NCBI GenBank assembly: GCA_963827235.1
Contig: CAWHAE010000012.1
Coordinates: 1,312,001 to 1,376,000 of the forward strand
Direction of reading: 5' to 3'
Length of the DNA: 64,000 nucleotides
DNA from: an uncultured bacterium
Lineage (GTDB): Bacteria; Chloroflexota; UBA5177; JANWHV01
Part shown: piece by piece, positions 1-64,000 of the stretch
Position numbering within the stretch: the stretch's first letter is position 1
Layout: each line of letters starts with the position of its first letter
The notes under the pieces: model-generated
What the model was told of the DNA's origin: nothing
The model's database searches: none
What the model saw: the letters and a program-made list of their open reading frames with translations, nothing else
Translations under genes and position numbers: made by a program

Positions 1-512
1 ACGCGGCCGTCCAGGTCGTAGATCCGCGCGAGCGGTGAGCCCTCTCCCAACCCGTTGTCCAGGGTATGGCCGTCGACCACAGTACGAGCGCATCGACCCC
101 AGGCGGCGAAGGACACTGCGGGATGGTCGCTCCGCCGCACGTCGGGCCAGGTGCGAAAGAGCTCGGCGATCCGGCCCATCCCGCGCGTCGGCGTGCGACG
201 CGCGTCGAAGGCCGGCCAAGTGGCACGGATGGTATCGACCCAGCCGGCCGGCACGGGAGGGTCCTGCCAGCTCGCCGGGTCCGAGTTGTCGGCGGAATGG
301 GCAGGCATCACCAGCGTGCCCGACGGCGTGAGGACATCCTGCAGCGCGTGGAGCACAGAAACCGGTCCGCCGCTAATCCAGCCGAGAGCACTGAGCGATG
401 AGTGCACGAGCACGACCATATCCTCGCGCAAGCCAAGCTCGCGCAGGTTCTCCGCCAGACTCGTACGCGTGCCCGGCGACGATGAACGGGCGATGGCATC
501 CGCTTCGCTCAT
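1..512 (-). CDS. AAC(3)/YokD-family N-acetyltransferase (3' end runs off the window)
   Basis: Not in the ORF track; manual translation from ATG 512 gives MSEADAI...VLVHSSLSALGWISGGPVSVLHALQDVLTPSGTLVMPAHS...TPTRGMGRIAELFRTWPDVRRSDHPAVSFAAWG...LGEGSPLARIYDLDGR, matching AAC(3) family motifs. Confidence 0.88.
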   Translation of the reverse strand, partial: MSEADAIARSSSPGTRTSLAENLRELGLREDMVVLVHSSLSALGWISGGPVSVLHALQDVLTPSGTLVMPAHSADNSDPASWQDPPVPAGWVDTIRATWPAFDARRTPTRGMGRIAELFRTWPDVRRSDHPAVSFAAWGRCARTVVDGHTLDNGLGEGSPLARIYDLDGR

Positions 513-645
513 GGCAACGGCTTTCACTCAGCGTCGGACCCTACCGGCAGCCGAGTGCTCCTTCCCGACAGCCGTCGAGTGCAGTATAGCGGTGCGGGCG
601 GAGCGGACACGGCAGCCGCGTACCCGAGAGCAGCACGGTGGCCGG

Positions 646-1632
646 CTAAATCCATCTCCGGCGACGGTAGTACGTGAGCTGCGCCAGACTCAGCAGAAGC
701 ATGCCGGAGAGAGCGAGCCACCAGAGGTAGCCGGTGTCGTGCTGAACTTGCGGCATATTGCCGAAGTTCTGGCCGAACACTCCGGTGATGAACGTGATCG
801 GCATGAAGATCGAAGCAAAGATAGTCAGCCGCTTCATCACTTCGTTCTGGCGGTTGGACACCATCGACAGGTAGGCATCCATTGCGCTGCTCATCAGGTC
901 GCGGTAAGAATCGATCACTTCGAAGGTGCGAACGAGGTGGTCGTAGATATCGCGGAAGTAGATGGTGTACTGCGGATCGATGATCTCGTCCTGGCGTGCA
1001 ATCAAGCGATTGAACACTTCGAGCTGGGGGCTGACTACCTTGCGCAGCAGACCGAGCGAATGCTTCAAGGTAAAGATCTCCTGCAGCTCGGCAGGGATAG
1101 GGTTGTCGAGGATGCGCACTTCCAGGTCGTCAATGGCATCGTCGATGACGTCTAGAACCGGATAATAGGAATCGACCAGCCGGTCGACCACCTCGTAGAG
1201 CGCCAGCACGGGGCTCTTCCCGAGCTGGGCGCACGCGTGCTCCGGCCCCTGCGGATCCTTGAGGATCTCGGGGAGAGAGCCATCGTGGTTGGTGATCAGG
1301 AAGCTCTTGCCGATCACGATGTCAAGCTCCGGCACCGCAACCTGCTTCGTGTGGCTGTCGAAGGTCATGCCGTGCATGATCAGGACGTTGTAGCCGTCAA
1401 ACGCCTCGAGTTTCGCACGCTGTCCGCGAACCAGCAGATCCTCGACCGTCAGATCCAGCAGGCCGAACACTCTGGCGACGAAATCCAGCTCATCGCTCGT
1501 GACCGATTCCAGGTCGATCCAGACCGAGGACTGCGCGTCACGGTGGTGCTGCTCAATCTCTTCGCGGGACGGATTGACGAGCGGCCGGCCGTCACCGGCA
1601 TGGATACGGGCATACAGCATACGGAGCCTCAC
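646..1632 (-). CDS. corA: CorA-family Mg2+/Co2+ transporter
   Basis: WIDL motif, YFRDIYDHL, NEVMKRLT..IFMPITFITGVFGQNF and two C-terminal TM helices. Confidence 0.9.
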   Translation of the reverse strand: MRLRMLYARIHAGDGRPLVNPSREEIEQHHRDAQSSVWIDLESVTSDELDFVARVFGLLDLTVEDLLVRGQRAKLEAFDGYNVLIMHGMTFDSHTKQVAVPELDIVIGKSFLITNHDGSLPEILKDPQGPEHACAQLGKSPVLALYEVVDRLVDSYYPVLDVIDDAIDDLEVRILDNPIPAELQEIFTLKHSLGLLRKVVSPQLEVFNRLIARQDEIIDPQYTIYFRDIYDHLVRTFEVIDSYRDLMSSAMDAYLSMVSNRQNEVMKRLTIFASIFMPITFITGVFGQNFGNMPQVQHDTGYLWWLALSGMLLLSLAQLTYYRRRRWI

Positions 1633-1786
1633 TCATTTTGCGCGATCGTCGCGGTGTGGCGCCGCAGGATGGCTACACATCGCACCGCCCGGGTCATGAT
1701 TATCCTTGCCTGCCGCTCCCCAGTGGGGATGGCGGGCGGCCGACCGTCCACCAGATCGCTGCTCTGTAGGGTCAAGTCGCGCGCCG

Positions 1787-4153
1787 TCACTGCAGATAGA
1801 GACGATACTCGTTTGCCGTGAGGATAGCGCCTTTGCCGACCACTGCAATACCCGCCGCCGGTTTCAGGCCGGGGATCGCCCTGGTGTAAAGCACCGGCTT
1901 GCTGCCGTTAACGGCGATGCGGGCTGCCAGCGCCTTCGTGCCCAGCGTCACGCCGACATGCACGACGTTCAACCCGCTGCCTCGACGCACACTCTTGCTG
2001 CCCAGCGGACCCAGCACGGCTTTGCTGTGTCCCGGCGTCAGCTCCAGGACCGTGATCCTGCCGATTGTGTCGACCACCGCCGCCAGTACCAGCGTCGCAG
2101 TGTGCTGCCGCCCATGTACGACGGTCTTCGTCGTCTCACGCGCGAACACTACCCCACCCATGGGAGGTGCCGACATCTTGCTGGATAAGGCGAGCATAAC
2201 GTCTTCGGAGAATGCTTTTGTGCCGGCCAGCGTGGCATACTGTGGAATGCCGGCCACGGCCCACGGACCGTTCTTCGTCGCCCGCAGCGCCATCAGGTCG
2301 TTGGCAATCAGCGGAGTAGCGCCGCCCGACCAGCCCAGCGCATTGTCCAGGAAGTATTCGTCGACCACGGGCTTCTGACCGGCTGCCGGGTTCACGCTGA
2401 GGCCGTCGCATACCACCTGTGCGCCCGGATCGGCTTGCAGACCTATGCTGCCGGTCGGCGCCGCGCTCCAGGCCTGGGCAGTGACAAACGTGGGCTGGCC
2501 GTTGAGCGACACCGAGAACACGCCGGGCTTATGACCAATACCGGGCACGAGGGTGAGCTGCAACTCGTTGACCGTGTTGTGGCCGAGCCTGATCGCGGCA
2601 GAGGGACGCCAGTTAATCAGCATGGACGTGTGCCCGGCCTGCGTCTTCTGCAGGGCCCACGCGCCGCTGCCACGCACCACCAGCGACACGCCGACCGGCG
2701 ATGGGCCAGCGACGCTTGCCGCCACGATGCCATAGCTTGCCGAGCTCGGTCCTTTGACCAGGCGCAGAATCCCTCTCAGGACGAACCCGCTGCGTCCGGT
2801 CGTATATCCCTTACGCAGGGCCTGCAGCGGGTGAGCGCCCTTGGTGTCGTCCAGCCAGAGATCGCCGCCGCGCCTGTAGACGGTAACGGAGTTGCTCCAG
2901 GCGGTTGTCGGAGGAATGAACGTCTCGGCAACCGGCGTCGTGTGTAGCGGCGGTGTCGCGGTAGCGATCACGGTCGGCACGGGAGTGTTGCCCACCACGG
3001 GCGTGACGGCCGGCTCCTTTGCCGTCTTCGACGACGACGTGAGGAAGACGTAGAGCAGCGCGGCAATGGCCGCGATCACCACGATCACCATGATCCCGAT
3101 CCCGGCCACGGACCACCAGCGGGTTGTCGTGCCCTCCTGCTCCTGCTCCTGCGCCTGCGCCGGCGCGCGTGCCTGCATCGCCGTGCCGAGCAAGGGCGTC
3201 AGGGCGGCGCGCATGGCCACGCCCGAGGAAAAGGCGACCGACGGATCGCTTGACACCGCGCGATTGACGAAGTCGGCGATGCCCACGCTGGTGCGCGGCG
3301 ACCACTCGCGCACGGGCGGGAACGGCCGGTCCGGCTCGTCGACGCCGGCAAAGACATCGCGGCCGGTGAGCGCGGCATGAAGCGTCGCTCCCACGCCGTA
3401 GACGTCATCACGTATACCCACGAGGCCAAGCCGGCCGCTCTTGCCGCGCTTCGCCGCTTTCGCGGACGCAGCCGCCGACGGCGCCAGCGTGCTTGGCTGG
3501 CCGGGCAGCTCCAGGTAGGATCGCAGGCCGAGCCGCGGCGCCAGTCCGAAGCCGATCACGCGCGGCCGGCCGTCTTCCGACGCCATCACATGTGCGGGCT
3601 GGATCTCTCCGTGCACGAAGGGTGGATTCCGCTCCTGCAGATACTCGAGCAAGCCCACCAGCATGCCGGCCCAATCGCGCGCTTGCTGTTCCGCGTAACC
3701 CCGGCCGCGATCCACGAGTGCCGTCTCGAGATTCTTGCCCGGCAGCATGGCCATCACCAGGTAGTGGCGGCCGCCGGTGGAGAAGCCGGCGTAGATCTCG
3801 GGTAGGCACGGGTGTTTGAGGTGCTGCACGATCTTGACTTCACGGGCGAAGCGCTCTCGCAACGCGTCGCGATCGCCTGCCGCGCTTCCAGGTGGTGCCA
3901 GCAGCTCTTTGATTGCAACATCTCGCCTGCGGCGCTCGTCAACCGCCCGGTACACGGCGCCGGTGCTGCTGACGCTCAGCGTCGCGGCGATACGGTAGGC
4001 CCCGCTCAGCAACGCACCCTCGTGCAGCGGGGTCCCCGGCTGGCCACAGACGCTACAGAAGGTTTGCTCGCCGGAGATGGGCGCACCACAGAATGGACAG
4101 GAGGCAGGTTCCTGAGAAGAATCCGATGCGACCGGCAGTTCGGCTGTGCTCAT
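1787..4153 (-). CDS. Membrane-anchored Hanks-type kinase-like protein (probable pseudokinase): zinc ribbon, kinase fold, TM helix, two extracellular beta-sandwich domains
   Basis: CPFCG..CSVCG, VAIKE, RFAREVKIVQHLKHPCLP, DVYGVGATL, then a TM helix and a PT-rich linker. Start placed at ATG 4153 (MSTAEL). Confidence 0.85.
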   Translation of the reverse strand: MSTAELPVASDSSQEPASCPFCGAPISGEQTFCSVCGQPGTPLHEGALLSGAYRIAATLSVSSTGAVYRAVDERRRRDVAIKELLAPPGSAAGDRDALRERFAREVKIVQHLKHPCLPEIYAGFSTGGRHYLVMAMLPGKNLETALVDRGRGYAEQQARDWAGMLVGLLEYLQERNPPFVHGEIQPAHVMASEDGRPRVIGFGLAPRLGLRSYLELPGQPSTLAPSAAASAKAAKRGKSGRLGLVGIRDDVYGVGATLHAALTGRDVFAGVDEPDRPFPPVREWSPRTSVGIADFVNRAVSSDPSVAFSSGVAMRAALTPLLGTAMQARAPAQAQEQEQEGTTTRWWSVAGIGIMVIVVIAAIAALLYVFLTSSSKTAKEPAVTPVVGNTPVPTVIATATPPLHTTPVAETFIPPTTAWSNSVTVYRRGGDLWLDDTKGAHPLQALRKGYTTGRSGFVLRGILRLVKGPSSASYGIVAASVAGPSPVGVSLVVRGSGAWALQKTQAGHTSMLINWRPSAAIRLGHNTVNELQLTLVPGIGHKPGVFSVSLNGQPTFVTAQAWSAAPTGSIGLQADPGAQVVCDGLSVNPAAGQKPVVDEYFLDNALGWSGGATPLIANDLMALRATKNGPWAVAGIPQYATLAGTKAFSEDVMLALSSKMSAPPMGGVVFARETTKTVVHGRQHTATLVLAAVVDTIGRITVLELTPGHSKAVLGPLGSKSVRRGSGLNVVHVGVTLGTKALAARIAVNGSKPVLYTRAIPGLKPAAGIAVVGKGAILTANEYRLYLQ

Positions 4154-4335
4154 ACTCAGACTCCCAGCGCACGCTCCGTCTGTGCAGCGTAGCTGCAGGC
4201 AGGGGATGGTCCTATGCACCATTATGGCAGAGTCACCGGACGCGTGGATGGCCGGTCTCACCGGAGAACCGCAGCAGAGTGCTGACACAAGCGGCATGCT
4301 GTGCGACAATCGCACCTGAGTATCGGGGGAATGGA

Positions 4336-4626
4336 ATGACGCGCTACGAGTACGAGCACGCTTTTCTCCAGCATCTGACCAATCACGAGCAAACCACCGG
4401 GATCCCGATCGACGTGGCCGAGGGCCTGAACGCCTGGGGGGCGGATGGCTGGGAGATCGTGCACATGGAGGCGGTCTGGGTGTGGCAGAAAGGCGACCAT
4501 GGCGCCTGCTGGCCGGAGGCACTGCGCGGATATTATGTCACGTTCAGGCGTGAGGTGGGCGCTCACCATGCCGGGTCTCGCGCCGTTGCCGAAGCGGAGG
4601 AACCGTTGGCGGACGTGCCGCTATGA
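4336..4626 (+). CDS. DUF4177-like small protein
   Basis: MTRYEY...LNAWGADGWEIV...YVTFRRE pattern; GGGGGA RBS; overlaps the next gene (ATGA). Confidence 0.75.
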   Translation: MTRYEYEHAFLQHLTNHEQTTGIPIDVAEGLNAWGADGWEIVHMEAVWVWQKGDHGACWPEALRGYYVTFRREVGAHHAGSRAVAEAEEPLADVPL

Positions 4627-5999
4627 GCGGCGGGCGCGTTGCCTGGTCGCCGGCGCCCGTCCGCATCACGCTGGCACTGCTCCTTGCCTTGCTGTCTCTG
4701 GCTCCCGCGCCGGCGGGCGCCATGCTCGAGCAGCAAGCGATTACCATGTGGACGCGCTACTGGCAGTGCCGGGTACGTGCAACGCCCGGCGGCACGATCC
4801 TGACCGAGCTCGATCGCGATCAAGAGGTCCGGGTGATTGGCAGTGCACTGGCCGGGGGAAAGGTTCGCTGGGATCGGGTGCGGCTCTGGGGCGCTCTGGA
4901 CGGCTGGATGGAGGCGGATCTGCTCTCTGCCACACCGCTCGCCGTGTCTTTTACCTCCGGAGGATCGATCTCCCCCAGTCCCGTCGGACGGCACTCGCCG
5001 ATGCCGCTCCACGCCACGGCAGTAGCGAGCGGGCCGGCGATGCTGCGCAAGGCGGCCAGCACATCGGCCGCCGTGATACGCGTGGTACACGCGGGCACCA
5101 AGCTCACCATCGCACGTTGGGCCACCGATAGCCGGGGCCGGGCCTGGTACGGCACCAGTACTCCCGCCGGTGCCTGGGTCGATGCCGACCAGGTAGACCT
5201 GGCCGGCGGCCGCGGCGTAGCCGGTCTCACCGCACTGCGCGGGGTGGGCATGTGGCTGACCCCGGCGGTACTGAACATTGCCTCGGCCCAATCGATCGTC
5301 AGCGCCGCGGTCGCAAGCCACGTCACCCACCTCTACGTGGAAGTAGCCGGCACCCACGCGTTCTACGGGGCCGACGTGCTGGAGCACCTGCTGCCCGTGG
5401 CGCACAAGGCCCATATCGCCGTGCTGGCCTGGGTCTATCCCTACCTGAACGACGTGCCGACGGACGTGGCCATCGCCGTCCAGGCCGCGGGCTTTGTAGC
5501 CAGCACCGGCGACCGGCCCGACGGCATTGCCGCCGACGTCGAGCAGAACATGGAGGAGCCGTACGTGCGCGCCTACAGTCAGGTCCTGCGCGCCCGCCTC
5601 GGCCCGAATGCCCTGATGATCATCGCTATCTACCCGCCGCAGAGCTATTGGGGCGAGCGCTTTCCCCTGCATATCGCCATGCAAAGCTGGAACGTCGCCG
5701 CGCCCATGGATTACTGGGATGTCACGCACACGCGCTTGTCGGAGGCCGAGACGTACGACTACGTGGCAGCCAGCATCAGGGGCATTCGCACCGCTACGCA
5801 CGACGCCAAGACGGCCGTCGAGCCGGTCGGCCAGATGTTCGACGTATTCAGCGACGGCCGGCACAGTCCCACCAGTGCGGAAGTACGAGGCGCCATCCGC
5901 GCCGCCGAAGCGGAGAAGGCTACGGGCATCAGCTTCTTCGAGTGGAACCATGCCACGCCCGGCGAGTGGGACGCGCTGCAAACGCCGTACGAATTCTAG
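4623..5999 (+). CDS. Secreted protein with two SH3-like domains and a C-terminal glycoside-hydrolase-like TIM barrel
   Basis: Signal peptide; VRATPG..W..V..GW and LRKAASTSAAVI..WY..WV repeats; C-terminal GIAADVE, APMDYW and GISFFEW motifs. Confidence 0.7.
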   Translation: MSGGRVAWSPAPVRITLALLLALLSLAPAPAGAMLEQQAITMWTRYWQCRVRATPGGTILTELDRDQEVRVIGSALAGGKVRWDRVRLWGALDGWMEADLLSATPLAVSFTSGGSISPSPVGRHSPMPLHATAVASGPAMLRKAASTSAAVIRVVHAGTKLTIARWATDSRGRAWYGTSTPAGAWVDADQVDLAGGRGVAGLTALRGVGMWLTPAVLNIASAQSIVSAAVASHVTHLYVEVAGTHAFYGADVLEHLLPVAHKAHIAVLAWVYPYLNDVPTDVAIAVQAAGFVASTGDRPDGIAADVEQNMEEPYVRAYSQVLRARLGPNALMIIAIYPPQSYWGERFPLHIAMQSWNVAAPMDYWDVTHTRLSEAETYDYVAASIRGIRTATHDAKTAVEPVGQMFDVFSDGRHSPTSAEVRGAIRAAEAEKATGISFFEWNHATPGEWDALQTPYEF

Positions 6000-6042
6000 C
6001 CGGGGCACGTCCGGTCAAGCGAGCACCGGAGCGCCGGGCGCG

Positions 6043-6582
6043 TTAGCGCACGGTCACCGTCTGGCCGCGCGCAATGCGGCCCCCGCGCACGACACGGGCT
6101 AGTGCACCCTGCTCTCCGTTCTTCATAGCCTCGCGCAGACCGGGCGAAATGAGATCCATCTCCTCGCAAGGATCGCGCCGGATGGTGAGCTCGAGCACGG
6201 CGACCTCCTCGCCGTCGCCGAAGACGAGGACGCGGCCGAGCAGGCTCGGCAGGTGCACGTCGCCTGCCAGCACCACCTGCGACTTTACGAACTCCGTGGG
6301 AAACTCGCCGAAGCGCGCGTGGAGGCGCCGCAGCGTTCCTTCGTCGATCAGGCTGACCTGCCGCTTGCTCTCCTGCCCTTCAAATCGTTCGCGCAAGTGG
6401 CGCGGTGGCGACCCGGCGAGGCCAATCTGGGCCAGTGCCAGCACGTCTTCCACCGGAATCATCGGCGTCGGCGCCGTATCTTCGGGTCTCGAGGGCTGTG
6501 GCCCATGCAGATAGAGCGCGGCCACCAAAGTCCTGATACCATCCGGGACCGGGGTGTCGTCGATAGTGTCGCTTACCGTCAT
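6043..6582 (-). CDS. MOSC-domain protein
   Basis: RQVSLI, RDPCEEMD..PGL, GALARVVRGGRI..G; start at MTVSD. Confidence 0.75.
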   Translation of the reverse strand: MTVSDTIDDTPVPDGIRTLVAALYLHGPQPSRPEDTAPTPMIPVEDVLALAQIGLAGSPPRHLRERFEGQESKRQVSLIDEGTLRRLHARFGEFPTEFVKSQVVLAGDVHLPSLLGRVLVFGDGEEVAVLELTIRRDPCEEMDLISPGLREAMKNGEQGALARVVRGGRIARGQTVTVR

Positions 6583-6712
6583 GCTCTGGCGGACTTTCTG
6601 AATCAGCGCTCCGCGCCGTCTTTGGCCGGGCACCATCCGGCCGTCTCTGCCCAGCATAGCACATGGCATGCCGCCGAGGCCCGGCCGGAAGGCGCCCTCT
6701 CACGGCCTCAGC

Positions 6713-7681
6713 TCAAGCCAGGACCCGCCGTAGAAACTGCAGCTTGGCCTGCGTCTGGAAGCTCTGTCCGCTCTCGTGCCCGTTGAACGGGTACACCTTG
6801 ATCTCTTTCGGACCGGCGAAGTGATTGTAGGCCGCGTAGACCGTGGAGGGCGGGCAGATGTCGTCCATCAGGCCAACCGAGAACAAGCCGGTAGCGCGAC
6901 AGCGCGCGGCAAAGTTCACGCCGTCAAAGTAGGAGAGCGTCTCGAACACCCGATCGATCTTGTCTCGGTGGATGTGGCAGTAGCGAACGATCTCTTGGTA
7001 GGGATGCGTATCGACGAGCTCGCAGGCACGCCGGTAATAGCAGAGAAACGGCACGTCCGGCATCGCAGCCAGAACGTCGGGCACGAGTCCTGCCGCCGCC
7101 AGCGTGATGCCGCCGCCTTGACTGCCGCCGCCCACCACGATCTTGGCCGGATCGACCTCCGGTCTGGCCCTGGCCACCTCGATCGCGCGCACGGCGTCGG
7201 TAAACACGCGCCGGTAGTAGTACGTCTGCGGCGAAAGCACGCCCCGCGTCATGAAACCGGGAAACTGGGGGTTGCCGCCGTCGGGCTCGTTATCGGCGGT
7301 GTCGCCCGGGCCCCAGGCACTGCCCTGACCGCGGGTATCCATGACGAAGTGCGCGTACCCCGCGCTGGCAAACAGCAGCCAATCGAACGGCAGCCCGCGC
7401 CCGCCGCCATAGCCGATGAACTCAACCACGCAGGGCAGCGGCGCGGCGTGCTCCTTGGGAACTACGAACCAGCCCCTGATGGGCTGTCCGGCGTATCCGG
7501 CGAAGGTGACGTCGTAGAAGGCCAGCGAGGGGAAGCGAAGGTCCACTGGATCGAAGCGCGCGGTCTGCGGATGCGACCGGCTTTCCGCGAGCGTACCGCG
7601 CCAGAACTCGTCGAAATCCGGCGGTTCCACGCGCGCGGGCTTGTATTCAACCAGTTCCTCGTAGGGCAGATCCACCAGCAT
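6713..7681 (-). CDS. CE7 acetylxylan esterase / cephalosporin-C deacetylase
   Basis: PPDFDEFW, DTRGQG, GGSQGGG nucleophile, DDICPPSTVYAAYN, GHE; GGAGG RBS before MLVDLP. Confidence 0.92.
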   Translation of the reverse strand: MLVDLPYEELVEYKPARVEPPDFDEFWRGTLAESRSHPQTARFDPVDLRFPSLAFYDVTFAGYAGQPIRGWFVVPKEHAAPLPCVVEFIGYGGGRGLPFDWLLFASAGYAHFVMDTRGQGSAWGPGDTADNEPDGGNPQFPGFMTRGVLSPQTYYYRRVFTDAVRAIEVARARPEVDPAKIVVGGGSQGGGITLAAAGLVPDVLAAMPDVPFLCYYRRACELVDTHPYQEIVRYCHIHRDKIDRVFETLSYFDGVNFAARCRATGLFSVGLMDDICPPSTVYAAYNHFAGPKEIKVYPFNGHESGQSFQTQAKLQFLRRVLA

Positions 7682-8131
7682 ACGGCCTCCCAAAGTCTCC
7701 GTCACGAGGCGCGGATCGGAATCCGCGCGGACGCATACGACAACGCCGAGCGCCGGTCCCCAGCCCGAAGCATGTCCCGGCGAGACCGCCCGGCCCACAG
7801 TCCATAGTATCTCGGGTAGACGACCGCCGGGTACGCACAGCGCGGTGGATGGAGCGGGTCTGCACCCGAATGAACGCCCGCGAGCCCATGCCGTTGGCAC
7901 TATCGTCTGCCGCACGCTGGCCGAACGTGCTCGGCTTATGGATGTGCTCACGCGACGGCATTCTGGACTTTCACCTGGTGAAGCTCCTCGGCGCACGATG
8001 GCCACGGTTCGCCGTATCAGGCGGGCGCCGCGGCTCAGGCTGGGGCGGATCGGTTGGCACGATACCGTGTCCCGGCGTTCCCGGCCCGGGCACCCGCGAG
8101 CGTACTACCGTCAAGCGAATGGCACTGACTA

Positions 8132-8161
8132 GTATCTATCTGCACCGGTGCAGATAGATAC
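8132..8161. repeat. Perfect 30-bp palindrome GTATCTATCTGCACCGGTGCAGATAGATAC
   Basis: Self-complementary over all 30 nt; related half-sites at 8375-8391 and 8485-8501. Confidence 0.95.
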
Positions 8162-8612
8162 ATTATGCTGATAGGGCGGCGTGTGGGTATGCCGACGTCG
8201 GTGACCGGTCCCGGCTTTGGCGCCCGCCTCGTGCCGGTGGTTGCCGAAGGTCGCAACCTTTCACCCCACCGCAAAAAGATAACCAGAGCTGTGACTGCGG
8301 CGGCGGTGACGCGGGGGGAACTGCCGGCCACGTCGCCGCCTGCCCGGCACATCTCCTGAGCACCAGAGTGATAGGTATCTATTTGCATCGGGTATCTTCG
8401 AGCCGGAGACGGATCGAGCGGCCCTTGCTGCCACATGCGTGCCACTCGCTCCGCCGCTTCTTCCCCTCGAGAGCATCCACCATTGAACCTATTTGCGCCG
8501 GGCGCCGCGCCACCGTCCAGAATGGCGGCGTGCCAAGCCATCGTGCATATCGTTGGGCCAGACAGTCGCCCCAGCTCGCGAGCGGTCAGCCGATGGCGGG
8601 CACAACCGGACC

Positions 8613-8712
8613 GTGACGCGGCCGCCTGTCGTTACACGACAATCGCAGCCATGCCGGGTATATCCGGAGACTGCCGCGGCCCAGGGCTCGCCCGGCCCAA
8701 GCTTTCGGCCAT
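8613..8712 (+). repeat. Dispersed intergenic repeat, copy 1 (diverged, ~9-nt internal deletion)
   Basis: 40/54 ungapped identity to 60040-60093, followed by the shared GAGAC..CCGCGG.CCCAGG block. Confidence 0.75.
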
Positions 8713-8969
8713 GCCGTGCGGGTCCGGCCGCCGATGGCAGGCACATGGTGCTGTGACAGCGCGGGCGCCTACAATAGTGAGCAGCCGGCCAGGGACGAGA
8801 CGGCCTTGAGGACGGCCACGACTGGCGGCGGCAGGACGAGGATGTCCCGCCACTATTGGCAGCGGAAACGCGCCGAACCGGTCCTGCTCGGTCGCGCGCG
8901 GCACGCCCGACAGCTCCGGCGCGGGAACCGCAGGGGCAGGATAGCGCAGAGATTGGAGGAGCGACCGAC

Positions 8970-10421
8970 ATGGGCACCGAAGGGCAGACGGCAATCGACA
9001 TCGTGCGCGGCACGCCGCTCAGCGGCACCGGCTTCAACCCGCTGTCGGCCAGGGCAGTACGGAGGTTGGCGGAGCTGCTCGGCCCTGAGCGCGTGTTGCG
9101 CTCGCCCGAGGATCTCCAGGTGTATGCCTACGACGGCACCTTCCTCGAGCACCGGCCCGACGTGGTCGTGCTGCCACGGACGACGGCCGATGTGCAGGCG
9201 GTGCTCAAGCTCGCCGGCGCGGAGCGCGTGCCCGTCATCGCGCGCGGGGCGGGTACCGGCCTCGCCGGGGGTTCCGTACCCCTCGCGGGAGGCATCGTGC
9301 TGGCCTTCACGCAGATGAACCGGGTGATTGAGCTGGACGAGGTGAACATGCTCGTGCGCGTGCAGCCGGGCATGGTGACCGCCGACCTGCAGGCGATGGT
9401 GCTCACGCACGGACTGTACTATCCGCCCGACCCGGCGAGTCAGAAGCAGTGCACGATCGGCGGCAACGTGGCCATGTGCGCGGGCGGACCGCACGGTCTC
9501 AAGTACGGGGTGACCAAGGACTACGTGCTCGGGCTTGAGGCGGTGACCGCCGACGGCAGCGTGATGCGCACGGGCGGCAAGATGATCAAGAACGTCACCG
9601 GCTACAACCTGACCCAGCTCATCGTCGGCTCGGAGGGCACGCTGGCGGTGATCACCGAGATCACTCTTCGCCTCCTGCCGAAGCCGCGCGCCGACCGCAC
9701 GGCAATGGCCGTGTTCGACGACATCGACGTGGCGAGCAAGATGATCACGGCCATACTCAACGCCGGTGTCGTGCCGGCCACGATCGAAATCATGGACCAG
9801 GATTCCGTTCGCCTGGTCGAGGAATGGCTCCATGCCGGGCTGCCCGTCGACGCCCAGGCGATATTGCTGATCGAGTGCGATGGGGAACCGTCGGCCGTGG
9901 AGAGCGAGCTCCGTGACGTCGAACGCCTCTGCCTGGAGGCCGGGGCGCGTGAGGTCCGCGTGGCCAGGGATGCTGCGGAGAGCGAGAAGCTCTGGACGGG
10001 CCGGCGCGCGGTGTCGGCGTCCATGGCCCGCGCACGGCCGACCAAGCTGGGCGAGGATATCTCCGTGCCGCGTAGCGCCATCCCGGAGATGCTGCGCGCC
10101 ATCCGCGCGATCGCCGCGAAGTACCGGCTGCCTATCCCTGTATTCGGGCACATCAGCGACGGCAACCTGCACCCCGAGGTGCTGTTTGACCGCCACGACG
10201 AGGAAGAAGTCTCCCGAGTGAACCTGGCCGCCGGAGAGATCTTCGACGCCGCGATTCGCCTGGGCGGCACGCTGACCGGCGAGCATGGCATCGGCGCCCT
10301 GAAGAAGGAGTTCATGGGCAGAGCACTGGATCCGGTGGAGCTGGAGCTCATGCGCCGGGTGAAGAAGGTCTTCGACCCGCAGGGCATCCTCAATCCGGGC
10401 AAGGTGTTCGGCACCAGGTAG
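8970..10421 (+). CDS. FAD-linked oxidoreductase, GlcD / D-lactate dehydrogenase family
   Basis: RGAGTGLAGG, YPPDPAS, TIGGN, GSEGTL, FGHISDGNLH, GEHGIG, LNPGK; GGAGGAG RBS. Confidence 0.92.
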   Translation: MGTEGQTAIDIVRGTPLSGTGFNPLSARAVRRLAELLGPERVLRSPEDLQVYAYDGTFLEHRPDVVVLPRTTADVQAVLKLAGAERVPVIARGAGTGLAGGSVPLAGGIVLAFTQMNRVIELDEVNMLVRVQPGMVTADLQAMVLTHGLYYPPDPASQKQCTIGGNVAMCAGGPHGLKYGVTKDYVLGLEAVTADGSVMRTGGKMIKNVTGYNLTQLIVGSEGTLAVITEITLRLLPKPRADRTAMAVFDDIDVASKMITAILNAGVVPATIEIMDQDSVRLVEEWLHAGLPVDAQAILLIECDGEPSAVESELRDVERLCLEAGAREVRVARDAAESEKLWTGRRAVSASMARARPTKLGEDISVPRSAIPEMLRAIRAIAAKYRLPIPVFGHISDGNLHPEVLFDRHDEEEVSRVNLAAGEIFDAAIRLGGTLTGEHGIGALKKEFMGRALDPVELELMRRVKKVFDPQGILNPGKVFGTR

Positions 10422-10469
10422 GATCCGGCACGTGGGCGCCTGCCGGGGAAGTGCACCGGTGCGGCGACC

Positions 10470-11462
10470 TCAGCCGGCGCCGAATGCACCCGACAGATTC
10501 GTCCACGCTTCCGGCGGCACGCCGCCGGGCAAGCTCTTCAAGGCCAGAAAGGCGGCGCCGGCGGCAGGTGAGAGCCTTGGCGGGCCCACGCGGGCCCCCG
10601 GCAACGCGTCGAGGACGCGTTGCCGGAAGGGTTCGGCGATCAGCTCTCCGGCCTGCCAAACACCGCCGTGGCAGGCAACGGGAAACGCCTTGCCGCCGAG
10701 CCCGAGACGGCTGCCCAGAGCGATCACCATCGCGGCCAGGCAATCCGCGGCGGCCGCCAGCACGCCGGCGGCGGCGCTATCGCCGGCAAGCGCGCATTGG
10801 GTAACCACCGGCGCCAGGCGCGCGATCTGGTCGCGAGTCATGGCCGGCGGGCCGTAGAGCGGGCGAAGCAGGTCGTCGAAGCCGGGCACGTCCACTGCAC
10901 GCGAGAACGCGCCGGCGAGACTGGAGGAAGGCAAGCGCCCGTCCAGCCCGAGCGAGGCCACGCGCAGGCCCTCGCGCGCGATCGCGTAGGCACTGCCCTC
11001 GTCGCCGATCAGGTAGCCCCAGCCGCCGCAGCGACCCGTGTTGCCCTGGTGGTCCCGCCCCAGGGCGATCGAGCCCGTGCCGGCGATCACCACGATGCCA
11101 GCGTCGTCGCCGCACGCCGCGGCCAGCGCAACGTCCGCGTCCGTCCACAGGCCGACGCGGCTGGCCGGATAGGCGCCGGCCACCTGGCGAGTCAGGCGAT
11201 CCTTGTCGGCGGCCGTGTGCAGGCCTGCCAGGCCCACGGCGATCGCCGCGACCTCGTACTCGGGCACGTGCGGGGAGGCTGCTCGGTGCAGGGCCATGCC
11301 GACTGCCTCCACGATGGACCGCAGTGTTTGCGGCTCGCCGACCGCCTGGAAATTCGCCGGTCCGCCCGAACCGGCCGACACCAGCCGCCCTCCGCCGGAC
11401 ACGAGGACGGCGCTCGTGCCGGTGCCGCCACCGTCGACGCCGATCACGTAGCGAGCGCTCAA
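10470..11462 (-). CDS. BadF/BadG/BcrA/BcrD-family GlcNAc/MurNAc kinase (MurK-like)
   Basis: GVDGGGTGT, VVIAGTGS, GGWGYLIGDEGS; amino-sugar gene context. Confidence 0.85.
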   Translation of the reverse strand: MSARYVIGVDGGGTGTSAVLVSGGGRLVSAGSGGPANFQAVGEPQTLRSIVEAVGMALHRAASPHVPEYEVAAIAVGLAGLHTAADKDRLTRQVAGAYPASRVGLWTDADVALAAACGDDAGIVVIAGTGSIALGRDHQGNTGRCGGWGYLIGDEGSAYAIAREGLRVASLGLDGRLPSSSLAGAFSRAVDVPGFDDLLRPLYGPPAMTRDQIARLAPVVTQCALAGDSAAAGVLAAAADCLAAMVIALGSRLGLGGKAFPVACHGGVWQAGELIAEPFRQRVLDALPGARVGPPRLSPAAGAAFLALKSLPGGVPPEAWTNLSGAFGAG

Positions 11463-12202
11463 CGCGGCACGACCATGCGGAAACGGTAGCGATCGGCCCG
11501 GTAGAGCGTATGCCCATAGATCGCCGGCCCGCTGTTGTTTCCGACCTGCACGTAGGTGGTCTGGCTGATCATCAGCGTGGCATCGCGCTTGGAGAGGCCC
11601 AGCAACTGCGCGTCGCCGGCCGTGGGCAGCACGACGGAGAACTCCTGCGAAGCATGCGTGAGCCGTAGTGCAAGCGTGGCTTGAATGAACTCGTACAGCG
11701 AGCCGGTAGACAGGTCGGCATCCAGGATGGGGCGGAACAAGGCGTAATTGAAGTAGGAGGTCTCAAGTGCCATCGGCGACGCGTCCGCGAGACGCAGGCG
11801 CTTGAGGTAAATCACCGCCTCCCGGACCCCCAGGCCGAGGTGCTCGGTGGCGTCCGGCGGAGCCGGAACGACCTCGCGCGCGATCAGCCGGGCCGTGGGC
11901 ACCATGTGTCGAGCATGCATGTCCTCGCTGAAGCTGCGCAGCCTGCTCAGCTCGCGCTCGACCCATTGCTGCGCCACGAACGTGCCGCGCCCACGCTCGC
12001 GTCGAAGCAGCCCTTCTCGAATGAGACCGTCCAGGGCCTGGCGCACGGTCATGCGCGCTATGCCGAATTGCTGGCCGAGCGCCTGTTCCGACGGTATTGC
12101 CTTGCCTACCTCCCAGACACCCGAAGCAATGTTCTCGCGAACCAGTGCCTGAAGCTGGCGGTATACCGGCACACCGGTGTTCTTCTGGAGTGTGGTCACC
12201 AT
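11459..12202 (-). CDS. GntR/HutC-family regulator with UTRA domain (NagR/DasR-like)
   Basis: PVYRQL, IPSEQAL..FGIARMTVRQAL, GRGTFV, YRADRYRF; GGAGGAGG RBS. Confidence 0.92.
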   Translation of the reverse strand: MVTTLQKNTGVPVYRQLQALVRENIASGVWEVGKAIPSEQALGQQFGIARMTVRQALDGLIREGLLRRERGRGTFVAQQWVERELSRLRSFSEDMHARHMVPTARLIAREVVPAPPDATEHLGLGVREAVIYLKRLRLADASPMALETSYFNYALFRPILDADLSTGSLYEFIQATLALRLTHASQEFSVVLPTAGDAQLLGLSKRDATLMISQTTYVQVGNNSGPAIYGHTLYRADRYRFRMVVPR

Positions 12203-12290
12203 CGCTCCCAACCTCCTCCGGTATCAGCGTATCAGCACCCAGGGTCGCACAGATCGCGTCCGCGGTACGGCTCGGTACACCCAGGCATGG

Positions 12291-12306
12291 ACACGTCTAG
12301 ACATCT
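12291..12306. promoter_or_regulatory. HutC-type operator ACACGTCTAGACATCT
   Basis: GTCTAGAC core as in NagR/DasR dre sites; lies just downstream of the gntR promoter. Confidence 0.75.
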
Positions 12307-12323
12307 TCCGCCGCGCTGGCTCG

Positions 12324-12352
12324 ATTCTACCGGTGTCCTCATGCAATGTCAA
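12324..12352 (-). promoter_or_regulatory. Sigma70-type promoter of gntR-kinase
   Basis: TTGACA-N17-TAGAAT on the minus strand. Confidence 0.8.
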
Positions 12353-12478
12353 CCGGCGGGCGGCAGCGCACGGGGACGAAACCATCGCCCTAAACCAGCG
12401 AAAACCGGTCTATTCTCCGCTCATGCCACGGCCACGGGGCGCTCCAGCGCATGAGCCCGATGGAGCTGCCGGCCCGTA

Positions 12479-12507
12479 TTGACAAGCCCTAGGGGCGATG
12501 ATATACT
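12479..12507 (+). promoter_or_regulatory. Sigma70-type promoter of the GNAT-ABC-namZ/murQ operon
   Basis: TTGACA-N17-TATACT with an extended TGn -10. Confidence 0.85.
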
Positions 12508-12521
12508 TCTCGCATTCTGCA

Positions 12522-12537
12522 GGACGTCTAGACATGT
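12522..12537. promoter_or_regulatory. HutC-type operator GGACGTCTAGACATGT
   Basis: Shares ACGTCTAGACAT with 12291-12306; lies just downstream of the -10. Confidence 0.75.
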
Positions 12538-12777
12538 GACCCTGAATTGCGTGCTTGATCGGCGTCGACTTGCCGCTCCAGCCGCGCGGAAAGCGAAGTT
12601 CAGCGCACCGGCGCGCTGTCGTTCGAGCCCCTTGAGCGGCGCTTCCGCCACTCCGCGGGCCTATACGTCGCGCGTGACACCGTCGTACCGTCGGGGCGTC
12701 GCCGACCCGTGATTGCCATTCTGCCTCTACCGCGTTGATCCGTTAGCTACTAACCACGATCAGTGAAGGGAAGAGCG

Positions 12778-13749
12778 ATGCAGCAGGCTTCAATTAGAGG
12801 GTACCTGCCCGGTGACGAGCAGGCGGTTGTCGCTCTTTGGAACCGCTGCTTGCCGGCCGATCCGATCGCGCTCGATCGCTTCGCGCTGCAAGTGCTGCTC
12901 GACGTCAATTTCGATTCCGGCGGCTTTCTGGTGGCCGAGCACGAGGGCGCGATAATCGGCTTCTTGCTGGCCGTCACGCGCAAGACGCCCATGTATGGCC
13001 TCGACGACGATCCCGAAGACGGATGGATCACGGTGTTCTTCGTCCATCCGGCGCACCGCGGCCGGGGAGTGGGCCGGGCACTGCTCGATCGCGGTCGCTC
13101 TCACGTAGCCGCGCGCGGCCGCAGCTGGGTCAGCGTCTCGCCCTATGCGCCCAACTACTTCTGGCCCGGCGTGGACGGCTCGCGGTACGCGCCGGCGGAA
13201 GCCTTCCTCAGGAAGCACGGCTTCGAGACGATCGAGACACCGGTTTCCATGACCTCGAGCCTCGTCGGCTTCAGCATTCCGGAGAGCGTGCACGATCTGC
13301 GGCACCGGCGAGAGCAGGAGGGATACACCTTCGGCACTCTGCGAGATGACCAGATCGTGGGCGTGCTCGACTTCAACATGCAGCATTTCACGGCCGACTG
13401 GGCCCGCTCCATTCGGGAGGCGCTGATCCGCGGCGTGCCGCGCGAGCGCGTGCTTGTTGCCGCGCGTGGCGCCGAGATTGCCGGCTTCTGCATGTATGGC
13501 GGCTACGACCGCGTTGCCGAGCGGTTCGGGCCCTTTGGCGTCCGTCCCGACCTGCGACGCCTGGGCTTGGGGCGGATCTTGCTCTATCTGTGCCTCGAGC
13601 GTATGCATGGCACGGGGCTTCAAAATGCCTGGTTTCTGTGGACGGGTCTCGACGATCCCGCCGGCCATCTCTACTCCAGCGCAGGATTCCAGGTCAGTCG
13701 CCAATACGCGGTCTTGAGAGCGCCTGCGGCGACCGCCGAGAGGAGGTGA
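12778..13749 (+). CDS. Tandem-GNAT N-acetyltransferase (GlmA-like glucosamine acetyltransferase candidate)
   Basis: Two acetyl-CoA motifs, VHPAHRGRGVG and VRPDLRRLGLG; first gene of the amino-sugar operon. Confidence 0.8.
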   Translation: MQQASIRGYLPGDEQAVVALWNRCLPADPIALDRFALQVLLDVNFDSGGFLVAEHEGAIIGFLLAVTRKTPMYGLDDDPEDGWITVFFVHPAHRGRGVGRALLDRGRSHVAARGRSWVSVSPYAPNYFWPGVDGSRYAPAEAFLRKHGFETIETPVSMTSSLVGFSIPESVHDLRHRREQEGYTFGTLRDDQIVGVLDFNMQHFTADWARSIREALIRGVPRERVLVAARGAEIAGFCMYGGYDRVAERFGPFGVRPDLRRLGLGRILLYLCLERMHGTGLQNAWFLWTGLDDPAGHLYSSAGFQVSRQYAVLRAPAATAERR

Positions 13750-13913
13750 AGCCACAGAAGCACCCGTCGCTCGTGCTGTAAGACCACGTCGCAAGACATA
13801 GAAGGCGGGCCCGGGCGCGAACAACCGCGAGCGCTGCAGTGCAGTGCTCGACGCCGGCACGCCGCAGTTACACACCTGTATAGATCAACTACCCAAGCTA
13901 AGGAGGCTGCCCA

Positions 13914-15215
13914 ATGCATGCTCGCCGAATGCTGGCTGCAGTGACACTTATTGCCCTCGCCAGCGCGACCCTTGGCGGCGCCGCACAGTCCCGCGTCTCT
14001 GCAGCAGATCAAGTGACAGTCACCTACTGGACACACGTGAATGCACCGGCGCAGACCGTAGAGAAGAAGCTGATCGCCGAGTACGAGGCCGCCAACCCCA
14101 ACGTCAAGATCAATTACGTGGTGATCGACTTCAACAGCCTGCCGACCAAGCTCACCACTGCCCTGGCGGGCGGCGCCGGCCCGGACATCTTCAACTACTT
14201 CCGCTCCTTTGCGCCGGCTCTCGTGCAGCGCGGCCTCATCGTCCCGGTCGATTTCAAGGCGTTCGGCGTCGCCAATCAGAAAGCGTTCACCGATCGCTAT
14301 CTGCCATCGATCATCGGCGGCTACACCTTCGGCAACGGCGTCTACGGCGTGCCTCACGAGGTGTCGAACTTCGCCTTCTGGGTAAACGGGACCGAGTTCA
14401 AGGCCGCCGGCCTCGACCCGGTCAAGGACTTCCCGAAGACGTGGGCCGACGTGGCGCGGCTCGGCGCCAAGCTGACCATTCGCAAGGGCGGCAAGGTGGT
14501 GCAGGAAGGCATCTCGCTGCCGCTCTATAACGTCATCCGCGACACGCTTACCCTGGATTCCATGGCCCGCCAGGCGGGCGGCGGCCTGTTCAGCGCCGAC
14601 GGCAAGAAGGCACTGCTCAACAGTGCGCCCGCGATCAAGGCACTGCAAACGTGGTCGGACATGGTACACGTACAGAAGATCAACGACCCGGCACTTGGCC
14701 CCACGGCCTCGACCGACAATACCGATCTCTTCGGCAACGGCACCGCGGCTATGATCAACGTCGGCGGCTCCTGGCTAACCAGCATCCTGCAGCAGACCTA
14801 TCCGAAGGTCTACGCCAACTACAACGTGGGACCCGAACCGCGCTTCGATCCCACGACCAAGATCGGCTCCGACATGTACGGCTTCGGTCTGTTCGTGCCC
14901 AAGAGCTCGCAGCACCAAGCCGCGGCATGGCAGTTCGCACGATTCCTGGCCGATCACGGTGACGACTACTTCTCGGGCGCCGGGATCTGGTTGGGAGACA
15001 AGACGCCGTTGAGCACCAATCTTACCAAGACACTGAAGAAGTGGAGCGTGTTCCAGAACACGTTTGCCGAAGGCTCGTTCCTGCCTCCGGTCACCAACTA
15101 CAACGAGCTTGCCAATATCGTCGAGCGGGCGATCGAGCGTGCGGTACTGAACGGCCAGAGCCCGCAGTCGTCCCTCAACCAGGCACAACAAGAGGCCCAG
15201 CCCCTGATGCAATAG
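13914..15215 (+). CDS. Sugar ABC transporter solute-binding protein
   Basis: Signal peptide, NPNVKI, GAGPDIF, YGVPHE, PKTWAD, FGNGTAAM. Confidence 0.92.
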   Translation: MHARRMLAAVTLIALASATLGGAAQSRVSAADQVTVTYWTHVNAPAQTVEKKLIAEYEAANPNVKINYVVIDFNSLPTKLTTALAGGAGPDIFNYFRSFAPALVQRGLIVPVDFKAFGVANQKAFTDRYLPSIIGGYTFGNGVYGVPHEVSNFAFWVNGTEFKAAGLDPVKDFPKTWADVARLGAKLTIRKGGKVVQEGISLPLYNVIRDTLTLDSMARQAGGGLFSADGKKALLNSAPAIKALQTWSDMVHVQKINDPALGPTASTDNTDLFGNGTAAMINVGGSWLTSILQQTYPKVYANYNVGPEPRFDPTTKIGSDMYGFGLFVPKSSQHQAAAWQFARFLADHGDDYFSGAGIWLGDKTPLSTNLTKTLKKWSVFQNTFAEGSFLPPVTNYNELANIVERAIERAVLNGQSPQSSLNQAQQEAQPLMQ

Positions 15216-15259
15216 CGCTGAGATCTGGGATCATTCATCCGGACCGCCACGACGCGGTG

Positions 15260-15295
15260 TTGGCCGCCACGCGCTTGGAAGCGCGTGGCGGCCAA
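15260..15295. terminator. 17-bp inverted repeat between the SBP and permease genes
   Basis: TTGGCCGCCACGCGCTT-GG-AAGCGCGTGGCGGCCAA; no U-tract, so probably an mRNA stabiliser or partial terminator. Confidence 0.65.
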
Positions 15296-15410
15296 TGCGA
15301 GAGCCCCTGGCGAGCCGGTTGCCGGTCGCGGACCGTTCACGGCCAGGCGACCCAGATGAGGCCGAGCCGTGCACGGGGATCCGGCACATTCTGCGAGAAC
15401 GGAAGAAGGC

Positions 15411-16286
15411 GTGCGAGAGAAGCGCTTGAGGCTGACGCTGGCGCAGCGACGTTCGTTATTCGGCTTTCTATTCGTCCTGCCCGGCATCGTGCCGCTGCTG
15501 ATCTTCGTCATCTACCCGATGGGCAGCGCGCTCTATCTGAGCTTCACCAACTGGCAACTCATGGGCACGCCTCAACTGCAGGGTGTTTCCAACTATACGG
15601 AGCTATGGTCGGATCTGCAGTTCCGTTCTGCACTCACCGTGACGCTCGAGTTTGCCCTCGGCACCGCCATCCCGTGCTGCGTGCTGTCGACCGCCGTCGC
15701 CGTTTTGCTCAACGCGCGAGTGCGCTTCACCGCCTGGTATCAGCCCCTGTTCTTTCTGCCTGCCGTCTTGCCGACGGTCGTGACCAGCCTGGTATGGGGC
15801 ATCCTGTACCAGGGCAACGGCGTGATCAACAACATCTTCGGCCTGAACATCGGCTGGCTCATCGACCAGAGCTGGGCCCTGCCGGCCCTGATGATCATGT
15901 TGATCTGGACCAACCTCGGCTACTACGCCGTGATCATGCTGGCAGGCATCCGCGAGATTCCCGAGGACTATTACGAGGCGGCGCGGCTCGACGGCGCCGG
16001 CACGCCTGCCTTGCTGTTCCACATCACCCTGCCGCTGGTGCGGCCCACGCTGCTCTTTGTAGTGGTCATCGCGACATCCAACGCCCTGACCCTGTTTATC
16101 CAACCTTATCTGTTGACACAGGGCGGCCCGGGCGATGCCACGCGCACGCTCTCCGAGCTGATCTACGACACGGCTTTCAGCTTCCTCAACATCGGCAAGG
16201 CATCGGCAATGTCGTTCATTTTGTTGGCTATCTCGCTGATCCTGGCCTTCATTCAGTTCAGCATGCTGCGGTCTGGAGACGCCTGA
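15411..16286 (+). CDS. Carbohydrate ABC permease (MalF-like)
   Basis: EAA loop YYEAARLDGA, ITLPLVRP; GTG start chosen. Confidence 0.9.
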   Translation: MREKRLRLTLAQRRSLFGFLFVLPGIVPLLIFVIYPMGSALYLSFTNWQLMGTPQLQGVSNYTELWSDLQFRSALTVTLEFALGTAIPCCVLSTAVAVLLNARVRFTAWYQPLFFLPAVLPTVVTSLVWGILYQGNGVINNIFGLNIGWLIDQSWALPALMIMLIWTNLGYYAVIMLAGIREIPEDYYEAARLDGAGTPALLFHITLPLVRPTLLFVVVIATSNALTLFIQPYLLTQGGPGDATRTLSELIYDTAFSFLNIGKASAMSFILLAISLILAFIQFSMLRSGDA

Positions 16287-16287
16287 G

Positions 16288-17133
16288 ATGAATACGAGGG
16301 ACGCCTATAAGCGGCCGAGCCTGTTGCGGTCGGCGTTCATCCACCTGACGCTCGCGGCGCTCGGACTCGTAGTAGCCATCCCACTCTACTGGACGGTGAT
16401 TTCCTCGATCACCACGAATACCGCCATTTTCGCTACGCCGGTGCAATGGATCCCGCCGGCGCTGCACTGGGAGAACTATCCGCAGGCCATAAACGCGGCG
16501 CCCTTTGGGCGGTACTTCTTCAACAGCTTCGTGGTCGGCGTGTCCGTGACCTTCACCACGCTGGTCTCCTCGGCCCTGGCCGGATACGGGTTCGCGAAGT
16601 TCAGGTTCCCCGGCAAGCGGATTCTGTTCGTGGTCGTTCTCATCGCGCTGATGGTGCCGTTCCAGGCGATCATGATTCCGCTCTTCGTGCTGACGCGCCA
16701 GCTGGGCTGGCTCAACTCGTATGCCGGGCTGATCGTGCCCGGTGCCGTCAGCGGGTTCGGCATCTTTCTCATGCGGCAGTTCATGCTCAAGGTGCCGGAT
16801 GCCCTGCTGGAGGCGGCAACGCTCGACGGCTGCGGGGAGATCAGCCTGTTTGTGCGCATCGTGCTCCCGCTGTCGCGCTCGGCCCTGGCGGCCCTTGCCG
16901 TGCTCACCTTCCTGGCGAGCTGGAACAACTTCCTCTGGCCGCTGATCGTGGCCCAGAATCCCGACGTCATGACCGTGCCCCTGGGCATCGTGCAGTTCCG
17001 CGGCTCCTATTTCACTAACTACACGCAGATCCTGGCAGTGTCGATCCTGGCCGCCGCCCCGGTAATCGTGCTCTATCTGCTCATGCAGCGCCAGATCATT
17101 GCGACGTTCGCTTCGAGCGGCCTCAAAGGGTAA
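16288..17133 (+). CDS. Carbohydrate ABC permease (MalG-like)
   Basis: LLEAATLDGC, WNNFLWPL, C-terminal SGLKG. Confidence 0.92.
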   Translation: MNTRDAYKRPSLLRSAFIHLTLAALGLVVAIPLYWTVISSITTNTAIFATPVQWIPPALHWENYPQAINAAPFGRYFFNSFVVGVSVTFTTLVSSALAGYGFAKFRFPGKRILFVVVLIALMVPFQAIMIPLFVLTRQLGWLNSYAGLIVPGAVSGFGIFLMRQFMLKVPDALLEAATLDGCGEISLFVRIVLPLSRSALAALAVLTFLASWNNFLWPLIVAQNPDVMTVPLGIVQFRGSYFTNYTQILAVSILAAAPVIVLYLLMQRQIIATFASSGLKG

Positions 17134-17143
17134 GGAGAGTCTC

Positions 17144-17845
17144 ATGCCATCAGTCAAGCGCATCCTGGCCATAGGCGGTCACGCGGCAGACATGGAGTTC
17201 AGCGCCGGTGCAGCGATTGCCAAATACACCGCCGCGGGGGCTCAGGCGGTCTTGCTGCACCTCACGGCCGGCGAAATGGGCCATCCCAGGCTCTCCGGCG
17301 AAGAGTACGCCAAGCAGAAGATCGACGAAGCGCACCGTGCCGCGAAGATCCTCGGCGGAGAGGCGCGCTTCCTTCCCTATCCCGACGCGGGGCTGCCCCG
17401 AAACGACGAAGTGGCCTACGCCATCATGGACGTGATTCGCGAGGTGCGCCCGGACGTGGTGATCACGCACTGGCGCGGCAGCTTCCATTCCGACCACAAT
17501 AACACCCATTACAACACGCTGCAGGCCCTATTCTACGCCGCCTTGCCCTCAATCAAGCGCGCGCATCCGGCCCACACTCCGTCTCAGTTGTTCTTCGCCG
17601 AGAACTGGGAAGACATGGACGACTACGTGCCCGACGTCTACCTGAACACCGAGGACGTGTACGATCGTTGGGTGCAGGCAGCCAACCAGTACGAGCTATT
17701 CAGCGGCTCCGTTTCCGGCTTCCGCTACCGCGACTACTACGAGGCGCTGGCCACCATGCGCGGCTGCCTGGCCGGCTACCGACGTGCCGTGACGCTCATG
17801 CGGCCGGCCGACGCGCGAATCAGCTACTGGAAGGAACTGCCCTAG
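17144..17845 (+). CDS. PIG-L/LmbE-family deacetylase (HAAD variant)
   Basis: LAIGGHAADMEF, TAGEMG, RPDVVITHW, HSDH. Confidence 0.85.
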   Translation: MPSVKRILAIGGHAADMEFSAGAAIAKYTAAGAQAVLLHLTAGEMGHPRLSGEEYAKQKIDEAHRAAKILGGEARFLPYPDAGLPRNDEVAYAIMDVIREVRPDVVITHWRGSFHSDHNNTHYNTLQALFYAALPSIKRAHPAHTPSQLFFAENWEDMDDYVPDVYLNTEDVYDRWVQAANQYELFSGSVSGFRYRDYYEALATMRGCLAGYRRAVTLMRPADARISYWKELP

Positions 17846-19924
17846 ATGGCACGCGAGCATTCCCGGGTGCTGCCCGGAATCGACGTCTTGCTCGAGGACG
17901 ACGACGAGCAGCTTCGTAGCCGCTCGCTGGCCGTGCTCACGGGTTCGGGGGCTACAACGAGCGATCTGATCCCCACGATCTCCGCGCTGCGCGCCAGCAA
18001 GCGCTACCGGATTGTGGCGCTCTTCGGCGCCGAGCATGGCGTTACCGGCGCGGAACAGGCGGGCGTGCAGGTAGAGTCGAAGCGCGACCCGGAGACCGCG
18101 CTGCCGGTCTACAGCCTGTACGGCGAGCACCGGGAACCCACGGCCGAGATGCTCGACGGCGTCGACGTCCTGCTCATCGATTTCGTCGACGCCGGACTGC
18201 GCTACTACACCTATGCCGCCACGGTGCGCGCCGTTCTCCAGGCCGCGGCCCGCTTCGACATCCAGGTCGTGCTGCTCGACCGGCCGAACCCGCTCGACGG
18301 CGTCACTCTGGAGGGTCCCGTGACCGAGCCTGCCTCGATCAATTTCGTGAGCGCCGCGCAGGTGCCTATCCGCCACGGCCTTACCCTGGGCGAGCTGGCC
18401 CGCTGGATGAATGAGCGGGAGCATCTCGGCGCGCGGCTGCGAGTCATCCCCATGCACGGATGGCGGCGATCGTACTCGTTCGACGACACCGGGCTGCGCT
18501 GGACGCTACCGTCGCCCAACATCCCCACCGCGGATACGTGCCTGACCTATGCCGCTACTTGCCTGATGGAAGGCACCCCGGTCTCGGAAGGCAGGGGCAC
18601 CGCGCAGCCTTTCTCCGTGCTCGGAGCCCCCTGGATCGACGGCGGAGAGCTGGCCAACTATCTCAACGCGCGCGCTCTGCCCGGAGTGCGATTCCAGCCC
18701 ACCTGGTTTCTGCCGTCGACGAGCAAGCACGCCGGCCAGATGTGCGGCGGCGTGCAGCTTCACATCCACGCCAAGCAGGCATTCCCCGGCGTGCGCACGG
18801 GCCTGCACATTCTTGCCGGCCTGCGGCAGCTCTATCCACGTGAGATGTCCTGGACATGCGAGACGCCCGGCGACTACTATATCGACCGGTTGTTCGGTAC
18901 GCCGGTCCCCCGGCTGGCCCTGGAGCGCGGCGACTCCCCGGACAGCATCGTCACGTCGTGGCAGGCAGGACTCGACGCGTTCGCTGAGGAGCGCAAGGCC
19001 TACTTGCTCTACGAGCCTGCGGTGGGCCCCCGGCGCACCACCGGCGCCATCTCCCAGACCGAGGCAATCAACGCGCGTACGGCCGACCTGGATACGTTGA
19101 CCCCTCTGGAGATCCTCCGGCTGATCAGCGCGGAAGATGCCACCGTGCCCGGCGCGATAGCCCGCGAGCTGCCCGCCATAGCCGTCGCGGTCGAGCACGT
19201 GGTCGGCGCATTCCGTTTACAAGGCAGGCTGATCTACGCCGGCGCCGGCACAAGCGGGCGGTTGGGCGTGCTCGACGCAGCGGAATGCCCTCCGACCTAC
19301 GGCACCGATCCGTCGCAGGTGGTGGCGCTGATCGCCGGCGGTCCGGCCGCCGTGACCCGATCGGTGGAGCAGGCTGAAGACGACGAGAGTCACGGCGAAA
19401 ACGACGTCGAAGCGCTGCAGATCAGCGAGAGCGACGTGTTGGTCGGCATCGCCGCCAGCGGGCGCACGCCCTACGTGGTCGGCGCCATTCGCCGTGCCCG
19501 CAGCCGCGGCGCCTATACCGTAGCGCTGGTCGGCAACGCCGACGGCCCGGTAGCGGCTGCCGCGGACCTGGTCATCGCGCCGCAAACCGGTCCGGAAGTG
19601 GTAGCTGGATCGACGCGGATGAAGGCGGGCACCGCCCAGAAACTGATTCTCAACATGATCTCCACCACCTCCATGGTCTGCACCGGGCACACCTACGGGA
19701 ATCTGATGGTGAACATGCGGGCCAGCAACCGCAAGCTGCAGGCCCGCACGCACCGGATCGTCGCTCAAGCCACGGGCGCCAGCCTCGAGGAGGCCAGGCA
19801 GGCACTCGACGCATCGGGCGGCGAGATGAAGACTGCCATCGTCATGCTGCGGGCCGGCCTGGACGCGGCCGAAGCTCGCGTTCGGCTCGAGCGAGCCCAC
19901 GGCCAGGTGCGTGGCGCGGTGTAG
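17846..19924 (+). CDS. namZ-murQ: Fusion: NamZ/DUF1343 exo-beta-N-acetylmuramidase plus MurQ MurNAc-6-phosphate etherase
   Basis: N-part LFGAEHG, VYSLYG, VLLDRPNP, PIRHGLTLGELA, SPNIPT, SEGRGT, ending YLLY; C-part GAGTSGRLGVLDAAECPPTYG, GIAASGRTPYV, GPEVVAGSTRMKAGTAQKLILNMIST. Confidence 0.92.
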   Translation: MAREHSRVLPGIDVLLEDDDEQLRSRSLAVLTGSGATTSDLIPTISALRASKRYRIVALFGAEHGVTGAEQAGVQVESKRDPETALPVYSLYGEHREPTAEMLDGVDVLLIDFVDAGLRYYTYAATVRAVLQAAARFDIQVVLLDRPNPLDGVTLEGPVTEPASINFVSAAQVPIRHGLTLGELARWMNEREHLGARLRVIPMHGWRRSYSFDDTGLRWTLPSPNIPTADTCLTYAATCLMEGTPVSEGRGTAQPFSVLGAPWIDGGELANYLNARALPGVRFQPTWFLPSTSKHAGQMCGGVQLHIHAKQAFPGVRTGLHILAGLRQLYPREMSWTCETPGDYYIDRLFGTPVPRLALERGDSPDSIVTSWQAGLDAFAEERKAYLLYEPAVGPRRTTGAISQTEAINARTADLDTLTPLEILRLISAEDATVPGAIARELPAIAVAVEHVVGAFRLQGRLIYAGAGTSGRLGVLDAAECPPTYGTDPSQVVALIAGGPAAVTRSVEQAEDDESHGENDVEALQISESDVLVGIAASGRTPYVVGAIRRARSRGAYTVALVGNADGPVAAAADLVIAPQTGPEVVAGSTRMKAGTAQKLILNMISTTSMVCTGHTYGNLMVNMRASNRKLQARTHRIVAQATGASLEEARQALDASGGEMKTAIVMLRAGLDAAEARVRLERAHGQVRGAV

Positions 19925-20169
19925 AGCGCCGGCCGCGTAACCGGCTCGTTCTCCGCGAAGCAGCCCACGTCGGCACGGCTGGCGAGTTCGCTCAAGAATG
20001 GCTTCCTCCCGGGACCACGGGTATCTTGCCTGCCCCGCTCGCCGGCCCCAGGAGCTCCGCCATACCCGCGGCCCTCTATGCCGCGGCGACGTCATGATCG
20101 GCCCGCCCCTTTGACCGCGGGCGTCTCGCCGTCTCGTGTCTCACACTTCCGCAAGCGGCCCGGACGGGG

Positions 20170-20385
20170 TCACACGCGCGGTTTGCGGTGGGGCAACACC
20201 AGGAACCACAAGATGGCGCCGATCACCACGATCACTGCGGCGGCGATCACCATGGTGAAGACGGCCTGCAGAAGGAAATACACGGCTGCTACCGCGATGA
20301 CGGTGACCGCGCCGCCGGCAACCGCTTCCCTGCCCGCACGCGTCACGCGGCTCTCGCCATCAGGCACGCGTATGAGATCGCTCAT
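20170..20385 (-). CDS. Small two-TM membrane protein
   Basis: GAGGAG RBS before MSDLIR; two hydrophobic helices and a basic tail. Confidence 0.65.
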   Translation of the reverse strand: MSDLIRVPDGESRVTRAGREAVAGGAVTVIAVAAVYFLLQAVFTMVIAAAVIVVIGAILWFLVLPHRKPRV

Positions 20386-20646
20386 CTGTCTACTCTCCTC
20401 GACACCATCATATAGCCGCGCAGACCTCACCGCCTCAGTGACCGCTCAACCGCGATCCATCACATTCCACCAGACGCGGTCTCCGATAGCGCCGGGGCAC
20501 AGGCGAGGCGGGTCCAACGCCATCCAGTCGGACGGAATGCCGATCGCGACCGCCAACCGGACGCTGCAGCCGCTGTCCCGTCCATCAGCGACCCACCGCG
20601 GCCGAAGCCCGGCTGGACGTCACTCTCGTACAGGCCGCCATTCTCG

Positions 20647-23100
20647 TCAGTCTCCATGCGGCACCCAGATGTTCTTCACGTGCGTCGCCTCGCGGAGGAA
20701 CTCGCCGGCAGTGCCGGAGGTATCCAGCCAGTCGATCTCGTCGCCGGGCACAGCCCAGGTGCGTTTCAGATTCCCCGCCGACGCCAGCTCCACCTCTTTA
20801 ATGCCCTCCGCCGTGCCGAAATACCAGACCGACTGCACGTCGTCGTGCGCCGCAAGCACCGGAGCCAGCACGTCGCGCTTGCCGGTAACCACGTTCACCA
20901 CGCCGGCCGGCACGTCGGACGTCTCCAGCACCTGGTAGAAGTCGGTCGCGCTCAACGGGTAGACCTGCGACGGCACGATCACCAGCGTGTTCCCCACGGC
21001 GATCGCCGGCGCCATCAACGCCACGAAGCCCAGGAGCGGGTACTCGTCCGCACAGAGGGCTCCGATCACGCCGATCGGCTCCGGCACGGCAAGGGTCAGC
21101 CCGCGCATCGGCGTGTGCGCCACCCTGCCGTCGTACTTGTCTGCCCAGGCGCCGTAGGTGAACAGGCGCTCGATTGCCAGGTCGACCTCGGTCAGGGCCG
21201 ATATGCGCGCGAGCGGCTGCCCGATGCCGGCAGCCCCGTCCCGCAGGGTACAGCCGGTCATCGCCGAGATGCGGCGGCCGAACTCCAGTCTGCGCTCCGA
21301 GAGATTCTCCGCCAGGTAGTAGAGGATCTGCGCGCGGTTGTAGCTCGTAGTCAGGCTCCAAGCCGCTGCCTTCTGCGCCGCTTCCACCGCGTTGCGTATG
21401 TCCTTGCGATTGCCGTCGCCGGCCTCGCCAACCAGGGATCCACCCGGCGCGCGAATGAGCAGGCTGTAGCCGGAATCAGGGCGCGACTGCTTCCCCCCGA
21501 CATACAGCTTCGGCGTCCGATCGATCGGCGGGTAGCCGGCGCTCTCCGCATCGGCCGCTCCGTTGCCGGCCTCAGACTCTTCCCCGCCGGGCAAGTCCGC
21601 CGAGGCCGCGGGCACGGGGCGTTCGCGTGTAACGCTGCCGACGCGCTTTACGTACTCGTAGAGCCCCTCCTTGCCGCCTTCGCGGCCGAATCCGCTCTCA
21701 CGGTAGCCGCCGAAGCCGGAGGCGGCGTCGAGGAGGTTGGTGCAGTTCACCCATATGGTGCCGGCCTTGATGCGCCTGGCCACATCCAGAGACAGGTTGA
21801 CGTTCTCGCTCCACACGCTGGCCGCAAGCCCATACGGCGTGTTGTTGGCAAGCTCGACCGCTTCGCCGGCGCTGCGAAACGTCATCGCCACCAGCACCGG
21901 CCCGAAGATCTCAACCTGCGCGATCGTGGCCGCGGGTGTCACGTCGGTAAACAGCGTCGGCGGATAGAAGTAGCCGTCGGCCGGGCAGGACCAGGTCGGC
22001 TGCCACAGCGTGGCGCCTTCCGCGATTCCCTTCTCTACCAGGCTGCGCACCCGTTCCAGCTGCACGCGAGCGATGATGGCGCCGATATCCACCGCCTTAT
22101 CCAGCGGATCGCCCACGCGCAGTGTCTCCATTCGAGCCCGCAGCTTCTTCAGCAGCGTGCCGGCAATGTTCTCTTGCATGAGCAGCCGCGATCCGGCGCA
22201 GCACACCTGGCCCTGGTTGAACCAGATGGCATCCACGATGCCTTCCACGGCGCTGTCCAGGTCGGCGTCGTCGAATACCAGGAACGGAGACTTGCCACCC
22301 AGCTCCAGAGAAAGCCGCTTCCCGGTGCCAGCGGTCGCACGCCGGATGGCGCGGCCCACTTCGGTCGAGCCGGTGAACGCTATCTTGTCCACGTCCGGGT
22401 GATTCACGAGCGCCTCACCCGTGCGGCCGTCGCCGGTCACGATGTTGACCACGCCGGGCGGCAAGTTGACCGACTCCACGATCTCGGCAAAGAGCAGCGC
22501 CGTCAACGGTGTGAACTCGGCGGGCTTCAGCACGACCGTATTGCCCATTGCCAACGCGGGCGCGACCTTCCAGGCCAGCATGAGCAGCGGGAAGTTCCAG
22601 GGGATGATCTGCCCGGCCACGCCCACGCTCTCGTAGCCCTGGAGCTCTTCGTCCATGAGCTGAGCCCAGCCGGCATGGTAGGCGAAGTGCCGAGCTACCA
22701 GAGGAATGTCGATATCGCGTGTCTCGCGAATGCACTTACCGTTGTCGAGCGTCTCCAGCACGGCGAACAGTCTGCTGTGCTTCTGTACCCGGCGTGCAAG
22801 CGCATAGAGGTAGCGTGCACGCGCGTGCCCGGGCAGAGCTCGCCACTGCGGGAGAGCGGCGCGCGCTGCGCCGACCGCGGCGTCGACATCCTCGGGCGCC
22901 CCCTGGGCCACGCGGGCCAGGAATTTGCCTGTCGCCGGGTTGATCGAGTCAAAGTACTCACCAACCCGAGGCGCTACCCACGCGTTGCCGATGAAAAGGT
23001 CAAAGCGATTGTCGTGCTCCGCCAGCCAGGCCAGCGCCGGGCCGGCCACTTCAGGCGCCGGGCCGTAGGTCATCGTCTCGAATAGCTCCGCGACACTCAT
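20647..23100 (-). CDS. Long two-domain aldehyde dehydrogenase (ALDH16-like)
   Basis: IIPWNFP, FTGSTEVG, LELGGKS, GQVCCAG, EIFGPV, plus a second partial NAD-binding domain. Confidence 0.92.
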   Translation of the reverse strand: MSVAELFETMTYGPAPEVAGPALAWLAEHDNRFDLFIGNAWVAPRVGEYFDSINPATGKFLARVAQGAPEDVDAAVGAARAALPQWRALPGHARARYLYALARRVQKHSRLFAVLETLDNGKCIRETRDIDIPLVARHFAYHAGWAQLMDEELQGYESVGVAGQIIPWNFPLLMLAWKVAPALAMGNTVVLKPAEFTPLTALLFAEIVESVNLPPGVVNIVTGDGRTGEALVNHPDVDKIAFTGSTEVGRAIRRATAGTGKRLSLELGGKSPFLVFDDADLDSAVEGIVDAIWFNQGQVCCAGSRLLMQENIAGTLLKKLRARMETLRVGDPLDKAVDIGAIIARVQLERVRSLVEKGIAEGATLWQPTWSCPADGYFYPPTLFTDVTPAATIAQVEIFGPVLVAMTFRSAGEAVELANNTPYGLAASVWSENVNLSLDVARRIKAGTIWVNCTNLLDAASGFGGYRESGFGREGGKEGLYEYVKRVGSVTRERPVPAASADLPGGEESEAGNGAADAESAGYPPIDRTPKLYVGGKQSRPDSGYSLLIRAPGGSLVGEAGDGNRKDIRNAVEAAQKAAAWSLTTSYNRAQILYYLAENLSERRLEFGRRISAMTGCTLRDGAAGIGQPLARISALTEVDLAIERLFTYGAWADKYDGRVAHTPMRGLTLAVPEPIGVIGALCADEYPLLGFVALMAPAIAVGNTLVIVPSQVYPLSATDFYQVLETSDVPAGVVNVVTGKRDVLAPVLAAHDDVQSVWYFGTAEGIKEVELASAGNLKRTWAVPGDEIDWLDTSGTAGEFLREATHVKNIWVPHGD

Positions 23101-23128
23101 GGGCGCGGCCCTCACTTCCCATAGCCCG

Positions 23129-24461
23129 TCATACCTGCGAGCCGACCACGTGGATTGAGTCGAGGCTCTGCTGCACCTGTTCGTATTCTTGAGCCAGGTC
23201 CGGCGTGCGGGCGTTGACGCTGAGCTTCGCCCAAGCTCACGATCCCGGCCACAACGCTCATGCCGCTGCTATCGGACCGCACGCGTACCTCGCACTGCGC
23301 TTCCAGCGGCTGACCCGTCAGGCGAAGCACGGCATCGGCAATGCCGTACTGCTGGCCATCCACGGTGCGCACCTCATTGGTAATGGTACCGATCGGCGTA
23401 CCCAGCGTGCGCAAGAATGCCGAGACATAGCTCGGATTGGAGATATCGCCCGTCGTGGTCGCTCGGGAGCCGAGGATAATGGCCGTCTTGTCCGGCGACG
23501 CGATCTGATAGTTGCCGCCGGTGCCGTTGGTCACGGTCCAGGCGGATGGATAGACAATGCTATAGTCGGCTCCGGTCGGCGACGCGCTCGCCGTCGTATA
23601 TGCCTTGCCCAGCGCCTGTGCCGGGCCGGAGCGCGTGGAAAGCAGCTGCATGAGGGTCTCGATCGTCTCGTTCTGAGACAGCGCGTGCGTGCCATTGCCG
23701 TCGGTGACGGTGCCGCTGCTCGACACAGTCTGGCGCAGATGCTCGTTCAGGAAGACGCCACTTTCGACACCGATACCCCAGGTTCCGCTCTCGCTCACCT
23801 TGGTCGTCGTCACGTAGTGCTTACCCGCGCTCGTGGTCGACGACTTGCCGCTCGTCTGCATGGTCGTGGTCACCGTCGCCACGCGTCCGAACTGGCCGCT
23901 AGCGATCTTGCTCAAGGTGTTGACCAGGGTCACCGGCGAGGCGCCGCCGAACCAGGTATTGTCTATCGAGCTGTTCCACTTGCCGGAAAGCGCAACCGGC
24001 TTCAGCGACACCTGACCCACGTCGTTCAGCCCATAGGCGCCGCGGTACACGCAGTACTGGGTGCCGTCATTCTCCTGAATGCAGGCATTTGCCGGGCTGC
24101 TGAGCTTGTCCGCCGGAACGGTGGTGTGAGTCGTCTTGCCGTTATGAACGTCGGTCTCCTGGCCGGGGTTGAAGTCGATGGAGAGCGTCGCGTTACCGGC
24201 TGAGTCGACGCCGTGCACGACGTAGCGGGCCTCGTAGAGCACGGTGCTGGTCAGGGCATCTGCCGGCTGCCCGGCAATATTCGTCTTGATCGTCTCCACG
24301 GTCTTCATGGAGTAGGTGAGCACCTCGCCGGCCTTGAAGCGGTAGCGCAGCGTCACCGCGGCACTGGAATCGGCGCGGGCGGCGGGCAGAGACCCGCCTC
24401 CCAGGGCGAGCGCGCCGGCGATCATCAAGACAACTTTGTAGGAAACACCATAGCGAGCCAT
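23129..24461 (-). CDS. Secreted hypothetical protein, probable frameshift near 23235
   Basis: Signal peptide, TLRYRFKAGEVLTY and YSIVYPSAW; the alternative frame ends in an amphipathic LAQEYEQVQQSLDSIHVVGSQV* (stop 23129-23131). Confidence 0.65.
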
Positions 24462-24565
24462 CCATGCCTCCAAGTGCAGTCTTTTCTCCGTGCGGCACCA
24501 TGGTATCTGGTTTTCGACTTGCGGGGTATGCCGCGGGCCCCTGGCGCGAGAGCCCGGTAGAGGGG

Positions 24566-24593
24566 CTCAAGATCCGGCCAAATGTGCCGATTG
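24566..24593 (+). promoter_or_regulatory. Sigma28 (FliA/SigD)-type promoter
   Basis: CTCAA-N16-CCGATTG versus the consensus CTAAA-N16-CCGATA; upstream of a YjfB-like gene. Confidence 0.55.
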
Positions 24594-24652
24594 GTATGGA
24601 AGGGCGGCAGCACGCTGGCCGCCGCATGGAATCGGAAAGTCGAGAGGCGCTC

Positions 24653-24868
24653 ATGGACTCCTTGACCACTTCGCTCGCGGCGGCGTCGATCGGCAACGCC
24701 ACAGCCGGCCTTCAGCAGTCGGCAGGAATCAGCATGCTCAAGAAGGCCGAGGACAACCAGGCGGCGACCATGGCGCGCATCCTGAGCAGCGTCCCGGCGC
24801 CCGCAGCGGCACCTGCCCAGGCACCGTCTCCTCCGGGTGTCGGCAGCCAGGTCGACGTCAACGCCTGA
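24653..24868 (+). CDS. YjfB-like putative motility protein
   Basis: QQSAGISMLKKAED..ATMARIL and C-terminal GVGSQVDVNA; GAGAGG RBS. Confidence 0.7.
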   Translation: MDSLTTSLAAASIGNATAGLQQSAGISMLKKAEDNQAATMARILSSVPAPAAAPAQAPSPPGVGSQVDVNA

Positions 24869-24875
24869 AGGAGCG

Positions 24876-25163
24876 CTACGCGCCGTCGACCAGGATGAAC
24901 TGGCCAGTCGCGGCGCGGCGGCGAATGAGCTTGGCGGCCTCATACTCGGGTGAGTTCCACCACAGCAGAGCCTTGTCGCGCGTCTCGAACTCGAGCACCA
25001 CCACGCGGCTCGCCTCGATGGACCCCTCCAGAACGGCCATCTGGCCGCCGCGCACCACGAACCGCCCACCATACTTCTCGGCCGCCAGGCTCGAGGCCTT
25101 GACGTACTCTGCATAGGTGTCCGGGTCGTGCACGCGAATCGTGGCAATGATATAGGAAGCCAT
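24876..25163 (-). CDS. DUF1330 protein
   Basis: YGGRFVVRGG..LEG, VVLEF, WWNSPEY..AK.IR. Confidence 0.9.
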   Translation of the reverse strand: MASYIIATIRVHDPDTYAEYVKASSLAAEKYGGRFVVRGGQMAVLEGSIEASRVVVLEFETRDKALLWWNSPEYEAAKLIRRRAATGQFILVDGA

Positions 25164-25246
25164 GCTCTCCTCCACTGCCGCCACGAGTGCATGGCGCACC
25201 TGCCGGCAGAACGCCACTACCGTGTGCCTCCTAGGCCAGCGGACGC

Positions 25247-25564
25247 TCAGCGCAGGTTCAGCGGGTTTCCGTAGCGGCGAATGGCAAAGGCGACGGCCGC
25301 GACGCCGACGGCAAAGAACACCACCCCGCGAAGCGCCCTGGGTGCAAACTGCAGCGTGACGGCATGCACCCAGTCAACCGCCCAGGATGGGAACCGGAAG
25401 TCGCGATAGAGGGCAACCAGCAGGTAGTCGACGCCCATCACACCGACGATGAGCCCGACCACGAGCAAGACGACCCAGCGCCTGGCATGACTGCCCGGCA
25501 CGAACCTGGCTGGCGTTCCCACGCGACGCTCCTGCAAACGGCGAAAACCAGTCGACCGCCGCAT
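25247..25564 (-). CDS. Small membrane protein resembling the N-terminal membrane extension of YvcK/GlmR
   Basis: PGSHARRWVVLLVVG...VTLQFAPRALRGVVFFAVG; GGAGG immediately upstream; similarity recalled, not searched. Confidence 0.55.
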   Translation of the reverse strand: MRRSTGFRRLQERRVGTPARFVPGSHARRWVVLLVVGLIVGVMGVDYLLVALYRDFRFPSWAVDWVHAVTLQFAPRALRGVVFFAVGVAAVAFAIRRYGNPLNLR

Positions 25565-25632
25565 CCTCCGCAATCCGCAGTCTACCCCACCAGTTTGACA
25601 CGTTCGACGTCTCGGCGCCAGCCGTGCCGAAG

Positions 25633-25759
25633 CTGAAGTCCGCGATCCAGCGCTTCGGTCCGCCGATCCTGGGACCGCGGCCGTCTCGGCAGCCACCGGA
25701 CGCGCACGGCATCGCTTCCATCGTCGCCGGGCAACAAAGCGCTGCGTCACGATCTCCAG
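25633..25759 (-). repeat. Dispersed intergenic repeat, copy 2
   Basis: 99/127 identity without gaps to 60031-60157, in inverted orientation. Confidence 0.92.
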
Positions 25760-26013
25760 CCGTGCCGTCGAGTGCACTCTCACAGCCTGTACCCGCAGCC
25801 AAAGGGCACGGGCGCCGAGCGCCACGACGGACTCGCTGTTACCGCAGTATACGCCGAACCTGCAACCCGTGCAGCACGCGCTCCTGCCGAAGGCTGGATC
25901 TCACCAGGCGAGTGAGCAAGTGCCCGGCCCGGTTTCAGGCGGACGAACCCGATTCGTCTCCCTACCCAGAGGCACGGGGACCTGCCATGCTTCCGGCAGC
26001 GCGCCTCTCGCGC

Positions 26014-27408
26014 TCAGAGCACCTGAAGGAACACCACCGCACCCGAGGTAGGTGCACCGGTATTCACGTCGATGCGGGAAACGGTGCGGAACAGCACCAG
26101 GGTCGAATGCTTCCCGGACTGCATGAGCGCCACCGGGGCACTGGTCTGCGAGGTTCCGATGCCGGTGCGAGGCGTGATCGCCGTCTGCGAGAGAACCTTC
26201 CCCCTGGTCGACAACAGGGTGATTCCGGTTTGGCCCGCCATCTCCACGGTCCCCGTCGCCTCGTTCACCGCCATGGCCAGAACATAGTCGGAGTACACGT
26301 TGAAGCACGACGAGAAGTGATCCTGATAGATCACGCCGCGCGTGCCGTTGGACTGTATCGCGGCGTCCACCGAGCAGTAGTTGCCGGCGACCCAGCGGAG
26401 GTAGCCCACGTTGCGCGTGGTATCCACCACGAAGCCCGTCGCATCGCCCAGCCCCGTCGCGGTCGTGTAGCTCATCTGGATCTGCTTGTTCAGCTTGCCC
26501 GTGCCGGCATTGAAGATGGTGATCAGCCCGCCGGGTGCGGCATACCAGATCTGTTGCCTGCGGGCGCTGTAGGTCACCGAAAAGGCTCGCAGGCGATACG
26601 GAAAACCGCGATACCAGGTGCGGTGCGCGGTACGGGTATCCAAGGCGACAAAGCGGCTCGAGCCCGGCGCCGGCGTGGCCATCTGCAAGGCCACGATCGC
26701 GCGGTGTGCCTGTGCGTCCATGAACAGGTCGTTCGGGACGCCCTCCAGGCTCGCCAGGTGCAGGGACTGCGAGACCGGGTCGACCACGAGGAGGTCGTTG
26801 GTGGCGTCGTTCTGCGACGTGGCCAGCACGACCCGATTCGCGGCGGAGTCGATGGCAATGCCCGAGACGGTGATCGGGCCGCCCTCGAACACCAGTACCT
26901 TGTTCACCACACGGCCCGTGCGGAGGTTCACCACCCAGAGCTCGAGATGATAGGAGGTGTACGGGTCGCTCGGACTGAGCGCTACCGCGGTATCCACTGC
27001 CACGTAGGCCAGCCAACGGTCCTCGTCGATGGTCACGCCACCTATCGAGCCGGTGGTCGTGACGCGCGAGAGCACGTTGTAGGACCTGGTGTCGATAACG
27101 GCGAAGATGTTCGAGACCGGGTTGATCTGTCGCGTGGCAGTCAGATCGACACCCGCTTCGATTAGGCGCTGGTCCTTGACGTTGGAAGCCAGGAGCGTGC
27201 CGGAAATCGAGGTGATCACCGTGTGCGGGCGCAGTACGGCCGTGCTTTGCGTCGCCGCCGCGGAGGGCGCCGCGCGCGCGACCAAGAACGTGCCCGGGCT
27301 GGGCCACGATGCGGCTCCCGCGCCGGCAATCGGCCCGGCGCTCGCCGCCAGAGAGATCAGGCTGCAGGCTGCAACACCGGCCAGGCCGGCCAGGCGCCTA
27401 TTCCTCAT
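26014..27408 (-). CDS. Secreted YncE-like beta-propeller protein
   Basis: GAGGAGG RBS, signal peptide, repeated xxD/NTRTG blades. Confidence 0.75.
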   Translation of the reverse strand: MRNRRLAGLAGVAACSLISLAASAGPIAGAGAASWPSPGTFLVARAAPSAAATQSTAVLRPHTVITSISGTLLASNVKDQRLIEAGVDLTATRQINPVSNIFAVIDTRSYNVLSRVTTTGSIGGVTIDEDRWLAYVAVDTAVALSPSDPYTSYHLELWVVNLRTGRVVNKVLVFEGGPITVSGIAIDSAANRVVLATSQNDATNDLLVVDPVSQSLHLASLEGVPNDLFMDAQAHRAIVALQMATPAPGSSRFVALDTRTAHRTWYRGFPYRLRAFSVTYSARRQQIWYAAPGGLITIFNAGTGKLNKQIQMSYTTATGLGDATGFVVDTTRNVGYLRWVAGNYCSVDAAIQSNGTRGVIYQDHFSSCFNVYSDYVLAMAVNEATGTVEMAGQTGITLLSTRGKVLSQTAITPRTGIGTSQTSAPVALMQSGKHSTLVLFRTVSRIDVNTGAPTSGAVVFLQVL

Positions 27409-27554
27409 CCGTCGGGACCTCCTCTCTGAGACAGTGTATCCGTGTGACCTCGCCCTGCCCCAAGCCGATCATCTGCCGCACTGCCCACCCGGCTCGGTCG
27501 GCTGTCCACGCCGCGATCGTCACGCTCGCCGGCGCGACCTGCCCGATGGCGGAG

Positions 27555-30008
27555 TCACGAGGCGCGACGCACGGCCTTGCGCGGTGGCTTTGGACCTTCC
27601 ACGGCTCGCAACCCGCGGACCGCCTCGCCCCCAGTCTCCGAGGCGTCGCCGGTGAGCTGCAAAGCCGCCGTCAGAGCGCGCGCGGCAGCTTGCAGATCTT
27701 CTGCCGTCGCCACCGCCATGGTCTCCTGCCCGGAGGCCCGCTCTACCTCGAGCGCACGGGCATCTTCGACGGCTGCCGTGGTAGCCTCCCCAGCCGCGGC
27801 CAGATCGCCCATCACGTGGCGCGCCGACTCGATTGCTTTATGTACACTACAGTCCGCCTGCGCGTACAGGGCGGCCGCTTGCGGGGCTCTGCCGAAGCCG
27901 GCGTCCGCGGCCTGCGTGCGATCGATGAGCCGATCCATGGCCCCGCGGGCCACGGCAGCCCTGCCGGTTACCTCCGCCGTTGCCGCCACCACAACGTCCA
28001 CCGTCTCGCGAGCACGAGCGCCGAGCGCGCTGCTCTGAGCTACCGTGGCGCTGCCTGCCTGCATCGCCGCCGCCACATCTGCCGTTCGCTCCTGGATGGC
28101 GCGGACGCGAGAGGCGATCTCGCGCGTCTCTTTTCCCGTACGCGTCGCCAGGCCGCGCACTTCCGTAGCTACGATCGCGAAGCCCTTTCCGCGCTCGCCT
28201 GCGTGTGCCGCCTCGATGGCAGCGTTGAGGGCCAGCAGATTGGTCTGCTCCGCGATCTCGTCGATTGCCTCGACGATGGCGCCGATCTCGCGCGAATGCT
28301 CGCCCAGAGAGGCAACCGCGCCGGCGCCTGCCAGAACTGCCGCGCGCGCTTGCTCGATGCTCTGCGCCGTCTCCGATACGGCGGCGGCACTACCTCTGGC
28401 CACCGCCGCGGCATGGCCGGCGGCATCCGCTACTGCCGAGACATCAATACTTGTCGCAGGCAGCGATCGCCGCAGCTGCGCCTCATCCTCCTCGGCCCGC
28501 GCGAGCATCCTGGCCTGACCGCGCAGGGCTTCCAGCAGCTCGGAGGCTGTCCTGTCCAGAGTCTGAAGGTATCCGGCTGCCAGGCCGGATTGCCGCCGGT
28601 GTTCGCGGCAGGTCTCGGCGGCGTGATCGAGCATCCGGGCAAGTCTGGCTCCCGTGGTCTGCAGCCCGCGCGCCGCGTCCGCGGCGCGGCCGGCGCCCGC
28701 GTCCAGGCGAAGCGCGGTGGCTGCAACCTCCTCGAATCCGGCCTGCCTGCTCTCCCGCAGAGTCCGCAACGCCTGCTCGACCGGGCCTTGGCCGGACTCC
28801 GGCATGCCGGCCGTCCAGTTGCCTTCCGCCATGGCCAGAATGGTGCGGGCAACGTCGCGCTGATAGAGCGCGATGCTCCGCAGCGCGTCGGCCAGGGCAC
28901 CGAGCTCGCCGCTCGAAGGCGTGGGATTAGCCGCTGTCTCGCCGCCCAGGAGCGCGGTGGCGTATGCCGCCAGGCTGCGGAGCGGGCGCACGATGCCGCC
29001 CATGAGCCAGTAGGTCAGGACAATGGTAACCAGGAATGCCGCCAGAGACGCGATCACGGCCTGCGTGCGCAGCCGGTCGAGCGGCGCCTCGATCAGTGCC
29101 CGCGGCACAACGTAGTCCAAGGTCCAGCCTGCCACGGGCACCACCGCCTGAAAAGCCAGGGCCGGCGACCCGTCGGCGCTACGCAGGTCCAGGACCCGGC
29201 CCGCATGGACGCCAGACAATACGGCGAAACGCCCGCCGGCCACGGCGTCCAACGTCGCCGTGCGCGTGCCAGCGCCGGCAAGCTGTCCGGAATCCGTGTA
29301 GCTCACCAGGTTGCCCCGGCCGGTGACCAGGAGTGCAGTGCTCCCGTCACGCGAACCGGCCGTGAAGTGTAGTGCGCTGACGATGCCGGCCATGCCGCTC
29401 ACCGGCGTATCGCTCCCGGCGACCCCGAAGTCGACGTTGCCGGGCCTGATGATCGGTGCCGTCACGCTGACCAGGTACGTGCCGGCAGCTGCGTCGAAGA
29501 ACGGCTCGCCGACATACGCCTTGTGTTCGTGCTCGGAGACCCAGTACCTGAGGTCGTCCGATCCGTGGAACTCGCGTGCCATGTATACGGCGTTTGGCCA
29601 TTGCTTGCGGTCGTACCACACCTGCGAGTGCGTGTCCTGGTAGCGCACGAACTCCAGGAGCGCGTACTCACTGTATGCCTCGTCGGCTGGAGTCGCGTGC
29701 AGCAGATCACGGAAGTAGGCATAGAGCTGGCGCGACGACAGGTTGTCGATCGAGGCGACGAACGAGGCCATCTGGGCCGAGCGCGCCTGCACGCGGCGCA
29801 GAAAGCCGTCGATCTGCAGGGCCGCGGCGTTCGCCTGCGCCTGGGCAGTCTGGCGGGCCTGTGCCCTCACGTCTGCCGCCCTCAGATCGTAGCCGACCCA
29901 GGAGCAGGCGGCCACGATGCAGAGCACGGCCGCGCCGAGGCAGGCCGTCATCTTGATACGCAATCCGCCTCGAACCATCCAGCCCTTCGCCGCCGGGAGC
30001 CATGCCAT
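27555..30008 (-). CDS. Methyl-accepting chemotaxis protein (Cache-like sensor, HAMP, MCP domain)
   Basis: Two TM helices, [66 protein letters not shown]. Confidence 0.92.
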
Positions 30009-30229
30009 AGTGCCAGTACCCCTTCTAGTAGTGGGATAGCCGCGCAAGGCCGCCGGGACCAAGCGCCGTCCAGCTCAAACAGGGCGGCAGGAAGGATTAT
30101 TGACCGCGGCAGCAGAATGACCCGATCGACGCGCGAAGAGGCCGCGACGGCGGAAGGACCCGCCGGGGCGGTAAGAAAGCAGGAGTGCCCGGGCAGGAGC
30201 GCGGGTGAGGGAGCGGGTAGTGCCGCCGG

Positions 30230-30802
30230 CTACGGCCGGGGTACCCGCAGACCGTCGAGCACTACCGCGAGATAGGGCTGCCAGTCCACGTGAAGCTCCT
30301 GGCTGGCTTTCACGGCCCCGGACAGACTGCGCAGCAACACGGGCATTGTATCGACGGGCACGTCGGGACGGGCGACTCCCGCTTCCTGGGCGCGCCGGAA
30401 AAGCTCGTGCAGTGCCTCGTGGAGGCGTCCCGACAGCGGCGGCTTTGGCCGCTCCGCGGTCGAGGCCATCAGAATATCGCAAGCGGCGCGGTGCTCGTCC
30501 TTGATTGTGAAGATGCCGTGCAGCAACATGGTGAAGCCCCGCCAGGGATCTTCGTCCGCCAGGGCCTGCTCCAGCTGCTCCTCGAGGTGCCGCCAGTAGT
30601 CGTCCAGGAGCGCCTGCACGAGCGCCTCCTTGGTAGGGAAGTGGCGGTACACCGTCCCCTTGCCCACGCCGGCCCGCGCGGCCACGTCGGGAATCAGGGC
30701 ATCGAGGCCGTGCTCGGCGAACTCAATCCGCGCCGCCGCCAGGACGCGCGCGCGGTTCGCCACGGCATCGGAGCGCTCCTTGCGATGGTGATCGCCGCCC
30801 AT
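30230..30802 (-). CDS. TetR-family regulator
   Basis: RSDAVANRARVL, VAARAGVGKGTVYRHFPTKE; divergent from an MFS gene. Confidence 0.9.
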   Translation of the reverse strand: MGGDHHRKERSDAVANRARVLAAARIEFAEHGLDALIPDVAARAGVGKGTVYRHFPTKEALVQALLDDYWRHLEEQLEQALADEDPWRGFTMLLHGIFTIKDEHRAACDILMASTAERPKPPLSGRLHEALHELFRRAQEAGVARPDVPVDTMPVLLRSLSGAVKASQELHVDWQPYLAVVLDGLRVPRP

Positions 30803-30816
30803 CACCAAAAGATCGC

Positions 30817-30892
30817 TTGACAAACGGACCTCCGAGTCCGCATAATAAAAGCGGACTACGAAGTCCGGAAAACTACCGGACTCTCTAGTCCG
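30817..30892 (+). promoter_or_regulatory. MFS promoter with three CGGAC-N6-GTCCG operators
   Basis: TTGACA 30817-30822, CATAAT 30841-30846; palindromes at 30825-30840, 30852-30867 and 30877-30892. Confidence 0.85.
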
Positions 30893-31035
30893 ATTATACG
30901 CCTCTAGCGCCACCGGGACAAGCGCACTCGGCGAGCCTGGCCGTCGGTGGTCGCGGCAAGCTCTCGGCATCCCAAGGGGCGAAGAGCTCACAGCAGACGT
31001 CCAGCTAGGAAGTCACCTCTAGGAAGGCCCACATC

Positions 31036-32547
31036 TTGGTTGCAGAACAACGCCTCCTCCCCGTTGAAGACACGGGTTCTCAGTCTGAGCCGGTGACCCA
31101 CGAGCGAGCACGCTGGATAGCGGTGGTCGTGCTCTGCCTGGGCCAGCTCATGCTCACGCTCGACGCCACCGTGGCAAACGTAGCCCTGCCGGCCATCCAG
31201 CGGGATCTCGCCTTCTCGCAGTCCTCGCTCTCCTGGGTGGTCAACGGCTACCTGATCACCTTCGGCGGTCTCTTGTTGCTGGCCGGCCGGCTGGGCGACC
31301 TGCTGGGCAGGCGCAGAGTCTTTCTCGCCGGGCTGGCTCTCTTCACACTCGCCTCGCTGCTCTGTGGTCTGTCCGCATCGCAGGAGCTACTGGTCGCCGC
31401 TCGGTGCCTGCAGGGCGTCGCCGCCGCCTGCGCCTCCTCCATGGTGCTCGGCATCCTCGTCACCCTGTTCGACGATCCGCAGGACACGGCCAGGGCAGTG
31501 GGCATCTACACGTTCGTCGCAGTCAGCGGCGGCTCCATAGGCCTCCTGGCCGGCGGTGCCTTGACCCAGGCGCTGAGCTGGCACTGGATATTCTTCATCA
31601 ACCTGCCGGTAGGCGTCGTCGCCCTGGTGCTCGGGGCACTGCTCATACCCGACCACGACGGTGCCGGACTTGACGGAGGCGTCGACGTGCTGGGCGCCGT
31701 GCTGGTGACCATCGTGCCCGCGCTCGCCGTCTACACCATCGTCCAGGCCAGCAGCAGCGGCTGGGGCTCCGGCCGGACCATCGCGCTCGCTATCGCCACG
31801 CTCGTGCTGCTCCTCGTCTTCGTGCTCGTCGAGACGCGCGTCGCGCAGCCCCTGGTGCCGCTACGCATCTTCCGGCTGCGGAACGCGGCGGGTGCGAACG
31901 CAATCCGGGCGCTCTTTGCCTGCGGCATGTACGGCACGTTCTTCGTGGGCGCGCTCTACATGCAGCACGTGCTCAACTACGGTGCCTTCGAGACCGGTGC
32001 CGCGTTCCTACCGCAAACGCTGGCAGTGGCAGTGCTTTCACTGTTCGTCACCCGCCGCCTCGTGGCGCGCCTGGGGGCCAAGCCGACCGTGATCCTCGGC
32101 CTGATCCTGGTCGCGGCAGGCAGCCTGCTCTTCTCACGCGCCACGGTAGGCAGCAGCTACGCGGAGGCGGTGCTGCCGGCGGTCCTGCTGGCCGGCAGCG
32201 GTGGCGGCCTGGCCTTCATGCCGACCGTCACGCTGGCGATGTCGGCAGCCGGTCCGGCCGAGGCCGGGCTTGCTTCCGGGCTGGCCAACGTTTCCGTCCA
32301 GATAGGCGGTGCGCTCGGCGTTGCCGTCCTGGCAAGCCTCTCCACCACGCGGACCGGCGATCTGCTCGCCCGGGGCCACGCAGTCAAGGACGCGCTGACG
32401 GGCGGCTACGACCTGGGACTCACGATCGCGGCAGCGGCAGTCTGTGTGGCCATCGTCGTGGCCTCCACCGTGCTCCGCACACTGCCGGCGACGCAGGCAG
32501 CGCCGGCGCGGGCGTCGCGGCTGGTGGTCGAGCGGCAGGAGGCGTAG
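31036..32547 (+). CDS. DHA2 (EmrB/QacA) 14-TM MFS efflux pump
   Basis: LDATVANVALPAIQ, GRLGDLLGRRRVF, WHWIFFINLPVG. Confidence 0.92.
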   Translation: MVAEQRLLPVEDTGSQSEPVTHERARWIAVVVLCLGQLMLTLDATVANVALPAIQRDLAFSQSSLSWVVNGYLITFGGLLLLAGRLGDLLGRRRVFLAGLALFTLASLLCGLSASQELLVAARCLQGVAAACASSMVLGILVTLFDDPQDTARAVGIYTFVAVSGGSIGLLAGGALTQALSWHWIFFINLPVGVVALVLGALLIPDHDGAGLDGGVDVLGAVLVTIVPALAVYTIVQASSSGWGSGRTIALAIATLVLLLVFVLVETRVAQPLVPLRIFRLRNAAGANAIRALFACGMYGTFFVGALYMQHVLNYGAFETGAAFLPQTLAVAVLSLFVTRRLVARLGAKPTVILGLILVAAGSLLFSRATVGSSYAEAVLPAVLLAGSGGGLAFMPTVTLAMSAAGPAEAGLASGLANVSVQIGGALGVAVLASLSTTRTGDLLARGHAVKDALTGGYDLGLTIAAAAVCVAIVVASTVLRTLPATQAAPARASRLVVERQEA

Positions 32548-32552
32548 CTGGA

Positions 32553-32872
32553 TCAGGACACCTGGCCTACCGCCTGCGCCCGGCTCGAGAGCCGGCGAGG
32601 CGCCACCGTGCGCTTGATCTCCTCGCCGGACTGTGGCTCGGCCAACCGCAGCTCGTAGAGCTTCTGCAGGTTCAGCCAGAGCTCGGCAGACGTGCCGAGC
32701 TCTGGCTGAACCGCAAGGCTGTATCGGCCGTCACGGCCCGCTTGCCGCCCAGTATCTGGCATGTGCGATTGGGCGGCACGTGCAGCGTGCGGGCCAGCTC
32801 TGCCGGCGTCATGTCGAGCGCCTCGAGCTCGTCAGAGAGAAACTCGCCGGGGTGGATGGGATCGCGCGGCAT
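32553..32872 (-). pseudogene. higA: HigA-family antitoxin, frameshifted near 32705
   Basis: IHPGEFL...GKRAVTADTALRF in one frame, then GTSAELWLNLQKLYEL in another. Confidence 0.8.
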
Positions 32873-33036
32873 CGCGGTTGTCTCCTTCGGTGGTAGTCCG
32901 CGGCAGGGACAAGCATGGCAAGAGAGACGTGTAACGTCAGGCATATTGGCGCCAGCGCGCTCTCACAGGACAGATCGGCTACGCTAGGCAGCAGGGCCGG
33001 CAGGCTGCATCCCTCGTGACATGAGTTGGGAGACAG

Positions 33037-33813
33037 GTGGCACAACAGTACCCGATCCTCGAGTTTGACCCCTCGCCGGAAGCGCTGATCAACCCCCGGC
33101 CCGGCGCTGCGCACTCCTGGCAGACGCCGTGCGCCGTGTTGTGCTTCTTCCAGGATGTGATCACGCGCCTCTCGCAAGAGCGGCGCGCCGTGGTGGTGAG
33201 GCACCTGCAGAGCGAGATCGGCCATCACCCCGTCTACCTGCTGGCTAAAGAGGATCGGCAACTGCTCGTTCTGCACCCCGGCGTCGGGGCACCCCTGGCC
33301 GCCGGCCTGATGGAGGAGATCATCGCCCTGGGCTGCACGAGCATCGCCGCCTGTGGCGGCGCCGGTACTCTAGACGCCAATCTGGCGGCGGGCCACGTCG
33401 TGGTGCCGATCGCCGCGGTACGCGACGAAGGAACATCGTACCACTACCTGCCGCCCAGCCGCGAAGTCGAGGCCGATCCGGCAGGCCTGGCCGCCGCCCA
33501 GACGGTGCTGAAGCGCCGCGGCGTGAGCTACGTGACCGGCAAGACCTGGACGACCGATGCCTTCTTCCGGGAGACACCGGACAGGATCCGCAGGCGGCGT
33601 GACGAGGGTTGCATCGTGGTGGAGATGGAAGCCGCGGCCTTCTTCGCCGTGGCACGCTTCCGCCGCGCTCGCTTCGCGCAATTGCTCTACGCCGGCGACG
33701 ACGTCAGCGGCAGTGAGTGGAACGCGCGCGACTGGACGACCCATGGCGTACGAGAGACCCTTTTTTGGCTGGCAGTCGAGACCTGCCTCGAGCTGGCAGA
33801 CGCCAATCGCTAG
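33037..33813 (+). CDS. Nucleoside phosphorylase (PNP/UDP family)
   Basis: GVGAPLA, RDEGTSYHY, TWTTDAFFRET, VEMEAAA. Confidence 0.9.
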   Translation: MAQQYPILEFDPSPEALINPRPGAAHSWQTPCAVLCFFQDVITRLSQERRAVVVRHLQSEIGHHPVYLLAKEDRQLLVLHPGVGAPLAAGLMEEIIALGCTSIAACGGAGTLDANLAAGHVVVPIAAVRDEGTSYHYLPPSREVEADPAGLAAAQTVLKRRGVSYVTGKTWTTDAFFRETPDRIRRRRDEGCIVVEMEAAAFFAVARFRRARFAQLLYAGDDVSGSEWNARDWTTHGVRETLFWLAVETCLELADANR

Positions 33814-33898
33814 ATCGCCGGCCACAACGCCTCTGCTCGACGCATGACCACCCAAGTTGGAGGCGGTCCCGAGACCCAGGGCTCTGCCGGCCCCGTCA

Positions 33899-35128
33899 CT
33901 ACCTGGCGCCGCCGGTCGCCGCTGAGACGTGTGGCCCGGCCAGGAAGAATGCTCGCAGCAGGATCACGCCTACCGTCATGGTCGCCGCGCCCATCAGAAA
34001 AGCGGGTGCGAACCCTACACGCTGCTGGACGACGCCGCTCAGCGCCGGGCCGACGCTGAAGCCCACGCTCCAGGTTACGCTGTAGAGACCGCTCGCCGTG
34101 GCGCGCTGCTCGGCCGGAACCTGCGACATGATGAACGCGTTGTAGACCGGATCTCCCATGCTGCGGAAGCCATTGCGAAGCATCTCGCCGGCCATGGCGC
34201 CGATCTGGATCGGGGCAAGAGCGAGCAGCAGTATGGACGGCACGCCGGCGGCCTGCAACAGCACGGCGGCTCGCGTCGTACCCAGGCGGTCCGCGAATCG
34301 CGGTGCAAGGAGCACCAGCGTGCCTGCTACAAGTCCGCTGGCGGTCAGGAAACCGCCGAGCGCGTCCGGGCGCATGCCAAAGCGCAGGGTGAGGTACAGT
34401 CCCACGAAGCCGGCAACGGCACCTCCGCCACAGGTCAGCAGCACGTCCGGTACCAGGAGTCGAGCGTACAGCCTCAAGTCATACGGCACGCGCAGGGAGG
34501 GTGCCACGGCATGCTGTTTGGTCCGCCCAAGCCAGGGAAGAGGCACCGCCCCGGCAAATGCCACCACGACTACCGCGATCATACCCCAGCGCAGAGGCAC
34601 CACCGCGCGCGCAGACTCGTGCAGCACACTCGCCGCGAGCGACACCACCTGGCCGCCGATCAGGTACCCAAGCGATCCCGCGCCCCACAGGAGGAACGAG
34701 TTGACGGAGAACAGCCTGACGCGGTTGTCCTCGGAGGTGCTTCCGGTAAGGAAAGGCACATTACTTACCCAATAGAGCGTGGAAATGGCGCCGTTCGCCA
34801 GCCCGCAAATGATAAGCAAGGTGCCTGACGTTGTGAGAGCCATGCCCAGCATGGTGAGCGGGTTCAGGATACTCGTCAGCAGCAGCATGGTGCGCGCACC
34901 GATCCGGTCCGCCAGGAGCCCCACCGGCACCGCGCAGATCAGGCTGGTGATGGCGGGCATGGCGTTGACGATGCCGATGAACTGCTTGTCGAAGCCAATC
35001 GCGTACAGGTAGAGATTGAAGACGAGGCCAAACATGGCAAGCGTCAGTCCCTTGGTGAGCGTGTACCAGAGGACGATATTGGCATCGCGGGGAAACCGAT
35101 AGGCTGCAGGCAGGCGAAGGCGCACCAT
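33899..35128 (-). CDS. MFS transporter
   Basis: Multiple TM helices, GLLADRIGAR, FADRLG, VPAEQRATASG. Confidence 0.88.
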   Translation of the reverse strand: MVRLRLPAAYRFPRDANIVLWYTLTKGLTLAMFGLVFNLYLYAIGFDKQFIGIVNAMPAITSLICAVPVGLLADRIGARTMLLLTSILNPLTMLGMALTTSGTLLIICGLANGAISTLYWVSNVPFLTGSTSEDNRVRLFSVNSFLLWGAGSLGYLIGGQVVSLAASVLHESARAVVPLRWGMIAVVVVAFAGAVPLPWLGRTKQHAVAPSLRVPYDLRLYARLLVPDVLLTCGGGAVAGFVGLYLTLRFGMRPDALGGFLTASGLVAGTLVLLAPRFADRLGTTRAAVLLQAAGVPSILLLALAPIQIGAMAGEMLRNGFRSMGDPVYNAFIMSQVPAEQRATASGLYSVTWSVGFSVGPALSGVVQQRVGFAPAFLMGAATMTVGVILLRAFFLAGPHVSAATGGAR

Positions 35129-35146
35129 TGCACTCACGTTCCATCC

Positions 35147-36217
35147 TTGCACCTTCTGAACGCGGCGCGGACAAAATGGCGCTCGAAGGCATCCAAGGGG
35201 CCAGAATCCTTCTTGAGCATAGCGCACGAGACCCTCCACGCCAGGGTGCCGGGCGAAATGAGAGTAACGGGCGCGCTCCCGCGCACGATTGACCTTGGCC
35301 CGGGAGACATTCAGGAAGTCAGGCTGGCGAGCCGGCTCGGCAGGCTCTATGTCGACGTGACCGCCGCAGGAACAGCGGGTCCGGGCAGCTTGCGCATCCT
35401 GGACACGCACACGGGTGCGACAGTGCGTGCCTTGCCCTTACAGCAGGGCGACCGCGGGTTCGTCGTCCATCAAGCCGCTTCCACCTGGTCGTGCTCCAGT
35501 CGACAGGATTGGTGCGCCTGTACGATATTCAACTCTGGAAGATGAGAGCCAGCCTGCGTATGGAGACACCGTGGTGGGGCGTGGCGGACGGATGCCGCGG
35601 TCAAGTTGCGATCGTCACACGGAAGCAGCAGACGGTCCTGACCTTCGTGGACCTCGCGGCCGGAGCCGTGATCCGCAACTTGCGCTTCACAGGTGCCTCC
35701 CAGATCGTGAATCTGGTGCTCGACGACCAGACGGACCATCTCTTTGTCATCCGCATTGGCGCTACGCCAAAGCAGAATCGGTGTCGGCGCGCGGCCTGAC
35801 GATCGCCGGCGGTGAGGATGGTGTGGTCGCGACAGTCGACCGTTCCACGGGCACGGTATTGCGCACGCAGCCTGTCGGTCTCGTGGCGCTGCAGGCGAGC
35901 GTCGATCCGGACACGCATCGGCTCCTCGTGTTGAGCTGCGAGCGCATCGGCACACGGACGGGCCGGGCCGGGTGACCATCAGCTCCTCCCGGGTGAGCAT
36001 GCTCGACACGCGGAGTGGGGCCGTGGTCCGTACAACCAGGATCCCGTTCGCGCCGGATCCCGAATTCCACGACCTTATCGTCTATGTGCAGGCCGGTCGC
36101 ACCTACCTCACCTCGTTTCCGCCGGACGGGCAGCAGAGCATAAACACGGGGCTGCTGCTCGACACGCATACCGGCTCAGTAGTGGGGACGGTGAGTCTGC
36201 CGGAGCCGAGCGCTTGA
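35147..36217 (+). pseudogene. YncE-like beta-propeller gene split by three frameshifts
   Basis: Consecutive frames carry ILDTHTGATV, FVDLAAGAVI, VDRSTGTVL, MLDTRSGAVV and LLDTHTGSVV blades; start uncertain. Confidence 0.65.
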
Positions 36218-36266
36218 GCCCTCGACGTGGGGTCGATTCAAGACCGGCGCCGCGCCCAGGGCACGC

Positions 36267-37460
36267 TCACGTGGCCGGTTGCGGCACCGCGACCGCATCA
36301 TGGCGGGCCGCCCAGCGCAGGACGGCTACGAGGAGCAGGCAGCCGAGCATCACGGGCACGGCGCTCAGCCGCAGGGCGCCCGCGATGCCCGCCTGCTGTG
36401 CCGTCGCCCCTACGAGAAGCCCGGCCACCAGTTGCGAAGCTGAGAAGCCTGAGCCATAGAGGCTGGTGGCGAATCCTTCACGGCCGGGCGCCAGGCGTTG
36501 CGCCTGCACGAAGGCAAGGCTTTCGAAGCCGGCCACGGCCGTGGCCTGGATAATCTGCAGTGCCAGCAGCGCCGGAGTGCTGGTGGCCACGCTGACTGCC
36601 AGCAAGTAGGGGACCGGCAGGGCAAAGGTGGCGACCAGCACCGGCCCGAGGCCGATGGCGTCGGCCAGCCAACCTGACAGCGGCATGGACGCCAGCTCGA
36701 GCACTGCCTGTACGCCGAATATGAGCCCAATCGTCGACGGTGGCAGATGCACCTGCTGGGTCAAGCGGAGCGGCAGGAACTGCGATTTGGCCTGATCCGA
36801 AAGCATAACCAGCATGCCCGAGAGGCAGAGCAGCAACAGAGGTGCCATGGATACTAGACTGGCCGGCGTCCGTTCGCGCCGCGCGGCCGGCGCCGAGCTC
36901 GCGGGGACCAGCCACCAGGCAAGGCCGGCCAGGGCCAGCAGCAACAGGCCGGTCACCGTGATCAGATCTACGTAGCCGACCGCTCCCGCCACGACGCCGC
37001 CAAGCGGTGCTCCCGTGGCGAAGCCGAGTGAGAAACCCATGCGCACGAACGACATGGGGCCGCTGCCCGACCGCTTCTGCGTGGTGCCGGTGCCGAGCGT
37101 GGCCAGGTTCACCGCGTCGACGAGCAGCAGCGGCATGGCAATGCCGCCGGCCGAAGCACCCAGCATGCCCACCAGGGCAACGGCCACCGTGCGGCTTCGA
37201 CTCAGCCAGAGCGTGCTGACGCCGCCCACGACCATGCTGCACACGATCGCGCTCTTGCGGCTGCCGGATCGATCGGTGAGCAGACCGACCAGCGGTCCGC
37301 CCACCATGGTGCCGACCGCGCTGCAGGCATACATCACGCCGATGCTCAGCGATGAAGCTCCAAGCTGCTGGGCGGCCCAGGGGCCGAGGTAGGGAGACAT
37401 GGCGCCGATTGCCAGCCCGAGACCAAAAAGTAGTCCCCAGTAAGCGGCAAAGGTCTTCAC
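36267..37460 (-). CDS. MFS transporter (SET sugar-efflux-like)
   Basis: LTDRSGSRK, WLADAIG, PGREGFATSLY. Confidence 0.85.
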   Translation of the reverse strand: MKTFAAYWGLLFGLGLAIGAMSPYLGPWAAQQLGASSLSIGVMYACSAVGTMVGGPLVGLLTDRSGSRKSAIVCSMVVGGVSTLWLSRSRTVAVALVGMLGASAGGIAMPLLLVDAVNLATLGTGTTQKRSGSGPMSFVRMGFSLGFATGAPLGGVVAGAVGYVDLITVTGLLLLALAGLAWWLVPASSAPAARRERTPASLVSMAPLLLLCLSGMLVMLSDQAKSQFLPLRLTQQVHLPPSTIGLIFGVQAVLELASMPLSGWLADAIGLGPVLVATFALPVPYLLAVSVATSTPALLALQIIQATAVAGFESLAFVQAQRLAPGREGFATSLYGSGFSASQLVAGLLVGATAQQAGIAGALRLSAVPVMLGCLLLVAVLRWAARHDAVAVPQPAT

Positions 37461-37621
37461 GGCATGCCAGCCCGGAAATCGCCGGTACGGGCCGGCAACC
37501 CGGTTCTAGAGATCTGCCTGGTGGTCACGCCACGATGGTATCACTCCGTCATGACCGCTCGCGGTCCTCCTACCAAACCGGCCGGCAGGGGAATATTGAC
37601 GGGTATTCCGAGAGTGATAGG

Positions 37622-38692
37622 TTAGCCCCGCTTGGCAGCGGCGCCCTGGTATTCATAGGCTCCCGCGTCGCACGTGGCCATGGCGTTACCCGGGCGGGGC
37701 TTGCCCCGCTGGTCGGCGGTCTGCAGGCAGGTAGCAGAGTGGATGGCGGCGCTTCCGGGCAGCAGGGCGATGGTCTCAGTGGGTCCGCCATTGTCGGCCA
37801 GTATACCCAGGTTGAGCGCGGTTGAAGACACCACGCTGGTCGCGCTGAAGCCGCACGTGGCGTCGTCGGCAAGATTGCCGCCGCCATCGACGAGAGGCTG
37901 CAAGGCAGCGCAGTCGCCGCCGACGGAGTCGGCCACGATGGTGTTGGCCACGACATTCCGCGCCGAGCTGTCATTGGCGATGCCGCCGCCGCGCCCCCCT
38001 CTGCCAGCGCTGTTGCCGCTAAAGGTGCTGCTGGTGATCGTCATGCTGCCGGCGCTGTTCGAGATGCCGCCGCCGTTACCGGCTTTGTACGTCGCGTGTC
38101 CGACGGTGCTGTTGCCGCTGAAGGTGCTGTTCGTAACGGTCAGCGTACCGCCGTTCAGGATGCCGCCGCCGGTTCCGGCCTTGTTGCCGCTAAACGTGCT
38201 GCCGCTGACGGTCAGGCTGCCGTTGTTGTCGATGCCGCCGCCGAAGGCGGCAAAGCTGCCGCTGAACGTGCTGTCGATCACGGCGAGCGTGCCGTAGTTC
38301 AGGACGCCGCCCCCAGCCGCGGTACCGCGCGCGTAGCCGTTGGCGATAGTGATATGGTTCAGCGTGGCGGTTACGCCGGTATTCACCACGAACACGCCCA
38401 CCAGGTGCCCGCCGCTGATCGTCACGGCCTGCCCGCTGCCGTCGATCGTAAGGTCTTTGCTGAGCACAATGGCACCGCCGCGCGTACTGGTCAGCGTGAT
38501 GGTGCCGCTGCAGGCAAAGGTCACCGTGTCATGCGCCGCCGCGCTGCTGATCACGGATCGCAGGTTGGACTCGGACGTACAGTCGGTCACCGTGTCCGTG
38601 GCCGCACGCACCGCCACCGGCCGTGCGGCTGCCAGCCCAGCCAACAGGACCGTCAAGGCCAGCGCCCGCCACCTACACACGGGGCGCCGCAT
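37622..38692 (-). CDS. Secreted beta-helix protein with choice-of-anchor-Q-like C-terminus
   Basis: Signal peptide; GGGI.N.G.LTV..STFSGN repeats; LADNGGPTETIALLPGSAAI...DQRG..R...CDAGAYE. Confidence 0.88.
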   Translation of the reverse strand: MRRPVCRWRALALTVLLAGLAAARPVAVRAATDTVTDCTSESNLRSVISSAAAHDTVTFACSGTITLTSTRGGAIVLSKDLTIDGSGQAVTISGGHLVGVFVVNTGVTATLNHITIANGYARGTAAGGGVLNYGTLAVIDSTFSGSFAAFGGGIDNNGSLTVSGSTFSGNKAGTGGGILNGGTLTVTNSTFSGNSTVGHATYKAGNGGGISNSAGSMTITSSTFSGNSAGRGGRGGGIANDSSARNVVANTIVADSVGGDCAALQPLVDGGGNLADDATCGFSATSVVSSTALNLGILADNGGPTETIALLPGSAAIHSATCLQTADQRGKPRPGNAMATCDAGAYEYQGAAAKRG

Positions 38693-38722
38693 CTCTTCGG
38701 ATGCTCTCATGGACGAGAAACG

Positions 38723-38763
38723 AAAAAAACCGGCACACGACACTCTCCGGTCGTGGCCGGTTT
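38723..38763 (-). terminator. Intrinsic terminator in the 5' leader of the beta-helix gene
   Basis: Minus strand AAACCGGCCACGAC-loop-GTCGTGTGCCGG followed by T7. Confidence 0.75.
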
Positions 38764-38917
38764 CACCAGTTGCTCGCTGCAGCCTAGGGTGACCAGGAGG
38801 GGGAAGGTGTCAGAAGAAGGGGAGCAGCGCCGCCACTCTCGCTTCCTCAGGCGCCGTCCTCTCTACGGCTGCAGGTCATCGCATCCACGGACCCTGTAAG
38901 GGATACTCTCAAGCTCA

Positions 38918-38946
38918 AGTATATCCTAAAAGAATGTTGCGTTCCA
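38918..38946 (-). promoter_or_regulatory. Candidate sigma70 promoter
   Basis: TGGAAC-N17-TATACT in an AT-rich patch. Confidence 0.5.
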
Positions 38947-39031
38947 GCGATCGTCGTGGATTCGTGGCATCCTGGTCTTCTGCTCCCATTCCACCGCCGT
39001 CTCGTGCGGCCCTCGAATCGCGCGTCCGGCC

Positions 39032-39089
39032 AGGCACCGGCGCATCCTGCCGACCGTGCGCGCACAGTCGGCAGGATGCGCCGGTGCCT
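39032..39089. repeat. 58-bp near-perfect palindrome
   Basis: 23-bp perfect arms, one mismatch, self-complementary centre GTGCGCGCAC. Confidence 0.9.
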
Positions 39090-39113
39090 ACGCGGTGCGT
39101 GGGCCGGACGAGC

Positions 39114-39947
39114 TCAGACCTGCGTGCGCCATGTCCAGGCAGGCGCATATCCGAGCATGCGGCGGGCTTTCTCGATCGAGAGCAGCGTTACCGTACCGTG
39201 CCCTTCCGCGCGTAGCGGCACGCCGGGAAACACCTTGGCCATCAGCTCCTGATTCGACTGCCGCATGACCGTATCGGCAGCCGCGATGATAAAAGCCTCG
39301 GCTCCCTGGGCATCGACCTCCAGCCCAAGGCGGCAGCTCTGAGCGACGTCGCGGGCGTCGACATACCCCCAGAGATTCCACTTGCGCAGGAAGGGATCCT
39401 GCTGGAAGCTGGGAAACGCCGCGTAGTCCGCCGGCTCCATCACGTTGGAAAAGCGCAGTCCGACGAAGGGTATGCCGCTCCAGCGGCATACGTGGCGCGC
39501 CATCTCCTCCGACAGCACCTTTGAGAGCGCATAGGTCGACTCTGGATTCAGCGGATGGTCCTCGTCGATTGGGGCGTAGACCGGCTTCACGCGGTCGAAC
39601 GGCAGACCGAGCGTTGTTTCGCTCGACGCCCATACGACGCGCTGCAGCCCGAGCAGCCCCGCAGCCTGGAAGATATTGAAGGTGCTGGTGATATTGATCC
39701 TGAAGGTAACCTCATCCGTCTGCAGGCCCGGCGCCGGGATGGCAGCCAGATGTACCACCGCCTCGGCGCCGCGAAGTGCTTCCACGGCCTGCCCGAAGTC
39801 CGTGATATCCGCGCGCAGGAATTGCCCGACCGGTACGGCCGGACGCTGCAGATCGACGTTGAGCACGTCATAGCCGTGATCCGTCAGCTCGCGCACGACC
39901 GCGCGGCCAGCTTTTCCGCTACCTCCGGTGACAACCAGCTTTTTCAT
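39114..39947 (-). CDS. NAD-dependent epimerase/dehydratase (extended SDR)
   Basis: TGGSGKAG, VHLAA, ASS, YALSK. Confidence 0.9.
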   Translation of the reverse strand: MKKLVVTGGSGKAGRAVVRELTDHGYDVLNVDLQRPAVPVGQFLRADITDFGQAVEALRGAEAVVHLAAIPAPGLQTDEVTFRINITSTFNIFQAAGLLGLQRVVWASSETTLGLPFDRVKPVYAPIDEDHPLNPESTYALSKVLSEEMARHVCRWSGIPFVGLRFSNVMEPADYAAFPSFQQDPFLRKWNLWGYVDARDVAQSCRLGLEVDAQGAEAFIIAAADTVMRQSNQELMAKVFPGVPLRAEGHGTVTLLSIEKARRMLGYAPAWTWRTQV

Positions 39948-40024
39948 GCAACACCTCCCCTCCGCGCAGGCCGGTGCCGGCGCGGCATCACTCCGTTGGT
40001 GTGTTTCTGTCTTCTCTGTATGGT

Positions 40025-41182
40025 CTAGGAATGAGCCACGATGGTGCGCGCCAGCGCCGGGCTAACGTCGCCCCGCTCGCCGAACGCCGTCATGCCGTGC
40101 GCCTGCAGCTGCGCCTCGACGGTCTCCGCGGCCGCGGACGCATCGACCCCGTAATCGGCTAGCCTGGTCTTCACTCCCAGGTTCTCGAAGAACTCGCGTG
40201 TGCGCGCGATGGCGGCATCGATGCGCTCATCTTCGCCGCCGCTCGTGATGTGCCAGACGCGTTCCGCGTACTGCAGCAGCTTGGCGCGCTTGGCCTCGCG
40301 GCGCACGGTCGATCCCGGGGGCAGCAGGACGGCGAGCGTGCGTCCGTGGTCGAGACCGTAGAGCGCCGTCAACTCGTGCCCGATAGCATGCGTCGCCCAG
40401 TCCTGCGGCACGCCGGCGCCGATCAGTCCGTTGAGGGCCAGGGTGGCAGCCCACATCAGGTTCGCCCGCTCACTGTAGTCTTGCGGGGCTGCCAGGGCCT
40501 TGGGACCGATCTCGATCAGAGCCTGGAGGAGACCTTCGGCCAGGCGATCCTGCACCACCGCGTTGACGGGATAGGTCAGGTACTGCTCGACGACGTGCAC
40601 GAAGGCATCGACCACGCCGTTGGCGACCTGCCGCGGCGGCAGCGTGAACGTCTTCTCCGGATCGAGCACGGAGAATAGCGGGTACACGTGCGGGCTGGCG
40701 AAACCCAGCTTGGCGGTGAACTCCTTCCGGCTGATCACCGCGTTAGTGTTCATCTCCGAGCCGGTAGCGGGCAACGTCAGCACCGTGCCGATGGGAAGCG
40801 CCTTCCGCACGTTGGCTCCTCCCTGAAGCAGGATATCCCAGGGCTCCCCGTCGAAGACGGCGGCGGCGGCGACGAACTTCGTCCCGTCGAGCACGGATCC
40901 GCCGCCCACAGCCAGAAGAAAATCGATCCCGTCGCGGCGCACGATCGTCACGGCGCGCATCAGGGTCTCGTACGTGGGGTTCGGCTCGATGCCTTCAAAC
41001 TCCTGCACGTGCCGGGCCCCCAGCGCCGTCCGCACCTCGTCGAGCGTTCCGTTCTGCTTGATGCTGCCTCCGCCGTACAGCACGAGCACGTGCGCGTCCG
41101 CGGGAACGTGCTTCGCTATCTCGGCGATCTTCCCTTTGCCGAATATGATCCTGGTCGGATTGCAGAATTCGAACTCCATCAT
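40025..41182 (-). CDS. yqhD: Iron-containing NADPH-dependent alcohol dehydrogenase (YqhD-like)
   Basis: NPTRIIFGKG, YGGGSIK, EPNP, GGGSVLDGTK, TLPATGSE, DWATHAIGHELTALYGLDHG. Confidence 0.88.
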   Translation of the reverse strand: MMEFEFCNPTRIIFGKGKIAEIAKHVPADAHVLVLYGGGSIKQNGTLDEVRTALGARHVQEFEGIEPNPTYETLMRAVTIVRRDGIDFLLAVGGGSVLDGTKFVAAAAVFDGEPWDILLQGGANVRKALPIGTVLTLPATGSEMNTNAVISRKEFTAKLGFASPHVYPLFSVLDPEKTFTLPPRQVANGVVDAFVHVVEQYLTYPVNAVVQDRLAEGLLQALIEIGPKALAAPQDYSERANLMWAATLALNGLIGAGVPQDWATHAIGHELTALYGLDHGRTLAVLLPPGSTVRREAKRAKLLQYAERVWHITSGGEDERIDAAIARTREFFENLGVKTRLADYGVDASAAAETVEAQLQAHGMTAFGERGDVSPALARTIVAHS

Positions 41183-41309
41183 CTCGCACGCCAGTCCTTC
41201 GAGAGCTTTTCCGTCAATTCACCGTCTCTCAATGTACCGTGCGGGGGCGAGAGCGTCCGCAGACGCCTGGTCCGGCGATCATCGGCCGGGCGGCCCGGTG
41301 CACCCGGTA

Positions 41310-42776
41310 TCACGCGGGTCCGGCCGGTGTGATGCGGAACGCTATGGCGTGAGAGAAAGCATGGCCTTCCGGGACGCCGACGACCAGCTTGTCCGCTTGC
41401 CTGGTCCAGGGAACCGGCTCGGCAGGGGGACCGTTGTATGCCTCGAGGCCGTTCAGTACCTCGACGCTGCCGATCGTCTTGTTGAACAGGCCGCTATCCG
41501 TGCCCAGCGACTCGATCTCGACCCGGCCCGTGCTGGGAATCGCCAGAGCCACCGCATAGAGCACTTCACCGCGCGTGGTGAACCGAATGTCCCGGCGCGT
41601 GAACGGGGGGCGCTTCGTGTCGTTGAAGCTGCCTCCGACTACTTTGGTGGGACCCTCGCCGTACACTCGCCAGGGGCGTGTGCCGTAGATCGCCTCACCA
41701 TTGATCTTCAGCCAGGCGCCCATCTCCCGCAGAATGTCCTGCTCGGGCTCGGGAATTGTGCCGTCGGGACGGGGGCCGACGTTGAGCAACAGGGCTCCGT
41801 TCTTGCTTACGATGTCCACCAGGTCGCCGATCAGATCGCCCGCGCTCCGGTAGTCGTGGTTCTGGATGTAGCCCCACGAGTTCTTCGAAACGGCGGTATC
41901 GGTCTGCCAGAACCGGGCCCGCTGATCGTCGAGCTGCCCGCGCTCGACGTCGAACACGGCGCTGCCTTCGCGGAAGGCGTTGAACTTGTAGTTGATCGCG
42001 ACGCCCCGCTGCCACCCGGCCGCGCGATTATAGTAATAGGCGGCAAAGCGCTGCAGATAGCTCGCGAAGGCGGGCTCCTCGATCCACCAGTCAAACCAGA
42101 CGAGCTGTGGCTGGTACTTATCGATCAGCTCGCACGTGCGGGCGAGCCAGTCGTCGAGGAACTCCTCGTTGGGCTGCAGCTCCTTCGGCTGCGCCGGCGC
42201 GTACAGCCCGGCAAAGCGCGGATCCTGCACATCGGACTCGTAGGCCATGCCGCCGTTGAAGAACCACCAGTGCTCCGCCCGGTGGCTGGAAAGACCGAAA
42301 ACGAGGAATTGCCGGCGAACGGCGGCGGCAAGCTCGCCGATCAGGTCGCGCTTCGGACCCATCTTCGCCGCCGTCCAGTCGGAAAAGCCGCAGTCATACA
42401 TGGCAAAGCCGTCGTGGTGTTCCGCCACCGGCACGACGAACTGGGCACCGGCCTGCCGGAACAGAGCAGCCCAGGCGTCCGGGTCGAAGCGCTCGGCTGT
42501 GAACAGAGGGATGAAATCCTTATGCCCGAAGCCCTTTTGCGGACCATAGGTCGCCAGATGATGCTCGAACTCGGGCGTGCCCTGGAGGTACATGTTCCTG
42601 GGATACCACTCGTTGCCGAAGGCCGGCACGGCGTAGAGACCCCAATGGACGAAGATGCCGAACTTCGCGTCCTCGTACCAACGAGGCACCCGATAGCCTT
42701 GCAGCGATTCCCACGTCGGCGAAAAGGGGCCGGAGGCGACCACCTCGTCGATGCCCCGCACATTCTCGTTATGCAT
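41310..42776 (-). CDS. GH29 alpha-L-fucosidase
   Basis: PTWESL, AKFGIFVHWG, AEHHDGF, VWFDW, DIVSKNGALLLNVGP, NGEAIYGTRPW. Confidence 0.93.
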   Translation of the reverse strand: MHNENVRGIDEVVASGPFSPTWESLQGYRVPRWYEDAKFGIFVHWGLYAVPAFGNEWYPRNMYLQGTPEFEHHLATYGPQKGFGHKDFIPLFTAERFDPDAWAALFRQAGAQFVVPVAEHHDGFAMYDCGFSDWTAAKMGPKRDLIGELAAAVRRQFLVFGLSSHRAEHWWFFNGGMAYESDVQDPRFAGLYAPAQPKELQPNEEFLDDWLARTCELIDKYQPQLVWFDWWIEEPAFASYLQRFAAYYYNRAAGWQRGVAINYKFNAFREGSAVFDVERGQLDDQRARFWQTDTAVSKNSWGYIQNHDYRSAGDLIGDLVDIVSKNGALLLNVGPRPDGTIPEPEQDILREMGAWLKINGEAIYGTRPWRVYGEGPTKVVGGSFNDTKRPPFTRRDIRFTTRGEVLYAVALAIPSTGRVEIESLGTDSGLFNKTIGSVEVLNGLEAYNGPPAEPVPWTRQADKLVVGVPEGHAFSHAIAFRITPAGPA

Positions 42777-42917
42777 CAATCCTTCACCTCTTGCGTGCCA
42801 ATGTCGTCGTGCCAAGACAAAGCTCGCTCGCTTTGAGCCCGGTGGTGCCGAAAGACCGACACTCCACGGCGCCCTCGCTCATCGCCGGTCACATCCGGGC
42901 CGGTGTGCCGGCGCGAC

Positions 42918-44991
42918 TCATTCTCCCCGCTCAAACACGACCATCGCATGGCCGTAGACTTCAGGCACGGTCACACGCGCGTAGTCTCCGTACATGGTCG
43001 CGGCCAGCGCCGAGCGGCCTGGTGCCAGGTAGGCGGCGCGCGGCCGCCAGCCGGTACGCACCGACACCGTCACGTCGTGCAACGGCAGCACGTCCTCCAC
43101 GAGGTCGAGGTCGGGCGTACGCCGCTGTGGCACGTAGTGCAGCAGGTGGCAGACCAGGCGCTCCGGCGAGTCGCCGTCGGTGCCCGCGGGCTGCCTCAGC
43201 ACGGTAACCTCCGCCGTGGTAGGCAGGTTGGCCCGCACCAGCGGCTCGGGCAGGAGCCGTTGCAGCAAAGCGCCCACGATCTGCCGGTAAACCGGATAGC
43301 CATGGGCCTGGTACGAGTGGAACAGCGGATGCGATAGGTAGGCAACCCGCCCGCGGACGGTGGCGGCGGCGAGGCCGGGCAGCCTGGTCGGGTCGGACGG
43401 CGTCTGCGCATGAGAAGAAAAGTGTGCCCAGGTCCGGGAGAAGTACGGCGAGACGATCTCCGCCAGCACCTCGGTCCCGGCCGCGGCCCGCACCGCGCTG
43501 CCTCGATCGTACAGCGCGTGATCCATCGCCGGGATCGAGCCGGCGAGCGCGCCGATCGGCCGGAAGAACTCCACGTCGTCCCGTCCTGGTGCCCACGTAC
43601 TCGATACCCATCAGGTCCTGCAGCGCGAAGCCGGACCCGTCGGGGCGCAGACCGGATTCATGGCTGAACAGGACGGCACCGCCGGCCGCGATATAGCCGC
43701 GGAGCTTGGCCTCCAGGTCGCCGGCCAGGCGCACGTGATCGGGCGCCACGATCACCCGGTATGGCGAGAAGTCCGCCGCCCTGTCGGTCACCGCCACCTG
43801 AGCGCCCATCTCCAGCAGCATGTGCAGAGCGCCCTCTTCGCTTTCCAGGCCGGCGACACGCGTGCCGGCCCCGGTATCCGCCGGCAGCAGGATCGCCACG
43901 TCCGCCAGGGGGACGGCACCGCGGCACCACGGCTCCTTGGCTTCCACCGAAGCGTAGGTCTTGCCGATGCGCCGGTAGGTTTCCGGCACCTGGGCTCCGC
44001 GCGGATGCAGCTGGTCGCCGATCGAGCACGCGGCGCCGCCGGCCAGGGCCCGGAAGCACTCGTAATCGAGCGCGGCCTGGCTCTTGACCGTGCCGAAATC
44101 GGCCCAGGATCGGTGAAACGCCGCCGTCATACCCAGAATCGGCTTGCCCAGGGTCTGGAAGAAGCGGTTGTAGAGGGCAAAGTGCGTGTAGCCCCAGCCG
44201 CCGGTCGGCAGCGACTCCAGCTCCCAGTGCGTGTAATACGGCGCTTCGGGCCGACTGCCTTCCTCCGGATCGCCGTTCAGGCGCATGCGGGCATTGAAGA
44301 ACAGCGGCAGCCCGGGCCGTTTCTCCCACACCCGGCGGCTGATGCGATCCATGAACCGCCGCTCCGCCGCCAGCGTATAGGCGTGCAACGCGGCGTCATC
44401 CTCCGGATTCACTCCTTCGGCCAGCATGCCGCGCAAGCAGTAGGCGCAGCAGCAGCCCGGCTCCCCGCTCATGACGATGTCGAAGAACAGGCCATCGGCC
44501 GCGTAGCCGGAGAGCACTTCCTCGGCCACAGCCGAGACATGGTCCGCATACGGACTATTCATGCAGAGCCAGTGCCAGCCGTGCTTGGCAAGCGGCCCAA
44601 CGGGGGCTCGGCCCACCGGGGTGCCGTCCCGGTGGACCTGACGCCACTCGGGATGCTCCTCCGCCTGGTGCTCGCTCCACACCACGGTGATGTAGACCGG
44701 CACGTTGATGCCGTACCGGTGGGCGGCCTCAATCTGCTCTCCCAGCAGATCGCGCTTGAGGTGCGGATGCATGAAGCCGACCTTGGTGGGGTAGTAGCTC
44801 ATGCCGTGGTGGCAGGTGGCGAAACAGGTAATCGAATCGATGTGCGCCTCACGCAGCCGGCGCGCCCAGGCATCGGCGTCGAACTCCTCACCCACGGCGG
44901 GAATCAGCGGGGACGTATGGAAATCCAGATGCACCTGGCGGAAGCGAAGACTTGGGCTCTTCGGCTCGAAATCAGCGTGTTCAGACATCAT
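42918..44991 (-). CDS. GH151-like alpha-L-fucosidase (GHL6 plus trimerisation domain), frameshift near 43590
   Basis: RFRQVHLDFHTS, CHHGMSYYPT, DGLFFDIV, ELESLPTGGWGY, FHRSWADFG, IGDQLHP; the C-terminus continues in the 42918..43574 frame. Confidence 0.8.
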
Positions 44992-45054
44992 GCGCGTTCC
45001 CTTCAGCAAGCTAACGCGAATTGATACTCCAGATGGACGATGCGGGCCGCACGC

Positions 45055-45924
45055 TCATCGGAACGCCACCGCCTCTCTGAAGCGCCGTATGGCGTCGATA
45101 TGCGCCTGCGGTGAGGCGAGCCCCGCCTTCATGGTGACCACGCGCACGTGACCGACGCCCAGGGCGCGCCATGCCTCGACCGACCGTGCCCAGCCGTCTG
45201 GCGTCTGATCGGCGATGTCGATCCCGCCCTCGATGCCCAGCCCAGCAATGTCCCGCCCCGCGGCCAGCGCGTACTGTCGAAATCTCGCTATGGCGGAGCG
45301 GGCCTGCTCGCCCGGCGGCATTTGGGGAAACCAGCCATCGCCTAGCGTGCCGGCCCTCCGTATGGCCGCTTCAGCGCTTCCCCCAATCCAGATGGGGATC
45401 GGCCTCTGTATCGGAAGCGGATTGATTCCGGCAGCCTCGACGTGGTGCCATTTTCCGTGATAGGTGACCGATTCCTGGGTGAAGAGCGCGCGCAGGACCG
45501 CGATCTGTTCCTCACTGCGCCGGCCGCGATTGTGGAAGTCTTCGTTGAGCGCCTGGTACTCGACATCGTTCCAGCCGATACCGATGCCGAGTCGAAAGCG
45601 ACCGCCAGACAGCACGTCGACCGCGGCTGCTTGCTTGGCTACCAGCACCGTCTGCCGCTGCGGCAGGATCAAGATGCCGGTGACAAGCTCTATGCTCTGT
45701 GTCAGCCCGGCCAGGTAGCCGAATAGCACCATGGGCTCGTGGAACAGACTGTGCAGATCGTACGGTCCGCTCCAGTCCGGGCGGGTTCTGGTGTCCGCAC
45801 CCACGACGTGGTCGTACACCTGTAGGTGTGTATACCCGAGATCCTCGGCCGCTTGGGCAAAATCGCGCACCGCGACAGGATCGCTGCCGATCTCGATCTG
45901 AGGAAAGACGACCCCGATACGCAT
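45055..45924 (-). CDS. LLM-class (probably F420-dependent) oxidoreductase
   Basis: AEDLGY..L.VYDHV, FHEP, LPQRQTVLVAKQAA.VDVLSGGRFRLGIGIGWN, PIPIWIGG. Confidence 0.9.
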   Translation of the reverse strand: MRIGVVFPQIEIGSDPVAVRDFAQAAEDLGYTHLQVYDHVVGADTRTRPDWSGPYDLHSLFHEPMVLFGYLAGLTQSIELVTGILILPQRQTVLVAKQAAAVDVLSGGRFRLGIGIGWNDVEYQALNEDFHNRGRRSEEQIAVLRALFTQESVTYHGKWHHVEAAGINPLPIQRPIPIWIGGSAEAAIRRAGTLGDGWFPQMPPGEQARSAIARFRQYALAAGRDIAGLGIEGGIDIADQTPDGWARSVEAWRALGVGHVRVVTMKAGLASPQAHIDAIRRFREAVAFR

Positions 45925-46110
45925 AGTACCCCCCTAGTCTCAGTGGCCAGACGCCTGCCCGGCGGCACTGATGCAGGCGCGACTGCGCGCCTCGCCGGCG
46001 ACACACACTGCGCAGGTCGGTCCAGTTGGCGCGCCCACCGCGCCAGAGCCTTTCCCATCTAGCAGCGGTTGAAGGCATTTCTCGACCACTGCGTCCACCG
46101 TGCTCCGGCT

Positions 46111-46956
46111 CTAGCGCCCACCCAAGCCGCTAATACTGATGCCTTCGACGAGATACCGCTGCAGAAGAATGACCAGAACGATGCCAGGCAACATGGAGAT
46201 CGAGGCCCCGGCCATCATGTAGTTCCATGCCGTGGCGTACTGCCCCTGGTACTGATAAAGCCCCAGCGGAATCGTGGCCATGTCGGGCGTCGTGGTCACA
46301 ATCAAGGGCCACAGGAAGTTGTTCCAATAGCCAATGAAGGTGAACAGCCCCAGCACGCCGAGCGCGGGACTGGAGAGCGGCACCAGGATGCGCACGAGAA
46401 TGCCCCAGCGCGAGCAGCCGTCAATCAGCGCCGCCTCGTCCAGCTCTATCGGCAGGGTGCGATAGTATTGCCGCATCAGGAACGTGCCGAAGGCGGTGAA
46501 GGCCAGGGGCAGGATGAGCGCCTGGTAGGTGTTCACCCAGCCAAACTGCTTCATGATCAGAAAAGCCGGTATCACCAGCACGGCCTGCGGCACTGCCAGT
46601 GTACCCAGGTAGAGCACGAAGATGCTGTCCCGTCCGGGAAACGGCAGGCGCGCGAAGGCGTAAGCGGCCATGCTCGAGGTCGCCAGTACGACGAGCGTGC
46701 CGATAGACGACACCACGAAGTCGTTGAACATGTAGTGCCCGAACGGGAGGTACGTCCAGGCCTGCACGAAGTTGTCCCACATTGCCGTCCAGGGTATGAG
46801 GGATGGCGGCAATTGGAATACCTGCGCATCGGGCTTGATGGCCGTGTCGACCATCCAGAGTAAAGGGAAGAGGAAGAGGCCAATGACCCCGGCCAGCAGC
46901 AGGTGTGATAGCCAGGAGCCGGCCAGCCTCAGCCACGCGGCACGCTTACGACTCAT
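46111..46956 (-). CDS. Carbohydrate ABC permease (MalG-like)
   Basis: ELDEAALIDGC, WNNFLWPL. Confidence 0.92.
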   Translation of the reverse strand: MSRKRAAWLRLAGSWLSHLLLAGVIGLFLFPLLWMVDTAIKPDAQVFQLPPSLIPWTAMWDNFVQAWTYLPFGHYMFNDFVVSSIGTLVVLATSSMAAYAFARLPFPGRDSIFVLYLGTLAVPQAVLVIPAFLIMKQFGWVNTYQALILPLAFTAFGTFLMRQYYRTLPIELDEAALIDGCSRWGILVRILVPLSSPALGVLGLFTFIGYWNNFLWPLIVTTTPDMATIPLGLYQYQGQYATAWNYMMAGASISMLPGIVLVILLQRYLVEGISISGLGGR

Positions 46957-47884
46957 AGAAGACCCACTTCCGCTGCAGCGCGAACTGTACCCCGGTGAAG
47001 GTCATGATGATCAGGAACAACGCCCAGGCAATGGCGGACGCGTAGCCCATGCGGAAGTAAGAGAACGCGTTCTCATAGAGGTAGAGCACCATGCTCGTGC
47101 TGGCGATGCCGGGCCCGCCGCCGGACACGATGAACGGCTGATCGAACACCTGTAACGACGTGATGATCGTCAGCACGGCACCAAAGAAGATGGATGGCGA
47201 CAGCAATGGGATCGTGACATGCCAGAAGCGGCTCCAGGAACCGGCGCCGTCGATCGCAGCGGCGTCGTAGTATTGGCCGGGAATTGCCTGCAGCCCGGCC
47301 GAAAACACCAGCATGTTGTAGCCGACGTTCTGCCAAAGCACGACGACGATGATCGCCGGGATCACCCAGGTTGTCGATCCGATCCAGTCTGGCCCGGGGT
47401 TGTGGAAGACCGACTGCCACGCCCAGGCGATCACGCCGATGCGCGGCTGGTACATCAGCACCCACACCAGCGACACGCCTACCATCGGGGTCATCACCGG
47501 CACAAAGAAGAGGATGCGTGCGAGGTTCCTGGCACGCACGAGCGTCGACAGCCACATGGCAATACCCAGCGAGAGAACGATGTTCGCCGGCACGTAGCCT
47601 AGCACAAACAGCAGCGTATTCTTCAGAACCTGGTAGAAGGCCGGGTCGGTCGAGAGCATGTGCCGATAGTTCTGCAGACCGATGAAAGTAGGCGTCGAGA
47701 CCAGCGGCCAGTCGAACAGGCTGAGCACGAGCGAGGCGACAAGCGGCACGCAGGTGAAGAGCAGAAAACCGGTCAGGTTCGGCAGGAGGAATAGCAGCGC
47801 CGCCAGCGAGTCACGTCGCCGCCGCCTCCGGCTAGCCAGGGCTGCCGACAGCTCCGTCGCGTCGGTGCCAGCCACGATATCCAT
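46946..47884 (-). CDS. Carbohydrate ABC permease (MalF-like)
   Basis: YYDAAAIDGA, VTIPLLSP, MGYASA. Confidence 0.9.
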   Translation of the reverse strand: MDIVAGTDATELSAALASRRRRRRDSLAALLFLLPNLTGFLLFTCVPLVASLVLSLFDWPLVSTPTFIGLQNYRHMLSTDPAFYQVLKNTLLFVLGYVPANIVLSLGIAMWLSTLVRARNLARILFFVPVMTPMVGVSLVWVLMYQPRIGVIAWAWQSVFHNPGPDWIGSTTWVIPAIIVVVLWQNVGYNMLVFSAGLQAIPGQYYDAAAIDGAGSWSRFWHVTIPLLSPSIFFGAVLTIITSLQVFDQPFIVSGGGPGIASTSMVLYLYENAFSYFRMGYASAIAWALFLIIMTFTGVQFALQRKWVFYES

Positions 47885-48017
47885 CAGGTACATCCCTTTG
47901 TGTGCCAGCGCTCGGCGGTCGAGTACAGGTGTTCTCTCGCGCACTGGACTCGGGCGCCGGCAGTGGCTACGCTGCCTGCGACGTGTCGCGAGCACGCCGA
48001 TAGCTTGCACTCGAGCG

Positions 48018-48056
48018 AAGGGCGGCGCGCGCTTCGGCGCAGCGCGCGCCGCCCTT
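48018..48056. terminator. 16-bp inverted repeat downstream of the SBP gene
   Basis: AAGGGCGGCGCGCGCT-N7-AGCGCGCGCCGCCCTT. Confidence 0.65.
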
Positions 48057-48097
48057 TCTGGGCAGGTCACCGAAAGGACCTGCCGGCTCCCGCCTAC

Positions 48098-49363
48098 TTA
48101 CTGGCTGTTTGCCTGCTGCTGCACGGTCTTGAGGGCGTCGGCAGCCGAGCCGCCGCCATTGACCACTGACGTGCCGTACTGCTGCGTCAGGGTCTCTACC
48201 GCGTTCCAGTTTGGCGTGGTCAAGTACGGCACCGAATGCTGCTGTTGCCAGGAGAGTATCTGCTGGGCGCCCGGCACCGCGTTGGCGTACCAGTACTTCT
48301 GTTGGGCGACGCGAGCCGGAAAGGCCCGACCAACCGTGCCCAGATACTGCTCGGCCGCCGCGCTCGTGAGAACACTGATCGCCTTCCAGGCGTCGTCGGG
48401 ATACTTGGTCGTCTTCGAGATCCCGAAGCCCGACCCGGCCGTCACGCTGATGCTGTTGCCGTTGACGGTCGGTATGGTGGCGATACCCATGGGGAACTTC
48501 ACTGAAGATTTGAGGTTGACCATGTCCCATGGGCCGTCGATGTACATGGCGATGCTGCCGGACTGGAACTGGGCGTAGGTGTAGTTTTCCAAGGGAATCG
48601 ACTGGGCCGGCGAGGCGCCGTACTTATAGTCGAACTCCGCGTACTGCTGGAAGGCCTGCGCCATCTTGGGGTCCGTCAGGTTGAGCTTCCCATCCGCCGT
48701 CATGTAGTGCGCGCCGAGCGTAAGGGCGAACGGCAGCCAGTCGTCGATGGTCGGGTTGGCATTGATACCGTAGATCTGCACGTCCGGGTGGCTCAAGGCC
48801 AGGACGTCCTTATGGAAGGTGGCGTAGTCCCACTTGAACGACGGGTACGGCACCTTGTACTTGTCGAAGATGGCCTTGTTGTAGTAGACCACGAGCGGGC
48901 CGAAGTCGTAGGGCAGTGCGCGCACCGTTCCGCCGTAGCTGAGCGCCTGCACGATGAACGGATCGAACGACTTGAGATCAAAGTTGGCGCTCTTGATGTA
49001 GGAGTTCAGTGGCAGGAAGCTGGCACTGAATCCGGGAGTGCGCTGCATCTGCAAGGAGATAATGTCCTGCAGCCCACCCGTGGCGGCTTCCGCCGGCAGC
49101 TTGGTCCAGTATTGCGCCCATGCGGCGGTCTCGAACTTGACGTGGATCCACGGATAGGTTTTCGTGACCAGATTCGCGTCGTATTGCCAGGCGGCCACTT
49201 CCCCTGGGCTTGCCGACCACATGAACCAGGTCAGGGTCACGGGGGTCTGGGCATTGGTCCGCTGCGCGCGGCTCGGACTGGCGGATACGAGCATGCAGCT
49301 TACCACGCTGACGATTGCTACCAGTGAGAAGACGATACGCTGGGTTCGTCGTCGAACTCTCAT
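48098..49363 (-). CDS. Sugar ABC transporter solute-binding protein
   Basis: Signal peptide after MRVRRR; ALPYD, YYNKAIFDK, FQSGSIAMYIDGPW. Confidence 0.9.
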   Translation of the reverse strand: MRVRRRTQRIVFSLVAIVSVVSCMLVSASPSRAQRTNAQTPVTLTWFMWSASPGEVAAWQYDANLVTKTYPWIHVKFETAAWAQYWTKLPAEAATGGLQDIISLQMQRTPGFSASFLPLNSYIKSANFDLKSFDPFIVQALSYGGTVRALPYDFGPLVVYYNKAIFDKYKVPYPSFKWDYATFHKDVLALSHPDVQIYGINANPTIDDWLPFALTLGAHYMTADGKLNLTDPKMAQAFQQYAEFDYKYGASPAQSIPLENYTYAQFQSGSIAMYIDGPWDMVNLKSSVKFPMGIATIPTVNGNSISVTAGSGFGISKTTKYPDDAWKAISVLTSAAAEQYLGTVGRAFPARVAQQKYWYANAVPGAQQILSWQQQHSVPYLTTPNWNAVETLTQQYGTSVVNGGGSAADALKTVQQQANSQ

Positions 49364-49803
49364 GAGTCCTACCTCATCATCTGAAATGCGGGTGTGTGCC
49401 ATTGCGTCGTGAATTCGCCGCTCTGCCTCGGCCCATCCCCTGCTGGTCGTCCGCAAGCCTGGCGGCAACCCGAGGAAACGAGCAACCCCACGGATGCCTG
49501 GCCTGCGTCCCGCGCCCGAAGGCTTGAGCAGACAGACGCGAGCTGAATCCCAGTCCATGGCCGTGTCTATGCCATAGTCCTTCGTGGTCAGGTGCAAGTA
49601 GTGCACGCGGCGCCGGGTGAGCAGGAAGACCGGCGTTGGAGACTGCGGCAATAGCGTGCTATGCTCTGGGTGCTGTCTTGCAGCACTCGATCGGGCAGGA
49701 TCGAGTTACCTCAGGTGGGCCGCGCCTTCCTCATGTTGGCGCGGCCTCTGCTTGCCGTGTGGTATCACCTCCTTCCTCTGTACTGCGCGCCGCTGCAGGC
49801 CTC

Positions 49804-50895
49804 CTAGACAGCCAGCGCGTCATCCGGAAACACATGTGGACGGACAGCGGGACCGCTGCGAATCTGATAGGGCAGAACGATCTCCTGGCGGATATGCGGG
49901 CCGCTCTCCTCGAGGCGCTGTACCAGGCGCCTGGCCGCCGTCACGCCCATCTCGTACGCCGGCTGCACGACACAGGTGATCAGGGGAACTCCCGGCAGCG
50001 AGGACACCTCGTCGAAGGCAGCCAGGCCAAACGTCTCGGGCACGCGCAGTCCACGCTCGTGCAGGGCGCGCAGGGCACCCACGGTAATGGTGTAATTCGC
50101 ACTGAACAGCGCGTCGATCGACGGCATGCGATCGAGGAGGGCGTGGGTGAAGCGATAGCCGGTCTTCTCGTTGTACGTCCCGTGGCACTCCAGCGACGGG
50201 TCATACGGAATGTTCGCGGCGGCGAGCGCGGCGCGATATCCCGTGGCCCGATCGCGTCCCGTCATAGAATCCTCCGGCCCGGAGATGTGACCGATGCGGC
50301 GATATCCCTTGGCGAGAAGATGCTGTACGGCCTCCCGAGCTGCTGCGACGTTGTCGATAACCACGGCATCCGACACCTCGTCCGGCAGACGCTGATCGAC
50401 GCTCACGAGAGGCATCGCATGCTCGTGAAAGAGCTTTACGGACGGGTCGCGACCAGAGCGCGGCACCACGATGGCGCCGGCAACGGGCACGGTGACCATG
50501 AGCTCGATGTACTGGCGGTACTCGCGCACGCCGAGCGGATCTTCCTGAAAGTTGCACAGAATTGGCAGGTAGCCATGCTTCTTCAACGTCGCCTCGGCAC
50601 CGCAGAGGATCTCCATGAAGAACGGGATGCGAATATCGGCGATCAGCAGGCCGACCATCACCGACCGGCCACCGGCGAGTGAGCGCGCGGCGCGATTGGG
50701 CCGGTACTGCAGCGACGCGCAGGCCTCGCGTACCCGTTGTGCCATTCGCGGCTCGACTGTGGCCACCCCGTTGAGCACGCGCGACACCGTGGCGGTCGAG
50801 ACGCCGGCAGTGCGAGCCACGTCCCGTATGGTTGCCGCGTTGCGCGTGACGCCAGCGTCAGACGGTTTCTCAGCCGGCACCTGAGGAATCCTCAT
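49804..50895 (-). CDS. LacI-family regulator
   Basis: ATIRDVARTAGVSTATVSRVLN, YRPNRAARSL. Confidence 0.93.
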   Translation of the reverse strand: MRIPQVPAEKPSDAGVTRNAATIRDVARTAGVSTATVSRVLNGVATVEPRMAQRVREACASLQYRPNRAARSLAGGRSVMVGLLIADIRIPFFMEILCGAEATLKKHGYLPILCNFQEDPLGVREYRQYIELMVTVPVAGAIVVPRSGRDPSVKLFHEHAMPLVSVDQRLPDEVSDAVVIDNVAAAREAVQHLLAKGYRRIGHISGPEDSMTGRDRATGYRAALAAANIPYDPSLECHGTYNEKTGYRFTHALLDRMPSIDALFSANYTITVGALRALHERGLRVPETFGLAAFDEVSSLPGVPLITCVVQPAYEMGVTAARRLVQRLEESGPHIRQEIVLPYQIRSGPAVRPHVFPDDALAV

Positions 50896-50915
50896 CCGTT
50901 CTGCTCAGACTGCTT

Positions 50916-50931
50916 GAGTAACCGCTTACTC
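50916..50931. promoter_or_regulatory. LacI-type operator GAGTAACCGCTTACTC
   Basis: Palindromic with a central CG; second similar site GAGCAACCGTTTACTG at 51046-51061. Confidence 0.75.
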
Positions 50932-50942
50932 GGAATAGCTGC

Positions 50943-50971
50943 ACTCTAGCACGTCAAAATGCGCGCGTCAA
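50943..50971 (-). promoter_or_regulatory. Sigma70-type promoter of the lacI-ABC-fucosidase unit
   Basis: TTGACG-N17-TAGAGT with an extended TGn. Confidence 0.7.
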
Positions 50972-51254
50972 GACCTCTGCCAGGCAAATATCGAGGCTGT
51001 GCCTCATGCCGAATCTTGCCGTCCGGCAATGCATCCGGTCTCGCCGAGCAACCGTTTACTGACGAGAACGGGCTCGTGCGGCTGCCGCGGATGCTCCGCC
51101 TGCGGGCCCTTGTACAAATCCCACTTCTTCTGCTACGACTACCAATGGGCCGCAGTGTCGCGCTGCCGGCATATCCCGCTCCCTCGTCCGCCGGCGCACC
51201 TGAGGCCACATCACGCGCGATCATGCACGCCGCCTAGTCCAGTCGGAGAGTGAG

Positions 51255-52310
51255 ATGGAATATCGTCAACTCGGGCAGTCGGGCCTACGCGTTTCGGTGC
51301 TCTCGCTGGGCACCATGACCTACGGTGGACGGGGCGACTTCGCGAAGACCGGCGCCGTCGACGTCGAGGGCGCTCGCCGCTATCTCGACATGGCTCTCGA
51401 CGCGGGCATCAATCTCGTCGATACCGCCGACATCTATTCCTTCGGACTCTCAGAGGAGATCGTCGGTAAGGTGGTCGCCGGGCAGCGCGATCGCGTTCTG
51501 CTCGCCACGAAGGCCCGCATGCCGATGGGCGAAGGGCCGAACGACGCCGGACTGTCGCGTCACCACCTGATCCGCTCCCTGGAGGCAAGCCTTCGGCGCC
51601 TGGGCACCGATTATGTCGACCTCTATCAGGTCCACGAGTGGGATGGCCATACGCCTCTGACGGAGACCCTGAGCACGCTCGACGCAATGGTGCGGGCGGG
51701 AAAGATCCGCTACATCGGCTGCTCGAACTACGCCGCCTGGCAGCTCGTCAAGGCACTGGGTGTCTCCGACCGGCTCGGCTACCAGCGTTTTGCCAGCCAG
51801 CAGATCTACTACTCGCTGCAGGCCCGCGAAGCCGAGTACGAGCTCATTCCGGCCGGCCTCGACCAGGGTGTCGGCGTGTTGGTCTGGAGCCCGCTCGCCG
51901 GTGGGTTGCTCTCGGGCAAGTATCGTCGCGGCAAGGATACGCCTGAAGGCACCCGCAGACTGGCAGGCTGGGACGAGCCGCCCGTACGCGACGAGAACCA
52001 GCTCTACGACGTGGTCGAGACGCTGGTCGAGATCGCCGAGGGCCGGCATGTCTCACCGGCGCAGATTGCCCTCGCCTGGCTGCTGCGCAAGCCGGGTGTG
52101 AGCTCGCTGGTAGTCGGCGCCCGCACGGAAAAACAGCTTGCCGACAACTTGCAGGCTGCCGACCTGCGGTTGACCGACCAGGAGCAGGGCCGGCTGGATG
52201 CCGCGAGCGCGCCGCCGCTCCTCTATCCGTTCTGGCACCAGGCCGCCACGGCTGCCGATAGGCTGAGCGCGGCCGATCTCACGCTTCTGGCGCCGCACAT
52301 CCATCGCTGA
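51255..52310 (+). CDS. Aldo/keto reductase
   Basis: LGTMTYG, DTADIYS, LATK, SLRRLGTDYVDLYQVH, WSPLAGGLLSGKY. Confidence 0.93.
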   Translation: MEYRQLGQSGLRVSVLSLGTMTYGGRGDFAKTGAVDVEGARRYLDMALDAGINLVDTADIYSFGLSEEIVGKVVAGQRDRVLLATKARMPMGEGPNDAGLSRHHLIRSLEASLRRLGTDYVDLYQVHEWDGHTPLTETLSTLDAMVRAGKIRYIGCSNYAAWQLVKALGVSDRLGYQRFASQQIYYSLQAREAEYELIPAGLDQGVGVLVWSPLAGGLLSGKYRRGKDTPEGTRRLAGWDEPPVRDENQLYDVVETLVEIAEGRHVSPAQIALAWLLRKPGVSSLVVGARTEKQLADNLQAADLRLTDQEQGRLDAASAPPLLYPFWHQAATAADRLSAADLTLLAPHIHR

Positions 52311-52384
52311 GCGCGCACGACAGGCGGCGTGGGACGGCGTGCTACGAATCCGGCAGGAAATCGGCTTCTGCGGTAACCTATAGG

Positions 52385-53313
52385 TTGTGGAGGCTGAGGA
52401 GCAGTCCCCGGTTCGCGTATCGGCATGAGCCGGGCTGCAGACTCCGAAGGATCGTACGCGTGCAGCACGATTTCACCGGTTTGCAGCTCATACGTGGAGT
52501 TGAGCCAGGCTCGTCCGCCGGCGTCGTCGAGTCCGGGTCACGTGGTGAGCCCGGCGCTGTGCGCACGTTCAAGCGGAGCCCCGACGTCGTCTACGCGGTG
52601 CTCATGCGCTACGTTGCGGGCACTCCGATCGGCTCGGATCCGGCACACGGCCCTGTGAGCGCAGCGCCCATCGATCTGCGCGAGGCCACGCTCGCGCTGC
52701 GGGGCCACGCGCCCACCACCGGCACGGAGACCGGTATGCCGGATGCGGATGCCGCGACCTGGGTTGTCGTCAGCTCGTCGGCGCCGACCGCGATCGTGCT
52801 GGGCACGGCCGGCAAGGATGCGCCCGAGCTGACCGTCCACTGCGAGATCGGGGACGGTGGGCCGGGCACTTCGAGCCTGGCCCTATTCCCGAGATCTCCG
52901 GCGGCAGCCTCTTCGGCCGCGCCGGCAGGAAGCGCAGAGCCGAAGAGCTCTGCCACGAGCTCATGTCAAAAGCAGCCCTGGCTATCATCCGCTATGCCGG
53001 GAGCACGCAGCCACGTTGCTCGCCCCGCGAGTTCACGCGCGCCAGCGCGCTTCTGTTGGCGGGCGGCGCCACGTTCCGGGGTGAGCTGCGCGATATCAGC
53101 GCCGGCGGAGTCTCGGCCACGATCCCGAGGCATGCGCTGGATGCGGACGTGCCGGCACGCATTCCGGGCGCCGGTCCCCCGTTGGGTGGCGAGCTCGGCA
53201 TGAGCGGCACGCTGATCACTCGCCTCAATGGCGCGCACGTCACGATGCCCGTGCGGATCGTCCACGTCTGGCCGGTCGCACACGGCGTGCGCGTCGGCAT
53301 GCAGCTCACCTGA
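52385..53313 (+). pseudogene. PilZ-domain protein with a probable frameshift near 52885
   Basis: The C-terminal frame has RCSPR and DISAGG c-di-GMP motifs and stays open back to ~52885; the N-terminal part is in another frame; start uncertain. Confidence 0.6.
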
Positions 53314-53659
53314 TCGGGTGAGCGAAAGCCGGTACGGCGCCAACGCTGAGCTTGCCCCGAATCGTAAGGGTGTGGCGCATGCATCCGAGCCGCTGAGCGC
53401 CGGCGGGCGCAATCCGCCACAGACCGTCAGATGGACCCGGCGCACGCCTGGCCGGCGCTGCCCCAAGAGCCCGATCCGGGCCTTGCTCGTCACAGACGTG
53501 CCGTGCGAGGCCGGGGTATGAACCACTTCCTTTGCGCGCCAAACGGGCTCACCAAAAGGTCCAATCCACCGAAGAGGCTAGCCACCATGTGCCGGTGCGC
53601 CTGAGCTCGGAACATGGTATTGTGGCACTAGATGCAGCTAAGCTGAGGATCTAGGTGGA

Positions 53660-54079
53660 ATGGCCGCTCAATATGCTGACGTGTCGAAGCCGACCACGTC
53701 GCAGCGCACGATACTGGTAATTGACGACGACGTCCCGACACTCGAGCTCCTCTCGGCCACATTCACCCTCGAGGGCTACCGCGTTGTCGACGCGATAAAC
53801 GGTCGCGAGGGCCTCAGCCGGATGGTCAGCGACAGGCCGGACATCGTGCTCTGCGATGTGCTCATGCCCGACATCGACGGGCGCGGTTTCTCCGAGGCTC
53901 TCCATGCCCACAACGTGTTTAGGGACACACCTCTCGTGCTGGTGAGCGCAGGGCAGGAAGCCACGGTGGCCAAGGACATCGAGTATACCGCCTTCGTGGA
54001 GAAGCCGTTCTCCATCAGCGCCCTCATCGCGCTGGTGAAGAGCCTGCTGGACGCGCCGAAGCCGCACCAGACAGGCTGA
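53660..54079 (+). CDS. Single-domain response regulator
   Basis: ILVIDDD, PDIVLCDVLMPDIDG, VSA, KPF. Confidence 0.9.
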   Translation: MAAQYADVSKPTTSQRTILVIDDDVPTLELLSATFTLEGYRVVDAINGREGLSRMVSDRPDIVLCDVLMPDIDGRGFSEALHAHNVFRDTPLVLVSAGQEATVAKDIEYTAFVEKPFSISALIALVKSLLDAPKPHQTG

Positions 54080-54197
54080 CCGGGTGGGCGATCCATGTAG
54101 GGCCGCGCACCGGCGGCGCCGCTAGTCCCAAGTCTGCTACCGTGAAATGCGTGGGCTATGTGTCCATAGCAGGAGAAGCAGAGAAGGGATTAAGGTC

Positions 54198-54644
54198 ATG
54201 CCGAACGCCGCGTTGAGCACCGCGCATGCCGCTTGGGACGGCGATCTGATTCACGGAAAGGGAAGCTTCACGCTCGGCAGCGGGGCCGTGGGCGAGTTGC
54301 CCGTTACCTGGGCGGCTCGAACCGAGCGTACGCCGGGTGCCACGAGCCCCGAGGAGCTCATTGCCGCCGCGCACGCGGCGTGCTATGCCATGGCTTTCTC
54401 GCATACCCTGGCCGGCAAGGGCACGCCGCCGACCCACCTGGACGTCACCGCGACCTGCACCTTTGCACCTGCCGACGGCGGCTTCAAGATCAGCGCGATG
54501 GCGTTGCAGGTGCGTGGGCGCGTGCCGGGCCTGGACCAGGCGGGCTTTGAGGCCGCTGCCAAAGAAGGCGAGCGAGGCTGCCCGGTTTCCAACGCCCTGC
54601 GCAATAACGTCGAGATCACGGTCAAGGCCGAGCTCGCCGGCTAG
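54198..54644 (+). CDS. osmC: OsmC-family peroxiredoxin
   Basis: SPEELIAAAHAACYAMA, GCPVSNAL. Confidence 0.9.
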   Translation: MPNAALSTAHAAWDGDLIHGKGSFTLGSGAVGELPVTWAARTERTPGATSPEELIAAAHAACYAMAFSHTLAGKGTPPTHLDVTATCTFAPADGGFKISAMALQVRGRVPGLDQAGFEAAAKEGERGCPVSNALRNNVEITVKAELAG

Positions 54645-54767
54645 CCTCCGCTCAGCCGCCGGGGCTGGATGCGCTTCGCTCGTCCAGACCGCGGATTCAC
54701 CATGGGCGGGCCGTGACGTCTCATCACGCCCGGCCCGCTCGCCGGCGCGGGTCACCGAGCAACAGCG

Positions 54768-55785
54768 CTACTCGGCGCAGCTCAGCACAATCTTGCCGAA
54801 CTGCGTGGAATCCTGCAGCCGCGCCTGGGCCGCGCCGGCTTCCGCCAGGGGAAAGACTCTGTCGATAGCCGGTTTCGCCACGCCGGCGGCAAACAGATCC
54901 ACCATGGCCTTGAACTCGGGCGGCGTGCCCATGGTCGATCCGCGCACATCGAGCTGCTTCCAGAAGATGCGACGCAGCACCATGCCGGGCACCGCGCCCA
55001 GCGTGGAGCCGTAGATCACCATGCGAGCGCCCGGTCGCGCCACGTCGAGAACCTGGTTGAAGAAATCGCCGCCCACGCTGTCGATCACCACGTCCGGCCC
55101 CTTGCCGCCCGCGGCAGCGCGGACCTGCTCCACCCAGCCGGTCGCTCGCAGAGTTAAAGCCGGCATCGGCGCCCAGCGCCGCGGCTCGCGCCAGCTTCTC
55201 GTCGCTCCCGGAGAGCACGAGCGTGCGCGCGCCGAGGTGGCGCGCGAAGATCAAGGCGAAGGTCGCCACTCCGCCGCCGATGCCCGTTATCAGCACCGTC
55301 TCGCCGCGCGCCACCCGAGCCCGCGTCACCACCGCCCGGTAGGCAGTGAGCCCGGCCAGGGGAATGGCCGCCGCTTCCTCCCACGACAGCGGCTCGAGGC
55401 TTGGGCACGACGGCGCTCGCCGGCACGCACACGAGCTCGGCGTACGTGCCGTTCTCCGGCAGGCCCAGAATGCGCCAGCCGGGCCCCTGGATCGCGGGAT
55501 CGTCTCCCCAGTCCAGCGAGGGGTTGATCACCACCTCCTGGCCGGTCTGCACCGTGGTCACGCCGCTCGCCGACCGCGGCTACGATGCCCGCGCCGTCGG
55601 AGCCGGGGATGATCGGCAGCCGTGATGCCGGCATACCGGCCGGTACGGATATACGTGTCGCGGCGGTTCAGCGCCGCCGCGCGGAGCCGTACCACCACCT
55701 GGCCCGCGCCGGCCACCGGGTCTTCCACCTCCTCCAGACGCAACACCTCGGGCCCGCCGATCTCGCGCTGCACGATCGCTCGCAT
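54768..55785 (-). pseudogene. MDR/quinone oxidoreductase-like dehydrogenase broken by four frameshifts
   Basis: Successive frames: MRAIV..GGPEVL..LNRRD / PGSDGAG / GTYAELV / LITGIGGGVA / GSTMGT..FGKIVL. Confidence 0.85.
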
Positions 55786-56258
55786 TGGCTTCCTTCCTCC
55801 ACGGACTGGCCTCGCCGTCGCCGCTCCCCCGGCCCGTCTGCGCGGCGGACGCGGAAGGCCGGCACCAGACCGCACCTACCTCGACCCTTGCCGACGCGGG
55901 CGCCCTGCAGATGGCTCCCATTGTCCCCTCGTCCGCGTCAATGAGTGCCGGCCGGCGGCTGTTGTGGGTTATCCGGATTCACCTCTTGAGAACGCTGCAG
56001 CCGCCGAGGTCATAGTGGAAATGGTCGCGTGCCCAGCACCTTGCCTATGGACTGAGAACCCACGCGACCACCTTACCCGCGTGTCCTCCCGGGCGCAGGA
56101 AGCAGCCGCGCTATCACCAGCGATTCCCTATCATGTGGGTAGAGCGTGCTGCGGCGGCGAGGAGAGACAACCGTGAAGCGATCGTGCGACGATGCCGGGC
56201 TGCTGCCGGCCACGTGCGAGCGCGCTCGAGCGGGGCGTACCCAGGCGGAGCATCAGGC

Positions 56259-57509
56259 GTGAGTCCAGCTCCGGCCGGCCGCGAGCCGGCTGCGAGCGAG
56301 ATACCGCCCGCGGATTCGGGCCCGCCGTCGCGCGGCACGGCGGCGGAAGTCTTTCTGGCCGCCCTGAAGCTCGGACTCACCTCTTTCGGCGGCCCGGTCG
56401 CACACCTCGGTTACTTTCGCGCCGAGTACGTCGATCGCCGGCAGTGGATCGACAACGCTCGGTATGCCGACCTGGTCGGCCTCTGCCAGTTCTTGCCGGG
56501 CCCGGCCAGCAGCGAGCTCGGCATCGCGATCGGCATAATCCGGGCCGGCCTGCTGGGCGGCATCGCCGCCTGGCTGGGCTTCACCCTGCCTTCGGCCTGC
56601 GCGCTCACCGTCTTCGCCTTCCTGGTGCGAAGTGGCAACGCGGTAGACTCCGGGTGGATACACGGACTGCAGATCGTGGCGGTTGCCGTGGTTGCCCAGG
56701 CCGTCTGGACCATGGCGCGAAGCCTGGCGCCGGATCGGCCTCGGGCGACGCTCGCCGTGCTTGCCGCCATCGTCATGCTGATCACGAGCTCGCCCGCCGC
56801 CCAGGTGCTGGTAATCGCGGCCGGCGCCCTGCTGGGCTGGCGCTTCCTGCCGACGGAGAAAGGCGACGAGCGTTCGCACCTGCCCGCCACGGCCGGCCGC
56901 CGGACGGCGCTCGTCGCAGGGACGATTCTGGTCGCCCTGTTGATCGGCCTGCCGCTGCTGCGACGGTTCATCTCCGCGCACTGGCTGGCCCTGGTGGACG
57001 GATTCTACCGTGCAGGCGCGCTCGTGTTCGGCGGCGGTCACGTCGTCCTGCCCCTCCTGCAGGCAGCCGTGGCAGCGCCGGGTTGGGTGACGAACGCCCA
57101 GTTCACAGCGGGTTACGGTGCCGCGCAGGCCGTGCCGGGCCCTCTCTTCACCTTCGCCGCCTACCTGGGCGGCGTGGAGGGCCCGGCACCAAACGGCGTG
57201 GCCGGCGCCGCGATCGCCTTGAGCGCCATCTTCCTGCCGGCCTTTCTGTTCGTGCTGGCGGCGCTACCGCTCTGGAGCGCGCTGCAGGCCCGCCCCGCGG
57301 TAGGCACGGCACTCCGCGGCGTAAACGCGGCGGTAGTCGGCTTGCTGATCGCCGCGCTCTACAACCCGGTGTGGACCAACGCGATTCACCGCTCCCTGGA
57401 CGCCGCGCTCGCCCTAGCCGCCTTCGGGCTGCTTGCGATCTGGCGCCTGCCGCCGTGGTTGGTCGTCCTGCTGGCCGCCGGCGGCGGCGCCCTCATCGCC
57501 ACGCGCTGA
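56259..57509 (+). CDS. chrA: Chromate efflux transporter
   Basis: SFGGPVAH, QFLPGPAS, FGGGHVVLPLL, QAVPGPLF. Confidence 0.92.
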   Translation: MSPAPAGREPAASEIPPADSGPPSRGTAAEVFLAALKLGLTSFGGPVAHLGYFRAEYVDRRQWIDNARYADLVGLCQFLPGPASSELGIAIGIIRAGLLGGIAAWLGFTLPSACALTVFAFLVRSGNAVDSGWIHGLQIVAVAVVAQAVWTMARSLAPDRPRATLAVLAAIVMLITSSPAAQVLVIAAGALLGWRFLPTEKGDERSHLPATAGRRTALVAGTILVALLIGLPLLRRFISAHWLALVDGFYRAGALVFGGGHVVLPLLQAAVAAPGWVTNAQFTAGYGAAQAVPGPLFTFAAYLGGVEGPAPNGVAGAAIALSAIFLPAFLFVLAALPLWSALQARPAVGTALRGVNAAVVGLLIAALYNPVWTNAIHRSLDAALALAAFGLLAIWRLPPWLVVLLAAGGGALIATR

Positions 57510-57604
57510 GCCGCCGCCCAGTTGCCGGCACAGACTATTAGCTTCTCGGGGAGTACTATGAAGGACAACGTGGAACCGGATCAGCGTCCCAAGGGAGTCC
57601 GTCT

Positions 57605-57832
57605 ATGGCTACAGTCGTCACCTTCATGCAATCGCTCGGGGCTCGCCTCATGGTCCAGCTGGCCGGCAGGCACGGTGTTGCCTGGGTGCTCGGCTCGACA
57701 CTCGGCCTCGCCGTGATCGGCGCGGTCGCGACGAACCCGGCAGTCGCCGGTACGCCGTCGCGACCTGCCACGGTCCAGCCCAATGCGACAGTGGCCTCGC
57801 AGCCCAGCCATCACTGCGACGGCGACTGGTAG
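57605..57832 (+). CDS. Small hypothetical secreted/membrane protein
   Basis: GGGAG RBS, hydrophobic stretch ending AVA, short tail ending HHCDGDW. Confidence 0.45.
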   Translation: MATVVTFMQSLGARLMVQLAGRHGVAWVLGSTLGLAVIGAVATNPAVAGTPSRPATVQPNATVASQPSHHCDGDW

Positions 57833-58378
57833 CCGCTGCGCCCAGACGCGCAGCCCTGCCCGGCACGGGCTCAATCGGGCCTTGCTGCTGGAGGAGGGCG
57901 TCCGCAATAGCGCTCCGCCGAAGAGCCTCGTTCACGGGCAGCACCGGCACTCGGTGACTATTGGCAGCCTGTGCTCTCAGCGCCGGCGCCTGATGGACTG
58001 CGCCGAGCCTGCGCGCACGGAATCGCGGCAGCATGCCGGGAGCGATCGTGCTTGCCCACACGGCGTGTCGCAACCCCCGTGGGCAGGCAGCGAGCTGCCG
58101 AGGCATGGGCATGGACCACGCCGCCGGCCACCGTCGTCGCGGCGCGGGCGCCTTCGTGGTGTGCCTGCTCTGCCGCACGCGGGAAGCTGCTCGCTTGCAC
58201 TGACGGCCCCGGCGCGGACCCGAATGCACCGTGCCCGGTCCGATGCACGCGAGCAAAAAGCGGCACGAACAGGAGGCAAAGAGGAGTAGACTGAGTGCAG
58301 GGCTTGGCAGTGCGGCGATCGCGCGAGCGGCATGATCGTACTTGGAACTGAGTCCGCTTGTACAGAGAGGAGGTCGCC

Positions 58379-59341
58379 ATGTACGCCCGCAAGCTTGGTC
58401 GTACAGGTCTCAAAGTCTCACCCCTGTGCCTGGGCACCATGCAGTTCGGCTGGACGGCCGATGAAGCAGTCTCATTCACCGTGCTCGACACCTACGTCGA
58501 GGCCGGCGGCAATTTCGTCGACACGGCCGACGTCTACACGCGATGGTCCGAGGGCAACCCCGGCGGTGTGTCGGAGCAGATCATCGGCCGCTGGATGAAG
58601 GCGCGCGGCAACCGCGAGAGCATTGTGCTGGCCACCAAAGTGCGCGGCGCCATGGGCGCCGGTGCAAACGACCAGGGGCTCTCACGCCGTCACATCGTCG
58701 GCGCCGTCGAGGCGTCGCTCAGGCGGCTGCAGACCGACTACATCGATCTCTACCAGGCCCATTTCGACGACGAGGATACGCCGCCCGACGAGACGATGAG
58801 CGCCTTCGACGATCTCGTGCACCAGGGCAAGGTTCGCTACGTCGGCGCCTCAAACTACAGCGCCTGGCGGCTTACCCGTGCTCTCTGGGAAAGCGACAAA
58901 CACAGGCTCGTCCGCTACGAGAGCCTGCAACCGCACTACAACCTGGCCCACCGCGAGGAGTTCGAGCGCGAGCTGGAGCCGTTGTGCCGCGAGCAGCATC
59001 TCGCCGTCATACCCTACTCCCCTCTGGGCGGCGGCTTCCTCTCCGGCAAGTACCGCTTGGGCCAGCCCTTGCCCGAGAGCGCGAGGACGGACAGGATCGT
59101 CAAGAGCTATCTGAACGAGCGCGGAATGCGCGTGCTGGCAGCACTCGACGTCGCCGCCTCGCAGCATGAGGCCACGGTGGCGCAGGTTGCGCTGGCCTGG
59201 CTGCTGGCCCGGCCGAGCATCACGGCGCCCATCGTCGGCGCCAACACGCCGGACCAATTGCGCGAGCTCTTGCCTGCCACGGAGATCAGCCTCTCGCTCG
59301 AGGCGATCATGGCGATCGACGAGGCGAGCACCTGGACGTAG
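58379..59341 (+). CDS. Aldo/keto reductase
   Basis: AGGAGG RBS; [42 protein letters not shown]. Confidence 0.93.
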
Positions 59342-59388
59342 CCTGCGCCGATCCCTCTATGGCACTTGGGGACGTCGAATCGGAGATA

Positions 59389-59427
59389 GACACGGGCTGC
59401 CGCTCCGGCAGGGCGGCAGCCCGTGTC
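59389..59427. terminator. 15-bp hairpin between convergent genes
   Basis: GACACGGGCTGCCGC-N9-GCGGCAGCCCGTGTC. Confidence 0.65.
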
Positions 59428-59451
59428 GCGTTCGGAGACCGAATAGCGCGC

Positions 59452-59868
59452 TCAGGCCGTCTTCAGCTCCGAGGTGCAGAAAGCGCAGCGAGTAGCGGCC
59501 GCGGGCACCGAGCTCAGGCAGAACGGGCAGTCCTTGGTCGTGGGCGCGGAAGGCACCACTTGCGTCTTGCGCAAGGTCAAGAAGAGGTTCAACGGCTTCA
59601 CCACGAAGAAGAAGATCGCGGCGGCAATGATCACGAAGGCAATCAGCGCGTTGATGAAATCGCCGTAGCGGAAGATACTGCCATGAATCGTGAAGGTGAG
59701 GCTCGAGAAGTCCGCCTTGCCCGGGATGGAGATGATTGGCGTGATGATGTCCTTCACCAGGGCGTTCACGACGGCTGAGAAGGCAGCTCCGATTACTACC
59801 GCCACTGCAAGGTCAACGACATTGCCGCGAAGAATGAACGCCTTGAACTCGCTCGCCAAGTTGCCCAT
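59452..59868 (-). CDS. mscL: Large-conductance mechanosensitive channel with C-terminal zinc ribbon
   Basis: EFKAFILRGNVVDLAVAVVIGAAF, YGDFINA; tail CPFC-X10-CAFC. Confidence 0.93.
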   Translation of the reverse strand: MGNLASEFKAFILRGNVVDLAVAVVIGAAFSAVVNALVKDIITPIISIPGKADFSSLTFTIHGSIFRYGDFINALIAFVIIAAAIFFFVVKPLNLFLTLRKTQVVPSAPTTKDCPFCLSSVPAAATRCAFCTSELKTA

Positions 59869-60030
59869 GGTGATCCCCTCCGCACTGCTGCGTACACGAC
59901 GGACTGCGCGATCAGCTGCCTGATGCGCTGGGCGCGAGCCGGCGAGACGCGTCCCGATGACTCGCTGCCTCTATGGCAGTGTAGCACAGCCCTGAGCAGC
60001 TCCGGCCCAGGCCTATTGGCCCGGGTTCAC

Positions 60031-60157
60031 CTGGGCATTGTGACGCAACGGCCTGCCGTCTCGCGACGATGGAAGGCATGTCGGGCATGTCCGAAGGCGG
60101 TCGAGACGACCGCGGTCCCAGGATCCGCGCACAGAAGCGCTGGATCACGGATTTCAG
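60031..60157 (+). repeat. Dispersed intergenic repeat, copy 3
   Basis: 99/127 ungapped identity to the reverse complement of 25633-25759. Confidence 0.92.
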
Positions 60158-60193
60158 GTCAGGGCCGCCGGCCCGGCCTGGTGACGGGAACCG

Positions 60194-60817
60194 TCAACCG
60201 GCAGGCTGGTCGGGCACGCCGATGCTGCGCAGCAGCAGCTGGCGCAGCGCCGGCAGGGTGGCCTCGAGCGCCCCAGGCGTGGCCTCGGGGTCGAGCAGCC
60301 AGTAGAGCACGACTTCGCTGATCGCGCCCAGCCACACGCAGGCGGCAACGCCGGTATCGAGCGGCGCGATGGCGCCCTCGGCTACCGCGCGCGCCAGATA
60401 CGACTCGATGATGCGCACGAATGTGCCGCGCGCCGCGCGCACCTCTTCGTCGATCGGAGGGCCAAGGCCGCTTGTCTCCACCAGCAAGAGGTGCGTCAAG
60501 CGGCGATTGGCGGCGAACGTGTGGATGACCACGCCGAGGGCGGCTTCGACCCGGGCCAGGGCCCCGTGCTCGCGGGCGATCGCTTCCTGCACCTCGGCGG
60601 CGAGCATGGTTACCAGATCACTGACCAGCGACTCGAAGATCGCCTGCTTATTGGCGAAATGGAAGTAGACGCCACCCTTGGAGCTGCCGGCCTGGCGCGC
60701 GATCTCGTCGACGCTGGCGGCCCCGTAACCGCGCTCGGCGAACACGGACATCGCGGCCTGCAGAATCCGTTCCCGCGTGGCGGCCTTGTCGCGCGGGGCT
60801 CGCGCCGTCGTGCTCAT
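60194..60817 (-). CDS. TetR-family regulator
   Basis: TRERILQAA..FAERGY, IARQAGSSKGGVYFHFANK; starts 2 nt after the menG stop. Confidence 0.9.
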   Translation of the reverse strand: MSTTARAPRDKAATRERILQAAMSVFAERGYGAASVDEIARQAGSSKGGVYFHFANKQAIFESLVSDLVTMLAAEVQEAIAREHGALARVEAALGVVIHTFAANRRLTHLLLVETSGLGPPIDEEVRAARGTFVRIIESYLARAVAEGAIAPLDTGVAACVWLGAISEVVLYWLLDPEATPGALEATLPALRQLLLRSIGVPDQPAG

Positions 60818-60819
60818 TG

Positions 60820-61575
60820 CTACTTGACGGCCAGGTGGATGGCAATCGTGCCGAAGTTCAGCAAGCGGTAGCGCGCGCGACTGAAGCCCGCCTCCACCAT
60901 CATCTCGCCCAGGGCATCGGCATCCGGGAAGCTGGTGAGCGAGTGCGGCAAGTAGAGGTAGGCGTCCCGGTCCCCGGAGAGCACGGCGCCCAGCAGGGGC
61001 GCTATGTGAAAGAAGTAGAAATTGAAGGGCAGGCGAACGAGCGCCGATCGCGGGTGCGTCAGCTCCAGGCAGACCAACCGGCCGCCCGGCTTGAGCACTC
61101 GCCACATTTCGTGCAGGCCGCCCGGCAAGTCGGACAGGTTGCGCATGCCGAAGGAAATGGTCACCGCGTCGAAGCCGCCGGTCGCGTAGGGAAGGCGAAG
61201 CGCATCGCCCACCACGAAGACGGGCACCGCCTGCAGACCGTCGGCGAAGCCGCGGCGTGCCGCGGCTTGGGCCTGTGCGGCCACTATCATGGGCTCACAG
61301 AAGTCCAGCCCGTCGATCCGCGCCGACGGTGCGCGGCGAGCAAGCGCAAAGGCGACGGCGCCGGTCCCGGTGGCCACGTCCAGCGCGCGGCCTCCCGCGG
61401 GCACGTCTGTGGTCCGCGCTACCAGCTCTCGCCAGCGGCGATCCTGACCGAACGTGGAGAGGGTATTGAAGAGATCGTAGCGGGGCACGATACGGGCAAA
61501 GAGCGATCGCACGTACTCGGCACGCGCCGTGCCGCTCAGGAACGCTCCCCGATCGCCCGGCACCTGGCTGGACAT
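60820..61575 (-). CDS. menG: Demethylmenaquinone methyltransferase (UbiE/MenG)
   Basis: YDLFN..FGQDRRWR, LDVATGTG, FGMRN, RVLKPGG, AYLYLPHS..FP. Confidence 0.88.
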   Translation of the reverse strand: MSSQVPGDRGAFLSGTARAEYVRSLFARIVPRYDLFNTLSTFGQDRRWRELVARTTDVPAGGRALDVATGTGAVAFALARRAPSARIDGLDFCEPMIVAAQAQAAARRGFADGLQAVPVFVVGDALRLPYATGGFDAVTISFGMRNLSDLPGGLHEMWRVLKPGGRLVCLELTHPRSALVRLPFNFYFFHIAPLLGAVLSGDRDAYLYLPHSLTSFPDADALGEMMVEAGFSRARYRLLNFGTIAIHLAVK

Positions 61576-61693
61576 AGCCGTCTCCTTGAACTGCGCCGGC
61601 GGCAGCCACCGTGGCCGTGTCTCGGGCTGGGCGCCACTTCGTCCCTCAATGGATGATACCGGCGCGGGGCGACGACGGGTTCAGACGTGGAAG

Positions 61694-63792
61694 TCAGCTT
61701 TGTTCCATGGGAGGATTTCCTCTGAAAAGCATGTAGCACAGAGATGTCACTTTGTAGAGCCATGGTATAGTCAGAAACCGTGTCCTCGCCCCGAGGACTC
61801 GGCATACAGGGCGATCACGGCCCGAGATCCAGCCGCGCTGCTGCAACACCTGCCTGCCCAACTGGCCCAGCGTGACGTCGTTCCCGGTGGCGGCCAGCTC
61901 CGGATGGTATTCCATGCGCGCGTTCTCGAAGTACTGCACCAGGTATGTCCGGCCCGTGCCGTCGCCGTTCTGCTCGTACAGCGGCTGCGAGATCGGCGGT
62001 CCGAACAGCAGCGCGCCATGACGGGTGTTCCAAAAGGTGAGGAACAGGCCGGAGAGCGTGTGGTGCGTGGCGGCAAACCACGTCTGCCCGGACGAACCGC
62101 AGCAAGCGGCGGCAGGGAACTTCCGTCCTGCCGTCAGCTGCGCACCCAGCGGGCTGATGACCACGTGTCCCTGCGCGACCGCCAACCGGCTGCGTTCGAA
62201 GTACTGCACGAGCTGCCCGCTCTCCGTGAAGGCCTCGGTCAGGGGGAGGCCGAAGATCTTCAGGCCGCCGTTCGCGGTGTAGAAGGCGAGGAACGGCGCC
62301 CGCAGCGAGTGATGCGTGGCGGGGAAGTAGGTATCGCCGGTCGGATTGCCTGGTGGCGCGGGCACCGGGCTCGTGGGAATGCTTGACCACGTGCCGCCCA
62401 CGCGGGTGAACACGTAGGCCACGCCCTGGTCTTTGTGGCCGTCGACGTTCTTGCCGTCAGCGCCGATCAGAATGGTGGCACCGTCGGCGCTCAGGGCCAC
62501 GGCACTGCCGAAACTCTCGCTGGGAGCGCCGTCGCCGTCGGTAAGCTCGCTCTGTTGGCTCCAGGTGCCGCCGGAACGGGTGAATACGGAGGCTGCGCCT
62601 TGCTTGTCGTTCTTGCCGACCTTCTTGTTGCCGTCGCCGGCCAAGGCGGTGGCGCCGTCGGCGCTCAAAGCCACGGGGCCGCCGACCGGCAACTCGCTCC
62701 GCCGGCTCCAGGTACTGCCTGACCGCGAGAACATGTAGCCCACGCCGCCGGCTGCGACCAGGGCGGCGGTGCCGTCGCCGCTCAGGGCCACGAAGCCGGC
62801 CGTCAGCTTGCTCTGCTGGTGCCACGCGCTGCTCGTACCGCTGGAGCGAGCGAACACGTAGGTCACGCCGTGACCGTCGCCCCGCCAGGTTATCATGGTC
62901 TTATGGTCGGCGCCGACCAGCGCAGTGGCGCCATCGCTGCTCAGAGCCACGGACGAGCCGAGGTCGTCGTATTGGGCGCCGTCGCCGGCCGTCAGCTCGC
63001 TCTGCTGGCGCCAGGTGCCGCCGGAGCGGGTGAACACGTAGATCGCGCCCTGACTCTCGTTGTCGCCGACCGTCGTGCCGCCGGCTCCGACCAGGGCGGT
63101 TGCACCGTCGCCGCTCAGGGCCACGGAGTCCCCGAAGTAGTCGTTGCTGTCACCGGCAGGAGCAGTCAGTTCTTCCCCCTGCTCTGCTTGCTCCAGGTGT
63201 CGCCGGAGCGGGTGAACACGTAGGCCGCGCCCTCACCGCCCATGTCGGTGCCGGCCGCCGAGCCCCAAGCGCCGACCAGGGCGGTGCTGCCGTTGGCGCT
63301 CAGGGCCAGTGACGAGCCGAAGTAGTCATCGGCATTGGGATTGCCGTCCTCCGGCTCACTGGAGCCTGCACCGGTATCTCCGTCGCTCAGCTTGCTCTGC
63401 TGGGTCCATGTGCTGCTCGTGCTGCTCGGGCGCGTGAACACGTAGGCCGCCTCAAAGGCGCCGACCAGGGCGGTGGTGCCGTCGGCGCTCAGAACCACGG
63501 ACCGGCCGAAATAGCCGTTGGCAGCACCGTCGCCGGCTGTCAGCTCGCTCTGCTGGCTCCACGTGATGCTCGTGCTGCTCAGGCGCTGCACTGCCGCCGC
63601 CGGCCCCGTCTGGGCCTTCGCCCGGATCATCGGGCCACCAAGCGTGGATGCCCGCCCCGCCGGCGAGAACGCGCCGGGCGCGGCACGTGTCACCGCGGGC
63701 CTCGCCCCCTGCTCGGCCTGTGCACCCAGCATGCTGAGGAACAGGGCACAGGGACACCACACGCCCAGCAGTCGCAGAGCTCGCCGCTTCAT
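61694..63792 (-). CDS. Secreted FG-GAP-repeat beta-propeller with a C-terminal Chloroflexota-type repeat module; frame break at 63173-63180
   Basis: Repeated FGSSVALSADGxTALVGA...AYVFTRSGGTWSQQSELT; C-terminal YFPATHHSL/WFAATHHTL, FGLPLTE/FGPPISQ, VQYFE. Confidence 0.85.
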
Positions 63793-64000
63793 GTCGCCAT
63801 TCCCTTCCTCGCACGTGAATGCCGGTGCAGGCTACGGGCTTATCGGCGACATGGCACGCGCGTGAGACCTGGCATACGCCATGCGGAGGATCCAAGCCCG
63901 GGCACCGGCCTCATCATACAGCCGGACTCATGCGTGTGTCACCGTCGTCTGAAACGCGGCGCTCCCGGCCGGCGCCATGGCAGCGAGCCGCCGGAACGGC

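Follow-up and report, generated by a model that had tools for sequence, protein, structure and literature searches.

The window analysed here, a stretch of 64,000 nt from the genome of an uncultured bacterium, carries three copies of an unannotated intergenic repeat, and the question it raises is whether this repeat is an RNA or a mobile element, and what could have spread it. A sequence-only reading had delimited the unit at 127 nt, aligned 25633-25759 (minus strand) without gaps to 60031-60157 (plus strand) at 99/127 positions, and matched a third copy to the latter at 40/54; both figures are borne out. It had also expected many copies genome-wide, and nhmmer finds 63-71 in the host genome (G000; 7.98 Mb, 21 contigs, ~65% GC, 95.9% complete, 9% contamination). 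Iterated nhmmer with a 127-nt HMM gave 64 matches at E<=1e-5, an extended model gave 63 copies at E<=1e-5 and 71 at 1e-3, and a second profile gave 81 at E<=0.01; the reversed genome, searched as a control, gave 0 matches at E<=1. The copies are intergenic, as had been noted: 69 of the 71 overlap predicted genes, called with a purpose-made hexamer gene caller, by at most 30 nt. Because copy density is 8.9/Mb over the whole genome (71 copies in 7.98 Mb) and reaches 14.7/Mb on the window's contig, three copies in 64 kb represent a local excess. Two weak extra copies (C18:288287-288406 and C10:746914-748164) adjoin, or lie ~1 kb from, another copy, possibly through repeated insertion at one promoter region. 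Few or no copies lie on contigs C16, C17, C19 and C11. The genome has two strong dnaA matches (C16:621254 and C12:11080), and its assembly measures 8 Mb compared with 4.4-5.4 Mb in congeners; together with the uneven spread of copies, these observations make a second replicon or a mixed bin possible.

Conservation among the copies runs 8 nt past each of the earlier ends and then drops to background, which defines a 143-nt unit. The sequence-only reading had reported neither terminal inverted repeats (TIRs) nor target duplications (TSDs), because ~8 nt had been cut off each end; once the ends are extended, both are present. The imperfect TIRs are ~28 nt long, of the form GGGC...GCCC and 19/28 (68%) complementary in the consensus of the best 15 copies; comparing the two ends gives 19/34 matches at offset 0 against 6-12 at 8 other offsets; their length and terminal C are those of the ISKra4 family (18-39 bp, terminal C). 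In 35 full copies, flank identity in the duplicated region is 0.54 versus 0.29 in permuted pairs (z ~9.9), this region being the best of 275 length/offset tests, in which the top matches share one lag. Identity is raised along lag 9 and not along lags 8 or 10, and at least 6 of 9 positions agree in 12/35 full copies (1.4% expected), a 9-bp duplication within the 8-9 bp of the family. The unit is non-coding: substitution rates by position modulo 3 are 0.19/0.19/0.16, and the copies differ by indels of 1, 2, 5 and 10 nt. No internal 9-nt periodicity was found in the element. Instead of being a novel RNA, the repeat adds one more example to an already known kind of mobile element, and it is very probably a non-autonomous, promoter-targeting miniature inverted-repeat transposable element (MITE) from the ISKra4 family of prokaryotic Mutator-like DDE transposons (p-MULT4). 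The three copies in the window, with their duplications and neighbouring promoter elements, are as follows.

60023..60165, plus strand: copy 2, complete at 143 nt, diverging ~10% from the family consensus
60014..60022, plus strand: left TSD of copy 2; its partner at 60166-60174 is 5/9 identical, decayed
59978..59983, minus strand: TGn-extended -10 box that begins 40 nt beyond the left end of copy 2 and is conserved in congener G001
59452..59868, minus strand: mscL (PF01741)
25625..25759, minus strand: copy 1, with its right end at 25625
25616..25624, minus strand: right TSD of copy 1, the first 7 nt of which are found again at 25756-25762
25579..25584, minus strand: -10 box that begins 41 nt beyond the right end of copy 1 and is conserved in G001
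8598..8729, plus strand: copy 3, 132 nt, older, with 9-nt and 2-nt internal deletions
8589..8597, plus strand: left TSD of copy 3, perfect 9 bp (9/9)
8730..8738, plus strand: right TSD of copy 3, 9 bp (9/9)
8770..8775, plus strand: -10 box that begins 41 nt beyond the right end of copy 3; a FAD-linked oxidase gene (8970-10421) follows

Copy 1 appears to have lost its first 8 nt. Its TSD agrees at 1/9 positions at the standard offset, and a 12-nt direct repeat at 25756-25767 and 25618-25629, at lag 138, fits a 14-nt microhomology deletion of those 8 nt; with two CTGG words as its boundaries, such a deletion would join the left TSD of copy 1 to element position 9. The -10 box at 59978..59983 is probably the mscL promoter, and mscL would accordingly be driven by the promoter at which copy 2 was aimed. 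The promoter-facing end is the right one in copies 1 and 3 and the left one, towards the mscL promoter, in copy 2. Insertion either way round, with the distance to one promoter kept constant, explains the inconsistent orientation remarked on earlier. One DNA sequencing run (0.07 share) has neither a joint across copy 2 nor a piece that spans the copy, and so does not bear on it.

The same spacing recurs throughout the genome. The motif TAnnnT starts 36-43 nt outside the element in 26/56 right flanks and 19/45 left flanks, against 4.0% in intergenic background; this interval was picked after the histogram was seen, and the mode of the start lies 40-41 nt out, with a TG extension. Among the 35 full copies, 29 have a -10 box, on one side in 27 and on both in 2, and 6 have neither (Fisher p=0.0016 for exclusivity). 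The adjacent gene is directed away from the element in 40 of the 45 flanks with a -10. At outward position 17, TTG occurs in 8/45 promoter-side flanks and 2/56 others, which places the -35 at 16 bp from the element end; this falls within the 13-17 bp upstream of a sigmaA/70 -35, on either side, that is typical of the ISKra4 group. Junctions that played no part in setting the 36-43 interval behave alike: three ends of a resident ISKra4-family IS, described below, have a -10 at 40 (left ends; TAnnnT in 2, the third differing by one base but with a -35 close to consensus at 17), of 8 distinct metagenome junctions bearing this IR 6 have it at 40-41, and several IR-like ends in congeners G001 and G004 agree by eye. 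A peak so narrow would be unexpected from survival alone. In the portions of PMC3942029 drawn on here, the ISKra4 group inserts 13-17 bp from sigmaA promoters, on either side, with IRs of 18-39 bp and direct repeats of 8-9 bp, and contact with the RNA polymerase initiation complex is proposed. The same portions associate an IR complementarity of 83-100% with two-orientation insertion, as a correlate and not a defining feature; the IRs of the MITE are 68% complementary, yet its insertion is two-sided. According to the part of PMC9208149 used, ISLre2 and ISKra4 elements lie preferentially 50-250 bp from genes.

The sequence-only reading had seen no transposase; a cognate ISKra4-family transposase sits elsewhere in the genome. 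NF033572 scores over the NCBIfam cut-off at 4 places in G000, one of them with an internal stop. Three of the four are 98.4% identical elements of 1826-1840 bp (~1.83 kb) with perfect 9, 9 and 10-bp duplications, each ~16 bp upstream of a -35-like box.

G000:C5:66539-68377: ISKra4-family IS copy, encoding 516 aa
G000:C12:467436-469261: ISKra4-family IS copy, with a shifted tail
G000:C16:890543-892382: ISKra4-family IS copy, encoding 516 aa
G000:C17:243511-243791, C12:1117074-1117250 and C10:187663-188242: partial or relic IS ends

Motifs at residues 191, 270, 297 and 386 would fit the D, D, D(2)H and E of the transposase, which scores 249.6 bits on ISKra4 (NF033572) and 51.6 on ISLre2 (cut-off 200). 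The IRs of the resident IS are 20/23 complementary (87%). At its right end the MITE agrees with the right IR of the IS in 21/23 positions and with the left IR in 20/23; its left end agrees with the IS IRs in only 15/23, and its interior has no homology to the resident IS. The MITE therefore belongs to the IR lineage of the resident IS and is not a simple deletion of the present IS, and the case for the present IS as the exact mover stops short because the left end reaches 15/23 and the interior is unrelated. By these comparisons, the mover was probably a DDE Mutator-like (ISKra4) transposase and not the RAYT/TnpA, IS110 or reverse transcriptase considered earlier. Among 9 relatives confirmed out of 74 candidates in the collection of genome contigs, the one nearest to the transposase is 48% identical and belongs to a Thermomicrobiaceae MAG, in keeping with a host from the Chloroflexota. 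A search for a longer parent with paired MITE-like ends 0.25-8 kb apart found none; the resident IS came from the family search. A PF06782 match was rejected as a different, stop-broken ISKra4 element with other ends. Next to a stop-broken ISKra4 transposase on G000:C15 (L001 2346-3403) are ORFs that we take to resemble the nuclease-tipped end of an interbacterial polymorphic toxin and an immunity gene.

These IR comparisons also bear on an origin in another family with 8-9 bp TSDs (IS256, ISLre2 or IS4/IS5-IS903 types) or as a REP/IS200-type HUH element. A 9-bp duplication is not unique to ISKra4, and the weak link between orientation and strand skew (see below) recalls HUH elements, both of which count for such an origin. 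It is nevertheless extremely improbable, being largely refuted by the IR match to an ISKra4 IS and by the transposase scores given above. G000 has no match to PF00872 (IS256-type), and the fixed promoter distance is unlike an IS256 MITE (p-MULT1). REP and IS200-605 HUH elements, whose partner is a RAYT/TnpA, have no TIR or TSD, and both are present here; we know of no HUH element that makes a target duplication. In the parts of PMC3942029 on which we rely, no positional enrichment was found for IS256; none of 5 IR motifs taken from its Table S1 was found as an element end.

The remaining candidate from the sequence-only reading, a multicopy structured non-coding RNA, has some features in its favour, as folding of the consensus gives a long hairpin from end to end (z -1.7) and covariation measures lie at the upper edge of shuffles (21-34 of 500). 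However, the hairpin is explained by the TIRs alone, RNAalifold yields 0 consensus pairs, and the flanking promoters are directed away from the element. Cells pair at 75.1% versus 74.3% when shuffled, pairs with both sides changed number 23 versus 22.0, and substitution rates are alike at paired and unpaired sites (0.184 vs 0.174). Taken together, the pair statistics are at or just above those of shuffles (21-325 of 500), within reach of related unstructured sequences, and a conserved structure with covariation of the Rfam type was not found. No RNA family had been recognised before, and Rfam agrees, with no match at the copies and 0 at E<=1 in 6 of them; we regard an RNA as very improbable. 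Of the earlier proposal of a structured ncRNA or a non-autonomous mobile or REP-like element, the mobile half stands, and the structured ncRNA and REP-like halves are unsupported, given no Rfam match and no consensus structure. At gathering score, the Rfam search of the window returned only a c-di-GMP-II-GAG riboswitch elsewhere (38747-38895, minus strand; 43.4 bits), longer than the 86-nt model.

The ISKra4-type MITE seems to be old. Pairwise identity among copies is at most 89%, without near-identical young copies; divergence from the consensus is 7-38% in 18 full-length copies, and 36 copies form a star-like tree, its internal branches summing to 0.84 and its terminal ones to 8.56. This pattern points to an old burst, after which the copies would have decayed independently. 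An identical 9-nt deletion occurs in 4/36 copies that are ungrouped in the weakly supported tree. The ends change faster than the interior (Fitch 6.3-9.8 versus 4.7-5.6 changes per column, p=1.5e-6), which counts against this reading because simple neutral decay does not predict it. The slower change of interior columns would suit an element of MITE origin that was later domesticated, its interior serving as a shared cis-regulatory site upstream of ~70 promoters and bound by a host factor or the transposase, as would the location of all copies with a detected -10 at the promoter's upstream edge. We nonetheless hold domestication to be distinctly unlikely: position is already accounted for by targeting, no column is invariant in 36 copies, independent internal deletions of 5-21 nt occur, the few annotated neighbours are unrelated, and the family was not found in 4 congeners. 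Slower central decay could instead stem from gene conversion among copies or from erosion that starts at the flanks.

Copy orientation opposes the local T-over-A skew in 50/71 copies (p=0.0008, the copies not being independent), and at three window sizes the relation holds in 49/71, 50/71 and 46/71. No relation of G skew to orientation was found in the 71 copies. As a replichore marker, the skew was unsupported by tRNA direction (24 vs 26) or by octamers learned on C12, and GC skew is weak in the G000 contigs used for this test. Contig C9 stands apart from the others in its G skew, which is strong and V-shaped (z from -10.6 to +15.7). A bolder reading would be that an RNA-polymerase-guided MITE set a 143-nt module at an identical position upstream of ~70 promoters, with the interior kept as a shared regulatory site, and/or that position is set by the promoter and orientation by the direction of replication. 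We think this unlikely. If true, promoter and replication direction would form a two-cue targeting rule, which was not found for ISKra4 in the literature searched.

BLAST detected the interior of the element in 0/40 relatives. By profile search, with 150 candidates scored per genome, it was found in 0/4 congeners, and weak matches (E 0.001-0.008) were obtained in 4/16 other genomes of the class. Empty sites were sought at 12 sites (9 sites with 11 alignments, and the 3 window sites) in relatives ~80% identical, and among the matches listed a clean empty site was seen at 1/12: at C18:283665-283807, G001 keeps both flanking -10 regions and is without 168 nt where 152 were expected. The remaining 11 sites have broken synteny, an extra gene or unalignable spacers. 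In G001 the mscL spacer (L026, G001:C15:91532) is occupied: an IR-like end lies at the offset of copy 2, and the interior is unrelated and single-copy. Either a sister MITE inserted independently at the mscL promoter or both genomes share a very old insertion; the promoter was possibly targeted more than once. G001, G004 and one metagenome contig also carry elements whose IRs are related but whose interiors differ, with IR pairs 103, 214 and 232 nt apart (loci L044, L045, L049, L053, L054, L057, L058, L061 and L190). Judged by their ends, they are putative sister MITE families. In L045, a hairpin follows the IR, presumably resembling an IS200/605 end. In L011 (G003:C7:426-1719), an ISKra4-family element with related IRs is shortened internally to 1.3 kb.

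We propose that the MITE ends were bound in trans by a transposase from the lineage of the resident IS, probably one that preceded the copies now present and was related to them. Excision or copying of the MITE would have gone by way of the family's published circular intermediate, and contact with the RNA polymerase initiation complex would have guided the transposase to promoters, as in the published model. Copies may have survived because they were sited just outside core promoters, and following the old burst of spread they would have decayed independently, mostly as neutral relics. The MITE and the resident IS offer a compact system for how ISKra4 transposases find promoters, a mechanism that is only proposed in the sections of PMC3942029 available to us. 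Furthermore, probable sigma70 promoters of an uncultured bacterium, with a TGn-extended -10 and a weak -35, can be located with a precision of one or two bases from the 45 promoter-side junctions. The significance is modest.

No paper on promoter-targeting ISKra4 MITEs was found in the literature searched, in which subscription journals are thinly covered. Like the bacterial MITEs ERIC, RUP and Correia, the element is short, non-coding, multicopy and intergenic, and its TIRs form an end-to-end hairpin; ERIC, RUP and Correia duplicate TA, whereas the MITE described here duplicates 9 bp and keeps a fixed promoter distance. TnGBS and ISLre2 (p-MULT3), on the evidence of the parts of PMC3942029 cited above, resemble it in lying 15-17 bp upstream of a sigmaA -35 and in their 8-9 bp duplications. 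They differ in inserting in one orientation and in being mostly from Firmicutes, and the resident transposase falls far below the ISLre2 cut-off. The words "MITE" and "miniature" are absent from the main text of PMC3942029. The ISKra4-group IS in that text (p-MULT4; ISKra2/4/5/6 of Ktedonobacter and others) are coding elements in contrast to the 143-nt MITE, the IRs in the 8 Ktedonobacter rows and 1 Frankia row examined in Table S1 begin GGGT where the MITE IRs begin GGGC, and the low IR complementarity of a two-sided MITE departs from the correlate reported there. As far as this source extends, the ISKra4 group and the MITE have in common IRs starting GGG with a terminal C, 9-bp duplications, and insertion ~16 bp upstream of the -35 on either side.
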